Assembly: GCA_963717465.1 (NCBI GenBank)
Contig: OY970340.1
Location: forward strand, 2,496,001-2,560,000
DNA from: Candidatus Bathyarchaeota archaeon
GTDB lineage: Archaea > Thermoproteota > Bathyarchaeia > Bathyarchaeales > Bathycorpusculaceae
DNA length: 64,000 bases
Reading direction: 5' to 3'
A model generated the notes under the pieces. That model saw only the letters and a program-made list of their open reading frames with translations, had not been told where the DNA came from and did not search any database. This document shows, piece by piece, positions 1 to 64,000 of this stretch (position 1 is the stretch's first letter; the number at the start of each line of letters is the position of its first letter). The translations under genes were made by a program, and so were the position numbers.

Positions 1-440
1 GCAGCCGACGCAAAGTTCGGACTGCCCGCTAACATGTGGAAGAAGCCAAGTCCTATGCCCAAGTTTGCAGCTCGACCGGTGCCAAAAAAGCCGCATAGTG
101 ATTCGCCACCGTACTTTGCAATAAGTTCCTTCGTTTTAGCGCCTATTTCACTACATGCCTGCTCCCAAGAGATTCTTTGCCATTTACCTTCACCTCGTTT
201 GCCAATGCGTTTAATTGGGTACATCGGCCTATCCTTATGGTAAATGTACTCTACACTGTATTTCCACTTCTGACAATAAGGCCCAGGATTAAAAGGGCTT
301 TCCCAGTCAGGCTCAACCTTGGTTATTTTACCGTTCTCAACAGTCTCAAGCAATTGACAAGATCCAGTACTGCAAAAACCGCAAACACATCTATGCAATC
401 CATCGTATGCTTTTGGGTCTTCAATTTTAGTTTCACTCAT
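1..440 (-). CDS. Molybdopterin oxidoreductase (DMSO reductase family) catalytic subunit, N-terminal part; runs off the window edge
   Basis: Not in the ORF track. Manual translation from ATG at 440: MSETKIEDPKAYDGLHRCVCGFCSTGSCQLLETVENGKITKVEPDWESPFNPGPYCQKWKYSVEYIYHKDRPMYPIKRIGKRGEGKWQRISWEQA... It has the FS0 Cys motif and the R-x-x-YP-x-KR-x-G-x-RGEGKW-x-RISW motif, with a GGAG SD upstream. Confidence 0.9.
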   Translation of the reverse strand, partial: MSETKIEDPKAYDGLHRCVCGFCSTGSCQLLETVENGKITKVEPDWESPFNPGPYCQKWKYSVEYIYHKDRPMYPIKRIGKRGEGKWQRISWEQACSEIGAKTKELIAKYGGESLCGFFGTGRAANLGIGLGFFHMLAGSPNFASA

Positions 441-649
441 TATTTTCTCTCCTATTTAACGAATACAAATTTTGATATATGTGGTCTAGTTGATATTAAG
501 CTAGATTATAAGCCAATTTTAGATTTTGCGACAAAAAAGGACATTTCAGTAAATAACATCGACATTATTGCAGAACAAATATTTCTCCTAACACAATGTT
601 GACCTCACACTTTTTTAATTACTAATGCAGCGTAAAAGCAGAATTAAAA

Positions 650-870
650 ATAACGAAGGCATCCTAGCGGGCAATGGCACAGACAATTCAGTGAGCATTA
701 CTTTCTCATAGCCTACAGGTGGCTAGAGAAAAGGGGATTGAGCTTCTCTATAGCCACCATCTAAAGGTGAACAGGTTACTTGTTTGACATCCCCATCCCT
801 GTCATAGCAGAATTCGACCATCAGGCGAATTTTCCTGCTCAGGTTTACCCACTTTAAGTTCCCGTTTTAT
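650..870. ncRNA. Candidate structured non-coding RNA or cis-regulatory leader
   Basis: GC-richer island in an AT-rich intergenic region with several nested inverted repeats and complementary loops (see findings). No ORF over 60 aa. Confidence 0.45.
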
Positions 871-914
871 TTAGCATGAAGGATCATTGATATTTAAATT
901 AAATTATGAAACTA

Positions 915-931
915 GTTGCAGTTTTTGCAAC
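915..931. promoter_or_regulatory. Palindromic operator-like site GTTGCA-N5-TGCAAC
   Basis: Perfect 6 bp inverted repeat between the divergent Mo-oxidoreductase and Lrp-family genes, near an AT-rich TATA-like sequence at ~891-900. Confidence 0.4.
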
Positions 932-1088
932 AAAATAGGCATTCATGTAATTGTTAGCCTACATTATTGCAGAGAGAATAGTTTTTATCAACATAATTGT
1001 TCAATTTATTATCTGCTCATATGGATATCGGCTTTTGCTAGCATATGAAATACAAAAACTTAAAACTGCCTTGTACATAGTATAGGGC

Positions 1089-1697
1089 ATGAGCCAATTT
1101 TTTAAAAGGCAAGATACCTCAGACATGAAAGTACCTGTAAACTTGAAAGTCCTATTTGCCCTTCTGGCGTTAGGTGGTAAAAGCGACAGGGAGATTGCTA
1201 AAAAACTAGGTATAAACAATTCGACATTATCTAGAAGAAGAAAGAAGCTTGAAGAAGAGGGTTACATAAAAGAGTATACATTATTGCCCGATTTCCACAA
1301 AATGGGGCTTGATATTATCGTTTTTTCATCCTGCTCAACTTCTGATGTGGTACCGACAGAAAATTCTAAGTATGTTCAAGAATTAGTCAATAAAATTCCC
1401 GAAATGCTGTGTCTTTTTGAAGACCATGATGTAGCGGGAACAAACTGGTTTGCCGTAACTGTACATAGGAATTATGATGAATTTGTAGAATTATACAAAA
1501 ATGTTATGGACGAAATAACATCCATGCATTTACATGTGCCACGTGTAGAATCGAAACGCCTCGTATTTCATACGAACAAACTGTATCCAAAACCTTTCTC
1601 ACTGCGACAATTGAATGTTATATTTCAAAACAAGAGAAGTTTTGAGCAACCTCAGCGCAGGAAGCATGACACTAAAATAACAACTGCTGATGCCTAA
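1089..1697 (+). CDS. Lrp/AsnC family transcriptional regulator
   Basis: N-terminal HTH SDREIAKKLGINNSTLSRRRKKLEEEGYIKEYT, followed by a PD..K.G linker. Confidence 0.85.
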   Translation: MSQFFKRQDTSDMKVPVNLKVLFALLALGGKSDREIAKKLGINNSTLSRRRKKLEEEGYIKEYTLLPDFHKMGLDIIVFSSCSTSDVVPTENSKYVQELVNKIPEMLCLFEDHDVAGTNWFAVTVHRNYDEFVELYKNVMDEITSMHLHVPRVESKRLVFHTNKLYPKPFSLRQLNVIFQNKRSFEQPQRRKHDTKITTADA

Positions 1698-1875
1698 AAA
1701 GGCTGCCATGGAACCTGCAAGTGAAAAGTTACAAGTGAATTTATAGTAAATACTGTGTTTCACAATACTCCAGAAGAATCGCTTATTCCTAGGATAGCCC
1801 TTTAAAAACAGCATTGTTAAGAAATGAATTTAAGGCTAAAAATAGACTTGTTATTAATATATTTGGTGTCATTTT

Positions 1876-2523
1876 TTGGTTAAAAGAAAAATCGTCAATA
1901 TAGACCCGTCACTCTGCAACGGTTGCGGAGCATGCATTCCTAAATGCGCTGAAGGTGCGCTGCAAATGGTTAACGGAAAGGCAACAATTGTCAAAGAGAC
2001 CTACTGCGATGGGTTAGGCGCTTGTCTTGGTCATTGTCCTCAAGGAGCTATAACGATCACTGAGAGAGAAGCTCCACAATTTAACGAGAAAGAAGTGCAT
2101 GAATACTTGAAAAACAAACAGCAACGGGGAAGCAAAGGCTTATTAATTCAAGACTCTGTGAATCCGCAATGGCCAATTAAGTTAAATCTAGTGCCCGTTA
2201 AAGCTCCCTTTTTTGAAAATGCTGACTTGTTAATCGCAGCAGATTGCGCTCCAGTTGCATTCAAGCAATTCCAGGATAAATTGTTACCAGGCAAAAAGAT
2301 TGTTATTGGATGCCCTAAATTTGATGACGCCAGAGCTTATGCACAAAAATTCTCTGAGATATTGAAACAAAACAATATAGCAAGCATCACAATAGCCCAT
2401 ATGGAAGTGCCCTGTTGCAGCGCGTTAAATTGGGTTGTAGCTAAAGCGTTGGAAACATCAGGCAAGAAAATTCCAGTTAAAGAATATGAGATAACAGTGA
2501 AGGGAGGAATAAATGAGCTCTGA
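1876..2523 (+). CDS. 4Fe-4S dicluster ferredoxin-domain protein
   Basis: CNGCGACIPKC and CDGLGACLGHCP, plus C-terminal QWP / ADC / GCPK / MEVPCC motifs. Confidence 0.85.
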   Translation: MVKRKIVNIDPSLCNGCGACIPKCAEGALQMVNGKATIVKETYCDGLGACLGHCPQGAITITEREAPQFNEKEVHEYLKNKQQRGSKGLLIQDSVNPQWPIKLNLVPVKAPFFENADLLIAADCAPVAFKQFQDKLLPGKKIVIGCPKFDDARAYAQKFSEILKQNNIASITIAHMEVPCCSALNWVVAKALETSGKKIPVKEYEITVKGGINEL

Positions 2524-2770
2524 AGAAAAAAAGTCGTCAGAGAAAAATCCTCAAATATGTCCGGGTTTGAAAGACTTGCTTCAGCCTAAACCATCATATA
2601 TAAAGTGTCATGTTTGCGGTGGCGATTTAGAGATTTGGAGTGATGAAGATAAAACTACGTGCCCCGAATGCGGAGCTGAATGGAAGCGCCCAGATAAAAG
2701 TGGAGCTTGCCTAGAGTACTGTGAACACGCAGACAAGTGTAGGGCAATAATTAACTCAAGAAAGTATTGA
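2513..2770 (+). CDS. Small Cys-rich (zinc ribbon-like) protein
   Basis: CHVC, CPEC and CLEYCEHADKC motifs. Overlaps the upstream stop and has a GGAGG SD. Confidence 0.75.
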   Translation: MSSEEKKSSEKNPQICPGLKDLLQPKPSYIKCHVCGGDLEIWSDEDKTTCPECGAEWKRPDKSGACLEYCEHADKCRAIINSRKY

Positions 2771-2800
2771 ATAAACAGAAAATTATAGGCAGGTGTATGG

Positions 2801-3889
2801 TTGAACCGCTTTGAAGAAAGACGCAAAAGAACACAAGAATTAATGGTTGAAAAGGGTGTTGCCGCATTACAGGTAACAAGTCGAGAAAACTACTATTATC
2901 TAACAGGAGACATCAGAAACGTTGCACGGTTATTTCTTCCTCAACAAGGCGACCCAACAATAATTGTTTTTGATGAGGAGGTTGAGGATGCAAAAAAGGC
3001 GTCGGGAATTTCAGATGTCAGAGGCTGGCGTACTCCAGCACAACTTATGCAGCATTTCTTTCAAGCAGTAAAAGAGCACGGCGTTGCTGATAAAAAAGTG
3101 GGTTTTTGCATTCATTCTAACCCAGGCTTTCTCGTATACAAGTTTTTGAAGTCAAACTCAAAAATGCAGATTATCGAAAACGAGGAAATTCTCATGCCAC
3201 TTCGTTACGCTAAGGATAACGAGGAGTTGGAAGCAATGAGGAGAGCTGCAAAGGCAGCTGATAAGGGCATTGAAGCAGCAATCGCAGCAGTTAAGCCTGG
3301 TGCAACAGAAATTGACGTTGCCGCGGAAGCCGAGTACGCCATGCGCAAAAGTGGAACAATGCGTTATGGCTCAAGCACATTTGTGGACAGCGGCCCTCAC
3401 TCGATTTATTTGCATGGTGGAACTACGCATAGAAAGATTGAGGCTGGAGACTTAGTGGTTATCGACGTGCATCCAGTCGTAGATATGTACTCAGCAGACT
3501 GCGCCCGAACAGTGGTATGCGGTCAAATTTCAGAAAAGCAAAAAGAACTAATTAAAACATACGACACGATCCAAAAAGCAATTATTCAAAACATAAAGCC
3601 CGGCTGGAAAGTAGGTCAAGTAACCTCTGCCTTTAACGAAGCTTTCACAGCCAAAGGTTTTGGAAACGTTTGGATTCCAGGTCCCGTTCACGGCGTTGGC
3701 TTAGAGTTTGAAGAATGGCCTCATCCAAGCCACTACGGTGGACACCTTCAACTTGAAATCGGCGAAAACTGGACCTTAGCTATCGGCCACAGCATACTCC
3801 CAGTAAAGAACGTGGGCGGAGTAAAACTTGAAGACACAATACAAATTACTCCAGATGGCGGAAAAAGCCTAACTCAAGCGCCAACATAG
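2801..3889 (+). CDS. Xaa-Pro peptidase, M24 family
   Basis: Creatinase N domain plus M24 metal ligands (IDVH, SADCART, HGVGLE, GVKLED). Confidence 0.9.
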   Translation: MNRFEERRKRTQELMVEKGVAALQVTSRENYYYLTGDIRNVARLFLPQQGDPTIIVFDEEVEDAKKASGISDVRGWRTPAQLMQHFFQAVKEHGVADKKVGFCIHSNPGFLVYKFLKSNSKMQIIENEEILMPLRYAKDNEELEAMRRAAKAADKGIEAAIAAVKPGATEIDVAAEAEYAMRKSGTMRYGSSTFVDSGPHSIYLHGGTTHRKIEAGDLVVIDVHPVVDMYSADCARTVVCGQISEKQKELIKTYDTIQKAIIQNIKPGWKVGQVTSAFNEAFTAKGFGNVWIPGPVHGVGLEFEEWPHPSHYGGHLQLEIGENWTLAIGHSILPVKNVGGVKLEDTIQITPDGGKSLTQAPT

Positions 3890-3962
3890 CGACAAATGCA
3901 ACGTGCGGGAAAGATTGCGAGAAATCAGGAAATAATCAATGTTTTTCTGATTTTATTGGGTA

Positions 3963-4286
3963 CTATACTTCAAGTTTTATCCATATTTTGCCTGATTTTT
4001 TTTTCCACGCGATCTTGGTCAAAGTAAACCCTTTTTGTTCCGCGTATTCCCCGGTTCTAAGGTCAAATCGCCATTCGTGACAAGGGCAAACAATAACGTA
4101 GCCATCCAGTGTACCACCTGAGAGAAGACAGCTCATGTGTGGGCAACGATTATCAAATGCAAAAATTTTCCCGTTAACTTTTGTAAGCAGGATAGGGGTA
4201 CCTTCAACTTTAACTGGCTTCATCGAACCTTCTTGGAGTTCGCTTTCGTCCAAAACTGGCAGGAAAGAGCTATGATCATTAGCCAA
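3963..4286 (-). CDS. Rieske [2Fe-2S] ferredoxin
   Basis: CPH...CPCH Rieske motifs and FDLRTG. Confidence 0.9.
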   Translation of the reverse strand: MANDHSSFLPVLDESELQEGSMKPVKVEGTPILLTKVNGKIFAFDNRCPHMSCLLSGGTLDGYVIVCPCHEWRFDLRTGEYAEQKGFTLTKIAWKKKSGKIWIKLEV

Positions 4287-4310
4287 ATTGACTAAGCCTC
4301 TAAGTATATT

Positions 4311-4955
4311 TTAAGTCTTTACTCGTTGGAACAGCGTGTAGATATATGGTCTTGGGTCGCCTGAAGGCATGTGATATAGATAATCGAAGTACTCGATTAA
4401 TATAAAATCGTTTCCCAAGAATTCTGAAAGCATGTTCTGGTCATACCGCTTAACGTTTAGGCCTGCACACATTTCTGCTCCACTTAACGAAAATGTAGAA
4501 ATGATCACGTAACCGTTTTTCTTGACAGCGCCTTTAAGCGTAGCTAAGTATCCTTGCCTATCCTTTTCATCTGTGAAAAAATGCAACAACGCCCTGTCAT
4601 GCCACACAGCAATGTCGCTAAAAACACTCTTTTGATTGGGCGAAGTAACGTCATCTAAAACAAACTTCACTAATGAAGCCTTTTCACATAACCTACTCTT
4701 CAGCTTGCTCACAGCAACTTCACTTATATCAACAGCAACTATTTTTTTAAAACCTTTTTCAACAAGGCAGTCAACGAGCTTGCTTGCGCCAGCACCAACA
4801 CACAAAATCGAATCGTCAATTTTAATATTACATTTAGACAAGAGCTTTAAACACGAATTCGGAGTCTCCTCATACCAACCTAGCTCGTTTACTTCATAAC
4901 ATTTGTAGATTGAATCCCAATGATCTCTCATCTGACTGCACATTAATGTCGCCAC
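4311..4955 (-). CDS. Class I SAM-dependent methyltransferase
   Basis: HWDSIY, VGAGAS, VDIS and WHDRA.LHF motifs. The start may be the later Met (MRDHW). Confidence 0.85.
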   Translation of the reverse strand: MATLMCSQMRDHWDSIYKCYEVNELGWYEETPNSCLKLLSKCNIKIDDSILCVGAGASKLVDCLVEKGFKKIVAVDISEVAVSKLKSRLCEKASLVKFVLDDVTSPNQKSVFSDIAVWHDRALLHFFTDEKDRQGYLATLKGAVKKNGYVIISTFSLSGAEMCAGLNVKRYDQNMLSEFLGNDFILIEYFDYLYHMPSGDPRPYIYTLFQRVKT

Positions 4956-5108
4956 TATGATTCATGAACAAATAGTATCTAAAATGTTTCGGAGACAATG
5001 CAATTCACGATTAAACATTGCATAAGAATTGCTAGGTAGATAAGCAGGAAATGCAAAATATCTAGACAAGAGCTATGTTAAAATAATTCACATCTTTAGG
5101 GGGTAGGT

Positions 5109-5133
5109 TCATGTCTGCAAAAAGCAGACATGA
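5109..5133. terminator. Perfect 10 bp hairpin downstream of padR
   Basis: TCATGTCTGC-AAAAA-GCAGACATGA. Function not established. Confidence 0.35.
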
Positions 5134-5181
5134 GGGGGGTTAATTGAGATAGTGTACTTAGTGTAGTGTAGTATAGGGTTC

Positions 5182-5565
5182 TTATTGCATGGTTGTTTTA
5201 GCAAGCATTTTGGGGTTGGCTTGAATGGTAACATGTGATGTGTCCGTTGAGTTTAATTTATGCATTACCATGGTTAGTGAGTTTTCTGTGAAGTTTAGCA
5301 TTGCTTGGCCTTCGTTGGTTAGGTGGTAGACTTTTCTTGGTCGTTCATAGGTCATGTCCCATTTGCTTTCGATGTATTTTTTCTTTTCCAAGCTGGACAA
5401 TAGCGGGTATATGGTGCTGGGGCCGAAGTAGACGCCGAAGCTTTTGCGTATTTTAAGGATGATTTCGTATCCATGCATGGGCTGTGAGTTTAATAGCTGA
5501 AGCGTTATTAGGTCTAGTAAGCCTTTTGTAAGTTTTACTTGGACTTCTTTTTGATTATTTATCAT
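5182..5565 (-). CDS. PadR family transcriptional regulator
   Basis: PMHGYEI...GPSTIYPLL..LEKK...RPRKVYHLT.EG. The likely start is ATG 5565 (GGAG SD), not 5658. Confidence 0.9.
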   Translation of the reverse strand: MINNQKEVQVKLTKGLLDLITLQLLNSQPMHGYEIILKIRKSFGVYFGPSTIYPLLSSLEKKKYIESKWDMTYERPRKVYHLTNEGQAMLNFTENSLTMVMHKLNSTDTSHVTIQANPKMLAKTTMQ

Positions 5566-5906
5566 TTTTCTTGTGCTCCTCCAACTTTCATCTATATGCT
5601 GTATTGAGTCACTATAGTGCATAAAGGCAGATTTAAAAGCTCGCACATAACCAAGCAATACCAGAATAGCTCAGAAACAAGAATATGTAGCAAAAAACAG
5701 TATTTTCACTCATTAAATACATCCAAAAACTGTTAAATCAGGCATGCTTCAATTCAGGATTGAACTGTACAACAAGCCAACAAAAAACTACAAAAAGCCC
5801 ATTGCCTTTGGCAGAATATAAAGCTAAATATGCAACAGTTTTAGCCTAAACTTGATCTGTAGAACAAAACAACAACTTACTGCAGCCCTTAAATTAATCT
5901 TTTAAT

Positions 5907-5984
5907 TGGTGGGCCCGGCCGGATTTGAACCGGCGACCAACAGATTATGAGTCTGGCGCTCTGGCCTGACTGAGCTACGGGCCC
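5907..5984 (-). tRNA. tRNA with CAT anticodon, probably tRNA-Ile2 (agmatidine-modified)
   Basis: GGGCCCG TA GCTC AGTCAGGCCA GAGC G CCAGA CTCATAA TCTGT TGGTC GCCGG TTCAAAT CCGGC CGGGCCC A CCA. The GGGCCCG acceptor stem is typical of archaeal Ile rather than Met. CCA is encoded. Confidence 0.9.
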
Positions 5985-6077
5985 AAATCCGCTGCTCTCA
6001 TTTATTGCTGTTTCCAACAGAATTTAAACGTTTTTCCCTACAATAGTAAGCTAAAGCATGTCCACTGTTTAAGTTGG

Positions 6078-8051
6078 TTATTGTTTTAAGGCTTGGTTTT
6101 TGTCTTTGGCAATTTTGCTTATGCCATGGCTGGTTTTGTCCCAGTAGAAGGGTTTGTAAACAAGTTGTATGAGTCCACGCCATGAAGCTATGCTGATAAG
6201 CGCCCAATAGATGGGCATAAGAAGTGATACGGGTATTAGTCGAGTTTTTTTGAGGCTCATGCACGCCATGAGGTACATCAACACGTATGTTAAATTGCCA
6301 ACAAAAAGGTTAAAGATGCAAATTGGCATAAGATAACTTGGAACTAACCCGGCGATTAAGTAAGGTGCAACGATAGAAACTGCCAGAATGCCCCATAGCA
6401 CAGGATTTATTGGTGACATAAATATTCCTGCGCCAAATGTTAATTGAAATTTAAGATATTGCTTTAAACTCAGGTCCTGCTGGAGTTTTCTTGGATTTCT
6501 CATGTGAACCAAGTAGGTTTGCACGTGACCTTTATACCAACGGGCTCGTTGGCGAATCCAGCTTCTGACATTCACGGTTGCTTCTTCAAACGTGTATGTG
6601 TCTATAACCTGGGTCTTGAATTTTTGTCTGGAAATTCTTATTCCGATGTCTGCATCTTCAGTCACGTTGTAAGGGTCCCATCTGCCAAGCTCGTTTAGTT
6701 TGCTTATGCGAAAATGGTTACTTGTTCCACCAAGCGGTATAGGCGCGTTGAAGTAGTCTAAGCCGCTGATGTAAAATTCGTACCAGTACCCATACTCAAT
6801 TGAGAAAAATCTTGTGAGCAAATTCTCTTGGGAATTATAGAAGTTGAGTTTAGATTGAAGGCAAACGACGTCTTCTTTTGAATTCATAAAAATGGTGGCG
6901 ACTTTTCGAAGCTGATCAGGGTCTGGGTCATCTTCAGCGTCGTAGATAACGCAGAGTTCACCTTTTGACCTGAGTAGTCCATAGTTGCATGCTCTGGGCT
7001 TGGTGGTTACCTCAGTATTAGGGATAATAATTGGATCTACGACCTTGAGGAACTCATGATATTCCTCCTGTGATACGCCCTCTATAATTTCTTTAGGAGA
7101 ACCAAATAACCCGAGTCTTTTTGCTGCCTCGATTGTTTCTTTATCTTTTTCTTCCATTAGAATTTTGATATCCAGCTTTTCTTTGGGATAGTCGAGGTTG
7201 TAGAGGTTTTTTAGCAGTTGTGGCAGAACACTTGCTTCATGAAAAACCGGTGTGAGAATGGTATAAATCGGCAGGTCCTTGTCGCAAACCCATTGAAGAT
7301 CATCTTTCTTTATTTTTCTGATTTGTCTTGATTTGCTAATGCCTTTCAGTGAAATGAAAATCTTTATGGGATTAACGACAAAGTACGCGATATTTATTAT
7401 TCCAAAGAGAACCATAAAAGTTACCAATGAATTTATAACAGCACAAATGGCAACTGTAGCTATCATTGCTAACAAGAAGTACTTTTGTTTGGGGTACAAC
7501 ACTCTATACGCTGACTGATCAGGCGTTCTATTGAATAGATCGAACATTGCTTCTTTCTTGTGGATTTTGCTGTAGAGATTCTCTATTGCCCACTCAATCG
7601 CCCGTGAAGACGCCACATGCAAATGCGTTGTTCTGTTTCCAACAAGCAGTTTAAGCAACATGTCAACTCTGGGGTCAAGAGGGTTTGAAACAGCCAGCTT
7701 CACCGTATCTTGGCTTATTTCCAATGGAATAATTTCATACTTGGAGATGACAGGGTAAGGCAGGATTGATAATAGTTGGCTATTTCTATCGTTAGCGTAA
7801 ATCTTGCGTATTCGAGCGAAATCCAGAAAAGGCATGCCATGTATTTCGGCGAGATCTTTGAAGAACGCTTCAGGTATATTTATTTTGGCGGCCTTCAATG
7901 TTGGGATGATATCTTTAACTTGAACTTCAGGCTTTTCTACTGAATTAGTGCGGACTTTATGCTTTTTTAGCAGGTTTATTACTTGTTCTTTATCGTTTGA
8001 TACCGCATAATCTTGAATAATGACATAGTTATCAGTGACGGCATGCTGCAT
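6078..8051 (-). CDS. Family 2 glycosyltransferase with N-terminal GspE/PilB N-terminal-like domain
   Basis: TKPRACNYG, IYDAED, GGTSNHF, VTEDAD and QRARW processive GT2 motifs, plus TM helices. N-terminus contains IIPL...LAVSNPLD. Confidence 0.85.
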   Translation of the reverse strand: MQHAVTDNYVIIQDYAVSNDKEQVINLLKKHKVRTNSVEKPEVQVKDIIPTLKAAKINIPEAFFKDLAEIHGMPFLDFARIRKIYANDRNSQLLSILPYPVISKYEIIPLEISQDTVKLAVSNPLDPRVDMLLKLLVGNRTTHLHVASSRAIEWAIENLYSKIHKKEAMFDLFNRTPDQSAYRVLYPKQKYFLLAMIATVAICAVINSLVTFMVLFGIINIAYFVVNPIKIFISLKGISKSRQIRKIKKDDLQWVCDKDLPIYTILTPVFHEASVLPQLLKNLYNLDYPKEKLDIKILMEEKDKETIEAAKRLGLFGSPKEIIEGVSQEEYHEFLKVVDPIIIPNTEVTTKPRACNYGLLRSKGELCVIYDAEDDPDPDQLRKVATIFMNSKEDVVCLQSKLNFYNSQENLLTRFFSIEYGYWYEFYISGLDYFNAPIPLGGTSNHFRISKLNELGRWDPYNVTEDADIGIRISRQKFKTQVIDTYTFEEATVNVRSWIRQRARWYKGHVQTYLVHMRNPRKLQQDLSLKQYLKFQLTFGAGIFMSPINPVLWGILAVSIVAPYLIAGLVPSYLMPICIFNLFVGNLTYVLMYLMACMSLKKTRLIPVSLLMPIYWALISIASWRGLIQLVYKPFYWDKTSHGISKIAKDKNQALKQ

Positions 8052-8173
8052 TGTTCTTTTCTCTTTTTGCTAAAAGTCTACTGGGGTCAGCAAAATAATA
8101 TGATTGTGCATGCATCGTTAAGATTACAGGTCTACATTCAAAAGCAAACGATGCATTAAACAGCCAATAGACT

Positions 8174-9031
8174 TCATGTTGAGCGTTCGTAGTGATACAA
8201 ATATTCTTGAGCATAACCAGCATACTCGCCAAAATAATTTCTTCCAAAGACACTCAACTGCTCATATTCACTATTGCTTAACGACTTATGGCTTGACAGT
8301 TTCTTAACATATGCCTCAGGGAAGCAGTGACCATAATGCCTAAGCATTATGCGTTTAACCCAAACATCGATTGGAAAAGCTTCCTTTTTACCAAGCGAGA
8401 AAAGCAAAACACAATCAGCTACTTTAAAGCCTACACCGGGAAAAGTTACGAGCAATTTTTTCGCTTGCAGGTAAGGCATATTTTTCAAGTCTTCAAGGTT
8501 AATTTTTTCATCGCGAATCTTTTTTGACAAGGCATGGACATATTTGGCTCTGTAACCTAAGCCGCACTCTCGCAATCCATTTTCACTGGCATTAGCCAAT
8601 TTGTCAATTGTTGGGAGAGCGTAGAAGTCTAAACCGTCAAAATTTATTTTTTCACCGTATTTTTCGGCAATGTTGTTGAGCATGTGTTTTATGGCTGCGA
8701 TACTCTTGTATGTTGCACAAACAAAAGAGATAAGGCACTCCCAAGGGTCTTGGCGAATAATTCTTAAGCCCTCAAACTGCTTCAAAGCTTTCCTTATGTA
8801 ATCGTCTTTGCCGATGCTATTGGCGATTTTTTCCAGATCATCGTTCAAACCAAAATAGTTCCGAATCAAATTTTCAGAAGCATTCTCAAACTCTAATTCA
8901 TTTTCAACTTGGTGTATTTTAACAACTTGATTCTTAACGACTCCAAACCACCATTCACCTTTTCGTGTCCACCTAAAAACTTGACCACAGCAAAGCGTGA
9001 AATTCAAATCGAAAGCTACATCAAGCCTCAA
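8174..9031 (-). CDS. ogg: 8-oxoguanine DNA glycosylase (OGG1-type)
   Basis: TLCCGQVFRW, GLRIIRQDPWECLISF, GLGYRAKY, HhH PGVGFKVADC, FPIDVW, YAGYAQEYLY. Confidence 0.9.
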   Translation of the reverse strand: MRLDVAFDLNFTLCCGQVFRWTRKGEWWFGVVKNQVVKIHQVENELEFENASENLIRNYFGLNDDLEKIANSIGKDDYIRKALKQFEGLRIIRQDPWECLISFVCATYKSIAAIKHMLNNIAEKYGEKINFDGLDFYALPTIDKLANASENGLRECGLGYRAKYVHALSKKIRDEKINLEDLKNMPYLQAKKLLVTFPGVGFKVADCVLLFSLGKKEAFPIDVWVKRIMLRHYGHCFPEAYVKKLSSHKSLSNSEYEQLSVFGRNYFGEYAGYAQEYLYHYERST

Positions 9032-9037
9032 ATTTGT

Positions 9038-11164
9038 CTACTCCATGAATTTTTCAGGCGCTGGTACATCAGAAGAGAGGCCTTTACTTTTTCGCAAGTT
9101 ATTGATTATTTGCAATTCAAGTTTTTGCGGCATTGTATCCCAGTGATCAAAAAACATTTGCCAGAAAGCTCTCCCCGAAGTAGCTGACCTTAAGTCTGCG
9201 CTTAAACCAAAAGTTTCAGAAACAGGAATAAAACCGGATAAAACTGTTAGCATCCCCTTCTGCTCAAAAGACAACACTTTTCCGCGTCTTCTACTCATTA
9301 TTTTTGAACATTCTCCAGCTAATTCAGTTGTCACTGAAAGCACAATCTTGTAAATTGGCTCAAGCAAAACAGGCTTAGCAGTTAAAAAGGAGCCAAATAT
9401 TGCCTTGCCAACGCCGCGCATAACCTCCACAGAACCTCTCAATCCTTCATCATTGCTGACCTGCAAGTCAACCAGGCTCACCTTTACATGCCTAACAGGT
9501 TCACCGCATAATGGACCTGCATGACAAGCAAACTCAAAACCTGCGATAATAGATTCCAACACTTCTTCGCTTAACGATTCGGTAATACCTTTACTATCGA
9601 CAAGCACGTTACGTCTCTCATCAAACGATAAAATATTTCCGCCAGTCCCACCAGCCCGTTTTGTCGTTTTGGTTTGTTCTTCATCTTCAGGTTCAACTTG
9701 TATCCAGAAACTATTTTGTTTATTGGGGCTTTTAGCGTGGGCAACAACACCTTTGCTTCTGACACTTTCACGGTAAACAACTTTTGGCGAAGAAGCCACA
9801 ACATCAACTCGGAATTCGCTTTTTAACTGGTTAATAGCGATCTCCAAATGCAACTCGCCCATGCCGCTAAGCAGATATTCACCTGTTTCTCGGTTCACCG
9901 TAACAGCTAAGTTAGGATCTGCAGCGGACAAGTTTTCCATTCCGCCGAGCAAAACCTCCAAATTTTTAGGATTTTTAGGCTCAACTGCCATGGTAACTAC
10001 AGGCTCCGAAACGTAGCTTATGCCTTCAAAAGGAACCATTCCTGATTTATGATCTAAATCAACAAGAGTCTCCCCAGCCTTCACGCAACCCGACAAAGTC
10101 AAAACCACCAAATTGCCAGCTGAAACCCCAGCAACCTCTTCCCGGAAAGATCCCATATTAATCGCGACTTGATTCACCGTTGCCTCCGCTATTGCATCGA
10201 CAAGATGCAAAACATTTCCTTTCTTTACTTTCCCACAGAATAATCTGCCCAGCGCAAGACAGCCACCGTTTGAATCCGACTGCACGTTTGTTACACACAT
10301 GACTGTTGGGTCTTCATCCTGGCATGCAGTTAAGGCGTGACCAATTTCCGAGTCAACGTTTCCATCCCAAATTTTTGGTATTCTATAAGCTTGAGCTTCA
10401 CGTGGATCCGGAAGGCTCTTGATAGCGATTTCGAAGACCGCATCGTAAACAGGAAGCAGACTTTGCAGTTTAGTCTGCTGTGAATTCAAATAAGAGTTTA
10501 TTATATTTTCGAATTTGATGCTTTTCTCTTTTGCAATATTAGCGGTGAAGCCCCAACCGTGCAGCGCTGAACCATAAGCTACGTTGCTGTATGATGAGTC
10601 AATTTTCCACTTACTCTTAAAATCAGTTTCACAGTACAATTCGATAAGATCATTGAATCCGTTAACGATAAGTTTCAGTTTTTGTTTGATTTGCTGTTCA
10701 GTTAATTGCAATTCCGTGATTAACCGATCAACCTTATTTATGAATAATACTGGACGCACGCGTTCCTCAAGTGCTTGTCGCATGACAATTTCAGTTTGAG
10801 CCATGATTCCTTCGACTGCGTCAACAACAACTATAGCCCCATCAATAGCTCTTAGTGCACGTGTGACTTTACCAGTAAAATCCACATGTCCAGGCGTATC
10901 AACCAAATTTATTATGTGTTGATTGTAGAGTAATGTTATGTTTGCGGTTTTTATCGTGATTTTTCTTTTCTGCTCTTCCTCAAGATAATCTAGCACTCGT
11001 GCAGAACCAGCCATTTTAGGCGAAAGTAACCCCGCACCAGCCAATAATGAATCAGCAAGCGTTGTTTTTCCATGGTCAATGTGAGCGATTATTCCAACGT
11101 TTCGAATAGACTCTTTTTTATTCATTAATTGTTGAATTTGACTGATATGTCTAAACCTTGGCAT
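9038..11164 (-). CDS. Elongation factor 2 paralog (aEF-2p-like)
   Basis: AHIDHGKTT, DTPGHVDF, NKVD, GMGELHLE, KSPNK and LRSATSG motifs. The diphthamide loop is altered (SNDEGLRGSVE). Likely start is MPRFRH at 11164. Confidence 0.9.
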   Translation of the reverse strand: MPRFRHISQIQQLMNKKESIRNVGIIAHIDHGKTTLADSLLAGAGLLSPKMAGSARVLDYLEEEQKRKITIKTANITLLYNQHIINLVDTPGHVDFTGKVTRALRAIDGAIVVVDAVEGIMAQTEIVMRQALEERVRPVLFINKVDRLITELQLTEQQIKQKLKLIVNGFNDLIELYCETDFKSKWKIDSSYSNVAYGSALHGWGFTANIAKEKSIKFENIINSYLNSQQTKLQSLLPVYDAVFEIAIKSLPDPREAQAYRIPKIWDGNVDSEIGHALTACQDEDPTVMCVTNVQSDSNGGCLALGRLFCGKVKKGNVLHLVDAIAEATVNQVAINMGSFREEVAGVSAGNLVVLTLSGCVKAGETLVDLDHKSGMVPFEGISYVSEPVVTMAVEPKNPKNLEVLLGGMENLSAADPNLAVTVNRETGEYLLSGMGELHLEIAINQLKSEFRVDVVASSPKVVYRESVRSKGVVAHAKSPNKQNSFWIQVEPEDEEQTKTTKRAGGTGGNILSFDERRNVLVDSKGITESLSEEVLESIIAGFEFACHAGPLCGEPVRHVKVSLVDLQVSNDEGLRGSVEVMRGVGKAIFGSFLTAKPVLLEPIYKIVLSVTTELAGECSKIMSRRRGKVLSFEQKGMLTVLSGFIPVSETFGLSADLRSATSGRAFWQMFFDHWDTMPQKLELQIINNLRKSKGLSSDVPAPEKFME

Positions 11165-11269
11165 GGTAACCCTTTTAGAGTAGATTTTATGTTGAACCAG
11201 ACTTCCTATTAAACCTTGAAAGCTTATATTTTTAACCTTCGAATTTAGTAAACGCACGAAGGATACGTT

Positions 11270-12163
11270 ATGGCAACTGACAAGCGTAGGATTGAAGAGA
11301 AGGCATCGACGACAGCAGGCTTTATGTGTATTGCAAGAGCAGCTTCTTACAAAGAAAAGAGAGAATGCTATAAGGGACCTGACAATGTTGCATACGAGCT
11401 TACTCCGAGTTTTCTCAAGTTTATCGTGAGATCAAGGCTGCTGTTCAAATCTCTTAATCGACGCTTCTTCGCCAAAGGGGCCTACGAGTACGTTATAGCG
11501 AGGACAAAATATTTTGATGCCGCATTCAAGAATGCCTTAGAAGAAGGATTTGATCAGATAGTCATTTTCGGTGCAGGATATGACAGCCGGGCACTTCGTT
11601 TCGGTGGATTTAATAAATCGACAACTGTTTTTGAGGTTGATGCGCCGAAAACACAGGAAGATAAGATAAAGGGTTTTAAATCTAGAAAACTCTCCCTGCC
11701 TTCATACGTGGTGTTTGTGCCCGTTGATTTTGACAAAGAGAGTTTGGAAGCGAAAATGTTGCAGGCTGGGTTCAAAGTGGGTAAAAGGACACTTTTTTCT
11801 ATGGAAGGGGTAACCATGTATCTGACTAAAGACGCTGTTGAAAATACCTTCCGTTTTATGTCTGACTCTTCAGGGGTGAGAAGCATGGTGGTTTTTGACC
11901 ACATCTACGCGGGTGTTCTGCGGGGAGAGAACAAGTATTATGGCGAGAAAGGCATGGCTCAGAGTGTTGCAAAAGCAGGTGAAAAATGGAGGTTCGGACT
12001 CGAAGAAGGCGAGACAGCGGGATTCCTTGATAAGTTCGGGTTCACGATTAAAGATAATTGCAATGCTAAGCAGCTTGAAGAAAGGTACTTCAAAAACTCC
12101 AGAGGCGAAATTGTCGCCAAAATCAACGGCACCCATGCTATTGTTTCAGCGGTTAAAGAATGA
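11270..12163 (+). CDS. SAM-dependent methyltransferase, leucine carboxyl methyltransferase-like family
   Basis: ARTKYFD, QIVIFGAGYDSRA, FEVD, MEGVTMYL. Confidence 0.9.
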   Translation: MATDKRRIEEKASTTAGFMCIARAASYKEKRECYKGPDNVAYELTPSFLKFIVRSRLLFKSLNRRFFAKGAYEYVIARTKYFDAAFKNALEEGFDQIVIFGAGYDSRALRFGGFNKSTTVFEVDAPKTQEDKIKGFKSRKLSLPSYVVFVPVDFDKESLEAKMLQAGFKVGKRTLFSMEGVTMYLTKDAVENTFRFMSDSSGVRSMVVFDHIYAGVLRGENKYYGEKGMAQSVAKAGEKWRFGLEEGETAGFLDKFGFTIKDNCNAKQLEERYFKNSRGEIVAKINGTHAIVSAVKE

Positions 12164-12235
12164 AGAGACTTTTTATAAAATGAAAAATGGAAAAATTAGA
12201 TTTCAAACTTAAAATCAAAGATATGTAGTTGATTC

Positions 12236-13018
12236 TTGGAGAACAAAAGAGTGCAGACGCCGATAATAGTTCCAATTGAAGAATTAAGCAGTGATCCTTA
12301 TGCTTCTGTCCTGTGCTTCCCAAAGTCTAGCAAGGATGAACTGGAAAGCCGCATCCAAGAACTATGTTTGCTTGGAGTTTCGGCTCTTGAGTTTTCAGGA
12401 ACAGCTAGTATCTTCGGCGTTAAAGTGCCCGTCTTAGGTAAAGGCTTTGTCGGTATAGTGGTAATCGCTCATGTAAATGGGCAGAGAGTGGCTGTGAAGA
12501 TTCTCAGGCGAGACGCAGGAAGAGAAGACCTTCTGCATGAAGCAAGCATGTTATCCAAAGCGAACTCGATGGATGTGGGTCCAAGGTTATTTGCAGCAAG
12601 CAAGAACTTCATCCTTATGCAGTTGGTTGACGGCACCCTACTTGCTAACTGGCTGAAAACAAACAAAAACGTAACGCCGACTAAGATCATTTTGAGAGAA
12701 GTCTTGGAGCAGTGCTTTAAGTTGGACCAATCAGGATTGGACCACGGCGAATTAAGCAAAGCACCAAAACATATCTTAGTAGACAAATCGCCTAAACCTT
12801 TCATTGTCGATTTTGAAACCGCCAGCATTAATCGGAAAGTAGCGAATGTTACTGCGGTTTGCCAGTTTCTTTTTATAGGCAAAAATACGACTGCAAGAAT
12901 AATCTCAGACATTCTTGGTGTAAGAGAGATGCCCAAAATAATTGATGCTTTAAAAAATTACAAGAAGAACAAGAATAAACAAAATTTTGAAAGAATAGTC
13001 GAAGCTTGTTTTTATTAA
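12236..13018 (+). CDS. Archaeal Ser/Thr protein kinase (RIO/Bud32-like)
   Basis: LGKGFVGIV, VAVK, DHGELS, IVDFE. Confidence 0.85.
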   Translation: MENKRVQTPIIVPIEELSSDPYASVLCFPKSSKDELESRIQELCLLGVSALEFSGTASIFGVKVPVLGKGFVGIVVIAHVNGQRVAVKILRRDAGREDLLHEASMLSKANSMDVGPRLFAASKNFILMQLVDGTLLANWLKTNKNVTPTKIILREVLEQCFKLDQSGLDHGELSKAPKHILVDKSPKPFIVDFETASINRKVANVTAVCQFLFIGKNTTARIISDILGVREMPKIIDALKNYKKNKNKQNFERIVEACFY

Positions 13019-13200
13019 GTCACATAGTTGATGGCTTCATTTAATCTTGTTTTCTCTGTTTTAATGGCTGCGTCGAGTTCTTGTGAGAGTTGATAGAGGT
13101 CTAGCCAAGTTTCAATTTTCTTTTGTCTGTCAACATTCTTCTTGTCGAAAAGCATTGGAACAGAATTTACAAATATCCAAACGAAATCTTCCTCTGTCAC
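13015..13200 (-). CDS. Hypothetical protein
   Basis: 61 aa ORF with a GGAG SD filling the gap between the kinase and purP. Confidence 0.5.
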   Translation of the reverse strand: MTEEDFVWIFVNSVPMLFDKKNVDRQKKIETWLDLYQLSQELDAAIKTEKTRLNEAINYVT

Positions 13201-13302
13201 CCTTCTCCCCGGCTATATCAATCAAAGATTTCTCTTATTAGGCAATATGATACAAAATTATAGAACTTTTTTCTAGAATATTTTAGCAAGTGTTCCAAGG
13301 GC

Positions 13303-14388
13303 TTAAGCTAGGACGTCCTGCAACCTACCTGCTTGTCGCGCATGTTTCAGTTCAAGTGCGATGCGTCTGCCCATGTACATGTTTTCTCCGTACTTTAGGT
13401 AAGCGTAGGGTGAGGTTCCGATGCCAACGTTTGTTCCTGCTACAATGCGTGCTGAAATTTCAAAGGTGAAAATTCTCAAGTCATCGGTTATCACGGTTTC
13501 AAGGCAAAACGGTCCAATTATTCCTGGCGAAGCAAGTTCACGCGCTTTTTTGTGAACGCTATCGCCCATCCGCATTAATTCTGGCAAAAGCGATTCACGC
13601 AGGGTAATCGGAAAATTGCCTACAATCGTATAGGTTGGGTTGACGTCTATTTCTAATTGTTCGTTTGCTGGAATTTTACCGATTGAATCCACGGCTGATT
13701 CATACCGGCGGTCAACACATAACAATTCTACGTCGTCCTTGATTATTGAGCTGAAATAGCTGGGGTAAACGTTGACTCCCAAAGCGTACTCCTGCAAATG
13801 AACCTTGTCCAAATCATCTTTTGAAAGCAGACCTCGCTTAACCATTTCATCAAATTTCTTGTAAAACGTCTTTGGGGAATTTGCAAGGAAATAGCCTCTT
13901 CCGCCTTTTGCGCCAGGTAGTTTGGCGATTATTAGGCGGTCAATTTCCTCGGGAGTTTTTAAGGTTGCGGGCAGTCGAAGGCCAGCTTGGCTTAACCATT
14001 CTTCTTGATCTTTGCGATTTGCTTCCCAATGCAAAAGTTTTCGGTTGCCAAACATCGGCACTTTAAGGCTGTCGGTGAGTTCTTTTGTGCTCAAGTAAGC
14101 TGTGAAAGACCCATGAGGAATCAGTACAGCGTTTAGTTTCCGAAGCTTATCCTGTAATGATTCGCTTAAGAGTTCAGTGAAGTCTTTAACGATAATTAAC
14201 TCGTCGACGAGCGGATACTTCTGGTACATGATTGCATCTTTTTCTTTACAGAGGCAGACTGTGCGAAAACCTTCTTCTTTTGCACCCTTGAAAATATTTA
14301 GGGAACTATGAGAGCCCAAAGTGGCAATCGTTAATTTTTTTGGATCGTACTTTTCAAGTATTTTTTTTATGTCGTGGCTTTCTATCAC
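13303..14388 (-). CDS. purP: Formate--AICAR ligase (PurP)
   Basis: IATLGSHSSL, PHGSF, GAKGGRGYF, GPFCLE, FEISARIVAGTN, MGRRIALE. Confidence 0.92.
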   Translation of the reverse strand: MIESHDIKKILEKYDPKKLTIATLGSHSSLNIFKGAKEEGFRTVCLCKEKDAIMYQKYPLVDELIIVKDFTELLSESLQDKLRKLNAVLIPHGSFTAYLSTKELTDSLKVPMFGNRKLLHWEANRKDQEEWLSQAGLRLPATLKTPEEIDRLIIAKLPGAKGGRGYFLANSPKTFYKKFDEMVKRGLLSKDDLDKVHLQEYALGVNVYPSYFSSIIKDDVELLCVDRRYESAVDSIGKIPANEQLEIDVNPTYTIVGNFPITLRESLLPELMRMGDSVHKKARELASPGIIGPFCLETVITDDLRIFTFEISARIVAGTNVGIGTSPYAYLKYGENMYMGRRIALELKHARQAGRLQDVLA

Positions 14389-15476
14389 GTTACCACTTCC
14401 GAAAGCCTGCCTTCTGAAACAGCGCGTTTTATTTCCATGGCAACTCTTTTTCCCGGGCCAACTTCCACTCCGTACTTGTATTTCATATACGGAGAGGTGG
14501 CCTCAACGCATGGACAGCCTGGAACACGTGGGCTAACATCGAAAACGTAAAAATCCAAGTTTTTGGTTATTGCGCCCTGCAGTGCGAATAATCCGATCAT
14601 TCCTGGAGGGTACTCTTTTTTGCAGGTGCCAACGAATTTTTCTGCCGCTTCGAATATTTTTTCAATTTGGCTCTCGCGCATTGTTGCACCCATGTGGCCG
14701 ATTTCAATGTTTTGTGTTGGAATGTTCACTTCTATTTGTTCTTGAGCGGGTAAGTCAAGAATTCCGTCGAGGTCAGTTTGAATTCTTCTATCAAACCCTA
14801 AAAGGTCAATTTCACCTGTCAGTGGCGACCAAAACAGGTTAGCGTTAAACTTGGCTCCAACAACATATTCTTCTATAACTGCTTGTTTTAATGCTTCAGC
14901 GCTGATTATTCCCTGCTTAATTCGTTGCTCAGACGTTTTCTTATACTCTTCAAACGATTTAGCGTAAAAAAAGGCGCGTTCGATTGCTCTGGTTTTTTCG
15001 GGAACTTTTATGATTGCTAGTCTGTCAATTTCTTTCGGCGACCTGAAAGTCTTAGGTGTTGCAATACCAGCTTCCTTGAGAAGGAACAATTGGTTTCTTG
15101 GGGTATTACGCTCCTCAGTGCGAAGCATCGCCCTGTTACCCATTAAGGGCACAGCGAATTTTTCTTCAATTTCCTCGTAACCAGCGTAAACCGAGAAGGA
15201 ACGATTCGGAACAAAAATCGTGTTCAAATCATTAAGGTGCTTAACTGTGCTTGGGCTTGTAATATCAGCAAATTTGTCAACAAGTATCGTGTGGTCAAAC
15301 AGGTTACCGTAATACTTAGTGTATGTTTTTTCTCTGCCTTTTTGGCAGACAACGACTGTTTGGAAACCTTCCTGCTTCGCGCCTGAAGCAATTTCAAGAG
15401 CTGAATGTGAGCCTAAAACGCCTATCCGTACCGCTTTAGGATTATAAGACTCTACGATTTGCTTAATCTTTTTCAT
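14385..15476 (-). CDS. PurP-family ATP-grasp paralog
   Basis: GSHSALEI, PNRSF, ERAFF, TMRESQIE, FDVSPRVPG, GKRVAMEI. Confidence 0.88.
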   Translation of the reverse strand: MKKIKQIVESYNPKAVRIGVLGSHSALEIASGAKQEGFQTVVVCQKGREKTYTKYYGNLFDHTILVDKFADITSPSTVKHLNDLNTIFVPNRSFSVYAGYEEIEEKFAVPLMGNRAMLRTEERNTPRNQLFLLKEAGIATPKTFRSPKEIDRLAIIKVPEKTRAIERAFFYAKSFEEYKKTSEQRIKQGIISAEALKQAVIEEYVVGAKFNANLFWSPLTGEIDLLGFDRRIQTDLDGILDLPAQEQIEVNIPTQNIEIGHMGATMRESQIEKIFEAAEKFVGTCKKEYPPGMIGLFALQGAITKNLDFYVFDVSPRVPGCPCVEATSPYMKYKYGVEVGPGKRVAMEIKRAVSEGRLSEVVT

Positions 15477-16534
15477 CTTGCATTTTCACCCATGTAATTC
15501 TTGTAATCTTTAATTACCTTAGCAAGTTTGGGCGCGTGAAAAAGTCTGCATCCTGTCATTTCTTCCGCTGTCGCCAGATACATTTCGCTAATAATCTTTT
15601 TTAGTTTAATGTCAAGTCTTGGCGGATTTGACTTACACAGGGTTTTCCAGTCCTCGACGCCTCTGAGCTCAGCAGTCCTTTTAGCTTCTTCAACATCAGC
15701 ATACCAAGCAGTTTTCTTGTAAAATTGTCTAGCAATCTCTTTGCTTACATGCACTCCGTCAAACGTAAACCTGCATTCATCCAAAGTCCCTAGGACGTCG
15801 ACAACCATAAGGTTTCTTTTATCATCAAAGGCTAACTCAATTTTTCCATCCTCATTCTTCAACATCGCAGGCGTGGCAGCTTGAGTTATGGTTTCATCGG
15901 CCTCTAAAAGAACTTTTTTTACGTCAGCTAATTCTTGGTTGGTTAAACCACTGATTTCTTGGGCTTCAGTCCAAGTAATATAACGGTCCGTTTCTTCCAG
16001 CTTTGTGCTCACATCGAAGATTGGCTTATCCAGCTGTTCACCAGGTTTCGGATAATGCGTTAAACCTAAATCTTCTAAAGTTATTTTCCCCTGCTCAAGA
16101 CGCTTGAATACTGACGAACCTTCAGGTAACCCGTTTCTGTATATTATTTCAAGTGGAATCAAAAAATTCTTCAAGTCTAAATTGTACATTGAATAATCGC
16201 GCGACATTTTCCCGTCAGCAACGCTCGTTTCAGGCCTGTAAACATTAACCAAGTTAACTTCCATAATGTTAGTTGGCTTCTTTAACGCTTTAACATGAAC
16301 GGATTTACCTTTTTCATCAATTAAACTCCTATAATGGGTCTTTACTCCTTTCTCTTCAAGGCGTTCAAAACAGTAAGCACCCATTAAGCATAATGCTTGT
16401 CCTTTACCTTCTATAAGGTCAGGCATTTCACCCCAGTCAAAAACGCTGTAGCGGTCAGAAAATACAAATCTACCTACACCCATAGAATTTTCAGTTGGCT
16501 TTCTGATTACTTCAAGGTCTTTTACGCTACCCAA
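15473..16534 (-). CDS. purC: SAICAR synthetase
   Basis: GSVKD, FSDRYSVFDWG, STKLEETD, DGKIE, GTLDECRF. Likely TTG start at 16534 with GAGGT SD. Confidence 0.92.
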   Translation of the reverse strand: MGSVKDLEVIRKPTENSMGVGRFVFSDRYSVFDWGEMPDLIEGKGQALCLMGAYCFERLEEKGVKTHYRSLIDEKGKSVHVKALKKPTNIMEVNLVNVYRPETSVADGKMSRDYSMYNLDLKNFLIPLEIIYRNGLPEGSSVFKRLEQGKITLEDLGLTHYPKPGEQLDKPIFDVSTKLEETDRYITWTEAQEISGLTNQELADVKKVLLEADETITQAATPAMLKNEDGKIELAFDDKRNLMVVDVLGTLDECRFTFDGVHVSKEIARQFYKKTAWYADVEEAKRTAELRGVEDWKTLCKSNPPRLDIKLKKIISEMYLATAEEMTGCRLFHAPKLAKVIKDYKNYMGENAR

Positions 16535-16658
16535 TTGATTTACCTCAACTGGTAGTTCTATCAGAACATTCTTTTTTAGCTTTATCGCTTTATCAAGTAC
16601 AAAATGGTTTGATGATTGGCAAAGGCTAAGCTCAACTAGTAAAAATATCAAGAAAAAA

Positions 16659-17138
16659 TTACTTTAGTTTCTTCACTGATTCGTTGGCTTTCTCGATATC
16701 TTTCCTTTTGCCTTCCTGATAATTTTTCACTTTGATTTCTAATTCACGGTCTTCTAAACCGAGAATTTTTGCAGCCACAATAGCGGCGCCTTCAGGCTCA
16801 ACTGTAACGACTGATCCAATTCCGCTTGGTACTCTAAGGGACGAGTAAATATCTGCTCCACCAAATTTCTCAGAGTAAGGCGGGCACGCAATAACAGGTT
16901 TTGAGGTGTTAGCGTCGGCAAAAGCGCTTAATGCATTGGAGCGTCCAGCAACAGTTATGTAAACAATTTTTTCGTTTTGCGTTTCTCTTAATATTTGAAG
17001 CACTTTCTCTGGAGTTTTATGTGCGGATGCAACGCAGAAACTGTATGGCACGCCTAAAATCTTAAGGTATTTAGCGATATCCCTTGAGAAATCTAAGTCT
17101 CTTTCAGAACCCATAATTATGAGTGCTTTTCCCAGCAT
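16659..17138 (-). CDS. purE: AIR carboxylase / N5-CAIR mutase
   Basis: IIMGSERD, SAHKTP, AGRSNALS, PVIACP, SSLRVPSG. Confidence 0.92.
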   Translation of the reverse strand: MLGKALIIMGSERDLDFSRDIAKYLKILGVPYSFCVASAHKTPEKVLQILRETQNEKIVYITVAGRSNALSAFADANTSKPVIACPPYSEKFGGADIYSSLRVPSGIGSVVTVEPEGAAIVAAKILGLEDRELEIKVKNYQEGKRKDIEKANESVKKLK

Positions 17139-17420
17139 AACTTATCAAATACTGTAAAAGGCTTACTTGCTAATTAATTTTGGGTGAACCAACGACTTTT
17201 CAGGCAGTTTGACCTGCATTTTTCGCAAAGTTTTTTTGTCAAAACTACTAAATAAATTCAGTCCAATTCGTTTGTTTAAATCGTCACTCAAAAGAGGCGA
17301 ATGCGAAACGTTCAGTCCATCTTCAAACGACTGTCATAAAGCTATGAAATATTCACGAGAAATTATCAAAATACCAAACGAGCTTCACTCGCAAGGGGCA
17401 ATTATTGGGGGTTTTCTTTT

Positions 17421-17690
17421 GTGAATAAGCATAGAAGGAATAGTGTTGAGATTGATTGCGATATTCTTCTATCTTGCAAAACGGGAGGCACCAAAACGCG
17501 CGTTGTATACCAAGCTAATTTAAATAATCTACGCATAAATCGTCACTTGGAAATACTGTTGAACGCAGGATTGCTGACCAAAGAACAAAATAGAACGGGA
17601 AATACGATTTATCGAACGACTCAAAGTGGATTGAAATTTTTGAAGGATGCAAAGCTCAATAAGACGAAAACTCGAATTAAAGACTGCTAA
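17421..17690 (+). CDS. Winged-helix (HTH_45-like) DNA-binding protein
   Basis: RR..EI..DIL...KTRVVYQANLN...YRTT..GLKFL. Confidence 0.8.
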   Translation: MNKHRRNSVEIDCDILLSCKTGGTKTRVVYQANLNNLRINRHLEILLNAGLLTKEQNRTGNTIYRTTQSGLKFLKDAKLNKTKTRIKDC

Positions 17691-17926
17691 ATTCATCATG
17701 GTCAAACAACAAAAACCCTTTTCCCACTAAATTGAGAAATAATTCAGAGGTCTCCCTACCGCTTTTATTGATATTTAATGGAAACAGATAGATTGTCTAA
17801 AAAGGCGAGTATATTCTTACGCTTTCCATAAATTCACTTTAACTCTCCTCTCCACTTATTAACAACTCTTAATTTTCGCTTGTTTTAAATACACCAAACA
17901 TCACTCATCTAAAAGCGTGAAAGTTA

Positions 17927-18970
17927 ATGTCTGAAACCGAAGATGAACTACCACAAGAAAAAGAAGAAAAAGCAGAAGAGGAACCTTCAAACACAAAATA
18001 CGAGTTCATAGAAGATCTTCCCGGCGTTGGCCCCGCAACAGCTCAAAAACTCCGTGAACTCGGCTACCACACCGTAGAATCATTAGCCATGGCTACAGCG
18101 AGAGAGTTAGAACCTGTAGGTGTTAGCGAAAAAAAATCGTTCCAGATAATTGAGGCAGCACGTTCATCAATCGGCATCAGTTTCATTCGCGCAGATGAAC
18201 TTTTTAAAATGCGCCAGAAAGTTGTACGTTTAACTTCAGGCAGCAAAGCCTTGGATAAAATCATCGATGGCGGATTAGAAACACAGACCATCACTGAATT
18301 CTACGGTGAATATGGTAGCGGGAAAAGCCAGATTTGCCATCAATTATGCGTCAATGTTCAGTTACCTCAGGAAAGAGGTGGATTAAATGGCTCCGCATTA
18401 TACGTTGACACTGAGAACACTTTCAGGCTTGAACGAATAGTCCAGATGTCAAAGCATTTAGGACTTGACCCTGAACAAGTGGTTAAAAACATTATTTACG
18501 CTGAAGCCTTCACTTCAGACCACCAAATGTTCCTGCTGGAAAATGCAGATGAAATTATAAAAGCAAACAACATCAAACTCATAATTGTAGATTCACTAAC
18601 TGCACATTTCAGAAGCGAGTACATTGGACGAGAAATGCTAGCTTCACGCCAACAAAAACTGAACAAGCACATGCATAAACTCATCTCACTGGCAAGAGGC
18701 TTTAATGCGGTAGCCGTGGTAACCAACCAAGTTATGGCTAAGCCTGACCAGTTCTTCGGGGACGCTATTCACCCAATAGGTGGACACATTGTTGGACACA
18801 CAAGTCATACAAGAATTTACTTGCGCAGGGCATCCCATGGTCCAATCAGGATTGCGCGACTTGTTTCAAGTCCATATTTGCCTGAAGGCGAGGAAATACT
18901 TAAAGTAACAGAGAATGGAATAGAAGATGTCTCTGAAGAGGAGAAAACAAGTAAATCTCGTGGTCGTTAA
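17927..18970 (+). CDS. radA: DNA repair and recombination protein RadA
   Basis: DLPGVG HhH, GEYGSGKSQ Walker A, IVDSLTAHFR, TNQV, PIGGHI, SSPYLPEGE. Confidence 0.97.
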   Translation: MSETEDELPQEKEEKAEEEPSNTKYEFIEDLPGVGPATAQKLRELGYHTVESLAMATARELEPVGVSEKKSFQIIEAARSSIGISFIRADELFKMRQKVVRLTSGSKALDKIIDGGLETQTITEFYGEYGSGKSQICHQLCVNVQLPQERGGLNGSALYVDTENTFRLERIVQMSKHLGLDPEQVVKNIIYAEAFTSDHQMFLLENADEIIKANNIKLIIVDSLTAHFRSEYIGREMLASRQQKLNKHMHKLISLARGFNAVAVVTNQVMAKPDQFFGDAIHPIGGHIVGHTSHTRIYLRRASHGPIRIARLVSSPYLPEGEEILKVTENGIEDVSEEEKTSKSRGR

Positions 18971-18972
18971 GA

Positions 18973-19434
18973 ATGCCCATACCTCAAGCTTTAGTCGCAA
19001 GGTACTTTCAACTCATAGTAGGTAGACAATTTACCGAAGCAGAAAGAGAATTAGAACGTCTTAAACAGAAAATGCAGAAAACAGAGTGGAACAGAGGATA
19101 CTTTAGAGCATTATACGGAATGTACCTTACACGCAAAAACAACAATGACAGCTATGCTTTCTTCTCAAAACTGGACTTAAGCGACAAGGCAACATTGCAC
19201 ATGTACAGAAAAGAGTTTCTAGATCACATGAGAAACGGGCTTCACGGCGATTTTGATCGCGGCTTCTTTTCTGCGTGGGCAGATTGCATGCGTGTTCTAA
19301 CGCGAATGGATATCCAAAATCCTTCAAGCAACGATGAAAATAGCGGAGCAGAAGGCGAAAAAATTGAGACCCTAAAGAGTGACAAGAGCCAAGCAACAAT
19401 CGCGAATTTTTTCAGCAAAAGCGAAGAAGATTAA
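18973..19434 (+). CDS. Hypothetical protein translationally coupled to radA
   Basis: 153 aa ORF starting 2 nt after the radA stop, with repeated W/F-x-RGY/F motifs. Confidence 0.7.
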   Translation: MPIPQALVARYFQLIVGRQFTEAERELERLKQKMQKTEWNRGYFRALYGMYLTRKNNNDSYAFFSKLDLSDKATLHMYRKEFLDHMRNGLHGDFDRGFFSAWADCMRVLTRMDIQNPSSNDENSGAEGEKIETLKSDKSQATIANFFSKSEED

Positions 19435-19446
19435 TTAGATTTATCT

Positions 19447-19737
19447 TTATCTTAGAAGCGTGTAAAATAGTACCAGAAATGATAGCCATGCAAAGAAGTA
19501 CATGCCAATTCCTGTTGTCATAATTTTTGATTGTTCCTCAATAGCTTTCCTAAATATGGGTTTAAGAACGTAGTAGGATACTAGATAAACAAGCAAAGCA
19601 ACTGAAACGCAGTTCACTAGAGTGTAATATGAAGTTGCAGCTGAAGCTCCGAGTTGCGTAGCTAAAAGTGCGCTTAGTGCTGCCGCAACAATTCCCAGCG
19701 CGACCCTTAACCAATATAACTGCACAATTGGGTTCAT
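19447..19737 (-). CDS. Small 3-TM membrane protein, EMC6-like
   Basis: YWLR..LG..A TM1, a basic loop, and a C-terminal GIGMYFFAW...FY.L pattern resembling EMC6/Rab5ip. Confidence 0.6.
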   Translation of the reverse strand: MNPIVQLYWLRVALGIVAAALSALLATQLGASAATSYYTLVNCVSVALLVYLVSYYVLKPIFRKAIEEQSKIMTTGIGMYFFAWLSFLVLFYTLLR

Positions 19738-19904
19738 CTAAGTTAATGCCTCTTTACAAACTTTTTTGGGTATCAATAAAACGTGCATAGATATAAATCG
19801 TTTATGTATCTTTCTTTTTGATTCGCCCTGAAAAAGGCTAAAAAACTAAAAAAAGATTGTTTTATTAGTAATGTCTTAATTGATTTCATGACGGATGTAG
19901 AAAG

Positions 19905-21959
19905 TTGCGGAAAAAAGAGTTCACAAGCTTTGACGTTGCAGCAGCAATTGGAGAATTAAAGCGAAACATTGTTGATTCCAGAGTGAACAACATTTACCAA
20001 TTTGACGAGAAAACGCTTGGTTTTAAACTCCATAAAATCGACAAGCCGCCGATCAGACTAATAATGGAAGCGGGTAGAAGAATACATTTAACACAGTATG
20101 CTGAAGATAGCCCGTTAACACCACCTGCTTTCTGCATGGCTTTGAGAAAATATCTTCGTGGAGCATGGATAATCGGAGTTGAACAGTATGAGTTTGAAAG
20201 AATCGTTATCGTGCATTTTAAAACTAAAACGGGCATGTTAAATCTTATTTTAGAGGTTTTCGGTGAAGGAAATTTCATTTTAGTAAATGATAAAAACGTG
20301 ATTATTCAGGCTTTATTCTTTAAACGCATGCGTGATCGAAATATATTGCGGAATGAGGTTTTAGCGTTTCCACCGCCGATCAGCAAAAGCCCATTTAAAG
20401 TAACGCTTGAAGAGGTAAAGAAGGCTGTAAAGGATGCCGGAGAAGTGGAAATTGTCAGGGCGGCAACGCGCTTTTTCGGGGTTGGCGGCGTTTATTCTGA
20501 AGAAATATTGCTTAGAGCCAACGTGGAAAAAACGAGACCCTGTAACACGTTGACAAGCGTTGAGGTTGAAGCGATTTTTGGTTCTCTTCAGGTCTTGCTT
20601 TCAGATGTTTCAAGCTTGCATTTAGACCCATGCATTATTTTGGATGAGACTAAGAATTTCTTGGATGTTTTGCCGTTTAAGCTAAAGCGATATGAAGGAT
20701 TTAGCAGCCAAGTTTATGAGACATTTAATCAGGCTTTGGATGAGTTTTACGTGCGGGTTACTGCGGCTGAAAAAGCGGCTGCCAGCGTTGAAGTCGATAA
20801 GTTGAAGGATGAAGCAAATAGACTTAAGAGAGTAATTGCGGATCAAGAAAAATCTATTGCCGAAGAAGAGCAAAAAACGCAACGGGACAAGACGATTGGT
20901 GACAAAATCTATGCTCATTTAAGTGAACTCCAAACGTTTTTTGATAAGCTTTTGAAGGCTAATTTGGCAGGAAAAGATTGGGAGACGCTAATTCAGGCGG
21001 TTTTGCAGGCAAAGAAAGCAGGTATTGTTCCTGCGGTTTATGTTGAGTCATTTGATGGACGTAATCTTGCGCTTAATCTTTGCATCGACGGCTTGCATTT
21101 TAGTGTTAACTTACGTAAATCACTCTACGATAATGCGGCAGAATATTATGATCGGGGAAAGAAAGCTAAACAAAAATCTGCTGGTGCAATTACGGCTTTG
21201 GAAGATTCTAAGAGCAAACTGGAGAAGATTAACCGTGAACTCCAGGAAGCAGAGGATTTACAGAGTTTGAAGCCAGCAGAAGTCTTAGAAGCTCTTGCCA
21301 AACGCAAAGTTGAGAGCAAAGAATGGTATCAAAAGTTCCGTTGGTTCACTTCTTCCGATAACTTCTTGGTTGTTGCAGGCAAAGACGTGGTTAGCAATGA
21401 AGTTTTAATAAAAAAGTATGCTACGCCAGAAGATGTTGTTTTTCACGCTGAGATTACGGGTGCTCCTTTCGTAGTGGTTAAATCAGAGGGTAAAACTATA
21501 ACAGAACAAGTTCTACATGAAGCCGGAGAGTTCGCCGCTGCTCTTTCAAGGGCTTGGCGTGAAAACGCAGGTTCAGTTGATGTTTACTGGGTAAAACCTG
21601 AACAATTAAGCAAAAGCGCTCCCTCCGGAGAATCTATTCCTCATGGTGCTTTCTTTGTCGTCGGCAAACGTAACTGGACCCGCAGTGTTCCGCTAAGGCT
21701 AGCTATCGGTGCTGTTGCAGGTGATGAAGGCATAGCGTTTATTGGTGGACCTTTGGGTACGGTTAAAGCAAAAACAAAAGTATATGTTGTTATTGTTCCA
21801 GGCGACTTGCAGGGAAAAGCAATCTTGACGCAAATTCTAAGAACATTAATGTTCAAGCTGTCCAAAGAACAACGTGAACTTGCAGGCAAAACTTCAATTG
21901 AACAAATCAGAGAGTTCGTGCCCTACACTAAAGCCACTATAACTGACAAACTGGTTTGA
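19905..21959 (+). CDS. rqcH: Ribosome quality control protein Rqc2/RqcH (NEMF family)
   Basis: FCMALRKYL, ERIV, EVFGEGN, WYQKFRWF, GKDVVSNE, FHAE..GAP, GAFFVVGKRN. Confidence 0.93.
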   Translation: MRKKEFTSFDVAAAIGELKRNIVDSRVNNIYQFDEKTLGFKLHKIDKPPIRLIMEAGRRIHLTQYAEDSPLTPPAFCMALRKYLRGAWIIGVEQYEFERIVIVHFKTKTGMLNLILEVFGEGNFILVNDKNVIIQALFFKRMRDRNILRNEVLAFPPPISKSPFKVTLEEVKKAVKDAGEVEIVRAATRFFGVGGVYSEEILLRANVEKTRPCNTLTSVEVEAIFGSLQVLLSDVSSLHLDPCIILDETKNFLDVLPFKLKRYEGFSSQVYETFNQALDEFYVRVTAAEKAAASVEVDKLKDEANRLKRVIADQEKSIAEEEQKTQRDKTIGDKIYAHLSELQTFFDKLLKANLAGKDWETLIQAVLQAKKAGIVPAVYVESFDGRNLALNLCIDGLHFSVNLRKSLYDNAAEYYDRGKKAKQKSAGAITALEDSKSKLEKINRELQEAEDLQSLKPAEVLEALAKRKVESKEWYQKFRWFTSSDNFLVVAGKDVVSNEVLIKKYATPEDVVFHAEITGAPFVVVKSEGKTITEQVLHEAGEFAAALSRAWRENAGSVDVYWVKPEQLSKSAPSGESIPHGAFFVVGKRNWTRSVPLRLAIGAVAGDEGIAFIGGPLGTVKAKTKVYVVIVPGDLQGKAILTQILRTLMFKLSKEQRELAGKTSIEQIREFVPYTKATITDKLV

Positions 21960-22058
21960 CAGCCCTTACATACTCGGAAAAAACGGCTTTAATTAACGGA
22001 TAAATAAACGACCTTTGGAAATAAACAGCTAGCCAAACTTCGCCGATGCAAAGGTTTG

Positions 22059-22607
22059 TCATAGGAAAAGTGCCATTCTGTACGCGTCACGGTATTTGCC
22101 GTTCCAAAACATTTCCTTACGCAAAGTTCCTTCTATTTGGAAGCCTGCTTTCTGATATACGTGAAGAGCTCGCAGGTTTGTAGTGTTAACTGTTAAAACG
22201 ATTTTTTTAAGCTCTCTATTTCTGGCGATTTGAATGAGGTGGTTTAGGAGGGCGGTCCCAATGCCCAAGTTTTGATATTCATCATGCACGGTAATGGCAA
22301 AGTCACCTTTGTGCTTGAATACCTCCTGAGGCTGGAACTTAAGCGATGCATTGCCAACAATTCTATCCTTGCCATCTTCTTCGATGACCGCTACAATAAA
22401 AACTCCGTAATTAGGATCCATGTTGCTTGTCCAGCTTTCGATTCTTTCCCGAGTGAATGGAGGAACCAAGTTGGACACTGTTGCTTCCGACAGAGTAGAA
22501 AACATTCCCCAAAGCAGTTCAGTATCAGTGGACTTTTTCGGTCGAAAACGAATAAGTTTGCGGTTTTTTGCCGTAAATATAGTTTCTGACTCAATTGAAC
22601 TTGCCAT
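22059..22607 (-). CDS. GNAT family N-acetyltransferase
   Basis: VHDEYQNLGIGT, N.RALHVYQKAGF. Confidence 0.9.
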   Translation of the reverse strand: MASSIESETIFTAKNRKLIRFRPKKSTDTELLWGMFSTLSEATVSNLVPPFTRERIESWTSNMDPNYGVFIVAVIEEDGKDRIVGNASLKFQPQEVFKHKGDFAITVHDEYQNLGIGTALLNHLIQIARNRELKKIVLTVNTTNLRALHVYQKAGFQIEGTLRKEMFWNGKYRDAYRMALFL

Positions 22608-22740
22608 ACTACTGCCTCAAACTCAGTCCAGCAGTTCTTAACATTAACCAAGTATTTATTTTGTCTCTCTGCGATTTGTTTATGTTTTACTTCTAAGAAG
22701 TATTGCTGTTGTTCTTTGCATTTCGCAGGAGAATATCGAA

Positions 22741-23808
22741 TTGAACGATAAAGATGAAAAAATAACGATGCTTCATGGCGCTGGTGGCTCAGTTATGCAT
22801 GAGCTTGTTAAAAATTATGTTGTAAAATACTTCGGCGGCTTAAGTAACATCGCTGAAGTGCCGTTGGAAGCTATGGATGATGCTGCAGTTGTTGGGGACA
22901 CTGTTTTTAAAAGTGATTCTCACGCAGTTAAGCCGATTTTCTTTCCTGGAGGCGACGTTGGACGTTTATCGATTTCCGGCACGGTTAATGACATTTCATG
23001 CTTGGGTGCGGAGCCTTACGCTTTGGCATGCGGCTTGATTTTAGAGGAAGGCTTGCCAATCAGTGACCTTGAAAAAATTCTCTCAAGTATGCGACAAACC
23101 TGCATTGAAGCAGGCGTAAGCATCGTTACAGGCGACACGAAAGTTGTGGAGAAGGGAAGTTTAGGCGGTTGCGTAATGAATGTTTCCGGACTCGGCAAAC
23201 GAACAGCAGCGTTGGAATTTGACCTTTGCGTTGCAAGAAAATATCGCCCGGTCACAGCGAGGTGGACTTTGGATTCTAACCTTGCAGTTGGCGATAAAAT
23301 AATCTTATCTGGCACAATTGGTGACCACGGGCTTGCAGTGCTTTCAGCGCAGCAGGGTTTGACTTTTGGAAGCGGTATAAAATCAGACGTGGCACCGCTT
23401 AACCGCATGATTCAGTCTTTGCTTGGTGAGGTTGGTGGAGTGGTTACAATGAAAGACCCGACACGGGGTGGTTTAGCTGATGCTCTTCATGAATTGTCGG
23501 AAAAATCGAAACTTGGCTTACTGATTCATGAAAACAAAGTTCCTATTCGTGAAGATGTGCAAACTGCCTGTGAAATGTTAGGGTTAGATCCGCTTGAAGT
23601 AGGAAATGAAGGAAAAATGATTGTTGGCATCGTCTCCGAAAAGGCTGAAGATGCACTGACTATGCTTAGGAGTAAAAAAGAAGGCAAAGACGCACAGATA
23701 ATCGGTGAAGTAACAAGGGAATTCAAAGGTGTTGCTATGCAAACCTTGGTGGGCGGCAAAAGAATTATTGCAAGGCCTGTTGGTGATCCTGTTCCGCGGA
23801 TCTGCTAG
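22741..23808 (+). CDS. hypE: Hydrogenase maturation protein HypE
   Basis: HGAGG, GTVND, GDTKVV, DPTRGG, NEGK and C-terminal PRIC. Confidence 0.96.
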   Translation: MNDKDEKITMLHGAGGSVMHELVKNYVVKYFGGLSNIAEVPLEAMDDAAVVGDTVFKSDSHAVKPIFFPGGDVGRLSISGTVNDISCLGAEPYALACGLILEEGLPISDLEKILSSMRQTCIEAGVSIVTGDTKVVEKGSLGGCVMNVSGLGKRTAALEFDLCVARKYRPVTARWTLDSNLAVGDKIILSGTIGDHGLAVLSAQQGLTFGSGIKSDVAPLNRMIQSLLGEVGGVVTMKDPTRGGLADALHELSEKSKLGLLIHENKVPIREDVQTACEMLGLDPLEVGNEGKMIVGIVSEKAEDALTMLRSKKEGKDAQIIGEVTREFKGVAMQTLVGGKRIIARPVGDPVPRIC

Positions 23809-23855
23809 GAACTCGTGCTGTTGATACTGTGTTAGCTGTTATTAGTCAGGTATTA

Positions 23856-24305
23856 TTATGCTACGGATGTGCCTGTTAGTATTATGTTAACGCTGAAGCT
23901 TGTAATTCCTGTAATGTTGGAATAAACAGTTAGCGTCAGCACTGCAGCTGTTGTATTGCCAACATTTAATGTTGAGCCTTCTTTGTTCCAAGTTATTGTC
24001 ATGTAAGAATTAGAGGTAGAGGGATTCCAACTGCTTGTTGTCATGCTCAAGGTTATCTGAGTGTTGCTTGTGTTTTCTATGTAAATGGTTGTTGTTGCAT
24101 TATTTCCAGGTGTCGTTTGACCCCAATTTATTGACGTTAAGTTTTGCGTGCATGCACTGTCAGAAAAAACTGAAAGATTTACAGTGGTAATTGTTCCACT
24201 TGATGAGATGGTGCGACTTGTAGAAAGCAGTCCTGCTACTGTAATTGTCAACCCAAGGATAGCGACTATAATTGCTAGCGCAATTTTCTTATTCTTGGCA
24301 GACAT
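23856..24305 (-). CDS. Secreted or membrane-anchored Thr/Ser/Asn-rich beta protein
   Basis: Basic N-terminus plus hydrophobic helix; many N-x-S/T sequons. Confidence 0.75.
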   Translation of the reverse strand: MSAKNKKIALAIIVAILGLTITVAGLLSTSRTISSSGTITTVNLSVFSDSACTQNLTSINWGQTTPGNNATTTIYIENTSNTQITLSMTTSSWNPSTSNSYMTITWNKEGSTLNVGNTTAAVLTLTVYSNITGITSFSVNIILTGTSVA

Positions 24306-24427
24306 ATGGTCATATATTGTGTGTCTGTGAACTTTATATCGTTTATGTAAAAAACCGAATAACTATGCAAAAGCCCAAAAAACTAAAAATGCTCAAACAA
24401 CGATGCAGTTTTGCACTATTTTTTCAA

Positions 24428-25510
24428 TTAATCGGAAACTGCTTTTGACCAAACTCGGCAAGTGCCTTCACTGCTGACCATGCAAGCACCGATTGGTTTA
24501 GCAGGCGTACATGCCTTCATGAACATTGGGCACTCAGTAGGCTTAATCTTTCCAATAATTACCAAGTGGCATTCGCATCCAAGCAAAATGTCTTTACCCT
24601 GTTCCACCCGGACACCGAATTTTTCCCGTGCATCCAAAGCTTTTAGCTCTTCACGCAGTACAAGTGCGGAATCGGGCAATCGGCCAATTCCACGCCAATT
24701 GCCACTTGTAACTCTGAATGCTTTGTTCATCACGTCCAAAGCTTTCGTGTTTCCTTCCCATTTGACGACACGGGGATACTCGTTCTCTAATTTTGCCGTT
24801 TTCTCGTTGACTTGTTTAACAATCATGTAAATTGCCATTAACACGTCATTAGGTTCAAAACCAGCCACCACAGTAGGCATACGATAAACCCGTGGAAACA
24901 ATTCATAAGGCTTCAACCCAATAACCATACTCACGTGACCAGGCGCAATAAACCCATCAATCTGAAGGTCGCCGACACCGAGCAAAAGCTCCATAGCAGG
25001 AGGAATCAGCCGATGCGAAACCAGAAAACAAAAGTTTTTAGGCGGATTCGCAAGTGCTTCAACCGCTGTGGATGGAGCAGTCGTTTCAAAGCCAACCGCG
25101 AAGAACGCGAACTGCTTCTGGGGTTCTTTTCTTGCCATTTCAACCGCGTCAGAAACGGCGTAAACGATTCGTACGTCTGCACCGTTTGCTTTTGCCTGCA
25201 AGAGGGAAGATTCGCTTCCAGGCACTCTTAGAACGTCTCCAAAACAGGTTACTACAACGCCTTTCTGCGCTAATTGTATTGCTTCGTCAACTTCGGATGC
25301 GGGCACGATGCAGACTGGGCAGCCTGGACCTGCAATTACTTCAACATTTTCAGGTAGAAGACTGCGCAGTCCATAGTGAGTAACAGTCCACTCATGTGTT
25401 CCACAAACATGACAAATCTTGATTTTGCCTTTCGTAGGCGCCAAACTTTTGATTTTCGATGCAATATTGTGTGCTATTTCTGGGTCTCGGAACTTGAGTT
25501 TTTCAGTCAC
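24428..25510 (-). CDS. hypD: Hydrogenase maturation protein HypD
   Basis: HVCGTH, GPGCPVC, GFETTAP, PGHVS, CMVSSEGTC. Confidence 0.96.
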   Translation of the reverse strand: MTEKLKFRDPEIAHNIASKIKSLAPTKGKIKICHVCGTHEWTVTHYGLRSLLPENVEVIAGPGCPVCIVPASEVDEAIQLAQKGVVVTCFGDVLRVPGSESSLLQAKANGADVRIVYAVSDAVEMARKEPQKQFAFFAVGFETTAPSTAVEALANPPKNFCFLVSHRLIPPAMELLLGVGDLQIDGFIAPGHVSMVIGLKPYELFPRVYRMPTVVAGFEPNDVLMAIYMIVKQVNEKTAKLENEYPRVVKWEGNTKALDVMNKAFRVTSGNWRGIGRLPDSALVLREELKALDAREKFGVRVEQGKDILLGCECHLVIIGKIKPTECPMFMKACTPAKPIGACMVSSEGTCRVWSKAVSD

Positions 25511-25763
25511 TGTTCTTACCCAGCTTTGGTTTTGCAGGCAAGGTTTTTTCTATTTCAAGAAGAGAATTCCACATACTGATTGTTTCTAACGCTTCTTTTT
25601 CTTCCACAGTTTGAAGCGCGTAACCAGCATGAACTATCACGTAGTCGCCTACTTTAACGTCGACAAGTGCAATGTTTACTTCTCTAAGGACGCCTTGGCC
25701 AAAATCCACGTTGGCTTTAGTGCCTTCAATGCTTAATACGCGGGCTGGAATTGCCAAACACAT
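25503..25763 (-). CDS. hypC: Hydrogenase chaperone HypC
   Basis: MCLAIP...GDYVIVHAGYA. Confidence 0.96.
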   Translation of the reverse strand: MCLAIPARVLSIEGTKANVDFGQGVLREVNIALVDVKVGDYVIVHAGYALQTVEEKEALETISMWNSLLEIEKTLPAKPKLGKNSD

Positions 25764-25816
25764 GTTTATCTAACATAACCACTCTTATTCAGCGATAAAA
25801 ACAAAGTGGTTTAAGA

Positions 25817-28103
25817 TTATGAAAATCCACCTACAACTGCCTGCCCAAACGAAACTCCGCCATCACCAGCAGGCACAGCTTCATGAACCACAAACTTTAG
25901 GCCCGATTTTTTAACTGTTTCTCGCATGATTTCAGACAGGATCTGGTTGGCTGCTGTACCACCGGAAAACCCAACCGTTGAAACATGTTGCTCAACGGCA
26001 TTATCAACAGCTAATGAAGCTAAACCTTTGGCTAAGTAAGCATGAGCGCTATAAGCTAAGTCTCGCGTTGAAATCTTGTCTTTGTTTTCAAATATTTCGG
26101 CAATTAAGGGTGTTGTGTCCAAAATGTTTTGGTGCAGTTTAGGTTGAACGTGCAAGAGGTTTTTTCCACCTATTGCTGCCGACTCAAGTTTCATAGCTGG
26201 TTCTCCTTCAAAAGTGCGCATGTAGCATAAGCCTAAGACTGCGGCAACCGCATCTAAAACTCGGCCACAACTCGTTGTTTCAATCTGCCCTGAACTTTTT
26301 GTCAACTGTTTTTGTATGAGCTGTGCCTCTTCTTTTCCGAATTGTAAATGATGACTGTTTTGCATGAGCCAGGATTCAATGTTATATCCGGCTTTACTTA
26401 GTATTCCAGCCGCTATGCGAAGAGGGTAACGGCTTGCTATGTCACCGCCGAGAAGCAGTTGAGGCTCTAAATGTCCAATCCGCTTAAATTTTGCTGATTG
26501 GCTCGTGCTGAGAAGGACTTCGCCTCCCCACGCTTTGCCATCGAGACCATACCCGTAACCATCGCAGACTATGCTTACAAGTTCATCTAACGAATGCTCT
26601 GCCATTAGGGCTGCGGCGTGAGCGTGATGATGCTGTACTTGAATCAGACTTAAGTCGTTTGCTTCTGACAGTTCCTGGGCTAAAGCTGTTGTAGTGAATT
26701 TTGGATGCAAATCGCATGCGTAAACTTGCGGGTGGCAATTGGTTAAACGTGCGAGGTGACCAGCTGCTTCTTGAAGAAAAACTCGTGTTTCCACGTTTTC
26801 TACGTCGCCGATGTGTTGGCTTATGAATGCTTTGTCATCGAGGAGGAGGCAAATGGTGTTGTTGAGTTCTGCCGCCTAAGCCTATGACGCAACGTTTTGA
26901 TGTTGTTTTTCAGTTTTATTGGTGCTGGCGCGTATCCTCGGCTTCGCCTAATGAAAGCTTGGCGTTTTCCGTGAACTCGAATGACGGAGTCGTCGCACCT
27001 GTATGCTATTTTGCGGTTATGAAACAAAAAGTAATCCACGGTTGTTCCAAGTGTTTTTAGGGCTTCCTCATTGTCCTTTACGATTGGCTGGTTAGGCGGG
27101 TTCGCGCTTGTGAGTACAAACGCTGGGTCATCTACAGCGTCAAAAAGCATGTAATGCAATCCAGTGTAGGGCAACATGACGCCGACGTTATGAAGATTCG
27201 GTGACACTAGCTCTGAAAGGTTGTAGCGGGAATTCTTGTTAAGCAGCACTATTGGGTGTGCTGGAGAAGTTAGCAGTTCCTGTTCCTTCGAGTTTACTTC
27301 GGCGAAGCGTTTGGCGGCAGGTAAGCTTTTCGCCATTAGGGCAAAGGGTTTTTCGTTTCTATGCTTCGTTTTCCGAAGTGCCATTAAAGGTTCATCTTTG
27401 ATGGCAGAGGAGCCAATGTGGAAGCCCCCGTAACCTTTTACGGCAAGGATATTGCCTTCTGAAAGCAGTTTTCCCGCTTCACGCACAGGATCTGCTGAAT
27501 CAATGTGCTCGCCTGTTTTTGTTGTTAAGTAAGACTTTTGGACCGCAAGCGGGGCAAGCTATGGTTTGCGCGTGAAACCGCCTGTTGCTTGGGTCAGTGT
27601 ATTCTTTTTTGCAGTAGCCGCACATGGGAAATTCATGCATGGTTGTGTTTTCGCGGTCGTACGGTAAACTGTTCAATGATTGTAAATCGTGGACCGCAAT
27701 TAGTGCATGTAATGAAAAAGTAATTGTAACGTGGGTCTTTTGGGTCTCGCAGCTCTCTTAGGCAATCGTTGCAGATTGCGATGTCTGGAGGTATGATTGA
27801 GCCTGAAAGCTCCGCCTCGTTTGAACTGTGGTGAATCGTGAATGTTTCATGCTGGTTTTCTCCAGAAAGCTCAACACTGTTGACCTTGTCTATTTGAGCT
27901 AAAGGCGGCTTCTTGTCCGTTAAGTCGTGCATAAAATTCTTCGCGTTCTGCGGTTTGCCTTCGATTAGGATTTCAACGCCTGCATCGCCTTTGTTAAGGA
28001 CATAACCCGTTAAATCATAGGCTTTAGCTAAGCGATAAACAAAAGGGCGAAAACCAACGCCTTGAACAATCCCATTAACGCTAATTTTAACCCGCAAAGA
28101 CAA
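25817..28103 (-). pseudogene. hypF: Carbamoyltransferase HypF, frameshifted (pseudogene or sequencing errors)
   Basis: [47 protein letters not shown] and GDGGVSFGQ lie in different frames. About four +1 shifts, near 27665, 27535, 26905 and 26870. Confidence 0.9.
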
Positions 28104-28272
28104 ACATCACCAAAAAAAGAACAGCAATTTTCTCTTATACATTTCTACAAAAAAGGCATAGTTTATCTTGAAACATTATCGATATGGATACCGAATTTGG
28201 TCAAACACTTGGGATATTTATGTTTCTTTCTGACCTAGAATAGACCATAGATAACAGCTCAACGTATCTGTT

Positions 28273-28410
28273 TTACTGTGTTGGCTTAAGGCTAGTAAGA
28301 ATCCTTCGACGTTGGCACATAAACTGACCAGCAGCAAAACCCGGTGGACGAGAACACCTTCCGCATTGCTTGCAATATTGAGCTGTTTGAGTGTTCTCGG
28401 AGCTACTCAT
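28273..28410 (-). CDS. Putative 45 aa Cys-rich microprotein
   Basis: Manual translation MSSSENTQTAQYCKQCGRCSRPPGFAAGQFMCQRRRILTSLKPTQ*. Below the ORF-track cutoff. Confidence 0.35.
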   Translation of the reverse strand: MSSSENTQTAQYCKQCGRCSRPPGFAAGQFMCQRRRILTSLKPTQ

Positions 28411-28544
28411 TCAAGTTAAACCTAAGATAGGGGCAATTATTTCTTGAAATAAAAACGTTTCCAAAACTAAAGATTTGGGCGCTTAAACCTTGCGATTGTA
28501 TTTTGGGGTAGTGAAGCCCGAATTAACTAGGTTAAAGGAAGGTT

Positions 28545-28757
28545 TTATTGGTTTTGTCTGACAATCTGCGTAAGTCCGTAGCCTACGAGCAGAAAGCTAA
28601 AGAAAACTCCCAATGAAAGCCACATTCTAACGATGCCAACCCCGCCTTGAAATCCTTGTAAAACGCCAAATAGGTACATCACAACCCAAATTAGCACAAC
28701 GCCACCAAAAGCGAAACTTAGCAAACCAATCCATTTGTCCATGTTCTCACGAGACAA
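28545..28757 (-). CDS. Small 2-TM membrane protein
   Basis: Two hydrophobic helices, 70 aa. Confidence 0.65.
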   Translation of the reverse strand: MSRENMDKWIGLLSFAFGGVVLIWVVMYLFGVLQGFQGGVGIVRMWLSLGVFFSFLLVGYGLTQIVRQNQ

Positions 28758-28850
28758 GCATTTGTTTACACCATGCTTAAAAAATTTAATGCCACTAGCA
28801 AAGAAAAAGGATTTAGCATGACTTTTGATGGGGGGTAGCAGAGGCTCGAA

Positions 28851-29015
28851 TGGTGCCGTTCGTCCAAACAGACGCTAATTCTGCTTGTGGGACGGGATTC
28901 GAGCCCGCGACCTCTGGCTTTAGGCGTTTAGCCCCTTTAGTCTCCAGATTTCTCATCTGGGTTTGTCCTACCAGATTATGAGTCTGGCGCCCTGGCCAGG
29001 CTAGGCTACCCCGGC
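28851..29015 (-). tRNA. Elongator tRNA-Met(CAT) with three introns (28950-28976, 28912-28941, 28859-28888)
   Basis: Removing the three BHB-flanked inserts gives GCCGGGG TA GCCT AGCCTGGCCA GGGC G CCAGA CTCATAA TCTGG AGGTC GCGGG CTCGAAT CCCGT CCCCGGC A CCA, a complete cloverleaf. Confidence 0.9.
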
Positions 29016-29277
29016 AATGTTGGTTTGACCCCGATTTTGCCTTGAGACGTCTTTTTAGTTTGTAGCCTTTGATTTAAACTTTTAAACTGTTTTCAGCAAG
29101 TTGCTTGATTGATCCCTTTTTTAAAAAAGTGTGTCACAACTGTCTTTAGTATAATATGTCAGCAGTTATCTTATGATTAGTCGACCCATTTTGATTCTTT
29201 TGGCAAATCCATAATTTCTTATTTTGTCGCCCATTAATTATTCTTTAACTATCATTCTGCAGCTTAGAACAGCGAAA

Positions 29278-29766
29278 TTATACGGGTTGTTTAGATGTTT
29301 TTCGGAAAAATGGTGCAAGTTGAGTTTCACAGCCATCCTCAATATATATAGATTCGTTTTCTTTAACCTCGTTTCCAGTAAACTTGCTGTACAGCGCCAT
29401 TGCGACCAGTCCATATGGGCAAGTGACATCTTTCGGATTTAATATTGAATGAACTCGTTTAGCCCAAATGCAGCCATCTACTTTAAAGGTGTAGATATCT
29501 TCAGTAATTTTTTTGAAACTGCAAGCTTTTACAACTTTGGCTCTAACAAGCATGTCGGCAAAATGTGATAATGCTTCCTCTAAGGTCTTGCTCGTGACTA
29601 TGGCAATTCTTTCCTGTTTTTCAAGGTTCAACAGGAAATGGATAGAGGGATTAATAAAAATCTCTGCACTTTCGCCAAGAATTGATTTTGCACTTTTTTG
29701 ATAAGAAAACAAAAGACTATGCATTAATATGTACACATCGACAAGGCTTTCGTTTTCACCTGACAA
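29278..29766 (-). CDS. Hypothetical protein, V4R / methanogen-output-domain-like
   Basis: Spaced Cys pattern GCIWA...TCPYG...GCET. Confidence 0.6.
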   Translation of the reverse strand: MSGENESLVDVYILMHSLLFSYQKSAKSILGESAEIFINPSIHFLLNLEKQERIAIVTSKTLEEALSHFADMLVRAKVVKACSFKKITEDIYTFKVDGCIWAKRVHSILNPKDVTCPYGLVAMALYSKFTGNEVKENESIYIEDGCETQLAPFFRKTSKQPV

Positions 29767-29888
29767 GTTTGTACATCCTGCATTATAGTTTATATAGAGC
29801 GGTTAAAAATTTTTGGGTCTCAGTAAACAATAAAGCCGATTTATCACATTACATAATTTTTTCAATCACCATGCGATGTGCAGTGCAG

Positions 29889-30602
29889 TTATAGTCTTTT
29901 TTTCTGCAGTTTTTCAATGCCACTGGCAGATGCGATAATAGCCATGTCTGTTAAACCGTAAAAAAAGCCTGTTTCGATGACGCCGGGGATACTGTGGAGT
30001 TTTTGGTCCAGTTTTTCCGGGTTTTCAATTAACCCGAATACTGCATCAATAATCATGTTGCCGTTATCTGTTATTGTGGCGCCGAGTTTGCCTTTTCCTT
30101 CGCGAAGAATTGGGTTGCCACCATATTCCCTGATTTTACGTTTAGCAAGAGATACACCAAATGGCAGCACTTCAATAGGCACAGGCTGGTTTTTTTCACC
30201 CAAGACTTTGACTTTTTTGGTTTCATCCGCTATTATGATGTTGCATTTTGAAGCGGCTGCCACAATCTTCTCTCTGAGCATAGCTGCACCCATGCCTTTG
30301 ATAAGCCAAAGTTGAGGTGTAACTTGGTCGGCGCCGTCGATTGTTAAATCAATAAGGGGATGCTCATCCAACGTTGTTAATGGTACACCATATTCGACGG
30401 CTAACTGGAAAGCTTGAAGAGATGACGGGATGCACATAATTTTTAAGTTCTCTTTTTTTATTCTTTCACCTAAAGCTTCAATTGCAAAAGCCGCTGTGCT
30501 CCCGCTGCCTAACCCGACAATAAAGCCATTCTTAACTTGTGAAACTGCTTCGAGCGCTGCTTTCTTTTTTGCTTCTGCGATTAGGTCAGCATTAGCTTTC
30601 AA
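29889..30602 (-). CDS. rpiA: Ribose-5-phosphate isomerase A
   Basis: GLGSGST, IDGADQV, IKGMGAAMLREK, TDNGN, PGVIETG. Confidence 0.96.
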   Translation of the reverse strand: MKANADLIAEAKKKAALEAVSQVKNGFIVGLGSGSTAAFAIEALGERIKKENLKIMCIPSSLQAFQLAVEYGVPLTTLDEHPLIDLTIDGADQVTPQLWLIKGMGAAMLREKIVAAASKCNIIIADETKKVKVLGEKNQPVPIEVLPFGVSLAKRKIREYGGNPILREGKGKLGATITDNGNMIIDAVFGLIENPEKLDQKLHSIPGVIETGFFYGLTDMAIIASASGIEKLQKKRL

Positions 30603-31335
30603 TTTCCATTTGCCCCAGTTTATCTAAAACTTTTTCAACTTCACTTCTTATGGTTTCAATTCTCTTTTCAGCTTCAGTCTTAGCATCAGATCTTTCAACA
30701 GGTGGTTTGCGTTTCTTCTTAGCCTTTTCTTCTGGGCTCTCAGCCTCACCCTCTTGATCCTCATCCAGTTTCTCCACTGGGGCAGCTGGAGCCTGCGGGG
30801 TTGGAATTTTTATAGGCACTTCTTTAATTGGTTGAACATCAATTCTTGACCTTAATTCTTCAACCTTGTAAGTTAATTCACCAAAACGCTCACTGAAAAG
30901 CTTCATCAAGTCTTCCTGCATACTTTCAAGTTCATGCAAGGCAACGATAGATTCATCTTTAGAAATAGATTCTTTTATAGAAGACATTCGCGCTTTATAC
31001 GAGGCAGCTATGCGTTCCCTTTCAACTTCAGAAATCTTACCTTCCGCTTGAGCCTCATACAAACGCCGTAAGGCATCACTTAAAATCTCCCGCTCTAAAT
31101 CCAAAATGCGCAATTCATCCTTAGCACTAGTAGCTGCAGTTGACTGAACGCTTTTTTGGATTCTAAAAGGCAAACCAGTCTGGTCAACTTGGTAATTAGT
31201 GTTAACTTTCCCTTTCGATTTTTGTTTAATAGGCTGTTTTGCTCTAAATACCATGGCGTAAACAATTGCTATAGTGCAACCGACTATCACCGCTAAGACG
31301 ACTGTAACAATTGCTGTGTCATCATACCAAGCCAT
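30592..31335 (-). CDS. Membrane-anchored coiled-coil protein
   Basis: N-terminal TM, coiled coils and a SHOCT-like EGKISE.E motif. Overlaps the rpiA start. Confidence 0.75.
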   Translation of the reverse strand: MAWYDDTAIVTVVLAVIVGCTIAIVYAMVFRAKQPIKQKSKGKVNTNYQVDQTGLPFRIQKSVQSTAATSAKDELRILDLEREILSDALRRLYEAQAEGKISEVERERIAASYKARMSSIKESISKDESIVALHELESMQEDLMKLFSERFGELTYKVEELRSRIDVQPIKEVPIKIPTPQAPAAPVEKLDEDQEGEAESPEEKAKKKRKPPVERSDAKTEAEKRIETIRSEVEKVLDKLGQMEIES

Positions 31336-31734
31336 GCAGAGCTATCCCTTCTATTCTTTTATGTACGATGTATATATAAATTAGTGGCTTGACCCAGAAG
31401 AGGATGAATTGAATTTTTCGACAATAAACGAAGCCAAATATTAAAATGTTATAAGAGAGGCGGCGCGTTTTGAGTAAGATGACAGACGAAATTAAACAAT
31501 ATATATCAAGTTACAGTTATGGTAACGCTTGACTAAATAAACCTAATAATGAATGCTCTCTTAAGGCAAATGATGCAGACACTTGTCCCACAGGTTAAGT
31601 TTTAGATGGGATAATAGATTTTATGTAGGAATATTTTGTCTTTGAGTTGAGTTTAATCTGAATTGTGATTAATGATTTGAATTCGATAAAATAATAATAG
31701 TACATGCGAGCAGTAAGATTCGGAGTTAAATGGG

Positions 31735-32268
31735 ATGGAAATGCTTGAGAATAGACAGTTCATAATTGACCAAAGGCTCTTGTCAGTAAGAAACACCTAC
31801 GTCGTTAAAGATAGGAGTGCACAAGAATTAGGTTTTATCAAACAAGAATTTTTGAGTGTCGGACCTAATTTCTGGCTTGAAGACCTGAGGGGCAATCATT
31901 TAGGTACAATTAACGGAAAAGTTGTCTCGGTTCACGCTGAGTACGATATAAAAGATAAAGAGGGACAATTGAAGGCTAAAGTCAAGAAAAAAATCTTGAA
32001 GCTTTTTGGAAGTGAATGGTGGATGGAGGACCCGCGTGGGCAGGAAATTGCGAGAATAAACGGCAACTTCGTTGAGCACACTTATGACATCTTATCACCT
32101 AGGAGAGAAATTATTGCTAAAGTACATCTTAACTGGGTAACAATTCGGGATGAATACTGCATTGAAATATTTAGTCAAGATTTTGACCCTTTGCTTGTTT
32201 TAGGCTTCGCAGTTGCCATGGACAACATTGAGCACAAAGAACGCGGAAAAGTGAAAATAACAATCTAA
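31735..32268 (+). CDS. LURP-one / scramblase (Tubby C-like) family protein
   Basis: Repeated Y/F-x-I-x-D-x-x-G strands; RDEYCIEI...DPLLVLGFAVAMD. Confidence 0.85.
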   Translation: MEMLENRQFIIDQRLLSVRNTYVVKDRSAQELGFIKQEFLSVGPNFWLEDLRGNHLGTINGKVVSVHAEYDIKDKEGQLKAKVKKKILKLFGSEWWMEDPRGQEIARINGNFVEHTYDILSPRREIIAKVHLNWVTIRDEYCIEIFSQDFDPLLVLGFAVAMDNIEHKERGKVKITI

Positions 32269-32299
32269 AAACTAAGGACTTTAAGAGAAAGCAGCAGGG

Positions 32300-32860
32300 T
32301 TAGAGAGGCAGTATGGCTTTCTTGTACATTGCGTTAACTAACTGAGCAGTCGCAGCATACCAGCAGTAGAACCCAAAGATGAGCGAAAGGCAACCGCCAA
32401 ATGTTAAAGGCAGACTTGAGGATCCAAAGACGCCAATAATCCCTAACGCAATAGAAAGAATTGAAACGCCTTCAACTCCGAACATGACACTCATTGATTT
32501 GGAAACTTTTTGTATTGCGGGAATAAGTAGGAAGAAGATGATTCCAGTGCCCAGTAACCACCATCCGTTCAAAGGCGAAAGTCCATGAATCCACATGGTA
32601 ATAATAAATGCCAGAGATGCCGAAAGTCCCACTAAAGCTCCGAAAACCATTCCAATAGTGCCAAATAGCAAATCGCCTCTACGCAAGTCAATTACTCCAA
32701 GCATAAGCAGAGGCACAGAAACCCCTAAAATCCATACACCGAGAATCGGAGCTGTATCAGGCCCAACTTGACCAGTCATAAACGCGAATATACCCATCAT
32801 TATTGCCCCAACAAGGTATAATGTAGCTACTCCACCTGGAGCCCAGTTTTCTTGAGACAT
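32300..32860 (-). CDS. GPR1/FUN34/SatP-like small-acid transporter
   Basis: Six TMs, N-terminal WAPG and C-terminal WYAATAQLVN....ILPL. Confidence 0.65.
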   Translation of the reverse strand: MSQENWAPGGVATLYLVGAIMMGIFAFMTGQVGPDTAPILGVWILGVSVPLLMLGVIDLRRGDLLFGTIGMVFGALVGLSASLAFIITMWIHGLSPLNGWWLLGTGIIFFLLIPAIQKVSKSMSVMFGVEGVSILSIALGIIGVFGSSSLPLTFGGCLSLIFGFYCWYAATAQLVNAMYKKAILPL

Positions 32861-33101
32861 ACCATTCTCTCCGCAATAGAATCATTTTTTAAAAGGAAAT
32901 ACAGAAGATAATATTTAAGATTTCCCAACTTCCAGCAAATAAAACATAAAACCTGAAAACAAGCTCAAATATGTCTAAAACGTTCTTGCTGAGACCTAGC
33001 TAGCTATAGATGAAACTCTTTCTTACGAATTCAAAATGCCGTTAGAAAAGGCAAAAGAAAAATTATATAACCGCCCAAATTGAATATACGCGCGGTTAAA
33101 C

Positions 33102-33842
33102 ATGGATGATTTACAGAGGCAACTGATGAATTTAGCCAAGAGTTTAGGAGTCGACTACTTCGGAGTGGCAGACCTGTCCAAAGCAAAAGAATTTGTTTTA
33201 GCTCAAGGCGGCGAAGCCATTGCACGGTTTCCCCGCGCTGTTTCAATCGGCATACGTTTAATTGACGGCGTAATTGACGAATTGCCCCGTCATGAGGACT
33301 TAGCAGTTATTTTCACTTACAGAGGACTTTATAATTCAGTAAATACCAACCTTGACAAAGCAACATTATTGCTAGCCAAGAAGATTCAAGAGGCAGGTTT
33401 TAAGGCTTATCCGATTCCCGCAGCACAAAGGATAGACTCAAAGGAACTAAAAGGTGCTTTTTCACACAAGTTAGCGGCGCATCTTGCAGGGTTAGGCTGG
33501 ATCGGAAAAAGTTGTCTACTCATAACACCCGAAAGCGGACCAAGAGTAAGATGGGCAACAATACTAACTAATGCACCATTAAAAAATACTGGAAGCCAAC
33601 TCTCGGACCAGTGCGGCAACTGCAATGAATGCGTAAAAATCTGCCCTGTCACGGCTTTTACGGGGGTAAAATTCAAAGACTCCGATCCCAGAGAGGCAAG
33701 GTTCAACGCTCACAGATGCGCTGAGTATACTCATAAACGAGAATTAAGCTTGGGCGAAGGAATTTGCGGCTTATGCGTATATGCTTGCCCATACGGTAAA
33801 AAAAGAAATATTGACTCAAAATCACAAACAAATGAGAATTAG
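33102..33842 (+). CDS. Epoxyqueuosine reductase-like 4Fe-4S protein
   Basis: SHKLAAHLAGLGWIGKS, GPRVR, CGNCNECVKICP, CGLCVYACP. Confidence 0.85.
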   Translation: MDDLQRQLMNLAKSLGVDYFGVADLSKAKEFVLAQGGEAIARFPRAVSIGIRLIDGVIDELPRHEDLAVIFTYRGLYNSVNTNLDKATLLLAKKIQEAGFKAYPIPAAQRIDSKELKGAFSHKLAAHLAGLGWIGKSCLLITPESGPRVRWATILTNAPLKNTGSQLSDQCGNCNECVKICPVTAFTGVKFKDSDPREARFNAHRCAEYTHKRELSLGEGICGLCVYACPYGKKRNIDSKSQTNEN

Positions 33843-34013
33843 CCCACGCCTTATTCACCATCTCGCAAATATGCGAACGATCGACTAAAGGTCTGATGAG
33901 TTTACGATTAAATTGAGTTACTCATCTGATGCTGTAGAAAAAGCATTTTTTTGAGGATCATTTTTTCATGCGAAATAATTTGACTTTTTCCAGCCCCAAT
34001 CCAAGTTCTTAGC

Positions 34014-34652
34014 TTATTCTCTAAATATTTGTTCGAGCAGACGTCTTTCCGCTTTTCTTCTATGGGCAACCAAAGCTGAACTGTGGATATTTAGTTTCTT
34101 TGACAACTCTTCAGACGTTATCTTTCTTGGAAGGTCATAGTAACCAAATTTGTATGCAACAGACAACACTTGTTTTTGTTTTTCGGTTAGTGTACTGAGT
34201 GGCGTGTCAGACGAGAATCTTGCATCCGTTAGAGAAATTATCTTGAACTGTACCTTTAACTTCTTGATAATTGCGAGAAACTGTCTAATTCCTCTCGGGT
34301 TTCCAAAATATGCTACCCTTAACTTGTCTGAAAGAATTTCAAAGGGGACAAGCAGGTATCCTTCTTTTACTTCCGGCAAATCCTTTTGCAGTTTGCTTTT
34401 CACAAAGACTATGTAGTTTCCGCCTTTTTCCTTTTCGAGGATTTGAAACTCTATGTAAGGATTCTTTATTTGATTATTGTCAGTTATAGTAAGTTCTGGT
34501 CTAAATTCTACTCTAAAAATTCCTGCGATTTCATTTTTGCTTTGTCTGAGAAGATAAATCAGTTCTAGTTTCTTTAATTTTGGAAAATGCCATTTCTCTT
34601 TTCTTATCCGGTTTATCTCATCTATTGATAGCTCAATAATCAATCTTCGCAT
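34014..34652 (-). CDS. HTH_10 (Bat-like) transcriptional regulator
   Basis: LTEKQKQVL..AY..GYYDLPRKIT..ELS..L.I.......HRRKAERRL. Likely start ~34652. Confidence 0.88.
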   Translation of the reverse strand: MRRLIIELSIDEINRIRKEKWHFPKLKKLELIYLLRQSKNEIAGIFRVEFRPELTITDNNQIKNPYIEFQILEKEKGGNYIVFVKSKLQKDLPEVKEGYLLVPFEILSDKLRVAYFGNPRGIRQFLAIIKKLKVQFKIISLTDARFSSDTPLSTLTEKQKQVLSVAYKFGYYDLPRKITSEELSKKLNIHSSALVAHRRKAERRLLEQIFRE

Positions 34653-34768
34653 AAACATGCTTTTCCATGTCAGAAGATATGTTTTTCGGATGAGGCGCAT
34701 ATATACGCTATAAGGCTTATTCTTAACAAGAAAAATATCATTCTTAAAGTAGCGCCGAGGAAAGAAGC

Positions 34769-35536
34769 TTGATTGATTATTCCAACACATTAAGGCAACC
34801 CGTTATCGAAACATCGAACCTTACCAAAATCTATAAAGAAGGAACTATCAAAGCAGTAGATGGCTTAAATCTGAGAATATGCAAAGGAGAAATCTACGCC
34901 TTAATTGGCTCAAATGGATCAGGCAAGACAACGACCATTAATATGCTTACAGGAAGCCTCTTTCCGACTTCCGGCAAGATTCATATTCTCGGCATAGAGG
35001 TTCCAAAACATCGTCGACTTGTTGCTGCTGAAATCGGCGTTGCACCGCAGGAATATGCCCTATATAGTGATTTGACTGTTGAGCAGAACGTTTGGTTTTT
35101 TGCTAAGCTGTACAGCATGCCGCGCTCTTTCTTCTTAAAGAGGCTGGATGAAATTTTGCCGATTCTAAGATTGGATGAACGAAGAAAGACTGCTGTCTCA
35201 AACTTATCTGGAGGAATGAAGCGCAGAGTAAGTATAGCCTGTGCCCTCATTCACGAACCGAAGATTGTGTTTTTTGATGAAGCAACAGTTGGCATTGACC
35301 CAGTGCTTCGCGCATTCTTTTGGGATTATTTCCGCTCATTAGCACAAGCTGGACTAACAATTGTTTTGACTTCACATGTCATGGATGAAGCTGAAAGAGC
35401 AAATAGAATAGGGCTAATGCGTACTGGTAAACTCATTGAAGAAGGAACACCGCAAGAAATCAAGCAAAGACATTCGGTTTCTTCAATAGAAGAGGTCTTT
35501 CTCAAGCTCAGCGGAGGGACAGCAACGGATGAGTAA
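34769..35536 (+). CDS. ABC exporter ATP-binding protein
   Basis: GSNGSGKTT, LSGGMKRR, FFDEAT, SH. Confidence 0.93.
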   Translation: MIDYSNTLRQPVIETSNLTKIYKEGTIKAVDGLNLRICKGEIYALIGSNGSGKTTTINMLTGSLFPTSGKIHILGIEVPKHRRLVAAEIGVAPQEYALYSDLTVEQNVWFFAKLYSMPRSFFLKRLDEILPILRLDERRKTAVSNLSGGMKRRVSIACALIHEPKIVFFDEATVGIDPVLRAFFWDYFRSLAQAGLTIVLTSHVMDEAERANRIGLMRTGKLIEEGTPQEIKQRHSVSSIEEVFLKLSGGTATDE

Positions 35537-36686
35537 AACCAAGAAATTTTCAGTAAGCAGGGTTTTCGCTGTAACTTGGCGGGTTTTGTTACAAGTCTTT
35601 CGCGATAGACGCACATTAGCTTTGATCATTCTTATTCCTGCGATAATCATGATAATATTTGGATTAGTTTTCGGTGGTCAAGTAAAAAATGTGCCTATAT
35701 TAGTTGATAATCAAGATGCAGGCTACCCTATTCATGTTGTAGGACAAAACTCTACGAGCGTTGATTTTGGAAAACAAGTTTTATCCCAACTGCAAACAGA
35801 CGATAGAGTTACGGTTACCGAGGGGAGCTTCGATTCAGGAAAAACAGGTGTAAACGACGGAACATACTATGCTGCAATAGAATTTCCCGCAAACTTTTCC
35901 CAAGTAATAGCCCTCAAAAATTCTGGACAGAACGTTACCGTGCCGATTACAGTGTACATCGATGGAACTAACCCGACAATTCAAGCAGACATCCTTGCTG
36001 CACTTCAAAGTTCTCTTCAAAACACATTTGGCAGCGGAGGCTTCACAATCAATCAGCAATTTGCCTTCGGTGGATTCGCATTCTCAAACTTGGATGTAAG
36101 CATTCCCTCTGTAATCTCTCTTGTGCTAACTCAAACAGTACTTCTAATTTCTCTCATAATTATAGTCAGAGAAACAACTTCAGGAACTCTATCAAGACTT
36201 TACACCATGCCGCTTTCAGGACTTGAAAGACTACTTGGATATGCAATTGCTCTGCTGATCTTAGCGTTGGCGATGACAGGTGTAGTTCTTTTTATAGGCT
36301 TAGTAATTTTTGGAGCAATCGTTCAAGGAAGCTTCATTCTTCTGTTTATGGGGGCAGTCCTCTATGCACTGCTTAACATATTCTTAGCTGTCTTCCTGTC
36401 GAACTTTGCCAAGAACGAGCTTCAAGCGGTTCAAATGGTTCCACTAATCACCCTAACAAGCATGGCTTTAAGCGGGCTGCTGATTCCAGTTGAAAGTTTC
36501 CCAGGATGGGTCCAAGTACTCGCCAAGTTTGTTCCAATGTATTATGCAAACAAGCTGTTTGAGGGCATTATGCTGAAAGGCTATGGAATAAACAACCTTA
36601 TCCCACAATTCACAGTAATCGGCGGAATAACTCTTCTGTTCTTTATTCTATCAATTTTGACTGTGAAAGACAAAATGACCGATTAA
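35529..36686 (+). CDS. ABC-2 type permease
   Basis: RDRRTL, large extracellular loop, RE..SGTL.RL..P, C-terminal TMs. Confidence 0.9.
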   Translation: MSKTKKFSVSRVFAVTWRVLLQVFRDRRTLALIILIPAIIMIIFGLVFGGQVKNVPILVDNQDAGYPIHVVGQNSTSVDFGKQVLSQLQTDDRVTVTEGSFDSGKTGVNDGTYYAAIEFPANFSQVIALKNSGQNVTVPITVYIDGTNPTIQADILAALQSSLQNTFGSGGFTINQQFAFGGFAFSNLDVSIPSVISLVLTQTVLLISLIIIVRETTSGTLSRLYTMPLSGLERLLGYAIALLILALAMTGVVLFIGLVIFGAIVQGSFILLFMGAVLYALLNIFLAVFLSNFAKNELQAVQMVPLITLTSMALSGLLIPVESFPGWVQVLAKFVPMYYANKLFEGIMLKGYGINNLIPQFTVIGGITLLFFILSILTVKDKMTD

Positions 36687-36836
36687 AAAATTATGAAAAG
36701 CGGGATCAATGTTAAGAATAAACCAATTTTCTTCTACACGCCAATACGCAGTATAACGCTATCCTAAAAACCTCATAGAAATAATAGAAAGGTCTGAAAT
36801 TACTTTCTTTTCAAAAGCGAGTTTGTTTCATCTCGG

Positions 36837-37628
36837 CTAGTGCCTGAACAGAGATTCTGGGACCCGCCGATTTGAAATAGTCCAATAGTGCAAAAACAGG
36901 GCTTGTGTCCACTTACACGATAGCTCATCAGTAGCGCAAAAACCGTGATAGTCTAATTTTCCATCAGAACTCAAGAAGCCAAGTGCAGCCACTTCCTTTT
37001 CTGAAAGGCAAATTAACACATTTATTTTTTCCAAGAATTTACTTGCAAATCTTCCTGCTTTCATAGCTGCAGCGTAAATTGGATCATCCATTCGTTCTAG
37101 GGCATCTTTGGGAGGAGTAACATTGTTCGGCAGGATTATTTTAAATTCGACTCCGCGTTTCAACGCCTCTTTGAGGTATGGCAGCGTGCTGACAAGTACT
37201 TGGTCGGATAGAATCCATATGAATTCTTTAGCCTTCTGAATCATGCTTTCAACATTAGAAAACGCAACCATTACGTCATCAACTAATTGGCTATGGCTTA
37301 ACGATGCAATACTGTACGAAAACTCCTTGGGCAAAACAGAGAGAGAATGTGTTACAAAATATTCGCGATTTTTAGAAAGAAAACTGAATCCTGCCAGCAA
37401 ATCCAACGTTTCTTCGCCATAAGTAGTCAAGCGTAGGTTGCCATCAACCCCCTTTGTTATCAGTTTTGCTTCTATAAGCCTTGAAATATTTCGCGAGGTT
37501 TCTTGGACTGTAAAATCAAGCTTCTTGGAAAGATTTGAAAGCCTTTGAGGTTTGTTCTTTAGCTCAAACAGTATGGTAAGCCTGTCTTCCCCGGCAAGCT
37601 CAAACAGAAGGTTCTGTAACTCGGTCAA
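36837..37628 (-). CDS. ArsR-like HTH regulator with C-terminal DUF1724-like domain
   Basis: LFELAGEDRLTIL...QETSRNISRL...LTTYG. Confidence 0.8.
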   Translation of the reverse strand: MTELQNLLFELAGEDRLTILFELKNKPQRLSNLSKKLDFTVQETSRNISRLIEAKLITKGVDGNLRLTTYGEETLDLLAGFSFLSKNREYFVTHSLSVLPKEFSYSIASLSHSQLVDDVMVAFSNVESMIQKAKEFIWILSDQVLVSTLPYLKEALKRGVEFKIILPNNVTPPKDALERMDDPIYAAAMKAGRFASKFLEKINVLICLSEKEVAALGFLSSDGKLDYHGFCATDELSCKWTQALFLHYWTISNRRVPESLFRH

Positions 37629-37806
37629 AATTAAAGCACCGACGTGTTGGATTACGGCATTTCTAATATTTATGACATTTCATAAACAGTTTTAATTTTT
37701 CATAATTACTGTTGAGGATAGTTTATGGCTTATCACAAACATCTACTAAGTGAGGCATTGAAATGGTAAAAGGAATCTCAAAGTCATCAAGCAGGAGGAT
37801 TGGCTG

Positions 37807-38379
37807 ATGAAAGTGCTGGTCTTAAACGGATCAAAGAATGAAAAAAGCGTTGTAAACACAGTTTCTGATTATCTAGTTGATTTTCTGAGAATAAAAAATG
37901 ATGAAGTTGAAGTTATGGTTCTTCGCGGAATGAAAATCGCAAGATGTTTAGGCTGCTTTGGATGCTGGGTAAAAACGCCAGGAAAATGCGTAATCAATGA
38001 TGCTGCAAGTGACTTGCCAAGAAAGATTGTTCAAAGTGACATTTTGTTTTTGTTGACGCCCGTTACCTTCGGCATGTACTCGTCAGAACTTAAAAAAGCC
38101 ATGGACAGATATGCATGCCCACTACTGCTACCCTTTTTCGAAAAAATAAACGGCCAAATTCACCACTCAATTCGATATGAAAAGAACCCGACCATGGTTG
38201 CCATAGGTGTCTTGCCAAGCTTAGATGAAGAAAGCGAAAATACATTCGCAACCTTAGTCAACAGAAACGCTATAAATCTACATACAACAGCTATTTCAAG
38301 CATAGTCTATGACACTGACAAGCCCGATGCAATCAAGCAAAAAGTGTTCTCAACTTTGTCAAAGGCAGGTGTACAATGA
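37807..38379 (+). CDS. Flavodoxin-family (iron-sulfur flavoprotein-like) protein
   Basis: LNGS, CLGCFGCW..TPGKC, TPVTFG.YS..LK...DR. Confidence 0.85.
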   Translation: MKVLVLNGSKNEKSVVNTVSDYLVDFLRIKNDEVEVMVLRGMKIARCLGCFGCWVKTPGKCVINDAASDLPRKIVQSDILFLLTPVTFGMYSSELKKAMDRYACPLLLPFFEKINGQIHHSIRYEKNPTMVAIGVLPSLDEESENTFATLVNRNAINLHTTAISSIVYDTDKPDAIKQKVFSTLSKAGVQ

Positions 38380-39068
38380 TGCAAAAACCAGCTCACGCAA
38401 TTCTATTGGTTGGCAGTCCAAAAGGACCAAACAGTGCATCAAATTCCCTCGGAACTTTCCTGCTCGACAAACTTCACTTGAAAGGATTGACAATCGAAAA
38501 AGCATACATTTGTCAAAATCTTGCGTCTGAAGAGAAAAAACAAAGTCTGCTTCAACTCGTTGACGAATCTGACTTGATTATTCTTGCATTTCCATTGTAC
38601 GTGGACTCTCTGCATTCACAAGTAATTGCGGCACTAGAGTTAATTGCTGAACACGAAAAAGTCAACCGCCAAAAGAGCAAGAAGCTCTTTGTTGCAATTG
38701 CAAACAGCGGCTTTCCCGAGGCAACTCAAAACAATACAGCTCTGACAGTGTGCAGATTATTCGCAAAGCAAGCAGGTTTTGACTGGGCTGGTGGGCTTGC
38801 TATGGGTGGAGGTGGCATGATACAAGGTCTGCCTCTCACTGAACTTGGTGGAAGAGTTCACAACCAAATGAAAGCTTTAGAAATTGCTGCTCAAGTCCTC
38901 GCTGAAGGAGAATCTATCCCTGATAAAGCAGTTGCGTTAATGTCAAAGCTTACTATTCCAAAATGGATGTACATATGGATAGGCAACCGCGGCTGGAAGC
39001 AGGACGCCAAGAAAAATGGTGCTTTAAAGAAAATGTATGATCAACCTTACAAGAGCGCAAATTCATGA
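38376..39068 (+). CDS. NAD(P)H-dependent flavodoxin-like oxidoreductase
   Basis: GSPK...SAS, FPLYVDSL, NSGFPE. Confidence 0.8.
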   Translation: MMQKPAHAILLVGSPKGPNSASNSLGTFLLDKLHLKGLTIEKAYICQNLASEEKKQSLLQLVDESDLIILAFPLYVDSLHSQVIAALELIAEHEKVNRQKSKKLFVAIANSGFPEATQNNTALTVCRLFAKQAGFDWAGGLAMGGGGMIQGLPLTELGGRVHNQMKALEIAAQVLAEGESIPDKAVALMSKLTIPKWMYIWIGNRGWKQDAKKNGALKKMYDQPYKSANS

Positions 39069-39240
39069 GTTACTCAGTAGAGGATAAATCGGTCTTGCTA
39101 AACAGGCTTTCGAAAGTTTCGTAGCTTTTCAGCGCTTACCTAATAAAGTAGCACTGAGCTTCCTCTTTTGCCAGTTAATGATACACGTGCTGAACTATTT
39201 CTTCTAAAAAAATAAAAAAGGGATACTTTGAGGTCCCATT

Positions 39241-39477
39241 TCATCGGCGGTGGTGTTTTAAGAACGTGAGTGTGCAGAGGGAGCCTACAATTCCAATAGC
39301 TAGCAGCCAGTATTGAACTGTTAAGTATGGACCGAGATACGTGTTGATAATCAGCAATGCGGATGCTCCAATAAAAATAATAAATATCATCAAAGCAATG
39401 TTCACTATGCTTCTGGTGATACCGCCACTTTTTTGTTCGCGTATCTCATTGTTTTGGTTAGACATCACGTTTTCCAT
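39241..39477 (-). CDS. Small 2-TM membrane protein
   Basis: Two hydrophobic segments and an AGGGG SD. Confidence 0.6.
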   Translation of the reverse strand: MENVMSNQNNEIREQKSGGITRSIVNIALMIFIIFIGASALLIINTYLGPYLTVQYWLLAIGIVGSLCTLTFLKHHRR

Positions 39478-39862
39478 ACCCCTTTAGCATGTACGTCAGT
39501 ATCAATTTGAAGCCTTTGGCCTCGGTTTCATCATCTGTTGAACTTATATATAAAATCATCGCAAACATATATATATGGCAAATATAATTCTCTCATTTTT
39601 TGATTAAAAATACTTAAAGCAACTAATTTTTAATTGAATTGCAATCTAATTTTAATCAATTAACAAAAATAAAATTGTTAAATTTTCACATTCTGATTCG
39701 ACTCAAGAATTTATATCAAACAAAATTATCTAAAAACGTATCAGCATTTTTTGATAATTTGCCAAAAGAGCAACTTGGATGTGCCATTCATTGCAATAAT
39801 CAAACCATTGGTTCAGCGTGCGTTTCAAAAGATAAATAAGTGTTCAGTTCTCTTATTAGCGA

Positions 39863-40342
39863 TTGATGGTTATGGCTATTCCTGAAGACCTAATGAAAAT
39901 TCTTGGTCCAAGAGAGACTGTTGAAGTTTATATAACGCAAAAGTTTTACTCCGTTAAGATTGACATTGACTCGGTAGTTATTACTAACGAGAGGATAATC
40001 CTGCGACATCCCCACGCGCTCGGTCTAAAAAAAGACTACACTGATTACAACTACACCGACATTGAAAACGTGATTCTTGACAAGGGTATAATGCGTTCAA
40101 CAATCAGATGCACATTCAAACGCGGAGGAGAACCCCTAATACTAAATGACATCCCAAAAGCAGAGGCAGACAAAGCATACGGAATAATAAGAGAAAACAT
40201 AAGCAACATCAGAATGCCCCCTTCAGTCGAAGGAACAATGCCACAGGGAACAATGCAGCAAGCGATATACTGCAGGTTCTGCGGAGCAAAAAACAAACCA
40301 GAAGACACCAAATGCGCTAATTGCGGAGCACTCTTAAAATAA
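39863..40342 (+). CDS. Bacterial-type PH domain protein with C-terminal zinc ribbon
   Basis: VVITNERII, YTDI..V...KG; CRFCG...CANCG. Confidence 0.85.
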   Translation: MMVMAIPEDLMKILGPRETVEVYITQKFYSVKIDIDSVVITNERIILRHPHALGLKKDYTDYNYTDIENVILDKGIMRSTIRCTFKRGGEPLILNDIPKAEADKAYGIIRENISNIRMPPSVEGTMPQGTMQQAIYCRFCGAKNKPEDTKCANCGALLK

Positions 40343-40834
40343 AAGCGTACAACCAGTTCACCCTGCTAAAATTGAAGGAGACAAACTTTTTAGAAAACCA
40401 GATAAAGTTATGCAACAGAGCGCTGGATTTATATTAGCACACACTCGCACCCCAAAAATTCCTTGCGTTAAATTATTTCGTTAATATCATCATCTTGCCC
40501 AACTAATTTTCGTTCGACAATTTATCCAAAAACTCCTAATCCACTATTTGTGAATTACAACTTATGCATGGGTCGGGATTGGAATTTAAAAATTATTTCA
40601 CGGTAATTTGCGTAGTTGCTCCTTAATCGTCATAACGTGGTTTTTGTCCAAATCTTTTCTCTATAGCCTTATTTAATATCGAAAGCTATTTAGAAATAAA
40701 AAGGTAAAAGCCTTTGAAAAAAATGGAAATCATAAACCAAGGAACGAGTCTATTTAACACACATGTGCGCCCACGTAATGTTAATACAATGAATGTAATT
40801 TTACGGGGATGTTTTTGCTAGGAAGGTCGGCGTG

Positions 40835-42736
40835 ATGAGTAGCATTGAAAATCCGCCGGTTCTGCAAAAGTACTGGATTGCTATCCTGCTCTTAGTTTTA
40901 GTAGTGGTCTCGTTTCTCTCTACTTACATTGCTCTTTTTGCTGCTTTTGTCTTCACTTTTCTATTCCAGGCCTGATTGGCTACCGCTTCTTCAAGTTGAA
41001 ACCTCATGAATTTTGGGCTTTTGTACCGCTTTTCAGCGTCATGGTCTCTGTCGAGTTCATTTATTACCTATCCTTAGTCGTTGGTTATTCGCGTGAAACA
41101 ATTCTCTTCAGTTTTCTTGTTTTGACGGCTTTTTATGCATTAGTGGTTCACAAGAAGGGTGAGCCGATACAGCCGCCTAAGTTTCTCAACATAAAACAAA
41201 TTAAGAAGACAAGCATCTTGTTGTTTGCTGTAATTTTTGCTGTTGCACTTTTTGTTTTGTTTTTGAGTGTTTGGAGAAGCGATTCCTACGGGATTGTTTT
41301 GACGGGCTCAAACTGGCAGGACACGCCACTCCATTATGAGATTATCGAAAGTATAAACAACGGTAACTTTCCCCCTCAGATGCCTAATTTTGCTGGGGTT
41401 CCGATGACTTACTACTATTTTGTTGATTTTCACACCGCCATTATCGAGAAAGTTTTCGGTTATTTGCCTCAGCTTTTACCCTTCTTGAACGCTTGCTTCA
41501 TAGTGGTCTTTGGCCTTGCAATCTACGCTTTAGCGAGACCAAACGGCAGGCGCGGCAGCAATCATCGCTACAGTCATAGCCACCTTCGGCTGGGGCTTTA
41601 GCTACTTCGGGCTTTTCTCGGCACTTTTGACGGGACAATTCAATATGAATCAGAATTACAGTTGGCAGTACAACGGCACTTTTGGTTTGCCTCCGATATT
41701 TGACAACTTGCTTCAGCAGAGACCACTGCTCACGGGGTTGCCTGCGTTTGCTTTCGTTTTGGCCCTGTTCAGGGAGATGACTGACAAAAACAGGCTTCTT
41801 TTAGCGGGCATAATGACAGGTTTACTGTTTGAGTTCCATAACGTTGGTTTCTTGTGTTGCTACATCGCTTTCTTCGTAGCAGTCTTGCTTAATCTCAGGC
41901 GGTTCAAACTGACTAACAGTCTTTACTTTTTGTTGCCCACCGCTTTGGCCCTGCCTTTCATTCTACACTCTGGACCGCCAGTAGCCTTTTCTTTGAGCAC
42001 AGCATTTATCACCAGTTTTGCCAAGGACCCACCTGTTTTTTACCTTCTGAACCTCGGCGTTCCATTCATTTTAGCCCTTGTTTCATTCGTGAAATCCGGA
42101 AATGCTGTTTTGAAGGGCACGATGCTTTTCCTGTTAATAATACCTCTTTTCGTGTTGTTTACGCCTAACCCATGGGACATGTACAAGTTCTTCATCTTCG
42201 CCTGGATTCCAATCGCCGTTCTAGCGGGTGCCCTATTAGCTAGGACGCGGAAAATTGTGATTATAGCCGTTGTTCTGCTCTGTGTCCTTGCATCTGCAAG
42301 CGTCATCATTTACAACGTTGGAACAAGTTACACAGCGGCAAGCTGGAATGAGTATCAACTAGGGCTCTGGGTGAGAAACAACACACCACCAGACGCTGTC
42401 TTTTTAACTTACTATTCTATTCAGTGCCCACCAGCGTTCATCGGCGGCAGGCTGACTGTTTCCTCCTACATCAACTGGCCCTATGGCTGGGGCGTACCTC
42501 TCAGTCAAATTTTCCAGCGGCAAAATGACATTGACGCCGCGTACACCGGTTCACCAGCGGTCCTTGAGCAAATCATAATAAAATATAACGTCTCCTACGT
42601 GTATGTGGGCAACGATGAATTGAGCCATTATCCAGGATGCACCGCTAGGTTTGACGCGATTAACTGGTTAAAAATCGTTTACACAAACCAGAATCTAATA
42701 ATTTATCAGGTTGAATCAAACCAGACTGGATCTTAG
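40835..42736 (+). pseudogene. Multi-TM GT-C-type glycosyltransferase-like protein, frameshifted
   Basis: One reading MSSIENPP...NWQDTPLH...FPPQMP...YYYFVDF...QR...NPWDMYKF...YVYVG..E, broken by shifts near 40960 and 41555. Confidence 0.75.
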
Positions 42737-42770
42737 CGCGGCGTGCTTCTATGCAGTAAATCGAAATGCC

Positions 42771-43196
42771 CTAGTCTGGCTTGAGGACTGCGGTAATAGT
42801 GTGATCTTCTTTTATTTCACTGAAGGTATAATTTGCGATGGCTACGACTGATTTGCCATCTACTTGGACGACAGCTATGTTGCAATGCGGGTTAGACGTA
42901 ATAATGAATGTCGGACCTCCTCCGCGTTTAACCATGACAGCTCCCTTCGGACTTATCGCGCGGTTTTCATTTGCTGAGGCAACTATTATTTTTTTACCGC
43001 GTTTAAGCCACATGAACAGGATAACAAGAACTGCCATCACGATGATAGCAACAATATCGATAATAAGTAAAAAAAAAAGATTAAAATTTATTTGATCAGT
43101 CTTAACAAACTGTATCCCTTTTAAACTTCTTTCCATCGTGTTTTCTTTACAGCGACAAACAATATAATCACGGTTATGCTTGTTAGGATTATCCAA
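42771..43196 (-). CDS. Membrane protein with a degenerate InlB-B-repeat-like domain (possible fragment; start uncertain)
   Basis: TM helix followed by ISPKG...FIIT....I..VQVDG.....YTF..I..DHTITA. The ORF start overlaps the ABC permease. Confidence 0.45.
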   Translation of the reverse strand: MDNPNKHNRDYIVCRCKENTMERSLKGIQFVKTDQINFNLFFLLIIDIVAIIVMAVLVILFMWLKRGKKIIVASANENRAISPKGAVMVKRGGGPTFIITSNPHCNIAVVQVDGKSVVAIANYTFSEIKEDHTITAVLKPD

Positions 43197-43864
43197 TTGG
43201 CTAATAGTAGACTGGTCGGAATTGTTAGGTAGCCTGTCGTTGCTTGGATAATCTGCGCTGCATAGGTAGTTGGCGACAGATAAGCAAAGTACTGGAACAT
43301 TTGTGGAATGTAAGTTATCGGGTAATATACGGGTGGCAGCGTTGTAAAGAGCAGGGAAAGCAATCGTGTGAATGCGTAGCTTTGAACTACGTCGCTTGAG
43401 ATTGTCGACAGCATGAAGCCTAAGGCTGAGGCCATAGTAAACATTAGCAAAAGTACAATAAGAATTACGGCTGTTTGAATAAGGGTCGGTCGCACATAGA
43501 TAGCGGTGAGTGCAAAAAGTATTGCTAAGCTGGGAATGGAGTATACGATTTCAGCAAGTGCCATGCCGCCCATGTACAGTCGTGAACTTGTGGGTGAACT
43601 GACCACCATGTCTTGAAGTTTGAAGTCGTTTTTTAAGTGTGAGAGGTCTGATGATAGAGCTATTCCGCTTGAGAAGAAATTCATTATCAAGCCGCCTTCA
43701 ATAGCTGTTCCAAGCAAGGCACCTCTGCTTACAAAGGTAACTACAGCCAAAAGAGATAGGGGAGAAATAACGGTGCTAATCAAGACGACAGGATAATTTT
43801 TCATTTCGTAAATCGCGTTAACTAGGATGCCTGCTAAGATTTGGCTGAGTTTGCTGCGTTTCAA
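43121..43864 (-). CDS. ABC-2 type permease
   Basis: Six TMs; PVYYPI..IP...Q..AYLSPTTYAA. Confidence 0.88.
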   Translation of the reverse strand: MKRSKLSQILAGILVNAIYEMKNYPVVLISTVISPLSLLAVVTFVSRGALLGTAIEGGLIMNFFSSGIALSSDLSHLKNDFKLQDMVVSSPTSSRLYMGGMALAEIVYSIPSLAILFALTAIYVRPTLIQTAVILIVLLLMFTMASALGFMLSTISSDVVQSYAFTRLLSLLFTTLPPVYYPITYIPQMFQYFAYLSPTTYAAQIIQATTGYLTIPTSLLLANWIILTSITVIILFVAVKKTRWKEV

Positions 43865-44769
43865 CTGTATTCGTCCCTTGCTTTTTGTCCTACAAGATAG
43901 AAAAAAATGTCGTCAAGTGTAATCGGGTTGATGGAAAATCGTGTTCCCTCCTCCGAGAACAATTTAGCCAAACGCAATGCTTCGTCTTCATTCGTCATAA
44001 TTTGCGCATTTCCGTGTGCATCCTTGGTTACATCTCCGTTTTTTAATGTTGGAATAGGCGCCCCTGGTGGCAGTTTTATGCTGTATTGATGTTTTGAGCT
44101 TTTTCTAAGGTCCGATAATGCACCAATAGAGACTAGTCGGCCGTCTTTGAGAATCCCTATCGCATCTGCTAGTTCTTCTGCTTCCTCTAAATAATGTGTC
44201 GTTAGAAAGATGAACCGTTCTTTGCCAAGTGCCCTGAGAATGTCCCATAACTCTCGTCTTGAAATCGGATCCAAACCAGTTGTTGGCTCGTCAAGAAAAA
44301 TGATATCTGCTTCAGATGCCATGACGGTTGCGATCAACACTTTTCTCTTAGTGCCACCTGAAAGACGACCTGTTAAAACGTTAGCGTATTCCTGCAAGCC
44401 AAGCTTTGCAAGCGACTCATCCGCAAGCCTTTTCGAGTCACTATAACTGTAGCCTCGCCAAAGAAGGTAAGAAAGCACAGTTTGCTTAGCCGTCATCCAT
44501 CTTATAGCTCTAGCTTCCTGGGGGACGATTGCGATTTTCTCACGCAACTTGCCTTCCTGCTTGAGCACGTCGATACCGTTGATGCTTGCGGTTCCAGCCG
44601 TTGGCTGAAGCTCAGTTGCCAAAATTCGAATAAGAGTCGTTTTTCCAGCGCCATTTCTACCGATTAAACCAAAAATGCCGCGGGTCTCCACTGAAAAACT
44701 GATGTTTTCTAAAGCTTTACTGCGACCTTCGTAAACCTTAGTTAATCCATTACATTCAAGCGTCCCCAT
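43861..44769 (-). CDS. ABC exporter ATP-binding protein
   Basis: GRNGAGKTT, LSGGTKRK, FLDEPTTGLD, THYLEEAE. Confidence 0.93.
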   Translation of the reverse strand: MGTLECNGLTKVYEGRSKALENISFSVETRGIFGLIGRNGAGKTTLIRILATELQPTAGTASINGIDVLKQEGKLREKIAIVPQEARAIRWMTAKQTVLSYLLWRGYSYSDSKRLADESLAKLGLQEYANVLTGRLSGGTKRKVLIATVMASEADIIFLDEPTTGLDPISRRELWDILRALGKERFIFLTTHYLEEAEELADAIGILKDGRLVSIGALSDLRKSSKHQYSIKLPPGAPIPTLKNGDVTKDAHGNAQIMTNEDEALRLAKLFSEEGTRFSINPITLDDIFFYLVGQKARDEYS

Positions 44770-44984
44770 GAAAGCTCACAAACTCCTGAAGATTAACGCA
44801 ATTTTATACCTTATTGCTTTGAGTGACGTAAAAAATGTATAATAAAAAATTTGCGATAAAAAATGCCGAGTTAACGAGCTTGATTTGTGGACTTGAATTA
44901 AGCCAAAAAATCGCAAAGACGGGCTCTCTTGATTTTGCAAAGACTTAAATCTTACGATTCCCTTCTAAGCAAGGGTTAATTAGC

Positions 44985-45827
44985 ATGAAAATCGCTAGCA
45001 AGGTATCTAAACTTCTTATTGCTTCATTAATGCTTTTGGCAGCTATAGGTTCAACAATTGCTTTGCCTAATGCATTAGCTGCGCCGACGATGAGCAGGGC
45101 AGATTCAACCATTAAGGCCACATCAAGCACTAACTGGAGCGGTTACGCGGTAACAGGAGCCACAGGTTCAGTAACTTCTGCAAACGGCTCATGGACAATA
45201 CCAACCATGACGGCAGGCGCAAGCAGCAGCACCACATATTATTCTGCTTTCTGGGTAGGTATTGACGGCTACAGTTCCAGCACAGTTGAACAAGTAGGCA
45301 CACTATCCATAACCCAAGGAAAAACCGTAACAATGTACGCTTGGTTCGAATTTTACCCAAACCCGATGTACGAAATTAACGGGTTCACGATAAAAGCTGG
45401 AGACAACATGTATGCAAGCGTGAACTATTTAGGAGCTTCAACTTCAAAGTTCAATCACAAGGCAACAGGTAGCATATTCAGCGTCACCATAACTGATGAG
45501 ACAACAGGACAAACTTATACTACTCAAACAACAGTCAACAGTGCTGCACGCTCTTCTGCAGAATGGATAGCAGAGGCACCCTCATCTAACCGAGGAATTC
45601 TACCCTTGGCAAACTTCGGCACAGTCAAGTATGGCGCAGACAACACTCAAGTCGTAGGAACATGCTATGCAACAATAAATGGAGTCAACCAACCACTAGG
45701 GTCTTTCAGTTCAGCAACGCCGATAACAATGGTCACCAGTAGTGGCGCCATTAAAGCTGCACCTTCATTAGCGCTATCATCAGATGGCACAAGCTTTTCA
45801 GTAACGTGGGAAAATGCTGGTCCGTAA
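44985..45827 (+). CDS. Secreted glutamic peptidase, family G1 (eqolisin-like)
   Basis: Signal peptide; STNWSGYA, SAFWVGIDG, EQVGT (catalytic Q), AWFEFYP, SAEWIAE (catalytic E), LANFG.V. Confidence 0.9.
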   Translation: MKIASKVSKLLIASLMLLAAIGSTIALPNALAAPTMSRADSTIKATSSTNWSGYAVTGATGSVTSANGSWTIPTMTAGASSSTTYYSAFWVGIDGYSSSTVEQVGTLSITQGKTVTMYAWFEFYPNPMYEINGFTIKAGDNMYASVNYLGASTSKFNHKATGSIFSVTITDETTGQTYTTQTTVNSAARSSAEWIAEAPSSNRGILPLANFGTVKYGADNTQVVGTCYATINGVNQPLGSFSSATPITMVTSSGAIKAAPSLALSSDGTSFSVTWENAGP

Positions 45828-46050
45828 GCCAGAGCATCAATAATGATATTCACCTTTTTCTTTTTTTACGATAATTTTTAGTCTGGTATCGTTTCAATCA
45901 AATTCTAAAACAGCTAAATTGAATTCTACAATTTAATGATTGACAATTGATCTAACCCTACGACTGGTTGCATGCATAGAAAGAGATTGGTTGGGGGGAT
46001 AGAAAGCTATTAAAGAAGGAAAAATCTTTTTTATTTAATAGAGGCTTTTT

Positions 46051-47226
46051 TTGAAGAAAATAATGTTTTTAGTGTGTACTTTGTTTTTTGCAAGTTTGCT
46101 TTTAAGTTCAAGTTTTTTATGCATTAACGTTTTTGCGTCTAATAGTAATACCACGGGCACCTATGTACAAGGGACACTTTGGGATAACACAACTTGGACT
46201 GCGAAAAACAGTCCTTACATAGTATCGAACACTGTTGAAATTCCCTCGAATGCTACTTTAACTATTGAAGCAGGGGTAACAGTGACATCAGGTATGTCAG
46301 GCTCAGCTCCATTATTTTTAGTCAATGGTACTGTGATAGCAGATGGAACAGTGGATAATGAAATTGTCTTCGATGGCAGAGGAAACGCAAACTTTTTCCA
46401 GCAAAACAGTGACTCGGCCTTCATAAACTTAAGTTACTGCACAATCAGGAACGGAGATAGTTTTTTATATCAGGGGCATGGAAGCTTCAGTTTATCAAAT
46501 TCTTTACTTGATACCTTGTGTTATCAATCAATCATTAGATCTCAGCAAGACATTTACATGGTAAACAATACATTTGTCAGCACAGCGGGTTTCTACGTTG
46601 AAACATCCACCAACATTTACATGGACAACAATTTAGTTACGAGAAATGCGGGTCCGTTAATTACTATGGGTGACGGCTCAGCGATATTGCGCAATAATTC
46701 ATTTGTTAACATAAATGGGTATCTTCTAAAATTATCGCCTGAAAGCAATTATGCTAATCCGACTATCGATGCAGCAAGTAATTATTGGGGAACTACTAAC
46801 ACCACTCTTATCGATTCAATGCTTTACGATGAGCATAATGATCCAAGTTGCAATGGGCTAATAACGTACCTGCCTATTCTGCAAGTAACTGACTCTAGCA
46901 CTCCACCTGACACTTATAATTTAACGATTTACACTATCGGCGACGGAACTGTTGTTCCAGACAATTCTACCTATTTTGCTTATTCAACAGTTAATTTGAG
47001 TGCGCACAGTGCCCAAGGGTGGAGTTTTAATGGTTGGAGCGGTGATGCCTCAGGCAATGGAAACACAACTTTGATAATGGATAGCAACAAGAACGTTACA
47101 GCCACGTTCACTGAAGCTGCAACGTCTACAAATTTGAGCAGCTACGCAGCAATAGTCGCCGTATTTGTAATCGCCATAGCGGTGATACCGCTGGTTCTCT
47201 GGTGGACAAAGAACAAAACCAAATAA
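46051..47226 (+). CDS. Cell-surface protein: beta-helix, InlB-B-like repeat and C-terminal TM anchor
   Basis: Signal peptide; TTWT..NSPYIV...ATLTIEAGV; A.SNYWG; F.GWSGD...MDSNKNVTATF; TM followed by a basic tail. Confidence 0.8.
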   Translation: MKKIMFLVCTLFFASLLLSSSFLCINVFASNSNTTGTYVQGTLWDNTTWTAKNSPYIVSNTVEIPSNATLTIEAGVTVTSGMSGSAPLFLVNGTVIADGTVDNEIVFDGRGNANFFQQNSDSAFINLSYCTIRNGDSFLYQGHGSFSLSNSLLDTLCYQSIIRSQQDIYMVNNTFVSTAGFYVETSTNIYMDNNLVTRNAGPLITMGDGSAILRNNSFVNINGYLLKLSPESNYANPTIDAASNYWGTTNTTLIDSMLYDEHNDPSCNGLITYLPILQVTDSSTPPDTYNLTIYTIGDGTVVPDNSTYFAYSTVNLSAHSAQGWSFNGWSGDASGNGNTTLIMDSNKNVTATFTEAATSTNLSSYAAIVAVFVIAIAVIPLVLWWTKNKTK

Positions 47227-47373
47227 CAAACCAAACAATGCTGACTTACAATATGCTAAACAACTCAGCTCTTGTTACATTCGCAAGTTACAGTGCCGAT
47301 AGGAAACGAACAAAGCTATAAGCAGCCTACTTTTTCTCTATTAATCCCAAATACTTGTGAGGCGTTTAGCGTC

Positions 47374-47851
47374 ATGCAGTTTGAACCAGTTGCACCCGAT
47401 TTAAAATTCCTGTTTCGAGTCACCGTTAACCTTGGAGAGGCAAGTTATATCAGTAAATTACCTTTCGGCGAACGCCGGGTCATTCCTCTCGCAGGAGGCA
47501 CATTAAAAAGGAGAAAGACTTTCTGGAGAGGTTCTTCTAGGTACTGATTGGCAAGTTATAAAACCTGACGGCTCCACCCTCATGCATGCCAAGTATACCT
47601 TGCGCACTAACGATAACGCTCTAATCTATATAGAAAACAAGGGGATACGCTGGAGCAGACCAGGCAAGCCAGATGTACTGGCACAACTAGCTCAGGGCAA
47701 GACGGTAGATCCAGCCGATTATTATTTCCGCACTACGCCACAGTTTGAAACTGGAGCGCAAAAATATTTATGGCTAAATAATATCATTGCGGTCTGCTCG
47801 GGAATGAGATTAGCTGACAAAGCGATTATTGATTTCTATGAAGTATTGTAG
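47374..47851 (+). pseudogene. DUF3237 family protein, frameshifted
   Basis: GERRVIPLAGG in one frame, DWQ...AKYTLRTND.ALIYI...YYFRTTPQFETG..KYLWLN in another. Break at ~47505-47545. Confidence 0.8.
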
Positions 47852-47995
47852 AATCAAAAATCATTAACTTGAAGGAAACAAAAGGATTTATTCAGTCAAA
47901 TCGCCAAGGCGAAATGCAGTTAATGGTTGCAATTTTACCCTTTATGATTTTATCGTGTGAGGATTGTGAGCAAGCTAATTCTTTGTTTCGGTTAT

Positions 47996-48889
47996 TCACT
48001 TTTGTTCTAGGTTCAGCTTTAGAAAGTCAATCATCATTTGCCATGCTTCAACAGCATCTGGCTTGCTGCTTAGGGTGAAGCCATGACGCGAGCCTTCAAA
48101 GCGTTTATGGGTTACAGTTACGCCTGCTTGTAGTAATTTGTCTCTGAAATCCTCATCTTCTTTGCAAAGTGAATCCTGACTTGCTGATATAATCAAAGTG
48201 GGAGGAAATGATTTTACTTGATCAACTGTAGCAAAGGCAGGTGACACCAGCGGGTTTTTCCTATCCTCTTTGTTGTTGCAGTAGGCTGCGTTGTATATTC
48301 GGCATTGTCCTGCAGGAAGTGAACCTTTTGGCTGCGGCTTAAGATAGGGGTCAGTGTAAATGTCCATCGGAGGGTAATCCAGTATCAGACATTTTATGTC
48401 CAACTCTTTGGTTTCATCCTTGAGGCATATTGCTGCACTGAGGTTGCCTCCGGCACTGTGACCGCCTACAGCGATTTTATTGGAGTCTATCCCAAGCTCT
48501 TTAGCGTGCTCCTTGGCGTACTTTACGACTCCATAGCATTCGTTTAAGGCTGTGGGAAATTCTGCTTCTGGTGAAAGACTGTAATCGATGCTCAGGATTT
48601 TCGCGTTTACTTTATCAGCGACATTCTTCATGTAGCGGTCATCCATATCCGCGTTTCCAAAAATAAATCCGCCCCCGTGAATATTGACGAAAAGGGGGAG
48701 GGTTTCAGGCCTTTGCATATTATAGGAAATTACACGAACCTTTCCAGCAATTGTATCCAAGAATTGTTCCTTGCCTGCCATACCCCTCGGATTCTTCCTC
48801 ATAACGAGAAGCCCTAACAACCTGAAGAAAATTAGTTTCCTTTTAAGCGATTTTCTTGAATATTCTTTTTCCTCTGGTATTTTACTCAT
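47996..48889 (-). CDS. Alpha/beta hydrolase, HSL-family esterase
   Basis: HGGGF, DYSLSPE..FP, GHSAGG, D and HGF triad. Confidence 0.92.
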   Translation of the reverse strand: MSKIPEEKEYSRKSLKRKLIFFRLLGLLVMRKNPRGMAGKEQFLDTIAGKVRVISYNMQRPETLPLFVNIHGGGFIFGNADMDDRYMKNVADKVNAKILSIDYSLSPEAEFPTALNECYGVVKYAKEHAKELGIDSNKIAVGGHSAGGNLSAAICLKDETKELDIKCLILDYPPMDIYTDPYLKPQPKGSLPAGQCRIYNAAYCNNKEDRKNPLVSPAFATVDQVKSFPPTLIISASQDSLCKEDEDFRDKLLQAGVTVTHKRFEGSRHGFTLSSKPDAVEAWQMMIDFLKLNLEQK

Positions 48890-49082
48890 AAGAACTATAT
48901 CAGTAGTTTTTTTGCATAAAAGCTTTTCAAGGATAAACCTCTAATAGGTATAATCTTCCATTAATGTTCCATCCTAAGTATCAATTTCTTTTGGCGCTTA
49001 TACCAAAGTTAGAAAGACTTTAGAAAATTTACGCGCCATTGTGATCAGACTTAAACGCATCATTAGGAATAGCAACGTGTGC

Positions 49083-50366
49083 TCAAAAACTGACGAAATT
49101 GAATTTTATTATGCATATGACTCCCCAAAGATTGACAAGTAAACTTAGTATTATGATGGCTTTTTCTTGCCAGCGAAGGTTTTCACTCATGCCTTTGGCA
49201 GTTAGTAGAATAAGGAATGGTGTAAAATCAAGGCTGAAGCGGTAACCAAACTGGGTGTATCCCACTTCGCCGTGTGTGATAAGTGGTGGCAGGATGCACA
49301 GGACAGCGATGGCCGCGTATTTGCTGAGTTTATTCCATTTGCCCACGAAAATGTAAAGGAACGCGGGAGTTGTGAAAAACAGTCCAAGTCCCATCCAGTC
49401 GGGTTTGAAATAGGGGAACGAGTTGAGCAAAATTGGCCCTTGAAATAGAATCGCGTAGAGGTTTTTGGGAATATAAGCGAAACTTAATAATCCATAAGGG
49501 TAGTTTGGGTCGCCCTTAATTATTAAGGTGTATCCGATGTCAAAAATTGTGTTGTAACGCGCAAAGTTGTACACAAGGTCCAAGATAACTGGAATGGCTA
49601 AACCCAACACGAATAAAGCCATCGGCTTGAGTCTTGACTTCCACGAATCATTTTGGTCATAAGTTAGAAACAGAAAAAAAGGAAAAGCTAAGGCTGTAGT
49701 AAGTCTTGCTAGGTAAGCGCATCCGAGAGATAACCCAACTAAAAAATTATTTTTTTTGTACAATGATAAAACTATAGCAATTGTCAGGAAGAGAACTGCT
49801 GATACCTGGGCAATGTACCATGATGAACCAACAGCGGCAGTGTACCAAAAGCAAGTCCCGAAACCGAAAAGGGCAGCAAGCCACAAAGCCTTGCTACCTT
49901 TCACTCCTGTCTTTCTAAGCATAAGCCACGTTAGCGAGACGCAAATGCTGGCAAGGATTATCGAAATCAGGCTTTCATCAACGGATGTGCCTAAGGCAGC
50001 GACAAAAGGCATGAGGATAATCGCTGGCATAGGTGGGTATACGACGTAATAGTTGCCATGCAGGGACACGAGTTCTTCAAGCGCTGTTCCTGCTCCTGTG
50101 AGATTTAGCCTGCCGTGAAGGAATGAGTAAGCCAAGTAAACGTAATGGTCTTGACCTGGCGGAGGACCCTTGCTTAAGTAGAAAACTAGAAAAGATATCA
50201 ACGCAATAAGGATGAATTTTGTTATTGTGCTTAAGGATGCGATCTTATCGTATAATTGCTGAGCAGCCTGTTTGCCTAAGAATTCTTTTCTAAGGTGCAG
50301 GTTAATCTTATGCTTGTTGGATAATCGTGGATTCTTGTTTGAAGGACTCTTCCGCAATGTCGACAT
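49083..50366 (-). CDS. Multi-TM GT-C-like membrane protein
   Basis: LA.SFLHGRL, YVVYPPMPA, YNFARY, QFGYRF..D; about 10 TMs. Confidence 0.7.
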   Translation of the reverse strand: MSTLRKSPSNKNPRLSNKHKINLHLRKEFLGKQAAQQLYDKIASLSTITKFILIALISFLVFYLSKGPPPGQDHYVYLAYSFLHGRLNLTGAGTALEELVSLHGNYYVVYPPMPAIILMPFVAALGTSVDESLISIILASICVSLTWLMLRKTGVKGSKALWLAALFGFGTCFWYTAAVGSSWYIAQVSAVLFLTIAIVLSLYKKNNFLVGLSLGCAYLARLTTALAFPFFLFLTYDQNDSWKSRLKPMALFVLGLAIPVILDLVYNFARYNTIFDIGYTLIIKGDPNYPYGLLSFAYIPKNLYAILFQGPILLNSFPYFKPDWMGLGLFFTTPAFLYIFVGKWNKLSKYAAIAVLCILPPLITHGEVGYTQFGYRFSLDFTPFLILLTAKGMSENLRWQEKAIIILSLLVNLWGVICIIKFNFVSF

Positions 50367-50482
50367 AAATGTCTCTTTCTCAATGCATGCCTGCTCTGCC
50401 TTAACTAGGTTTCGCGCATACGTGTCCTGCTTGCAATCTTCTTGATTTTTTGATTACACATTTGCTTCCGTATTAGTTTATG

Positions 50483-51484
50483 TCATATCCACTTTTTTAG
50501 TTTGAAAATCAATGCTAGAATTAATGCAAGTGTAATCATCATAGAAATTAGTATGTAGAAACCGTACGGATCGTTAACTTCTGGGATTCCTGAGCCAAAA
50601 TTTGTACCGTAAATTCCAGCGATCAGGGTAAGTGGTAAAAAAATGGCTGAGATTATCGTTAGAATTCGGATTATGTTATTAGTAGCTACCGTTTGAACGT
50701 TAACCAAGATATCTCTAATGTTGCCCATTTCATCTCGATGAGCGTCGACAATTTCCACCAACTGAACCGTTTTGTCGTATAGGTCTCCAAAACGCGATAG
50801 ATTAACGCTTTGCACCAGTGCAAATTCTCCCCTTGTTATCCTACTCATAATTTCGCGTAATGAACTCGAACTTTGCCTAAGTGTCACTAATCGCTCTCTT
50901 ACCTTTGATACCTTTAGAAGAAAAATGCTATTAGCTTGATTTGACCTGTTTCTAAAAAAACCCAAAGCTTCCGAAGTCAAGTCTTCAATGCTTTCAAATA
51001 GTAAGTCTGAAATTGGAAAATATTCACTTGTCACCAGATCCAAGAAAATATAGAGCATAATATCAGTCGAGGGTACCAGTGAAAGCGAAAAGTAACCATG
51101 GGCGGCTATTTTCTTAAAAACAGCACATGTCAGATCAGAATAACCCTTATGCACCGTTATTATCCATCTGGAACAAACAAGCATGGCAAGGCGTTCCATC
51201 TTCCCATCAGAAACGAAACTTGCTCGACGCGGATAGTAAAGAAGACAGAAAACTCGATCTTCATGCTCATCAATTCTTGAACGTATCCCTTCTTCAGTAA
51301 GCTCTTGAATGTTATGCTCATCAATTTCGAAATACTCTCTCAACTCTTTAATTTCAGCTTCACTCGAATCCTGAGCATCTACCCATAGAACCTCATTATT
51401 CTTAATTTCTAAAGGTAAGCTCTCTAAGTCTTCTGATTGCCATCGCCCTTCAGCATGCTCCTTAAGCAAAGTTATTGTTAGCAA
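50483..51484 (-). CDS. corA: CorA-family divalent cation transporter
   Basis: WVD, IITVH, NNIIRILTIISAIFLPLTLIAGIYGTNF (GMN variant GTN). Confidence 0.88.
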   Translation of the reverse strand: MLTITLLKEHAEGRWQSEDLESLPLEIKNNEVLWVDAQDSSEAEIKELREYFEIDEHNIQELTEEGIRSRIDEHEDRVFCLLYYPRRASFVSDGKMERLAMLVCSRWIITVHKGYSDLTCAVFKKIAAHGYFSLSLVPSTDIMLYIFLDLVTSEYFPISDLLFESIEDLTSEALGFFRNRSNQANSIFLLKVSKVRERLVTLRQSSSSLREIMSRITRGEFALVQSVNLSRFGDLYDKTVQLVEIVDAHRDEMGNIRDILVNVQTVATNNIIRILTIISAIFLPLTLIAGIYGTNFGSGIPEVNDPYGFYILISMMITLALILALIFKLKKWI

Positions 51485-52016
51485 TTGAAACCCTATCCTA
51501 AGTTAATGAGAATCCCCTTTCTAAACTTAATCTCATATTGGTAGATGCTGATTTTGGTCACCAGCCAATTGTCAACGTTTATTGTACATTCATTATGGTG
51601 AGTAGTGCAAATGCAACTATTCTTCTCATACTCGCATTTGACATCATAAAACTTGTTATCTGTACCTACCTGATAATCAAAAAATAGCCTAGCACAGTAG
51701 CCAAAATTAATTACCCGTACTTTTTTCCTGAAAGAGCGATGCTTTTAACAATTTTTTAATAAACAAAAAAGAGACAAAAAAAAAGTTGCTTTAGGGAAAA
51801 AATTTTTTGAGGAACTAGCACAACTAGGAGTAAGAATGAAATCTGCAGGATTCGATTTTTATTTTTCAAATAAAGCTATTCCGTGCTCCTCCATAATTCA
51901 CTTCTTTCTAGAGCTTCGACTTGTTGTTCGACTTGTAGCCCACCATAAATTGTAGTTATGGAACATTTTTGAATTCAGCGATTTTTAAACAATGCATCAT
52001 GAAAGCCAGTTCATAG

Positions 52017-52988
52017 TTATACGTAAGCGGTCTTATCTACAGCAAAAACCCAAATGAACAGAAACGAAAGTTCAGGCGGCAAGCTCAGGGCAGCAAGACC
52101 CAGCAGCAATAATAAAAATCGTGAGATAAAGAAGGGTGAAGCGAAAAAGTAGGTTGTGTAAGCTTTTCTTGTTAAATTGTAAAAGTTTTGTTGGTCGTAT
52201 TCTAACTTATCTAAGCCGATAAGCAAGGCTTGTGCTCCAATCGAGCAAGAAGTGAAAAGCAAGAACAAATATGGATTAATGTTAAAGAAGTAAATGCTAA
52301 ACAACAACAAGGCGGAGCCTAGCGCCAAAGAAATATGTTTTAGGATTAACGCGTTTTTCACACCTAATCTAACGGCTAAAGTTTGGCAATTGTAAGCTAA
52401 GTCATCTTTGTAGTCAACGACTGTATGATAGATTTCAAAACTGCAAAAGCAAAAAAACATTCCTACAAGCAAGGTGATTGTCAGAAGAGTAAAACAGTTA
52501 AATTCTGTTAACAAAATTAAGGGTCCGCCAACCCAAAGAACAAACGACGCCACTAACGGCGCTAAATATGTTTCCTTAAATCTAACCCTAAGACCACTGT
52601 AAGCTAACCAAATTAATATGTAAACGTTTGACAGCAGTATTGCAGCTAACGATTTAAAAAGAAGCAGAAAAAGAACTAGAGATATTGCGCAGAAAACAGC
52701 TGTGAGGTAAGCTGCGAGGCTTTTTGGTAATTCCTTACTTGTGATCGTGTTTTTCCATTCTGGGTCTTTTGAAGAATCACATATTGTATTAAACATGAAG
52801 CCTCCAGCCATAGCCATTACGAATGGGGCTAGCAAAAGAAATGCTGATGGCGAACTTATCGAGCCTTGGCTGTATAAAATGCAGAAGAAGGGAAAAAAAT
52901 TAAAGAGGTAACTAAAATACGGAAAAATCCTTACGGATCTGCGCAGAACATCCACAAACTTTGTGATTCGACTTAATTTAAAAGACAT
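52017..52988 (-). CDS. UbiA-family prenyltransferase
   Basis: NTICD...D, AYS...RFK, DYKDD....QTLAVRLG; multi-TM. Confidence 0.8.
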   Translation of the reverse strand: MSFKLSRITKFVDVLRRSVRIFPYFSYLFNFFPFFCILYSQGSISSPSAFLLLAPFVMAMAGGFMFNTICDSSKDPEWKNTITSKELPKSLAAYLTAVFCAISLVLFLLLFKSLAAILLSNVYILIWLAYSGLRVRFKETYLAPLVASFVLWVGGPLILLTEFNCFTLLTITLLVGMFFCFCSFEIYHTVVDYKDDLAYNCQTLAVRLGVKNALILKHISLALGSALLLFSIYFFNINPYLFLLFTSCSIGAQALLIGLDKLEYDQQNFYNLTRKAYTTYFFASPFFISRFLLLLLGLAALSLPPELSFLFIWVFAVDKTAYV

Positions 52989-53418
52989 GGAAAACCGACA
53001 AAAATTCTTAGAACAAAGAGACCAAATATAATATTACTTTTGGCGATATTTAGCCTTTATCTAATGTAATATCGTTTCATCCTTAAGCAAAGAGAACAGG
53101 TTTCAGCCATGATTAATGCTTGGAAGTTAAAACATAATATTTGATTATTCGCGTTGACTAGTTTTAATCCATTTTATGGAACATAGAATGTTTATCGTAG
53201 GCAGGATGTTGAACTGAATTTGACAAGTTTTCCATTATAGCTTATAATTGAGCAATAGCCATTTTTTCATAGGATGCTTAGTAGTTTCGTTTTTAAAGAG
53301 CTTATTACGTTCAAGTGCATTATAGCTAAGATGAGGACCTGTTCTTAAAATAAGAGATAGAAGAGGGAATTCACGCATCCTCTATGAGCTATGTGGTTGC
53401 TGCTCTGTAGCAAGTTGG

Positions 53419-54201
53419 TTACTTGCTGTCGTCGATTGTTCTCAGCATAAGTTCTTTACCCCAAGCCTTCATGTTCAGTTTAGTACGGGAGATGGTTCCC
53501 TCAGGTATTGATGTGACATCTGTTGGTGAACTATAGAAGGGTAATGCAGAGGGACCCCTATTTGCAAGGAGACCTAGCGCCTCGTTCATGTCATAAGGCA
53601 AAAGTGTTTTCTTTTCAGCCATTGGTTTAAAGACGACCGCTGGATTTGAAATAGCAGAAGAAGGCATTTCTTCCAGTTGACCCAATGTACCGTACTTCTT
53701 TTGAAGCTCTGTCAATGGTCCAAAGTCAAGAGCCCTTGTTGGGCATACCAAGACACAAGATGGAAACTTGCCCTCCATCAACCTATCAATGCACATATCA
53801 CACTTGTATGCCTTCGAATCTGAGGCTTCAGAATCAAAACTTATGGCACCGTAGGGGCAGGCTGACCAAGCTTCCTTAAGACACGGACTATTAGCCTTGT
53901 CAGGATCAATTAGCACTGCGCCGTAGCGTGGCTCTTTGATTAGAGCACCTTTAGCAGCTGATATACAGACTGGATTTAAACAGTGATAGCACGGCGCCCA
54001 GGCAATATGCAGCTTAACATTGGTAAAATTGCCTGTCTCCCACTGAAAGAGCCGAAGCAGCTTGACGTGTAGCGGCGTTCGCTTTGTTCCGATGCACGAA
54101 AGAACACAGTTAGCGCAGCCTATGCAACGACTCTGGTCAAAGAAGAAGCCATATTGAACACCTTGCTTTATCGGAGTTGCATTTGTTGATGACATTGTCA
54201 T
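53419..54201 (-). CDS. Fe-S subunit (DmsB / transhydroxylase-beta-like) of a Mo oxidoreductase
   Basis: CIGCANCVLSC, CYHCLNPVC, ACPYGA, KCDMC..PSCVLVCPTRALDFG. Confidence 0.9.
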   Translation of the reverse strand: MTMSSTNATPIKQGVQYGFFFDQSRCIGCANCVLSCIGTKRTPLHVKLLRLFQWETGNFTNVKLHIAWAPCYHCLNPVCISAAKGALIKEPRYGAVLIDPDKANSPCLKEAWSACPYGAISFDSEASDSKAYKCDMCIDRLMEGKFPSCVLVCPTRALDFGPLTELQKKYGTLGQLEEMPSSAISNPAVVFKPMAEKKTLLPYDMNEALGLLANRGPSALPFYSSPTDVTSIPEGTISRTKLNMKAWGKELMLRTIDDSK

Positions 54202-54214
54202 TCCACCTCCTCTC

Positions 54215-56749
54215 TTACAGTTTGCGCACTTCTACAAGCGCGTTTGTTGCTTCCTGCCCAGCAGCAGCAATCTGCAGGTTGGCATTGTTTAACACGTTGG
54301 AGCATCCACTATGGTCAACTCCGTGTGAATCGGGCGACCATTTAGAGTGAGAGTACATGAAGATCGACCCAGGGGTCTGCCTTGAGGTTACATATGCCGG
54401 TAACATTGTCGAGCCTCTATCATTATACACTTCGACTATATTACCATCCACAATGCCCCTTACCTTTGCGTCGGCCGGATTTATCCACACAGAATGCCTG
54501 TACACCATTCCTTCGAGCATGTGATTCTGCAGCCCTTTGCTCGCAGCAGTGAATCTGGCATGGCTATCCCTCATGACGAGCGGGTATTTTACAGCTTTGG
54601 GGTCACTATAGCCCTCTTCAGGAGGCTCATAAATAGCCATAGGAGAAATCTTGGCGCCTATTCCATAGAGCCCATATCCCTGAATCTTCGAAGCGTCAAA
54701 TGTTTCCAATTCAGCGTCATAGAATTCGATAAGGCCTGACTTTGTTTGGAATGATTGAATTCCCTCCATCTGCGAACTATAAGGAAGATATTGTGGATAC
54801 TTCAAATCGATGCGAATAATCGGATTAGCTTGCAATTGATCCCAAGAAGGAGGATTCGGAAGTACATCTTTGTCAACATCAACAGCCCAAGTCTCGTAGT
54901 TTTGCTTTAGTAAATTCTGCATTGCAGCATCCCATTTATCGTGAGCTACGTTCTGAAAGCCTGGAAGATATTTGGCAGCAAACTCTTCACCTACACCCAA
55001 TCTATTTGCCAGTTGCAATCTCACCCAATTAAAATCCCTTACTTCTCCTGGCGACTCAATTAAGCGTCTGTTATAGATCCAGCCACGCTCCTCAAAGAAA
55101 AAGTGCGAAGTATTCTCGAAGTCTTCGGCCATCGGCAATACAAGGTCTGCCAACTGACGCCAACCTTCCATGTGGCGGGCACCAGTTACAAAGAAATCCA
55201 GTGCTTTGACAACTTTTATCGCTTTGTTTACATCAACCATATTTGGACCCGGGTGGCGTGAACCTGCTTGCCATAACATGTGAATGTTTGGCGCTGGGTT
55301 ATCGATATTATTACCAATAGCGCGATAGTATTCTTCTTTGGTCAATTTTCCATTCTGGTAGTCGTCTCTCAATAGTATCGCATCGTACAGTCCAATTTCA
55401 GAGTGTTGCGTTGGAGCCCCAAAGTCTACCCAGCCTTCTTCTTGGATGCCGTAAGCTCCAGGTTGATCTGGAAAGGGCAAGGGGAACCATTGAGACTGAG
55501 AAAGGCCGCCTCCTCCAGAAGATCCTCCAGAGACTCCGATATTCCCAGTCATAGCTTGCAGGTAAATCGCAGCTCGAGCTGGGTTCCATCCTCTCGCTTG
55601 TCTTTGGCCACCAAGCCCAAAAAGTAAGCAAGCGGGCTTACTACTCGCATACAACCTTGCAAATGCTCTGATTGTTTCTGCTGGCACTCCACAGATTTGG
55701 GCAGCCCATTCTGGGGTTCTATCTATTGCACCATCCGGTCCAACTGTCTTTCCAAGGATATAGTCCTTCCATTTTTGGAATCCTGTTGGCTCAACGAACT
55801 TTGATACGTACTCAATATTGTATAGTTTTTCCTTGAATAGGACGTTGGCGATGGCGAGCATCATTGTTATGTCGGTGCATGGTCTTATTGGGATCCATTG
55901 GTCTGCCCAGGTTGCACCAGCGTTAGTTAGCTTTATATCGATAGCTATAATTGGAATTCCTTTTTCTTTAGCTAATGAGAGCCAAAATAACCATGATTTA
56001 GAAACCAAAGCTGTAGAACCAGCTGTAGGATCTAAGGCCCACGTTACAATTAGCTTGGAATTAAGAAGGTCGCTGTAAATGGCGCCTGATTCAAATGGGT
56101 TGCCTAACACTTCTGCGTGTGCCAACATGTTGTTTGAAGAAGAAGAACATCCCCAGCCACCGTTACAAGCAATTCCGTACATCATAAGCCAGGGTTCGTT
56201 ATGGCCAGAACAAACTCCTCCAGTCTCGACTGAGTGGTCTCCATACTTGGCTTTGCACTTCTGGATCTGATCTACCAGGATGTCGATGGCTTCGTCCCAG
56301 GTAATCCTTACAAATTTTGGATTGTTAGGATCGGCTCTAGGTCCTGTCCTTTTCATCGGGTAAAGGATTCTGGTGGGGGACTTTAATTCCCAGGGAAGAA
56401 CCCAAGTGTGTCCCCAAGGGATTCCCCGAATTCGTCCTTTCTGCAGATCCTCTACGGGAAGATAGGCGTCTTCTCTAGCTATTGTTGGGTTCACTAGATC
56501 TTCTGGTATAACACCGACTGGAACTCCATCTTTGATGACAACTTGTGCGGCGCCAGAGCCGGTACCCATGAGTATCACATAATAGGATTTAGTCTCGCCG
56601 ACATGTGCTTCGACAAGTTGTTTGATGATTGCATCGGCCCTCGCTTCTACCTCGGGTGAGAGAGGTGGCACGTATGAGAGCGTCTGGGGATGGTCTGCTA
56701 CAGTCTGGGTTGCGGTCGTGGATTGTGCAATAATTTTCTTCTCAGTCAT
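54215..56749 (-). CDS. Molybdopterin oxidoreductase catalytic subunit (DMSO reductase family), no Tat signal and no FS0 cluster
   Basis: RILYPMKR..RITWDEA, ADQWIPIRP.TD, TPEWA..ICGVPAETI, ADLVLP, T.SG.IE, WINP.DA..RGI.DG..V.VYNDRG. Confidence 0.92.
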   Translation of the reverse strand: MTEKKIIAQSTTATQTVADHPQTLSYVPPLSPEVEARADAIIKQLVEAHVGETKSYYVILMGTGSGAAQVVIKDGVPVGVIPEDLVNPTIAREDAYLPVEDLQKGRIRGIPWGHTWVLPWELKSPTRILYPMKRTGPRADPNNPKFVRITWDEAIDILVDQIQKCKAKYGDHSVETGGVCSGHNEPWLMMYGIACNGGWGCSSSSNNMLAHAEVLGNPFESGAIYSDLLNSKLIVTWALDPTAGSTALVSKSWLFWLSLAKEKGIPIIAIDIKLTNAGATWADQWIPIRPCTDITMMLAIANVLFKEKLYNIEYVSKFVEPTGFQKWKDYILGKTVGPDGAIDRTPEWAAQICGVPAETIRAFARLYASSKPACLLFGLGGQRQARGWNPARAAIYLQAMTGNIGVSGGSSGGGGLSQSQWFPLPFPDQPGAYGIQEEGWVDFGAPTQHSEIGLYDAILLRDDYQNGKLTKEEYYRAIGNNIDNPAPNIHMLWQAGSRHPGPNMVDVNKAIKVVKALDFFVTGARHMEGWRQLADLVLPMAEDFENTSHFFFEERGWIYNRRLIESPGEVRDFNWVRLQLANRLGVGEEFAAKYLPGFQNVAHDKWDAAMQNLLKQNYETWAVDVDKDVLPNPPSWDQLQANPIIRIDLKYPQYLPYSSQMEGIQSFQTKSGLIEFYDAELETFDASKIQGYGLYGIGAKISPMAIYEPPEEGYSDPKAVKYPLVMRDSHARFTAASKGLQNHMLEGMVYRHSVWINPADAKVRGIVDGNIVEVYNDRGSTMLPAYVTSRQTPGSIFMYSHSKWSPDSHGVDHSGCSNVLNNANLQIAAAGQEATNALVEVRKL

Positions 56750-56762
56750 TATGACCCTCTTT

Positions 56763-57830
56763 TTACTTGAATTGGGATTTTATAGGAGGCATATTGACAG
56801 TCGTCACGATGCCAGGCGGTGCTTCAACCACGTTTGGAATGGCATTTACGCAAATGTTAGCATTGTAACCTGGAGAGACAACTGCATAGTTTTCCTTGGC
56901 AAAGCGAATGTCAATATCCAGTGGTGCATCACCTTCAACTACAACATGCCAGCCCGAATCAAAGTCACGGAACTTTAATGCTGGTTCAAGATCCCTTGTT
57001 ATGTACCAAGTAGGACGGAAGGTTATCAGAGGTTTCCCATTACGCATGCCATTGATTTCAAATCGCCATGCTCCCACTGTGCCAGCCTGAATTGTAGAAA
57101 CTCCGATTTTAACTGTTTTAACTGCAGCTGATACTGTTCCAGCTGATTTTATTTCATCAATGGGTACTGAGAATGCCTTTGCTAATTGCCGAAAAGATTG
57201 ACCAAATTGATAACTGAGGCTCTCGGCAACGCCGCTCAGATCCATGGTTTTGGGATCACTGCCAAACATCATATCCATCAGTTCTGGTGATGCACGAGTT
57301 GTCATGTCAGCAAACTCTTCAATTAGCAAGTGATCAAGCCTACGTTCCATAGTGATAATAGCAAGCGGGAAGACCTCTGTAATAAAACCGGGACTTGCAC
57401 CAGTGGCGTAGAGTGATGTTTTGCCACGAGCACAAGCATCCTCAATCTGGCGTCGTATATCCTGATCTATGCTTTCTGGGTCATGGTAATCTGTGTAAGT
57501 TGTGACGATATTTATTCCAGATTCTAAGAGCCGGCACATCTCATCAAGATCGGCCCCTCCGGTCATTGGCATGTATGAAACGCAATCAGGCTTGGCGGCG
57601 ATAATATCTTCAATGTTTCGGGTTGCGGTGATTCCTGTTGGTTCAACACCGCACAGTTCACCTGCATCACGTCCCTCCTTTTCCTCTGAGTACACATATA
57701 CGCCGACTAAGTCGTATTGCGGATGTTCAATTATGTATTTTAATGCGCGCATCCCTGTATGACCTGTTCCCCATTGTGCAACACGATAGCGAGTTTTGGA
57801 AATTTTTTTCATCTCAGACATAACAAACAC
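56763..57830 (-). CDS. NAD(P)-dependent dehydrogenase, DapB-like / 2,4-diaminopentanoate dehydrogenase-like family
   Basis: RVAQWGTGHTG Rossmann fold, K.GRDAGELCG, TG.SPGF, VNAIPNVV.A.PGI. Confidence 0.85.
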   Translation of the reverse strand: MFVMSEMKKISKTRYRVAQWGTGHTGMRALKYIIEHPQYDLVGVYVYSEEKEGRDAGELCGVEPTGITATRNIEDIIAAKPDCVSYMPMTGGADLDEMCRLLESGINIVTTYTDYHDPESIDQDIRRQIEDACARGKTSLYATGASPGFITEVFPLAIITMERRLDHLLIEEFADMTTRASPELMDMMFGSDPKTMDLSGVAESLSYQFGQSFRQLAKAFSVPIDEIKSAGTVSAAVKTVKIGVSTIQAGTVGAWRFEINGMRNGKPLITFRPTWYITRDLEPALKFRDFDSGWHVVVEGDAPLDIDIRFAKENYAVVSPGYNANICVNAIPNVVEAPPGIVTTVNMPPIKSQFK

Positions 57831-58010
57831 CTATTATGTTGTTATTTTTGACTACTTACTTATAAAATGTTGCACTATACGGTATATTTAAAATAATCAC
57901 ACGAGTAGACCAATTTTAGGGCTTCCATATTGGTTTTCGAAATCCGAACAAATTCTTTTAGTTTAAATATCCATTAAAGTAATGGTAAATCCTAAGTGTA
58001 CGAGTTTTCA

Positions 58011-58092
58011 AAAAGAGCTTAATTTGAGGATAAAATGTGAAAATACCTGCATTTTAACTCTAAAAGAGCCTCGGGCTAGCTTCACACTCGCG
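58011..58092 (-). repeat. Degenerate copy of the tRNA-Thr 3' end and its downstream flank (att-like scar)
   Basis: 58066-58092 matches 58850-58876 at 20/27 (first 11 exact). 58011-58033 matches 58824-58846 at 19/23. Confidence 0.6.
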
Positions 58093-58173
58093 TTTTACTC
58101 GCAAGATGCAATATGGAGTTTTCTTGTTACTCTGCAGTTAACTCGACTTTGGAAGGAAGCGTCTGCCGCGCGC

Positions 58174-58728
58174 TTATTTCCTGAGTTTCAACAGGTAACC
58201 TTTCTGCGCAGAAATATTCTCCAACATCGAATGCATGATTTTAGCTTTCTCCTTTAGCGGCATGCCTCTTGATTGATCTTTTGCCATGGTGAGAGCCTCC
58301 TGAAGTTCATCAACTTCTAATACTGTCGCTGCGATGCAGTAGTAACTCTTGGAACGTCCATCATCGAACTCCTGCAACATTTCCTCTAGAAAGTTCTCCC
58401 TCATTTTTTGATACTTCTCGAACTCTGGCAAGCCATGCTCAATAATAAAGGCAATGTTTTCTACAAGCTTTTGGTAGCAAACAAATGAGTCGCTTCTCTT
58501 GCTGAATTCTCTAAATTTTTTCCACCTAACACAAGTGTCTTTTTCATCACAAAACCCGCAAAAGCATACATGTTTCTTCTTGACAGCGCAATTATGGAAA
58601 GGGCATGCGACATTCATCCGGGATCCACTCTTGCATCCTCCACATTTGCTTTTAGTTTTTCTATGGTAAGCCGGACACAGCCTGCAAGATAAACCGCAAA
58701 TACCAACTTCAACATACTGTAAGCTCAT
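58174..58728 (-). CDS. DUF3795-domain Cys-rich protein
   Basis: CGLSCRLCP...CGGC...C...C.......CGFC...C; FDDGRSKSYYCIA. Confidence 0.8.
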   Translation of the reverse strand: MSLQYVEVGICGLSCRLCPAYHRKTKSKCGGCKSGSRMNVACPFHNCAVKKKHVCFCGFCDEKDTCVRWKKFREFSKRSDSFVCYQKLVENIAFIIEHGLPEFEKYQKMRENFLEEMLQEFDDGRSKSYYCIAATVLEVDELQEALTMAKDQSRGMPLKEKAKIMHSMLENISAQKGYLLKLRK

Positions 58729-58847
58729 TTTGACTCAGATGACTAGTTGATTCGTTGACAATAAGAATTATACCTAATTCGGAAATCGCTGAGGAAAAAA
58801 AGCTTATTTTTGACAATTTCTTAAAAATAGCTCAAATTGAGGTTAAT

Positions 58848-58924
58848 TGGAGCCTCGGGCGGGATTTGGACCCGCGACCATTACCTTACCAAGGTAACGC
58901 CCCACCGGGCTAGGCTACCGAGGC
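58848..58924 (-). tRNA. tRNA-Thr(GGT), copy 1
   Basis: GCCTCGG TA GCCT AGCCCGGTG GGGC G TTACC TTGGTAA GGTAA TGGTC GCGGG TCCAAAT CCCGC CCGAGGC T CCA. Confidence 0.92.
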
Positions 58925-59001
58925 AGCAAGGAAGGCAATTTTGTCAACTGGTTCACTCAAAGTTTATATGGTCTAAACGAGGTTATTTGGGAGTGCTGCT
59001 T

Positions 59002-59226
59002 ATGGTAGAAATTAAGGGTAGAAAGTTCACAGTGATATTGAGAGAGGAATCTGAAGGCGGCTACTCAGCGCAATGCATTGAGCTTCCAGGCGCAATTAGT
59101 GAAGGAGAAAACCGTAAAGAAGCTCTTGCTAACATTAAAGAGGCTATCGAAGGTTACTTGGAAGCTTTCCCTGAAGAAATCAATCAGCTTAAGAGGAAGA
59201 AAGAGCTGGTAGAAATAACTGTCTGA
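59002..59226 (+). CDS. hicB: HicB-family antitoxin (short form without DNA-binding domain)
   Basis: FTVIL.E..EGGYSA.C.ELPGAISEGE...EAL.NIKEAI..YLE. Real start is ATG 59002. Confidence 0.9.
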   Translation: MVEIKGRKFTVILREESEGGYSAQCIELPGAISEGENRKEALANIKEAIEGYLEAFPEEINQLKRKKELVEITV

Positions 59227-59230
59227 GAAA

Positions 59231-59440
59231 TTGCCGACAGTTTCTTGGCGAAAAGTCATCAGCGTGCTCACTAATCAGGGTTTCAAAGTTGTAGGTCAAA
59301 AAGGTAGTCATATTTTTCTGACTGATGGTAAATATAAGCTGACTGTTCCGCGGCATGACCCCATTAAGAAAGGCACGCTTTTAGCAATTATTCAGCAGGC
59401 AGGTTTAACAAGAGAGGAATTTCTTGAACTGATAAAGTAA
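59231..59440 (+). CDS. hicA: HicA-family mRNA interferase toxin
   Basis: P.VS...V...L...GF....QKGSH......VPRH..IKKGTL..I..QAGL..EEF. Confidence 0.92.
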   Translation: MPTVSWRKVISVLTNQGFKVVGQKGSHIFLTDGKYKLTVPRHDPIKKGTLLAIIQQAGLTREEFLELIK

Positions 59441-59447
59441 TTCTGTT

Positions 59448-59524
59448 TGGAGCCTCGGGCGGGATTTGGACCCGCGACCATTACCTTACCAAGGTAACGC
59501 CCCACCGGGCTAGGCTACCGAGGC
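59448..59524 (-). tRNA. tRNA-Thr(GGT), copy 2
   Basis: Identical to copy 1. Confidence 0.92.
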
Positions 59525-59680
59525 AACCTTTGTGTTTCCCGTGAAAGAACAACGATTAGCAATAAAATGCTTACGGTTCAACTTCCTGAAGAAAATAACT
59601 GATTCTGATTAATGCCTAAAAATCTAGGAAAACTTCATATTAATACGGTCATACAAAGAATACGCTCTAAAAGCAGAATT

Positions 59681-59768
59681 GCAGGGGTCTCCAAGTCTGG
59701 TCAAAGGAGTAGGGCTTAGGACCCTATCGCGCAGGCGTTCGTGGGTTCAAATCCCACCCTCTGCACCA
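59681..59768 (+). tRNA. tRNA-Leu(TAG)
   Basis: GCAGGGG...TAGGG CTTAGGA CCCTA, long variable arm, GTGGG TTCAAAT CCCAC CCTCTGC A CCA. Confidence 0.95.
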
Positions 59769-59926
59769 TATATAAATAAAACAGCCTAGGGTTCTCACTG
59801 ACGATGATTTTTTTGTTTTGCTTGTTAGAGTTAACTTGCTCTTCATCATTCAGCCCACTGTGGGCTGCACAACTTATTTTGAGTTTGTCTAATCAAGATA
59901 AGCCGTTCAGTAATGTTTGAGCGTGG

Positions 59927-60913
59927 TCATTTTTTATCTAATGCTCCCTGGCAGCTTGACCCTGCTCCGGCGGTACACGCAAAACAGTGATTATCAAAAG
60001 TTATATCGCTGTTTTCAAGTTTTGATGCATTAAATTTACTAATCGATAGAGCTGCATTATTTTTGCCTTTTATGGGCATATTTAAAGCCTGATTAAAATC
60101 GCAATCGTATAGTTTGCCGTCATAGCCAACGCTCAAAGTTGTGCGGCACATCATTTTTTCGACAGTTAACGGGTTAAAGCTATCCTCTAGCAGCTTTAGG
60201 TATTTTTCATATTCGCCGCTTGCTTTAATTTGTGCTTTAAACCTATTAATCGGTGAATTGGTAATGGTTAGAAGCCTGTTAAAAACAACGTTGTGATCTT
60301 CTTTGAGCCTTTCAGTGTAGGCAGCTTGGAGGTCAGCTTGTTTTCCAGAAAGAAAAGCGCCCAAGGGATTATAAACCAAATCTAACTTTAAATCCTCGCT
60401 TTTGCCGTATCCCAAGCTATTAAGCATCTGCAAAGCTTTGATGCTTTTTTCATAAACACCTTTTCCTCTTTGGGCTTCTACATTTTCTTTACCGTAGCAG
60501 GGCATGGAGCAAATAAGGTGTACTTTGTTTTTTGCTAGGAATTTGGGCAGGTGTTCTTTGCCTTTTAAGAAATATACTGTTAGGTTGGACCGAACCATGA
60601 TTTCTTTTACGAGCGGTTTGGCCTTTTGAATTAGGTATTCAAAATCCTGGTTAAGCTCAGGTGCACCGCCTGTTATGTCTAAAGTTAAACCTTTGTTCGT
60701 TGCTAAGAAATGCAATATGTCGTCTATTGTTTTGCGCTGCATCACTTTTTTGCCTTCAGGCGAAGCGTCAATGTGACAGTGTTTGCAAGTTTGGTTGCAG
60801 AGATTTCCCATGTTTACCTGAAGAATTGTTAGTTTGCCTCTTTGTGTCAGGATTTTTTTATCCGGTTCTTTGAAGGTTGCATTTAAGACCTTATTGAAAG
60901 ATTTCATTTCCAA
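59927..60913 (-). CDS. Radical SAM protein, ArsS-like (DUF3641)
   Basis: LQVNMGNLCNQTCKHCH, DITGGAPE, QRG.GV, LVYNP.G, YDCDFNQ, HCFACTAGAGSSCQG. Confidence 0.88.
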   Translation of the reverse strand: MEMKSFNKVLNATFKEPDKKILTQRGKLTILQVNMGNLCNQTCKHCHIDASPEGKKVMQRKTIDDILHFLATNKGLTLDITGGAPELNQDFEYLIQKAKPLVKEIMVRSNLTVYFLKGKEHLPKFLAKNKVHLICSMPCYGKENVEAQRGKGVYEKSIKALQMLNSLGYGKSEDLKLDLVYNPLGAFLSGKQADLQAAYTERLKEDHNVVFNRLLTITNSPINRFKAQIKASGEYEKYLKLLEDSFNPLTVEKMMCRTTLSVGYDGKLYDCDFNQALNMPIKGKNNAALSISKFNASKLENSDITFDNHCFACTAGAGSSCQGALDKK

Positions 60914-61159
60914 ACATTCTGCCCTCTATTGGATTACTTAATAAACAGTGGGTAAAGTTTACGGTTATAAACTTAATGTTTAACAAAAATGAAAAAAATT
61001 AGCAATTGTACGATTGACGATTGACACGATTGAGGCAGCACCCACCACTATTAATCTCCAAATTATTTCGGAACTTTCTTCCAGTCACCCTTTTAAGCCA
61101 AAGACTGTTTACGCGTTGTCGGAAGCCAGAGCATCTTGAATGTGCAACTGACACCACAA

Positions 61160-61957
61160 TTGAAGAAAATCTACATTGAACCGACTAACCAGTGCAAGAT
61201 CAGAGCGTTATGCTGATATTCGGTTAGGAGCAACCTTGCCAGTGGTGCTCGGAAACCTCATAGCCTTTCACGATGCAGTCTACGAAACAGGCATTCCCAA
61301 GGATTGCTTTATCGATACCGAGACTAAACTTGGAATTGCATTTGTCGCAATGAAACGCAATATCGCTGATCTACCCGCCTTAATAGACATTGGACTTCGA
61401 TTCGGCGCAAAACAATTCCTAATGACAAACGTCTTGCCTTACACTAAGGACATGGTCGACGAAACACTGTACAACCAGGCACTATCCAACGAAACTAGCT
61501 TTATGAATATGAGTCTGCCGCGAATGGATGTTAACGAGGCTACTTACACTCCAATCATTCAGGCTGTACGCAAACTTAACGGTGCCTGGCCAAGCGGCAG
61601 TTCTGAAAACAAGATAAATAACTGCCCATTCATAACCAACGGGGCTGAACGATAAGATGGGATGGCAACATAAGCCCATGCTTACCTCTACTACATGAAC
61701 AAGTCAGTTACCGCAGCCACTCATCCAACAGGAGTGAACGTTTCTCACGCCCATGGAAAATCGGAAACATCATGGAACACAGCTTGAAGGATCTCTGGGA
61801 AACACCAGAGCACCTAGCATTTCGTAGGCGCGTGGAAAACTGGGACTTTGCACCATGCCTTGGCTACGGCGGCTGCAGCATGCAACAGAAAAACGAAGAG
61901 GACTGCTATGGTAATGGATTCCCAACCTGTGGCAACTGCCTGTGGGCCAAGGAGTAA
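61160..61957 (+). pseudogene. Radical SAM/SPASM protein remnant
   Basis: LKKIYIEPTNQC stub joined to a mid-domain segment (FVAMKRNI, TNVLPY), then CPF../RWDGNISPC.PLLH, IGN...SL..LW, DFAPC..GC and PTCGNCLW across frames. Confidence 0.75.
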
Positions 61958-62067
61958 TTCAATGCCCATAAATAACACAAAGCACAGACGCTGCACTAAA
62001 GGCAGGCTGCAAGGAACAGTAGCGAAAGCTAAGTGAGCGATGTTTTCATGCATAACATATTGTTTTG

Positions 62068-62818
62068 TTATCCGAATTTGCCGTTAATGTAATTGTATGT
62101 TAACTCGCTTTTAGGATTATTAAAAAGAGTCTTGGTCTCATTGTACTCAACCAGTTCACCTACATACATAAAAGCTGTATAATTGGAAACACGCGCAGCT
62201 TGCTGCAAATTGTGAGTCACAATAATAACTGTGTACTTCCCTTTGAGTTCTCCAACAAGAGATTCAATACGTGATGTCGGCCGGATCCAAAGCACTACAC
62301 GGTTCATCCATCAAAATCACTTCAGGCTCAACTGCCAAGGCGCGCGCAATACAAAGTCGTTGCTGCTGTCCACCAGAAAGAGAAAACGCGCTCTCATTAA
62401 GGCGATCCTTAACTTCATCCCACAATGCGGCTCCCCGAAGGCTTTTCTCTACAGCCTCATTGAGTTTGCCTCCTTTAGCGGTATTATGGATGCGTGGACC
62501 ATAGGCGACATTGTCGAAAATGCTTTTTGGAAAGGGGTTAGGCTTCTGAAATACCATGCCAATCCTACGTCTCAAATCATAAACGTTACTGCCATCATCA
62601 TAGATGTTTTGGCCATCAAAAATTATCTCGCCTGACGTTCGGCAACCAGTGATAAGATCGTTCATTCTATTGATGGAGCGTATAAGGGTGGATTTGCCGC
62701 ATCCTGAGGGACCCATAATCGCCGTTACAGCTTTCTCTTTAACGTCAAAATCTACATCTTTCAAAACGTGATTACTCTTGAACCAAAGGTTGAATTTTTT
62801 TGTTTGAACGTTTCCCAA
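62068..62818 (-). pseudogene. pstB: Phosphate ABC transporter ATPase PstB, frameshifted
   Basis: [34 protein letters not shown] and DEPCSALDP, then a shift (~62280) to [13 protein letters not shown]...YINGKFG. Confidence 0.88.
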
Positions 62819-63033
62819 ACTTTTTCTCCCCTGCCATAAAGAGGCTCGGCCGATGTTAGGCACTCAAGGATTGCTTTCTGTGACAAAAAAAGGCTCTCTA
62901 ATGTAAATATTGGTTTCCACAATAGGCGTCATAGAATATAATTTGATATATAATCTCTTTAGACAAGGGTTTTATTACATAATTCAATAGGGCAAATATA
63001 CTTGTCTATCAAGTTTTAAGAGAAGGGCTTGGG

Positions 63034-63240
63034 TTGTGGCAAGATAACCAGGACACTGAAAGACGAAAAACCCAGTTTACAGGCGGCTTGGAAAGGGAGG
63101 AAGGGATATCGTCCAAAATGGACATTGATGACAACGCCAACCTAAGGTTAATTATTGAAAGCATAAGAAAAACAGCTGAATGCGCTGCAGATACCGCCGA
63201 GATAGGGCCTAATTTAACTGTCAATATAATTCTTGTGTGA
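63034..63240 (+). pseudogene. C-terminal fragment of a PhoU-like phosphate uptake regulator
   Basis: LRLIIESIRKTAECAADTAEI..NLTV resembles the archaeal PhoU last helix; adjacent to pstB. Confidence 0.55.
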
Positions 63241-63246
63241 AAAAAA

Positions 63247-63819
63247 ATGGCCGAACAAAAAGTTAATTTTTTTGCCACTTTTTATATTAGGCTAAAAAAT
63301 TTTCTCACTAATAGAAAATTCATCACCGATGTAGTTGTTAGATTGGTCATAACTTTTGGAGTTATACTGATTATCGGAGGACTTTACACACTCTTAATGC
63401 TGACAAACCAAGTTTCTCAATCAAGTTCTGCGATTGATTCAGTCCTAACGGTGATATGGTGGATTCCTGGAATCCCTTTATTCTTGGCCGACGTTTACGA
63501 CACTACCGTTACAACCATCGGGATAATTTCTTTCGTTTTGGGGATTGACCTATTTCTTGTTGGATTAGGGCTTTGGGTAAGACACCCTCTTGCACGTTTG
63601 ACTGCAATAATAATATTTGGTCTTGGTGCCTTTTTTCAACTTGTTGAATTTTTCTATATTGGTTATATGGGTATTCCCAGCTATTCTACTCCGACTATTT
63701 TTGCACTAATTGTGGAAGTGATTTTGCTTTATTTTTTACTTTCCAGATTTGACTCGAAAAATCGTTTAAAAGATGAAAAACTCGCTAATTTAGAGAAAAG
63801 TAAACCCTCATATGCTTAA
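63247..63819 (+). CDS. Hypothetical multi-TM membrane protein
   Basis: 190 aa, 4-5 hydrophobic helices, G.GLW....AR motif. Confidence 0.75.
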   Translation: MAEQKVNFFATFYIRLKNFLTNRKFITDVVVRLVITFGVILIIGGLYTLLMLTNQVSQSSSAIDSVLTVIWWIPGIPLFLADVYDTTVTTIGIISFVLGIDLFLVGLGLWVRHPLARLTAIIIFGLGAFFQLVEFFYIGYMGIPSYSTPTIFALIVEVILLYFLLSRFDSKNRLKDEKLANLEKSKPSYA

Positions 63820-64000
63820 AGATCAACGTTTACTTCGATTTAGCTTCTTTGATTATAGTAAGCAAGATAATATTGAACAAATAATTGTAAATCCTCAAAG
63901 TTTAATACGCCATCATGATTCAAATCGCATCTTGGATTTAGGAAACCAGTCTGATAATGAATTACGTAATAATGGACGAAATATTGAAGGTCTGCAAAGT

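Follow-up and report, generated by a model that had tools for sequence, protein, structure and literature searches.

Between a molybdopterin oxidoreductase gene on the minus strand and a divergent winged-helix regulator gene on the plus strand lies an intergenic element, at positions 650-870 of the window (the whole stretch of 64,000 nucleotides analysed here). A first-pass annotation had proposed that it is a novel structured RNA with alternative hairpins, either a riboswitch-like leader of the Mo enzyme or a stand-alone RNA, and had left its strand open. The locus thus raises the question of which strand is transcribed, whether the transcript belongs to the Mo/W-enzyme gene, and what it might do in the cell.

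The host genome is a single contig of 3.05 Mb that is 88% complete. The oxidoreductase gene, whose 5' part occupies 3-440 on the minus strand and reaches past the window start, carries PF04879 and PF00384, with PF00384 and PF01568 in its downstream part, and is preceded by an SD-like AGGAGAG (453-447). Its frame contains an in-frame TGA 11 nt before the window start (genome 2495990-2495988). An in-frame TGA, then 6 nt, then a CCCACG...CGTGGG hairpin were found in four of four Mo paralogues checked, including those at 124642, 1211628 and 2799134; the element itself bears no likeness to this in-gene hairpin, and a SECIS-like role for it was rejected. The regulator gene (1089-1697, plus strand; PF13412 and PF01047) has 25 BLAST matches in the genome, many of them adjoining the paralogous clusters described below.

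As the first-pass annotation had supposed, the element matches no known Rfam family (none on 650-870 at E<=10). A search of 430-1100 at E<=10 returned two chance matches, both outside the element, and at the gathering score the whole window yields tRNA matches only. The window holds two identical tRNA-Thr(GGT) genes exactly 600 nt apart (58848-58924 and 59448-59524, minus strand) and a 123-nt Rfam tRNA match at 28889-29011 (minus strand), missed by ARAGORN and likely an intron-containing tRNA. A 739-aa translation-factor-like GTPase, which we take from its motifs to be EF-2-like, is encoded at 9038-11257 (plus strand), directly after a DNA-glycosylase-like ORF.

Strand, promoter and fold of the predicted RNA

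The strand is the minus strand. A promoter position weight matrix, trained on nine sibling copies with the window copy withheld, gives a total score of 47.8 on this strand against -0.4 on the plus strand, where no promoter of the class is found at the element. The minus-strand site at 897-890 ranks ninth of 1043 candidates, and the maximum in a background of 150 random upstream windows is 16.7. A plus-strand transcript was accordingly rejected for want of a promoter of the class; a sigma-70 scan is meaningless for an archaeon. Both the minus-strand box TTTAAATA (898-891) and the T-run (650-646) pointed out earlier are present. The promoter comprises upstream box A TGCAATAATGT (961-971, part score 12.2), upstream box B TTTTGTTGCAAAAA (922-935, part score 15.8), which is likely a regulator site, and the TATA box TTAAATAT (890-897). 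Archaeal TATA spacing places the predicted start of the RNA near 870.

Promoter, U-tract and homology together delimit a predicted RNA of about 227 nt (644-870, minus strand), a long form of the family. It begins with a copy-specific 5' extension (773-870), which contains a hairpin at 839-806 (P 0.88) and the segment GGGAUGGGGAU (799-789), able to pair with the family loop. There follow a conserved linker (759-773) with UUCACCU at 771-765, recognized by family comparison, and the family core hairpin (718-758), with the stem GGUGGCUAUAG/CUAGCCACC, a 2-nt bulge in this stem 1 and a variable C/U-rich loop at 743-731. Three-way alignment with two long siblings identifies a decayed second hairpin at 670-717, in which the duplicated 5' arm GGCUAUGAGAAA (713-702) invades the first hairpin and the 3' arm (~682-670) is degenerate; the homology was judged by eye, and the local alignment scores were matched by 376/500 and 474/500 shuffles. 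The second hairpins of both other long copies are intact. A U-rich tract (641-653) is the probable 3' end. An independent DNA contig agrees letter for letter with 759-909, while 644-758 is covered by no contig; three siblings checked in DNA contigs of the sequencing runs were not covered.

Checked against the sequence, every pairing of the first-pass annotation is present: the 13-bp helix 718-730/744-758 and its 11-bp competitor 702-713/721-731, the 7-bp helix 766-772/843-849 (one of its pairs is G-T on the plus strand and hence an A-C mismatch on the minus strand), the hairpin arms 785-789/800-804 and 806-816/826-839, the complementarity of GGGGAT (733-738) to ATCCCC (789-794), and ends able to pair (652-655/863-866). 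Their assembly into one structure is not supported, with P=0.00 on both strands for the multibranch closure and for the 785-804 hairpin, and the multibranch domain combined with the core hairpin lies 9.2 kcal/mol above the ensemble. Likewise, the supposed kissing loop GGGGAU/AUCCCC forms an ordinary nested helix instead (P=0.82), and a kiss within the drawn loops would be limited to 5 bp, a count taken from the sequence, since the energies are those of nested folds with pseudoknot energy outside the model.

Pairing probabilities for the minus strand at 37 C give the alternative helix P=0.84 and the core hairpin P=0.09 (0.14 in the comparison with the siblings), the core-hairpin state lying 4.0 kcal/mol above the ensemble. 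Two mutually exclusive folds therefore do exist, as had been claimed, but they are peculiar to the window copy, with nine of nine siblings single-fold. Transcripts ending at 718-710 are predicted to fold the family hairpin and longer ones to refold. The folding of the whole region is modestly better than shuffles (z = -1.85 on the plus and -1.96 on the minus strand, with 6/200 and 5/200 shuffles as good), but 4 of 45 random intergenic windows of the genome also reach z <= -1.85. The 773-718 core, on the other hand, is clearly above chance, as shown by its ten occurrences in the genome, each following a promoter of one class.

A sibling family and its regulon

Paralogues of 773-718 within the same genome were first revealed by BLAST and nhmmer. 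A pattern scan returned 25 matches, of which ten were kept by eye for hairpin and promoter. A covariance model, R1, was restricted to five short copies, as MAFFT on seven copies had misplaced the long loops; its ten best of 13 matches are the same ten copies, five of which are its training sequences, and the remaining three are antisense readings. The window copy, outside the training set, is matched at genome 2496709-2496796 with an E of 0.007, and the two other long copies reach only 0.13-0.14. A truncated eleventh copy was found behind a promoter at genome 2,987,174; it lies at about 2987200-2987270 (plus strand), lacks the 3' arm, and is the leader of a CrtC-like gene. Two further observations concern the surroundings of the copies: a near-identical promoter region occurs twice, 348 nt apart (genome 2796856 and 2796508), in front of a family RNA in one case and of the CrtC-like gene in the other, and a different promoter-driven, GC-rich hairpin RNA stands between two family members (genome 126080-126010, minus strand).

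Short copies are 74-130 nt long, with a 5' CGCG hairpin (reduced in one) and a linker containing UUCACC (UUAACC in one). Their long stem, GGURGUGGCUAYAGG / CCURUAGCCACY, encloses a C/U-rich loop whose length and sequence differ from copy to copy. Three long copies, including the one in the window, carry unrelated extensions in place of the 5' hairpin and add a second hairpin whose 5' arm repeats that of the first. The core hairpin forms with P=1.0 in all nine siblings despite the differing loops, and the stem sequence itself is conserved, with 9 of 15 pairs invariant. Among five siblings, 97% of stem cells are paired and one pair is changed on both sides; this covariation is not significant, as 58/500 and 62/500 shuffle controls score as high. 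The linker and 5' arm of the window copy are identical to those of the sibling at 1217099 at 32 of 34 nt, and its upper stem differs in sequence from the siblings and still pairs. It is likely that the element encodes a sibling small RNA of a real, lineage-specific family whose mechanistic kind is known.

Each of the ten copies is preceded, in the same orientation, by a promoter of one class, made up of TTAAATAT and the two upstream boxes. The top 50 sites of the promoter model are mostly situated before genes of paralogous clusters, whose products include Mo/W enzymes, MttB-like and MtmB-like methyltransferases, corrinoid proteins, flavoproteins, dehydrogenases and small SCP2-like proteins. 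About 45 promoters of this three-part class drive a regulon of many such clusters, which hold 10 Mo enzymes, 8 MttB-like, 6 MtmB-like and 7 corrinoid proteins, and the regulator encoded at 1089-1697 is a candidate controller of the class. The SCP2 label is a lead only, given an atlas score of 0.92, PF02036 on 25% of the cluster and no Pfam match. Several regulon genes are split in two frames (for example 1218043/1218510, 1222194/1222864, 2797283/2798694 and 2172305/2172537), which reflects either assembly indels or real decay.

Outside this genome the RNA was found neither in 119 congeneric genomes, whether by exact pattern or by model R1 (0/119 each), nor in viral contigs (0 matches). Metagenome contigs gave five pattern matches, all without the hairpin, and none by R1, and searching the DNA of 60 relatives turned up two weak matches, 29 and 25 nt long. 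Cross-species covariation is impossible because homologues are absent from the genomes searched. Searches for close relatives of the proteins of these clusters were likewise negative. The Mo-enzyme N-terminus has no match in 119 congeners at E<=1e-30, the MttB-like protein has none in 400 genomes of the class at E<=1e-100, and the best longer database match of the cluster proteins is 53%. Relatives of the regulator occur at 32-35% identity, without the RNA; the only named ones belong to the class Bathyarchaeia, of which the host is probably a member.

Complementarity to start regions and competing explanations

The 3' tail of the 16S rRNA reads GGAUCACCUCCU, and UCACCU is common to this tail and the linker. 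The three commonest hexamers before called gene starts are GGTGAA, AGGTGA and AGGAGA, to which the linker and many family loops are complementary; the starts come from a simple caller that favours SD-bearing starts, some of which are wrong. The reading that we favour, at roughly even confidence, is that the element is a trans-acting sibling sRNA that masks Shine-Dalgarno sequences. A stand-alone RNA would be transcribed on the minus strand, starting at about 870 and ending at about 645, from a promoter presumably activated along with those of the Mo/W-enzyme, methyltransferase, corrinoid and SCP2-like clusters, and would repress translation over the SD regions of other mRNAs. It would fold the family hairpin first, after which the linker UUCACCU and the loop AAUCCCCUUUUCUC may pair with the start regions of SCP2-like and mtmB-like genes. 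Later, the duplicated arm would refold the full-length RNA and bury both seeds, which might limit its activity or be plain decay. The family, its promoter class and the complementarity are observed; expression, targets and repression are predicted.

Candidate targets were sought by duplex energy, with 18 segments (6 linkers and 12 loops) compared with about 3,020 start regions and with a regulon set of 57 genes fixed beforehand. The best partner of the window loop is an SCP2-like fusion gene (genome 2,158,994-2,159,776), with which it forms 14 contiguous base pairs over -23 to -10. The C-terminal half of this gene has 69% identity to the SCP2-like gene in the cluster next to the element (leader at genome 2,493,753); it lies outside the 57 genes and joined the family set afterwards. 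Its duplex energy of -27.2 is inside the range of best matches of shuffled loops (mean -24.3, best -28.2), and none of the 57 predefined genes is among the top 60 of this loop. The window linker has as its second-best partner an mtmB-like gene (genome 2,172,537-2,173,670), which is one of the genes split into two frames (2172305/2172537) and ranks 1, 2 and 2 for the linkers of the three long copies, a match inflated by the fact that linker and mtmB-like leader are both near-palindromes (TCACC-N4-GGTG). Of 22 shuffled loop segments one had a family gene as its best partner, and of 18 shuffled linker segments none had one among its best two.

A shift towards regulon genes relative to SD-matched genes was found for the window loop (p=0.0006) and, at p<0.001, for 4 of 12 loops including it, with a fifth at p=0.03; the paralogues are not independent, so these p-values overstate the significance. 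At p<0.05 the shift is absent in 7 of 12 loops and in all six linkers. The sibling loop at 1217497 places 14 regulon genes in its top 60 against 1.1 expected. Co-folding of the core of the window copy places 7 regulon-family genes in the top 60, where about 1.2 are expected, and ranks the two candidate targets 15 and 185, under unrelated genes. With the full-length RNA, an accessibility-aware scan showed no regulon enrichment (p=0.25; candidates at ranks 46 and 312), and in co-folding run on the 250 best core matches plus the two candidates, neither candidate was bound through the seed. Opening the seeds of the window copy costs 3.3 kcal/mol for the linker and 2.7 for the loop, compared with 0.0-2.1 for the loops of the nine siblings.

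The two candidate targets lie 14 kb apart (genome 2,159,776 and 2,173,670), and both are paralogues of regulon genes without a regulon promoter (scores 2.0 and 8.0). Because its best partners are of this kind, the RNA is suggested to hold down iso-enzymes subject to a different control.

The best-surviving alternative, which we regard as unlikely though deserving of real weight, is that the family is genuine and the window member a functionless, decaying copy, its bulge, lost arm and misfold being mutations or assembly indels and its 'switch' without meaning. The alternative fold likely stems from the duplicated, partly decayed hairpin: with stem 1 bulged and no intact partner arm left in hairpin 2, the duplicated arm can invade hairpin 1. 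An assembly indel behind the bulge, or behind the short TATA described below, is possible because several regulon genes are split by frameshifts, a trait that itself suits decay. Decay would also account for this being the sole copy of ten with a non-dominant core hairpin (0.14 versus 1.0), for the second hairpin aligning no better than shuffles, and for a whole-RNA z of -1.86 on the sense strand, the weakest of the ten (others -2.7 to -7.7). Shuffled extensions, moreover, mask the seeds as well as the 5' extension does (20 and 6 of 40), and the idea that the extension is a designed lock was rejected on this ground. A decaying copy would, on the other hand, be hard to reconcile with an intact, high-scoring promoter, the near-identity of linker and 5' arm to the sibling at 1217099, an upper stem that has changed in sequence and kept its pairing, and a loop and linker that both still have a regulon-family gene among their two best partners; the exact agreement of 759-909 with the independent contig speaks against it for that part.

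A cis-acting leader, the other half of the original proposal, appears improbable. Here transcription from the promoter at 897 would continue past the U-tract into the Mo/W-enzyme operon, to an extent set by the two folds in response to Moco/Wco, a metal or a protein. Such an attenuator would fit with two folds that exclude each other and differ by 4.0 kcal/mol, the family hairpin being the first to form, and the family member at 1217980 and the truncated copy near 2987200 do sit directly before genes. Between the RNA and the Mo gene, however, stand not only the U-tract but also a second regulon-type promoter (490-572, minus strand; total 28.6 against the background maximum of 16.7), 59 nt before the ATG, with box A at 562-572, box B at 524-538 and the TATA at 493-499. 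Both of its boxes are strong (12.1 and 17.8), and its TATA, one base short of the consensus, scores -1.3. The own TATA boxes of the two RNA-preceded Mo genes (-1.3 and 3.5) are weak compared with those of six RNA-less paralogues (8-18), so read-through may occur, but two of the eight RNA-less paralogues also have a weak TATA.

The family RNA lies within 1 kb upstream of only 2 of 10 Mo-gene paralogues, and for eight occurrences of its conserved part the 1 kb downstream contains no Mo gene. The 5' extension (870-773), which would have to be the aptamer, is unique: nhmmer finds no further copy in the genome (best other E 3.3), and it does not resemble the extensions of two siblings (258/500 and 219/500 shuffles score as high), one of which is the sole other family RNA situated upstream of a Mo gene. 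That sibling, at the equivalent position, is single-fold, and the SD of the Mo gene, about 200 nt away, is untouched by either fold. RF01055 (Moco/Wco) has no match at E<=10 across the genome. A Moco riboswitch is therefore unlikely, because the Mo gene has its own promoter and only 2 of 10 paralogues carry the RNA. An archaeal Moco riboswitch would have mattered more, but this claim is unsupported; of the two alternatives first offered, the stand-alone RNA is the one that gains support.

It is quite improbable that the constant stem is the active part, as a protein-binding or ribosome-decoy RNA, or that the element is a non-transcribed repeat or mobile-element end, the start-region matches being by-products of C/U-rich loops. 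Such readings would explain why stem sequence is conserved beyond pairing and why target enrichment is absent for most segments, and would account for the GTTGTC[A/T]A motif behind several copies; the genome also has two Lsm genes. They sit badly with ten of ten copies co-oriented behind one promoter class and with the enrichment of the sibling loop at 1217497. As for mobile elements, the sole IS200 element of the genome has unrelated ends, and TnpB and IS110 have no match in the genome (88% complete). An IS200/IS605 or MITE end was rejected, since the sole Y1 transposase gene has different terminal hairpins (compared by eye); the short IS200-type element consists of the transposase only, with GC-rich terminal hairpins. 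A DNA operator reading of TCACC-N-GGTG is also unlikely, the spacer being 2 nt in three copies and 4 nt elsewhere.

There is a very small probability that the RNA has a dual function, with a translated 5' extension of 16 codons, or 34 by selenocysteine read-through at UGA, so that ribosome movement, and with it selenium supply, would decide fold and seed exposure. The extension does contain two open frames on the minus strand, GTG 852-802 (16 codons, ending in TGA) and ATG 805-776 (9 codons). In the three long copies the frame to the conserved TGG CTA TAG is free of TAA and TAG from the predicted RNA start onwards and has exactly one TGA, with a chance per copy of 0.07, 0.43 and 0.30 (product 0.009, for a frame chosen post hoc). 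Two tRNA-Sec matches exceed the Rfam cut-off (genome 845693-845779 and 2829638-2829725), and the Mo enzymes of the regulon have a TGA in frame. The CCCACG...CGTGGG hairpin that comes after the TGA in the four Mo genes checked is, however, missing behind all three TGAs of the long copies, the peptides share nothing beyond the conserved RNA core, the lengths to TGA are 16, 2-3 and 29 codons, and short copies are too small for such a frame. Equally doubtful is a modular archaeal sRNA system, of one constant stem with interchangeable anti-SD loops, in which the window copy would be a selenium-set two-state member, active in the fold made first in transcription and then self-silenced by arm exchange, the translation of the UGA mini-frame setting the balance and selenium supply deciding the repression of non-regulon iso-enzymes.

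Comparison with known regulatory RNAs

Few archaeal sRNAs have known targets. A ten-member family grown with one metabolic regulon in a single lineage would show sRNA specificity evolving by loop change on a fixed stem, and it supplies RNA-target pairs that can be tested in Methanosarcina or in vitro. In the literature covered, which takes in few subscription papers, this family is undescribed, and neither an archaeal sibling anti-SD family nor work on sRNAs of Bathyarchaeia was found.

The Moco/Wco RNA has a P1-P5 architecture with a GNRA tetraloop and receptor (PMC2408646). Similar to RF01055 as described there, the element lies upstream of a molybdopterin enzyme gene, has several stems and a similar size, and belongs to a kind of RNA for which many copies per genome are possible (PMC2408646). 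Unlike RF01055, as far as that account goes, it has no model match, no hairpin loop in its predicted folds that is a GNRA tetraloop (judged from folds only) and no conserved aptamer, and the Mo gene has its own promoter.

Closer parallels are found in Methanosarcina mazei. There, sRNA162 masks the ribosome binding site (RBS) by a single-stranded linker and is linked to methylamine metabolism (PMC3510493), while loop 2 of sRNA154 holds anti-RBS sequences (PMC5867862). The window RNA would resemble sRNA162, sRNA154 and sRNA41, as presented in these reports, in being an intergenic archaeal RNA that masks the RBS by linker or loop (PMC3510493, PMC5867862). In those accounts the M. mazei sRNAs are single each, in contrast to ten siblings built on one constant stem with interchangeable loops, and have been shown experimentally, whereas the window RNA is predicted and has no Rfam match.

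As a family, the copies recall LhrC1-5, Rli22 and Rli33-1 of Listeria monocytogenes, described as multicopy siblings of 105-121 nt in tandem clusters (PMC8079631), which are induced by the shared regulator LisRK and block translation by pairing with the RBS (PMC8079631). The window RNA is a member of neither the M. mazei sRNAs nor LhrC, and neither LhrC nor any other Rfam sRNA family matches the locus at E<=10. Like LhrC in that account, it has several homologous intergenic copies (ten plus a truncated one) with a shared promoter class (PMC8079631), and its LhrC-like promoter of its own (47.8) and 3' end before the next gene (U-tract, 653-641) are predicted features. In contrast to the bacterial LhrC siblings, as portrayed there, its loops vary between copies, and long forms occur with a duplicated hairpin and a private 5' extension.

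Follow-up and report, generated by a model that had tools for sequence, protein, structure and literature searches.

The gene at positions 29015..28851 on the minus strand of the window (the whole 64,000-nt stretch of DNA that was analysed, G000:C1:2496001-2560000) very probably encodes a functional elongator tRNA-Met(CAU), probably the sole one of a Bathyarchaeia genome that consists of a single 3.05 Mb contig with 40% G+C, and is interrupted by three protein-spliced introns. Exon 1 (28977..29015, on the minus strand like all features of the gene) is 39 nt long, ends in CTCATA and comprises the 5' strands of the acceptor and anticodon stems, the D-arm, and the anticodon loop as far as position 37. 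It is followed by the 27-nt intron 1 (28950..28976), which sits at the canonical 37/38 position, and by exon 2 (28942..28949), an 8-nt micro-exon, ATCTGGAG, that supplies positions 38-45. The 30-nt intron 2 (28912..28941) lies at 45/46, and the 23-nt exon 3 (28889..28911) covers positions 46-68, that is the T-arm and three acceptor bases. Intron 3 (28859..28888), also of 30 nt, interrupts the 3' strand of the acceptor stem at 68/69 and leaves a last exon (28851..28858), CGGCACCA, with positions 69-72, the discriminator A73 and an encoded CCA.

A preliminary description of this DNA had proposed one tRNA-Met gene of four exons with bulge-helix-bulge (BHB) introns at 37/38, 45/46 and 68/69. Its exons of 39, 8, 23 and 8 nt and its introns of 27, 30 and 30 nt on the minus strand are borne out to the base, and the gene model as a whole is supported by sequence, structural and comparative evidence. 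When the exons are joined by their coordinates, ARAGORN reports tRNA-Met(cat) [1,78], in agreement with the complete 78-nt cloverleaf that had been claimed. The acceptor stem of the spliced 78-mer has seven pairs and its variable loop five bases; D-arm and T-arm are both present, the anticodon stem is CCAGA:TCTGG, and A73 is followed by the encoded CCA. The D-loop carries two extra bases, so that the linear positions 39, 47 and 70 correspond to 37/38, 45/46 and 68/69 in standard numbering. Position 54 of the T-loop (28897-28899 region) is C54 instead of the usual T54, which is unusual for a tRNA yet conserved among the orthologs, with C in 81 of 106 distinct sequences.

Upstream of the gene lies a putative BRE/TATA promoter element, TTTAAAAGTTTAAAT (29072..29086, minus strand), that ends 57 nt before the mature 5' end. 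Its GTTTAAAT core is present about 57 nt before the gene in all ten upstream regions compared (this genome and nine relatives) while the flanking bases vary, and the sequence suggests that this core is part of the promoter. The first downstream T-run, CCTTTTTCTTTG (28798..28809, minus strand), was read directly from the sequence and may serve as a transcription stop.

Splice motifs and intron patterns of the orthologs

Each motif was scored by the pairs formed in its 4-bp central helix, its inner helix and its outer helix, with the cuts placed after the second base of each 3-nt bulge. Intron 1 scores 4/5/5 (central helix CTCA:TGAG, inner helix of 5 bp and an outer helix of 5 bp that is the anticodon stem), intron 2 scores 4/2/0 (CTGG:CCAG, inner helix of 2 bp, outer helix of 0) and intron 3 scores 4/8/2 (CGTC:GACG, inner helix of 8 bp, outer helix of 2 bp); all three motifs are exactly as first written down in the preliminary description. 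Two 3-nt bulges flank a fully paired (4/4) central helix in all three introns at the boundaries that give the cloverleaf. Introns 1 and 3 fit the strict hBHBh' form, the latter with an added 10-bp helix to the 3' trailer. Intron 2 departs from the strict form, with an outer helix of 0 bp here that is formed in 0 of 86 distinct orthologous genes, and judged by its sequence the motif is relaxed and BHL-like.

Shifted boundaries that give an identical product form just 1-3 of the 4 central pairs. A 4/4 central helix is common by itself, with 193 such pairs in the 165 nt of the gene, so that intron 2 (4/2/0) is unconvincing when taken alone and no better than many chance candidates at the locus; its assignment rests on the comparative data. 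In a SPLITS-like control all sets of up to three BHB-like excisions were enumerated and the products were passed to ARAGORN. The 305 excision sets at the locus gave 8 tRNA calls, and the set given in the preliminary description ranked first. The same procedure applied to 400 random genomic windows yielded 400,239 products and no tRNA call.

The interruptions might nevertheless have been misparsed. A single excision of 57 nt in place of intron 1, exon 2 and intron 2 gives a product identical to that of the three-intron parse, since the start of intron 1 and the end of intron 2 both resemble exon 2, and the second-ranked excision set, a 46-nt excision combined with intron 3, leaves an 89-nt product that also passes ARAGORN. 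Either of these parses is hardly credible, as the 57-nt boundaries form only 1-2 of the 4 central pairs, the 89-nt product occurs in no ortholog, and each of introns 1 and 2 is seen in relatives that lack the other, precisely at its predicted site. Overall, the relatives are the strongest support for the gene model.

Orthologs were collected by a search of 40 relatives (30 loci) and by exact match to a 20-nt piece of exon 1 (at least 120 records). The first 20 nt of exon 1 are found unchanged in many Bathyarchaeia records, and among the matches listed most are titled Candidatus Bathyarchaeota or Bathyarchaeia MAGs. From the 152 loci gathered, 125 scored above 90 when aligned to the spliced reference; the 27 that were dropped include two EndA loci and Halococcus and Thermococcus records, and one further locus was skipped for a run of N. 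The final set, drawn from among the matches listed, comprises 124 loci that represent 106 distinct gene sequences. Intron patterns were read from a motif-constrained alignment in which gaps were allowed at BHB-like sites only. It replaced a motif-free spliced alignment in which the whole stretch from intron 1 to intron 2, micro-exon included, appeared as one gap.

The 45/46 intron occurs alone in 71 of the 106 distinct genes, together with the 37/38 intron in 9, with a 59/60 intron in 3, with the 68/69 intron in 3, with a 30/31 intron in 1 and with introns at 20/21 and 59/60 in 1. The 37/38 intron is the only one in 7 genes and is joined by a 59/60 intron in 1, a 30/31 intron stands alone in 1, no introns are present in 2, and the motif filter failed at 45/46 in 5. 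The full combination of 37/38, 45/46 and 68/69 is confined to 2 genes, those of the present genome and of its closest relative, G016. The locus L073 holds a third gene with three introns, in its case near 20/21, 45/46 and 59/60, so that three-intron genes number 3 of the 106. A survey of the relatives for 68/69 introns, which the preliminary description had envisaged, locates them in 5 of the 106 distinct orthologs, while exons 3 and 4 are contiguous in the other 101; these five amount to no more than two or three independent lineages.

Each of the predicted exon junctions can be found as continuous DNA in at least one relative. The junctions between exons 1 and 2 and between exons 3 and 4 are uninterrupted in most orthologs, and that between exons 2 and 3 is uninterrupted in orthologs that have only the 37/38 intron, for example L028. 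Within the genus (the present genome and 24 others) the 37/38 intron is present in 4, the 68/69 intron in 2 and the 45/46 intron in 24 intact genes. Taken over all orthologs, the 45/46 intron is nearly universal in Bathyarchaeia, old and consistently of the relaxed motif type, and the 37/38 intron is sporadic.

Covariation at the 45/46 intron was assessed in 86 distinct genes in which the intron was placed by motif-free alignment. The central helix is fully paired in 82 of these. The first inner pair is formed in all 86 (GC 32, AT 22, TA 16, CG 15 and GT 1) compared to 16-46 in slid controls, and the second in 82, compared to 6-40 in slid controls, with 4-5 pair types at the inner pairs overall; these counts come from related, non-independent sequences. 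Intron 3 has the central helix CGTC:GACG in the present gene, CGCT:GGCG in G016 and CGCC:GGCG in the other three genes. Between the first two a compensatory change has turned a T-A into a C-G pair of the central helix, and the first inner pair is likewise exchanged, being C-G in the present gene and G-C in G016.

Some further features of the introns were noted. At the locus L102 the 45/46 site has an insertion of 54 nt in which the 3' end of intron 1 and the start of exon 2 are copied (CCAGATGAGAAATCTGG). A small GG[GC]C...GC[GC]C hairpin core, a loose pattern, is present in 55 of 86 introns at 45/46 (28912-28941 and its orthologs) and may reflect shared ancestry or a bound element. Similar intron copies were not found elsewhere in the genome, where the five own-genome matches listed are the locus itself, the Ile2-like tRNA described below and one 21-nt match (E = 0.44).

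Identity of the spliced tRNA and its detection by gene finders

Initiator tRNAs are marked by A1:U72 and by three G:C pairs at the base of the anticodon stem. Both marks are found in the initiator tRNA-Met at G000:C1:1027777-1027853 (A1:U72, GGG/CCC in the anticodon stem) and are lacking in the spliced gene, which combines a CAU anticodon and A73 with G1:C72 and the anticodon stem given above. The genome contains 48 tRNA genes according to ARAGORN and 44 over threshold according to Rfam. Besides the spliced gene, the only tRNAs with a CAU anticodon that these searches find in the whole genome are the initiator and a separate gene at 5907..5984 (minus strand), which also has G1:C72 and is probably tRNA-Ile2. 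TiaS is encoded in the genome, and thus one of the CAU tRNAs must be tRNA-Ile2. Since G1:C72 and CAU are common to both genes, the assignment might be turned around, with the spliced gene as the tRNA-Ile2, its CAU modified to agmatidine, and 5907..5984 as the elongator tRNA-Met. This is quite improbable, given that the gene at 5907..5984 agrees with tRNA-Ile(GAU) at 64 of 78 positions, down to an identical T-arm, and resembles it in the acceptor stem, against agreement at 53 of 78 positions for the spliced tRNA; 5907..5984 is most likely the tRNA-Ile2. For the elongator tRNA-Met itself, a search of the whole genome for another gene by ARAGORN, Rfam and blastn-short found none, with no second copy of the spliced sequence by blastn-short, and the interrupted gene is probably the genome's only candidate.

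The preliminary description had expected standard scanners to miss the gene, which holds for ARAGORN and not for Rfam. ARAGORN reports no tRNA gene in the unspliced locus. The Rfam tRNA model calls it at 28889-29011, barely over threshold (30.9 bits, threshold 29) and truncated to model positions 5-66, with the introns treated as one long insertion. tRNAscan-SE 2.0, in the portion of its description available, performs an iterative search for noncanonical introns with a 60 nt flank by default in archaeal mode (PMC8450103). Where an ARAGORN annotation silently lacks this gene, probably the sole elongator tRNA-Met, estimates of completeness and inferences on codon usage for such genomes can be distorted.

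The Rfam score of just 30.9 bits is also what might be expected of a pseudogene, a decaying tRNA riddled with insertions, in which case another gene, not found, would decode methionine; that hidden genes exist is evident from the lack of any Asp or Phe tRNA call by ARAGORN or Rfam genome-wide. Decay is very improbable, however, for a gene whose exons hardly differ from those of some 100 orthologs, whose splice motifs show compensatory changes in all three insertions and whose promoter box is conserved. A second copy was not found in the genome, and the closest relative, G016, retains the same three introns. A functional gene with spliced introns is the reading followed here.

Genome-wide removal of one strict motif at a time produced 174,178 candidates and 19 junction-spanning ARAGORN calls, all of them at already called loci and none for a tRNA-Asp. 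A tRNA-Phe appeared only as a low-ranked alternative solution in the enumeration of excision sets, which gave ambiguous solutions for most other long tRNA loci. A genome filter for introns beside the T-loop ahead of NCCA returned 25 candidates, among which by eye only intron 3 resembles a tRNA 3' end. Other interrupted tRNAs are mislabelled by ARAGORN, at G000:C1:1400464-1400608, about 1403533-1403640, 2904636-2904789 and 2316394-2316504. These loci include, by eye, a tRNA-Arg(CCU) and a tRNA-Leu(UAA) with D-arm interruptions, as well as a tRNA-Tyr(GUA) with two introns in the best solution and a tRNA-Gly(GCC) with a 33-nt intron near 30/31.

Splicing enzymes and the 3' trailer

The PF01974 profile matches two ORFs of the genome, EndA paralogs of 184 aa and 143 aa. 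The 184-aa protein has its best matches in the tRNA-splicing endonuclease chains 2cv8_A, 3p1z_B, 3ajv_B and 2zyz_B, which are taken here to be crenarchaeal catalytic subunits, and it keeps a Tyr, a His and a Lys that are presumably the catalytic residues. Its sequence SKPK aligns with EKPR of 3p1z_B, which corresponds to Lys44/Arg46 of the Crenarchaea-specific loop in the Aeropyrum pernix enzyme. The best match of the 143-aa protein is 1a79_A, with a Thr in place of that chain's His in KEHSVY. The two paralogs look like a catalytic (184-aa) and a structural (143-aa) subunit, to judge from these alignments, and RtcB is encoded by one copy in the genome.

According to the available part of its description, the Crenarchaea-specific loop of A. 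pernix EndA (Lys44, Arg46) allows the enzyme to cut relaxed BHL motifs as well as introns that lie at nonstandard positions (PMC3241643). The present locus resembles that (alpha-beta)2 EndA and its BHL introns, as far as the same source describes them, in having in intron 2 a motif without outer helix and in the genome a catalytic paralog with Lys at the positions of Lys44 and Arg46 (PMC3241643).

The CTGG of exon 2 takes part in the motif of intron 1, whose outer helix is the anticodon stem, and also in that of intron 2; as CTGG is common to both, the two motifs are mutually exclusive and the introns would have to be cut in sequence. For intron 3 the central helix is built with C63-C66 and the outer helix with C61-C62, so that neither T-stem nor acceptor stem can form alongside this motif. 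The precursor of 165 nt shows none of the three motifs in its global minimum-energy fold, with gaps of 0.5-6.8 kcal/mol. A derivation of the splicing order from these folding energies was rejected as no consistent order emerges.

The 3' trailer contributes a further helix. The segment TTCGAGCCT (28842..28850, minus strand) pairs together with A76 to GGGCTCGAAT (28906-28897), giving a helix of 10 bp between the T-arm 5' strand plus T-loop and ATTCGAGCCT (A76 and trailer); the trailer stretch TTCGAGCC has GGCTCGAA as its counterpart on the T-arm side. This helix is present in both the minimum-energy and the centroid fold of the whole precursor. A 75-nt module (28911..28837) folds into a hairpin that this helix closes, at -29.6 kcal/mol with a z-score of -3.28, and only 1 of 200 shuffles is as stable; the minimum-energy fold of the module is a slid register, with the exact BHB register 1.2 kcal/mol higher.

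In all five genes that carry the 68/69 intron the trailer is complementary to the T-arm 5' strand, in two registers and with helices of 8-11 bp, compared to 7 of 99 genes without this intron that reach an 8-bp helix. The duplex energy between T-arm and trailer is -16.5 kcal/mol in the present gene and between -15.9 and -23.3 kcal/mol in the five, which are the five best of 104, against a mean of -7.0 (sd 3.1) and a best value of -15.3 in the other 99. In L075, L146 and L030 the minimum-energy fold itself displays the BHB, and in all five genes the first TTTT lies at least 45 nt past the discriminator. This pairing of trailer and T-arm in every 68/69-bearing gene, as predicted from the sequences, is what is new here. 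The locus L092 has the trailer of the present genome and G016 (CTCGAGCCTTTGCTACCCC...), which is found in only 3 of 124 loci, and no 68/69 intron, so that the trailer alone is insufficient evidence of a helper role.

A course of maturation may be inferred from these features. Transcription would start from the conserved TATA-like box and yield a precursor that includes a leader and a trailer of about 15 nt or more. An endonuclease of the (alpha-beta)2 type with the Crenarchaea-specific loop would cut after the second base of every 3-nt bulge, and after cleavage RtcB would join the exons. Introns 1 and 2 would be cut one after the other, both motifs needing the CTGG of the micro-exon. The motif of intron 3, made of the T-stem bases 63-65 and base 66, lies in a predicted hairpin closed by the helix between T-arm 5' strand and trailer; the T-arm and the acceptor stem would form only once intron 3 has been removed, and end-trimming should follow.

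It is tentatively proposed, as a model that is possible though rather doubtful, that the 68/69 intron is spliced only from the alternative fold clamped by the trailer, in which a co-evolved trailer paired to the T-arm 5' strand holds the T-arm and the acceptor stem unfolded and presents the splice motif, and that this requirement together with the exclusive motifs of introns 1 and 2 around the micro-exon fixes the order of maturation, with splicing before end-trimming. If the model holds, the trailer clamp would be a conformational checkpoint in an essential tRNA that recurs in Bathyarchaeia. With the ortholog record, in vitro work can directly address whether splicing or end-processing comes first. 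Nine metatranscriptome runs each hold 0.06 of the sampled words, and the four that were examined gave 5 contig pieces, which stem from relatives. These span either exon 1 or the region between the start of intron 2 and exon 3, continue into unlike sequence and contain no joints, and they are uninformative for the present gene.

Known tRNA introns, integration and neighbouring genes

Multi-intron tRNA genes and acceptor-stem introns are already published, and the present gene is a clean example of both. Reviews and related papers state, in the passages available, that archaeal tRNA genes have up to three introns and that the most interrupted are mostly from Thermoproteales (PMC4033280, PMC4090602, PMC3218864, PMC3293823, PMC8450103), and that noncanonical intron positions include the acceptor stem (PMC12397907; 3/4 in PMC4090602). 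The preliminary remark that triple-intron tRNAs are rare and best known from Thermoproteales agrees with such reviews (PMC4033280, PMC4090602) but has to be qualified by the available text of a 2026 preprint, in which Asgard archaea have up to five intervening sequences per tRNA gene (bioRxiv 10.64898/2026.10.13.758758).

A close parallel in gene layout is offered by the three-intron tRNAs of Thermoproteales, which as far as these sources show combine one canonical with two noncanonical BHB-type introns per gene, as does the present one; Pyrobaculum islandicum tRNA-Pro(UGG), for example, has introns at 25/26, 37/38 and 56/57 (PMC4090602, PMC4033280). Their hosts are said to possess an (alpha-beta)2 EndA that is cited in the same passages for its broad substrate specificity (PMC4090602, PMC4033280). 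The present gene differs in coming from Bathyarchaeia and in the noncanonical positions 45/46 and 68/69, and whereas intron families are reported for Thermoproteales in the text available, no similar intron copies were found in the present genome. Asgard tRNA genes are alike in having numerous noncanonical intervening sequences whose boundaries form BHBs, with some overlooked by annotation; unlike here, according to the available preprint text, the intervening sequences concentrate in the D-arm with few acceptor-stem cases (bioRxiv 10.64898/2026.10.13.758758). Bathyarchaeia has 0 occurrences in that text. The literature search found no paper on tRNA introns of Bathyarchaeia (a keyword match was PMC7714728; supplementary tables lie outside such a search) and none for 68/69 tRNA introns with bulge-helix-bulge, a notation that may escape text search.

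The known workings of archaeal tRNA introns are unchanged by the present gene, which adds Bathyarchaeia, an abundant uncultured lineage of sediment and soil, to the archaea with heavily interrupted tRNA genes. Its roughly 100 orthologs record the gain and loss of the 37/38 and 68/69 introns, one route of loss through replacement of the 3' half by an apparent integrating element in G019, and a trailer tied to an acceptor-stem intron.

For Caldiarchaeum subterraneum a tRNA-Thr(GGU) with introns at 24/25 and 45/46 is described together with a mobile-element model of intron gain, in the part of the source available (PMC3293823). The likeness extends to the 45/46 intron and to tRNA genes as integration targets (PMC3293823), for which the element in the tRNA-Met of G019 may be compared; the difference is that the 45/46 intron of Bathyarchaeia is old and nearly universal in the class.

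The G019 element is seen at the locus L153 (G019:C15:20500-33000), in a genome of the same genus. Here tRNA-Met is a hybrid (about 1212-1290) of its 5' part and a foreign 3' half that has no intron, and is adjoined by a tyrosine-integrase ORF (PF00589, PF16795; about 1405-2262), and the displaced original 3' part with introns at 45/46 and 59/60 lies about 9.7 kb away (about 10934-11033). A 16-nt core in the anticodon arm, CAGACTCATAATCTGG, is common to the hybrid and the displaced copy. From its sequence this arrangement looks like an integrated element and hence one route of intron loss. The preliminary description had suggested that an acceptor-stem intron would disrupt the 3' half that integrases commonly target. 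In this sole integration seen in the genus the crossover falls in the anticodon arm, the place of intron 1, and outside the acceptor stem. A displaced uninterrupted tRNA 3' end as a sign of integration has 0 matches within the window, and no direct link was found between integration and the gain of intron 1 or 3.

Elsewhere in the genome two weak partial tRNA matches (G000:C1:625421-625480 and 626185-626249) have a Leu(GAG)-like core without the 5' acceptor strand. They lie 0.7-1.5 kb from the intact tRNA-Leu(GAG) at 626912-626999 and may be integration remnants. Among the neighbours of the gene within the window, hypF extends over three ORFs at 25817-28103 on the minus strand, namely an acylphosphatase with zinc finger (27633-28103), a YrdC-like part (26821-27486) and a Kae1-like C-terminal part (25817-26794), and is adjoined by hypD at 24428-25510; this hypF may be broken or genuinely split. 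Two tRNA-Thr(GGU) genes (58848-58924 and 59448-59524, minus strand) with equal Rfam scores lie 600 nt apart beside a tRNA-Leu(UAG) at 59681-59768 and may represent a duplication or an attachment-site repeat.
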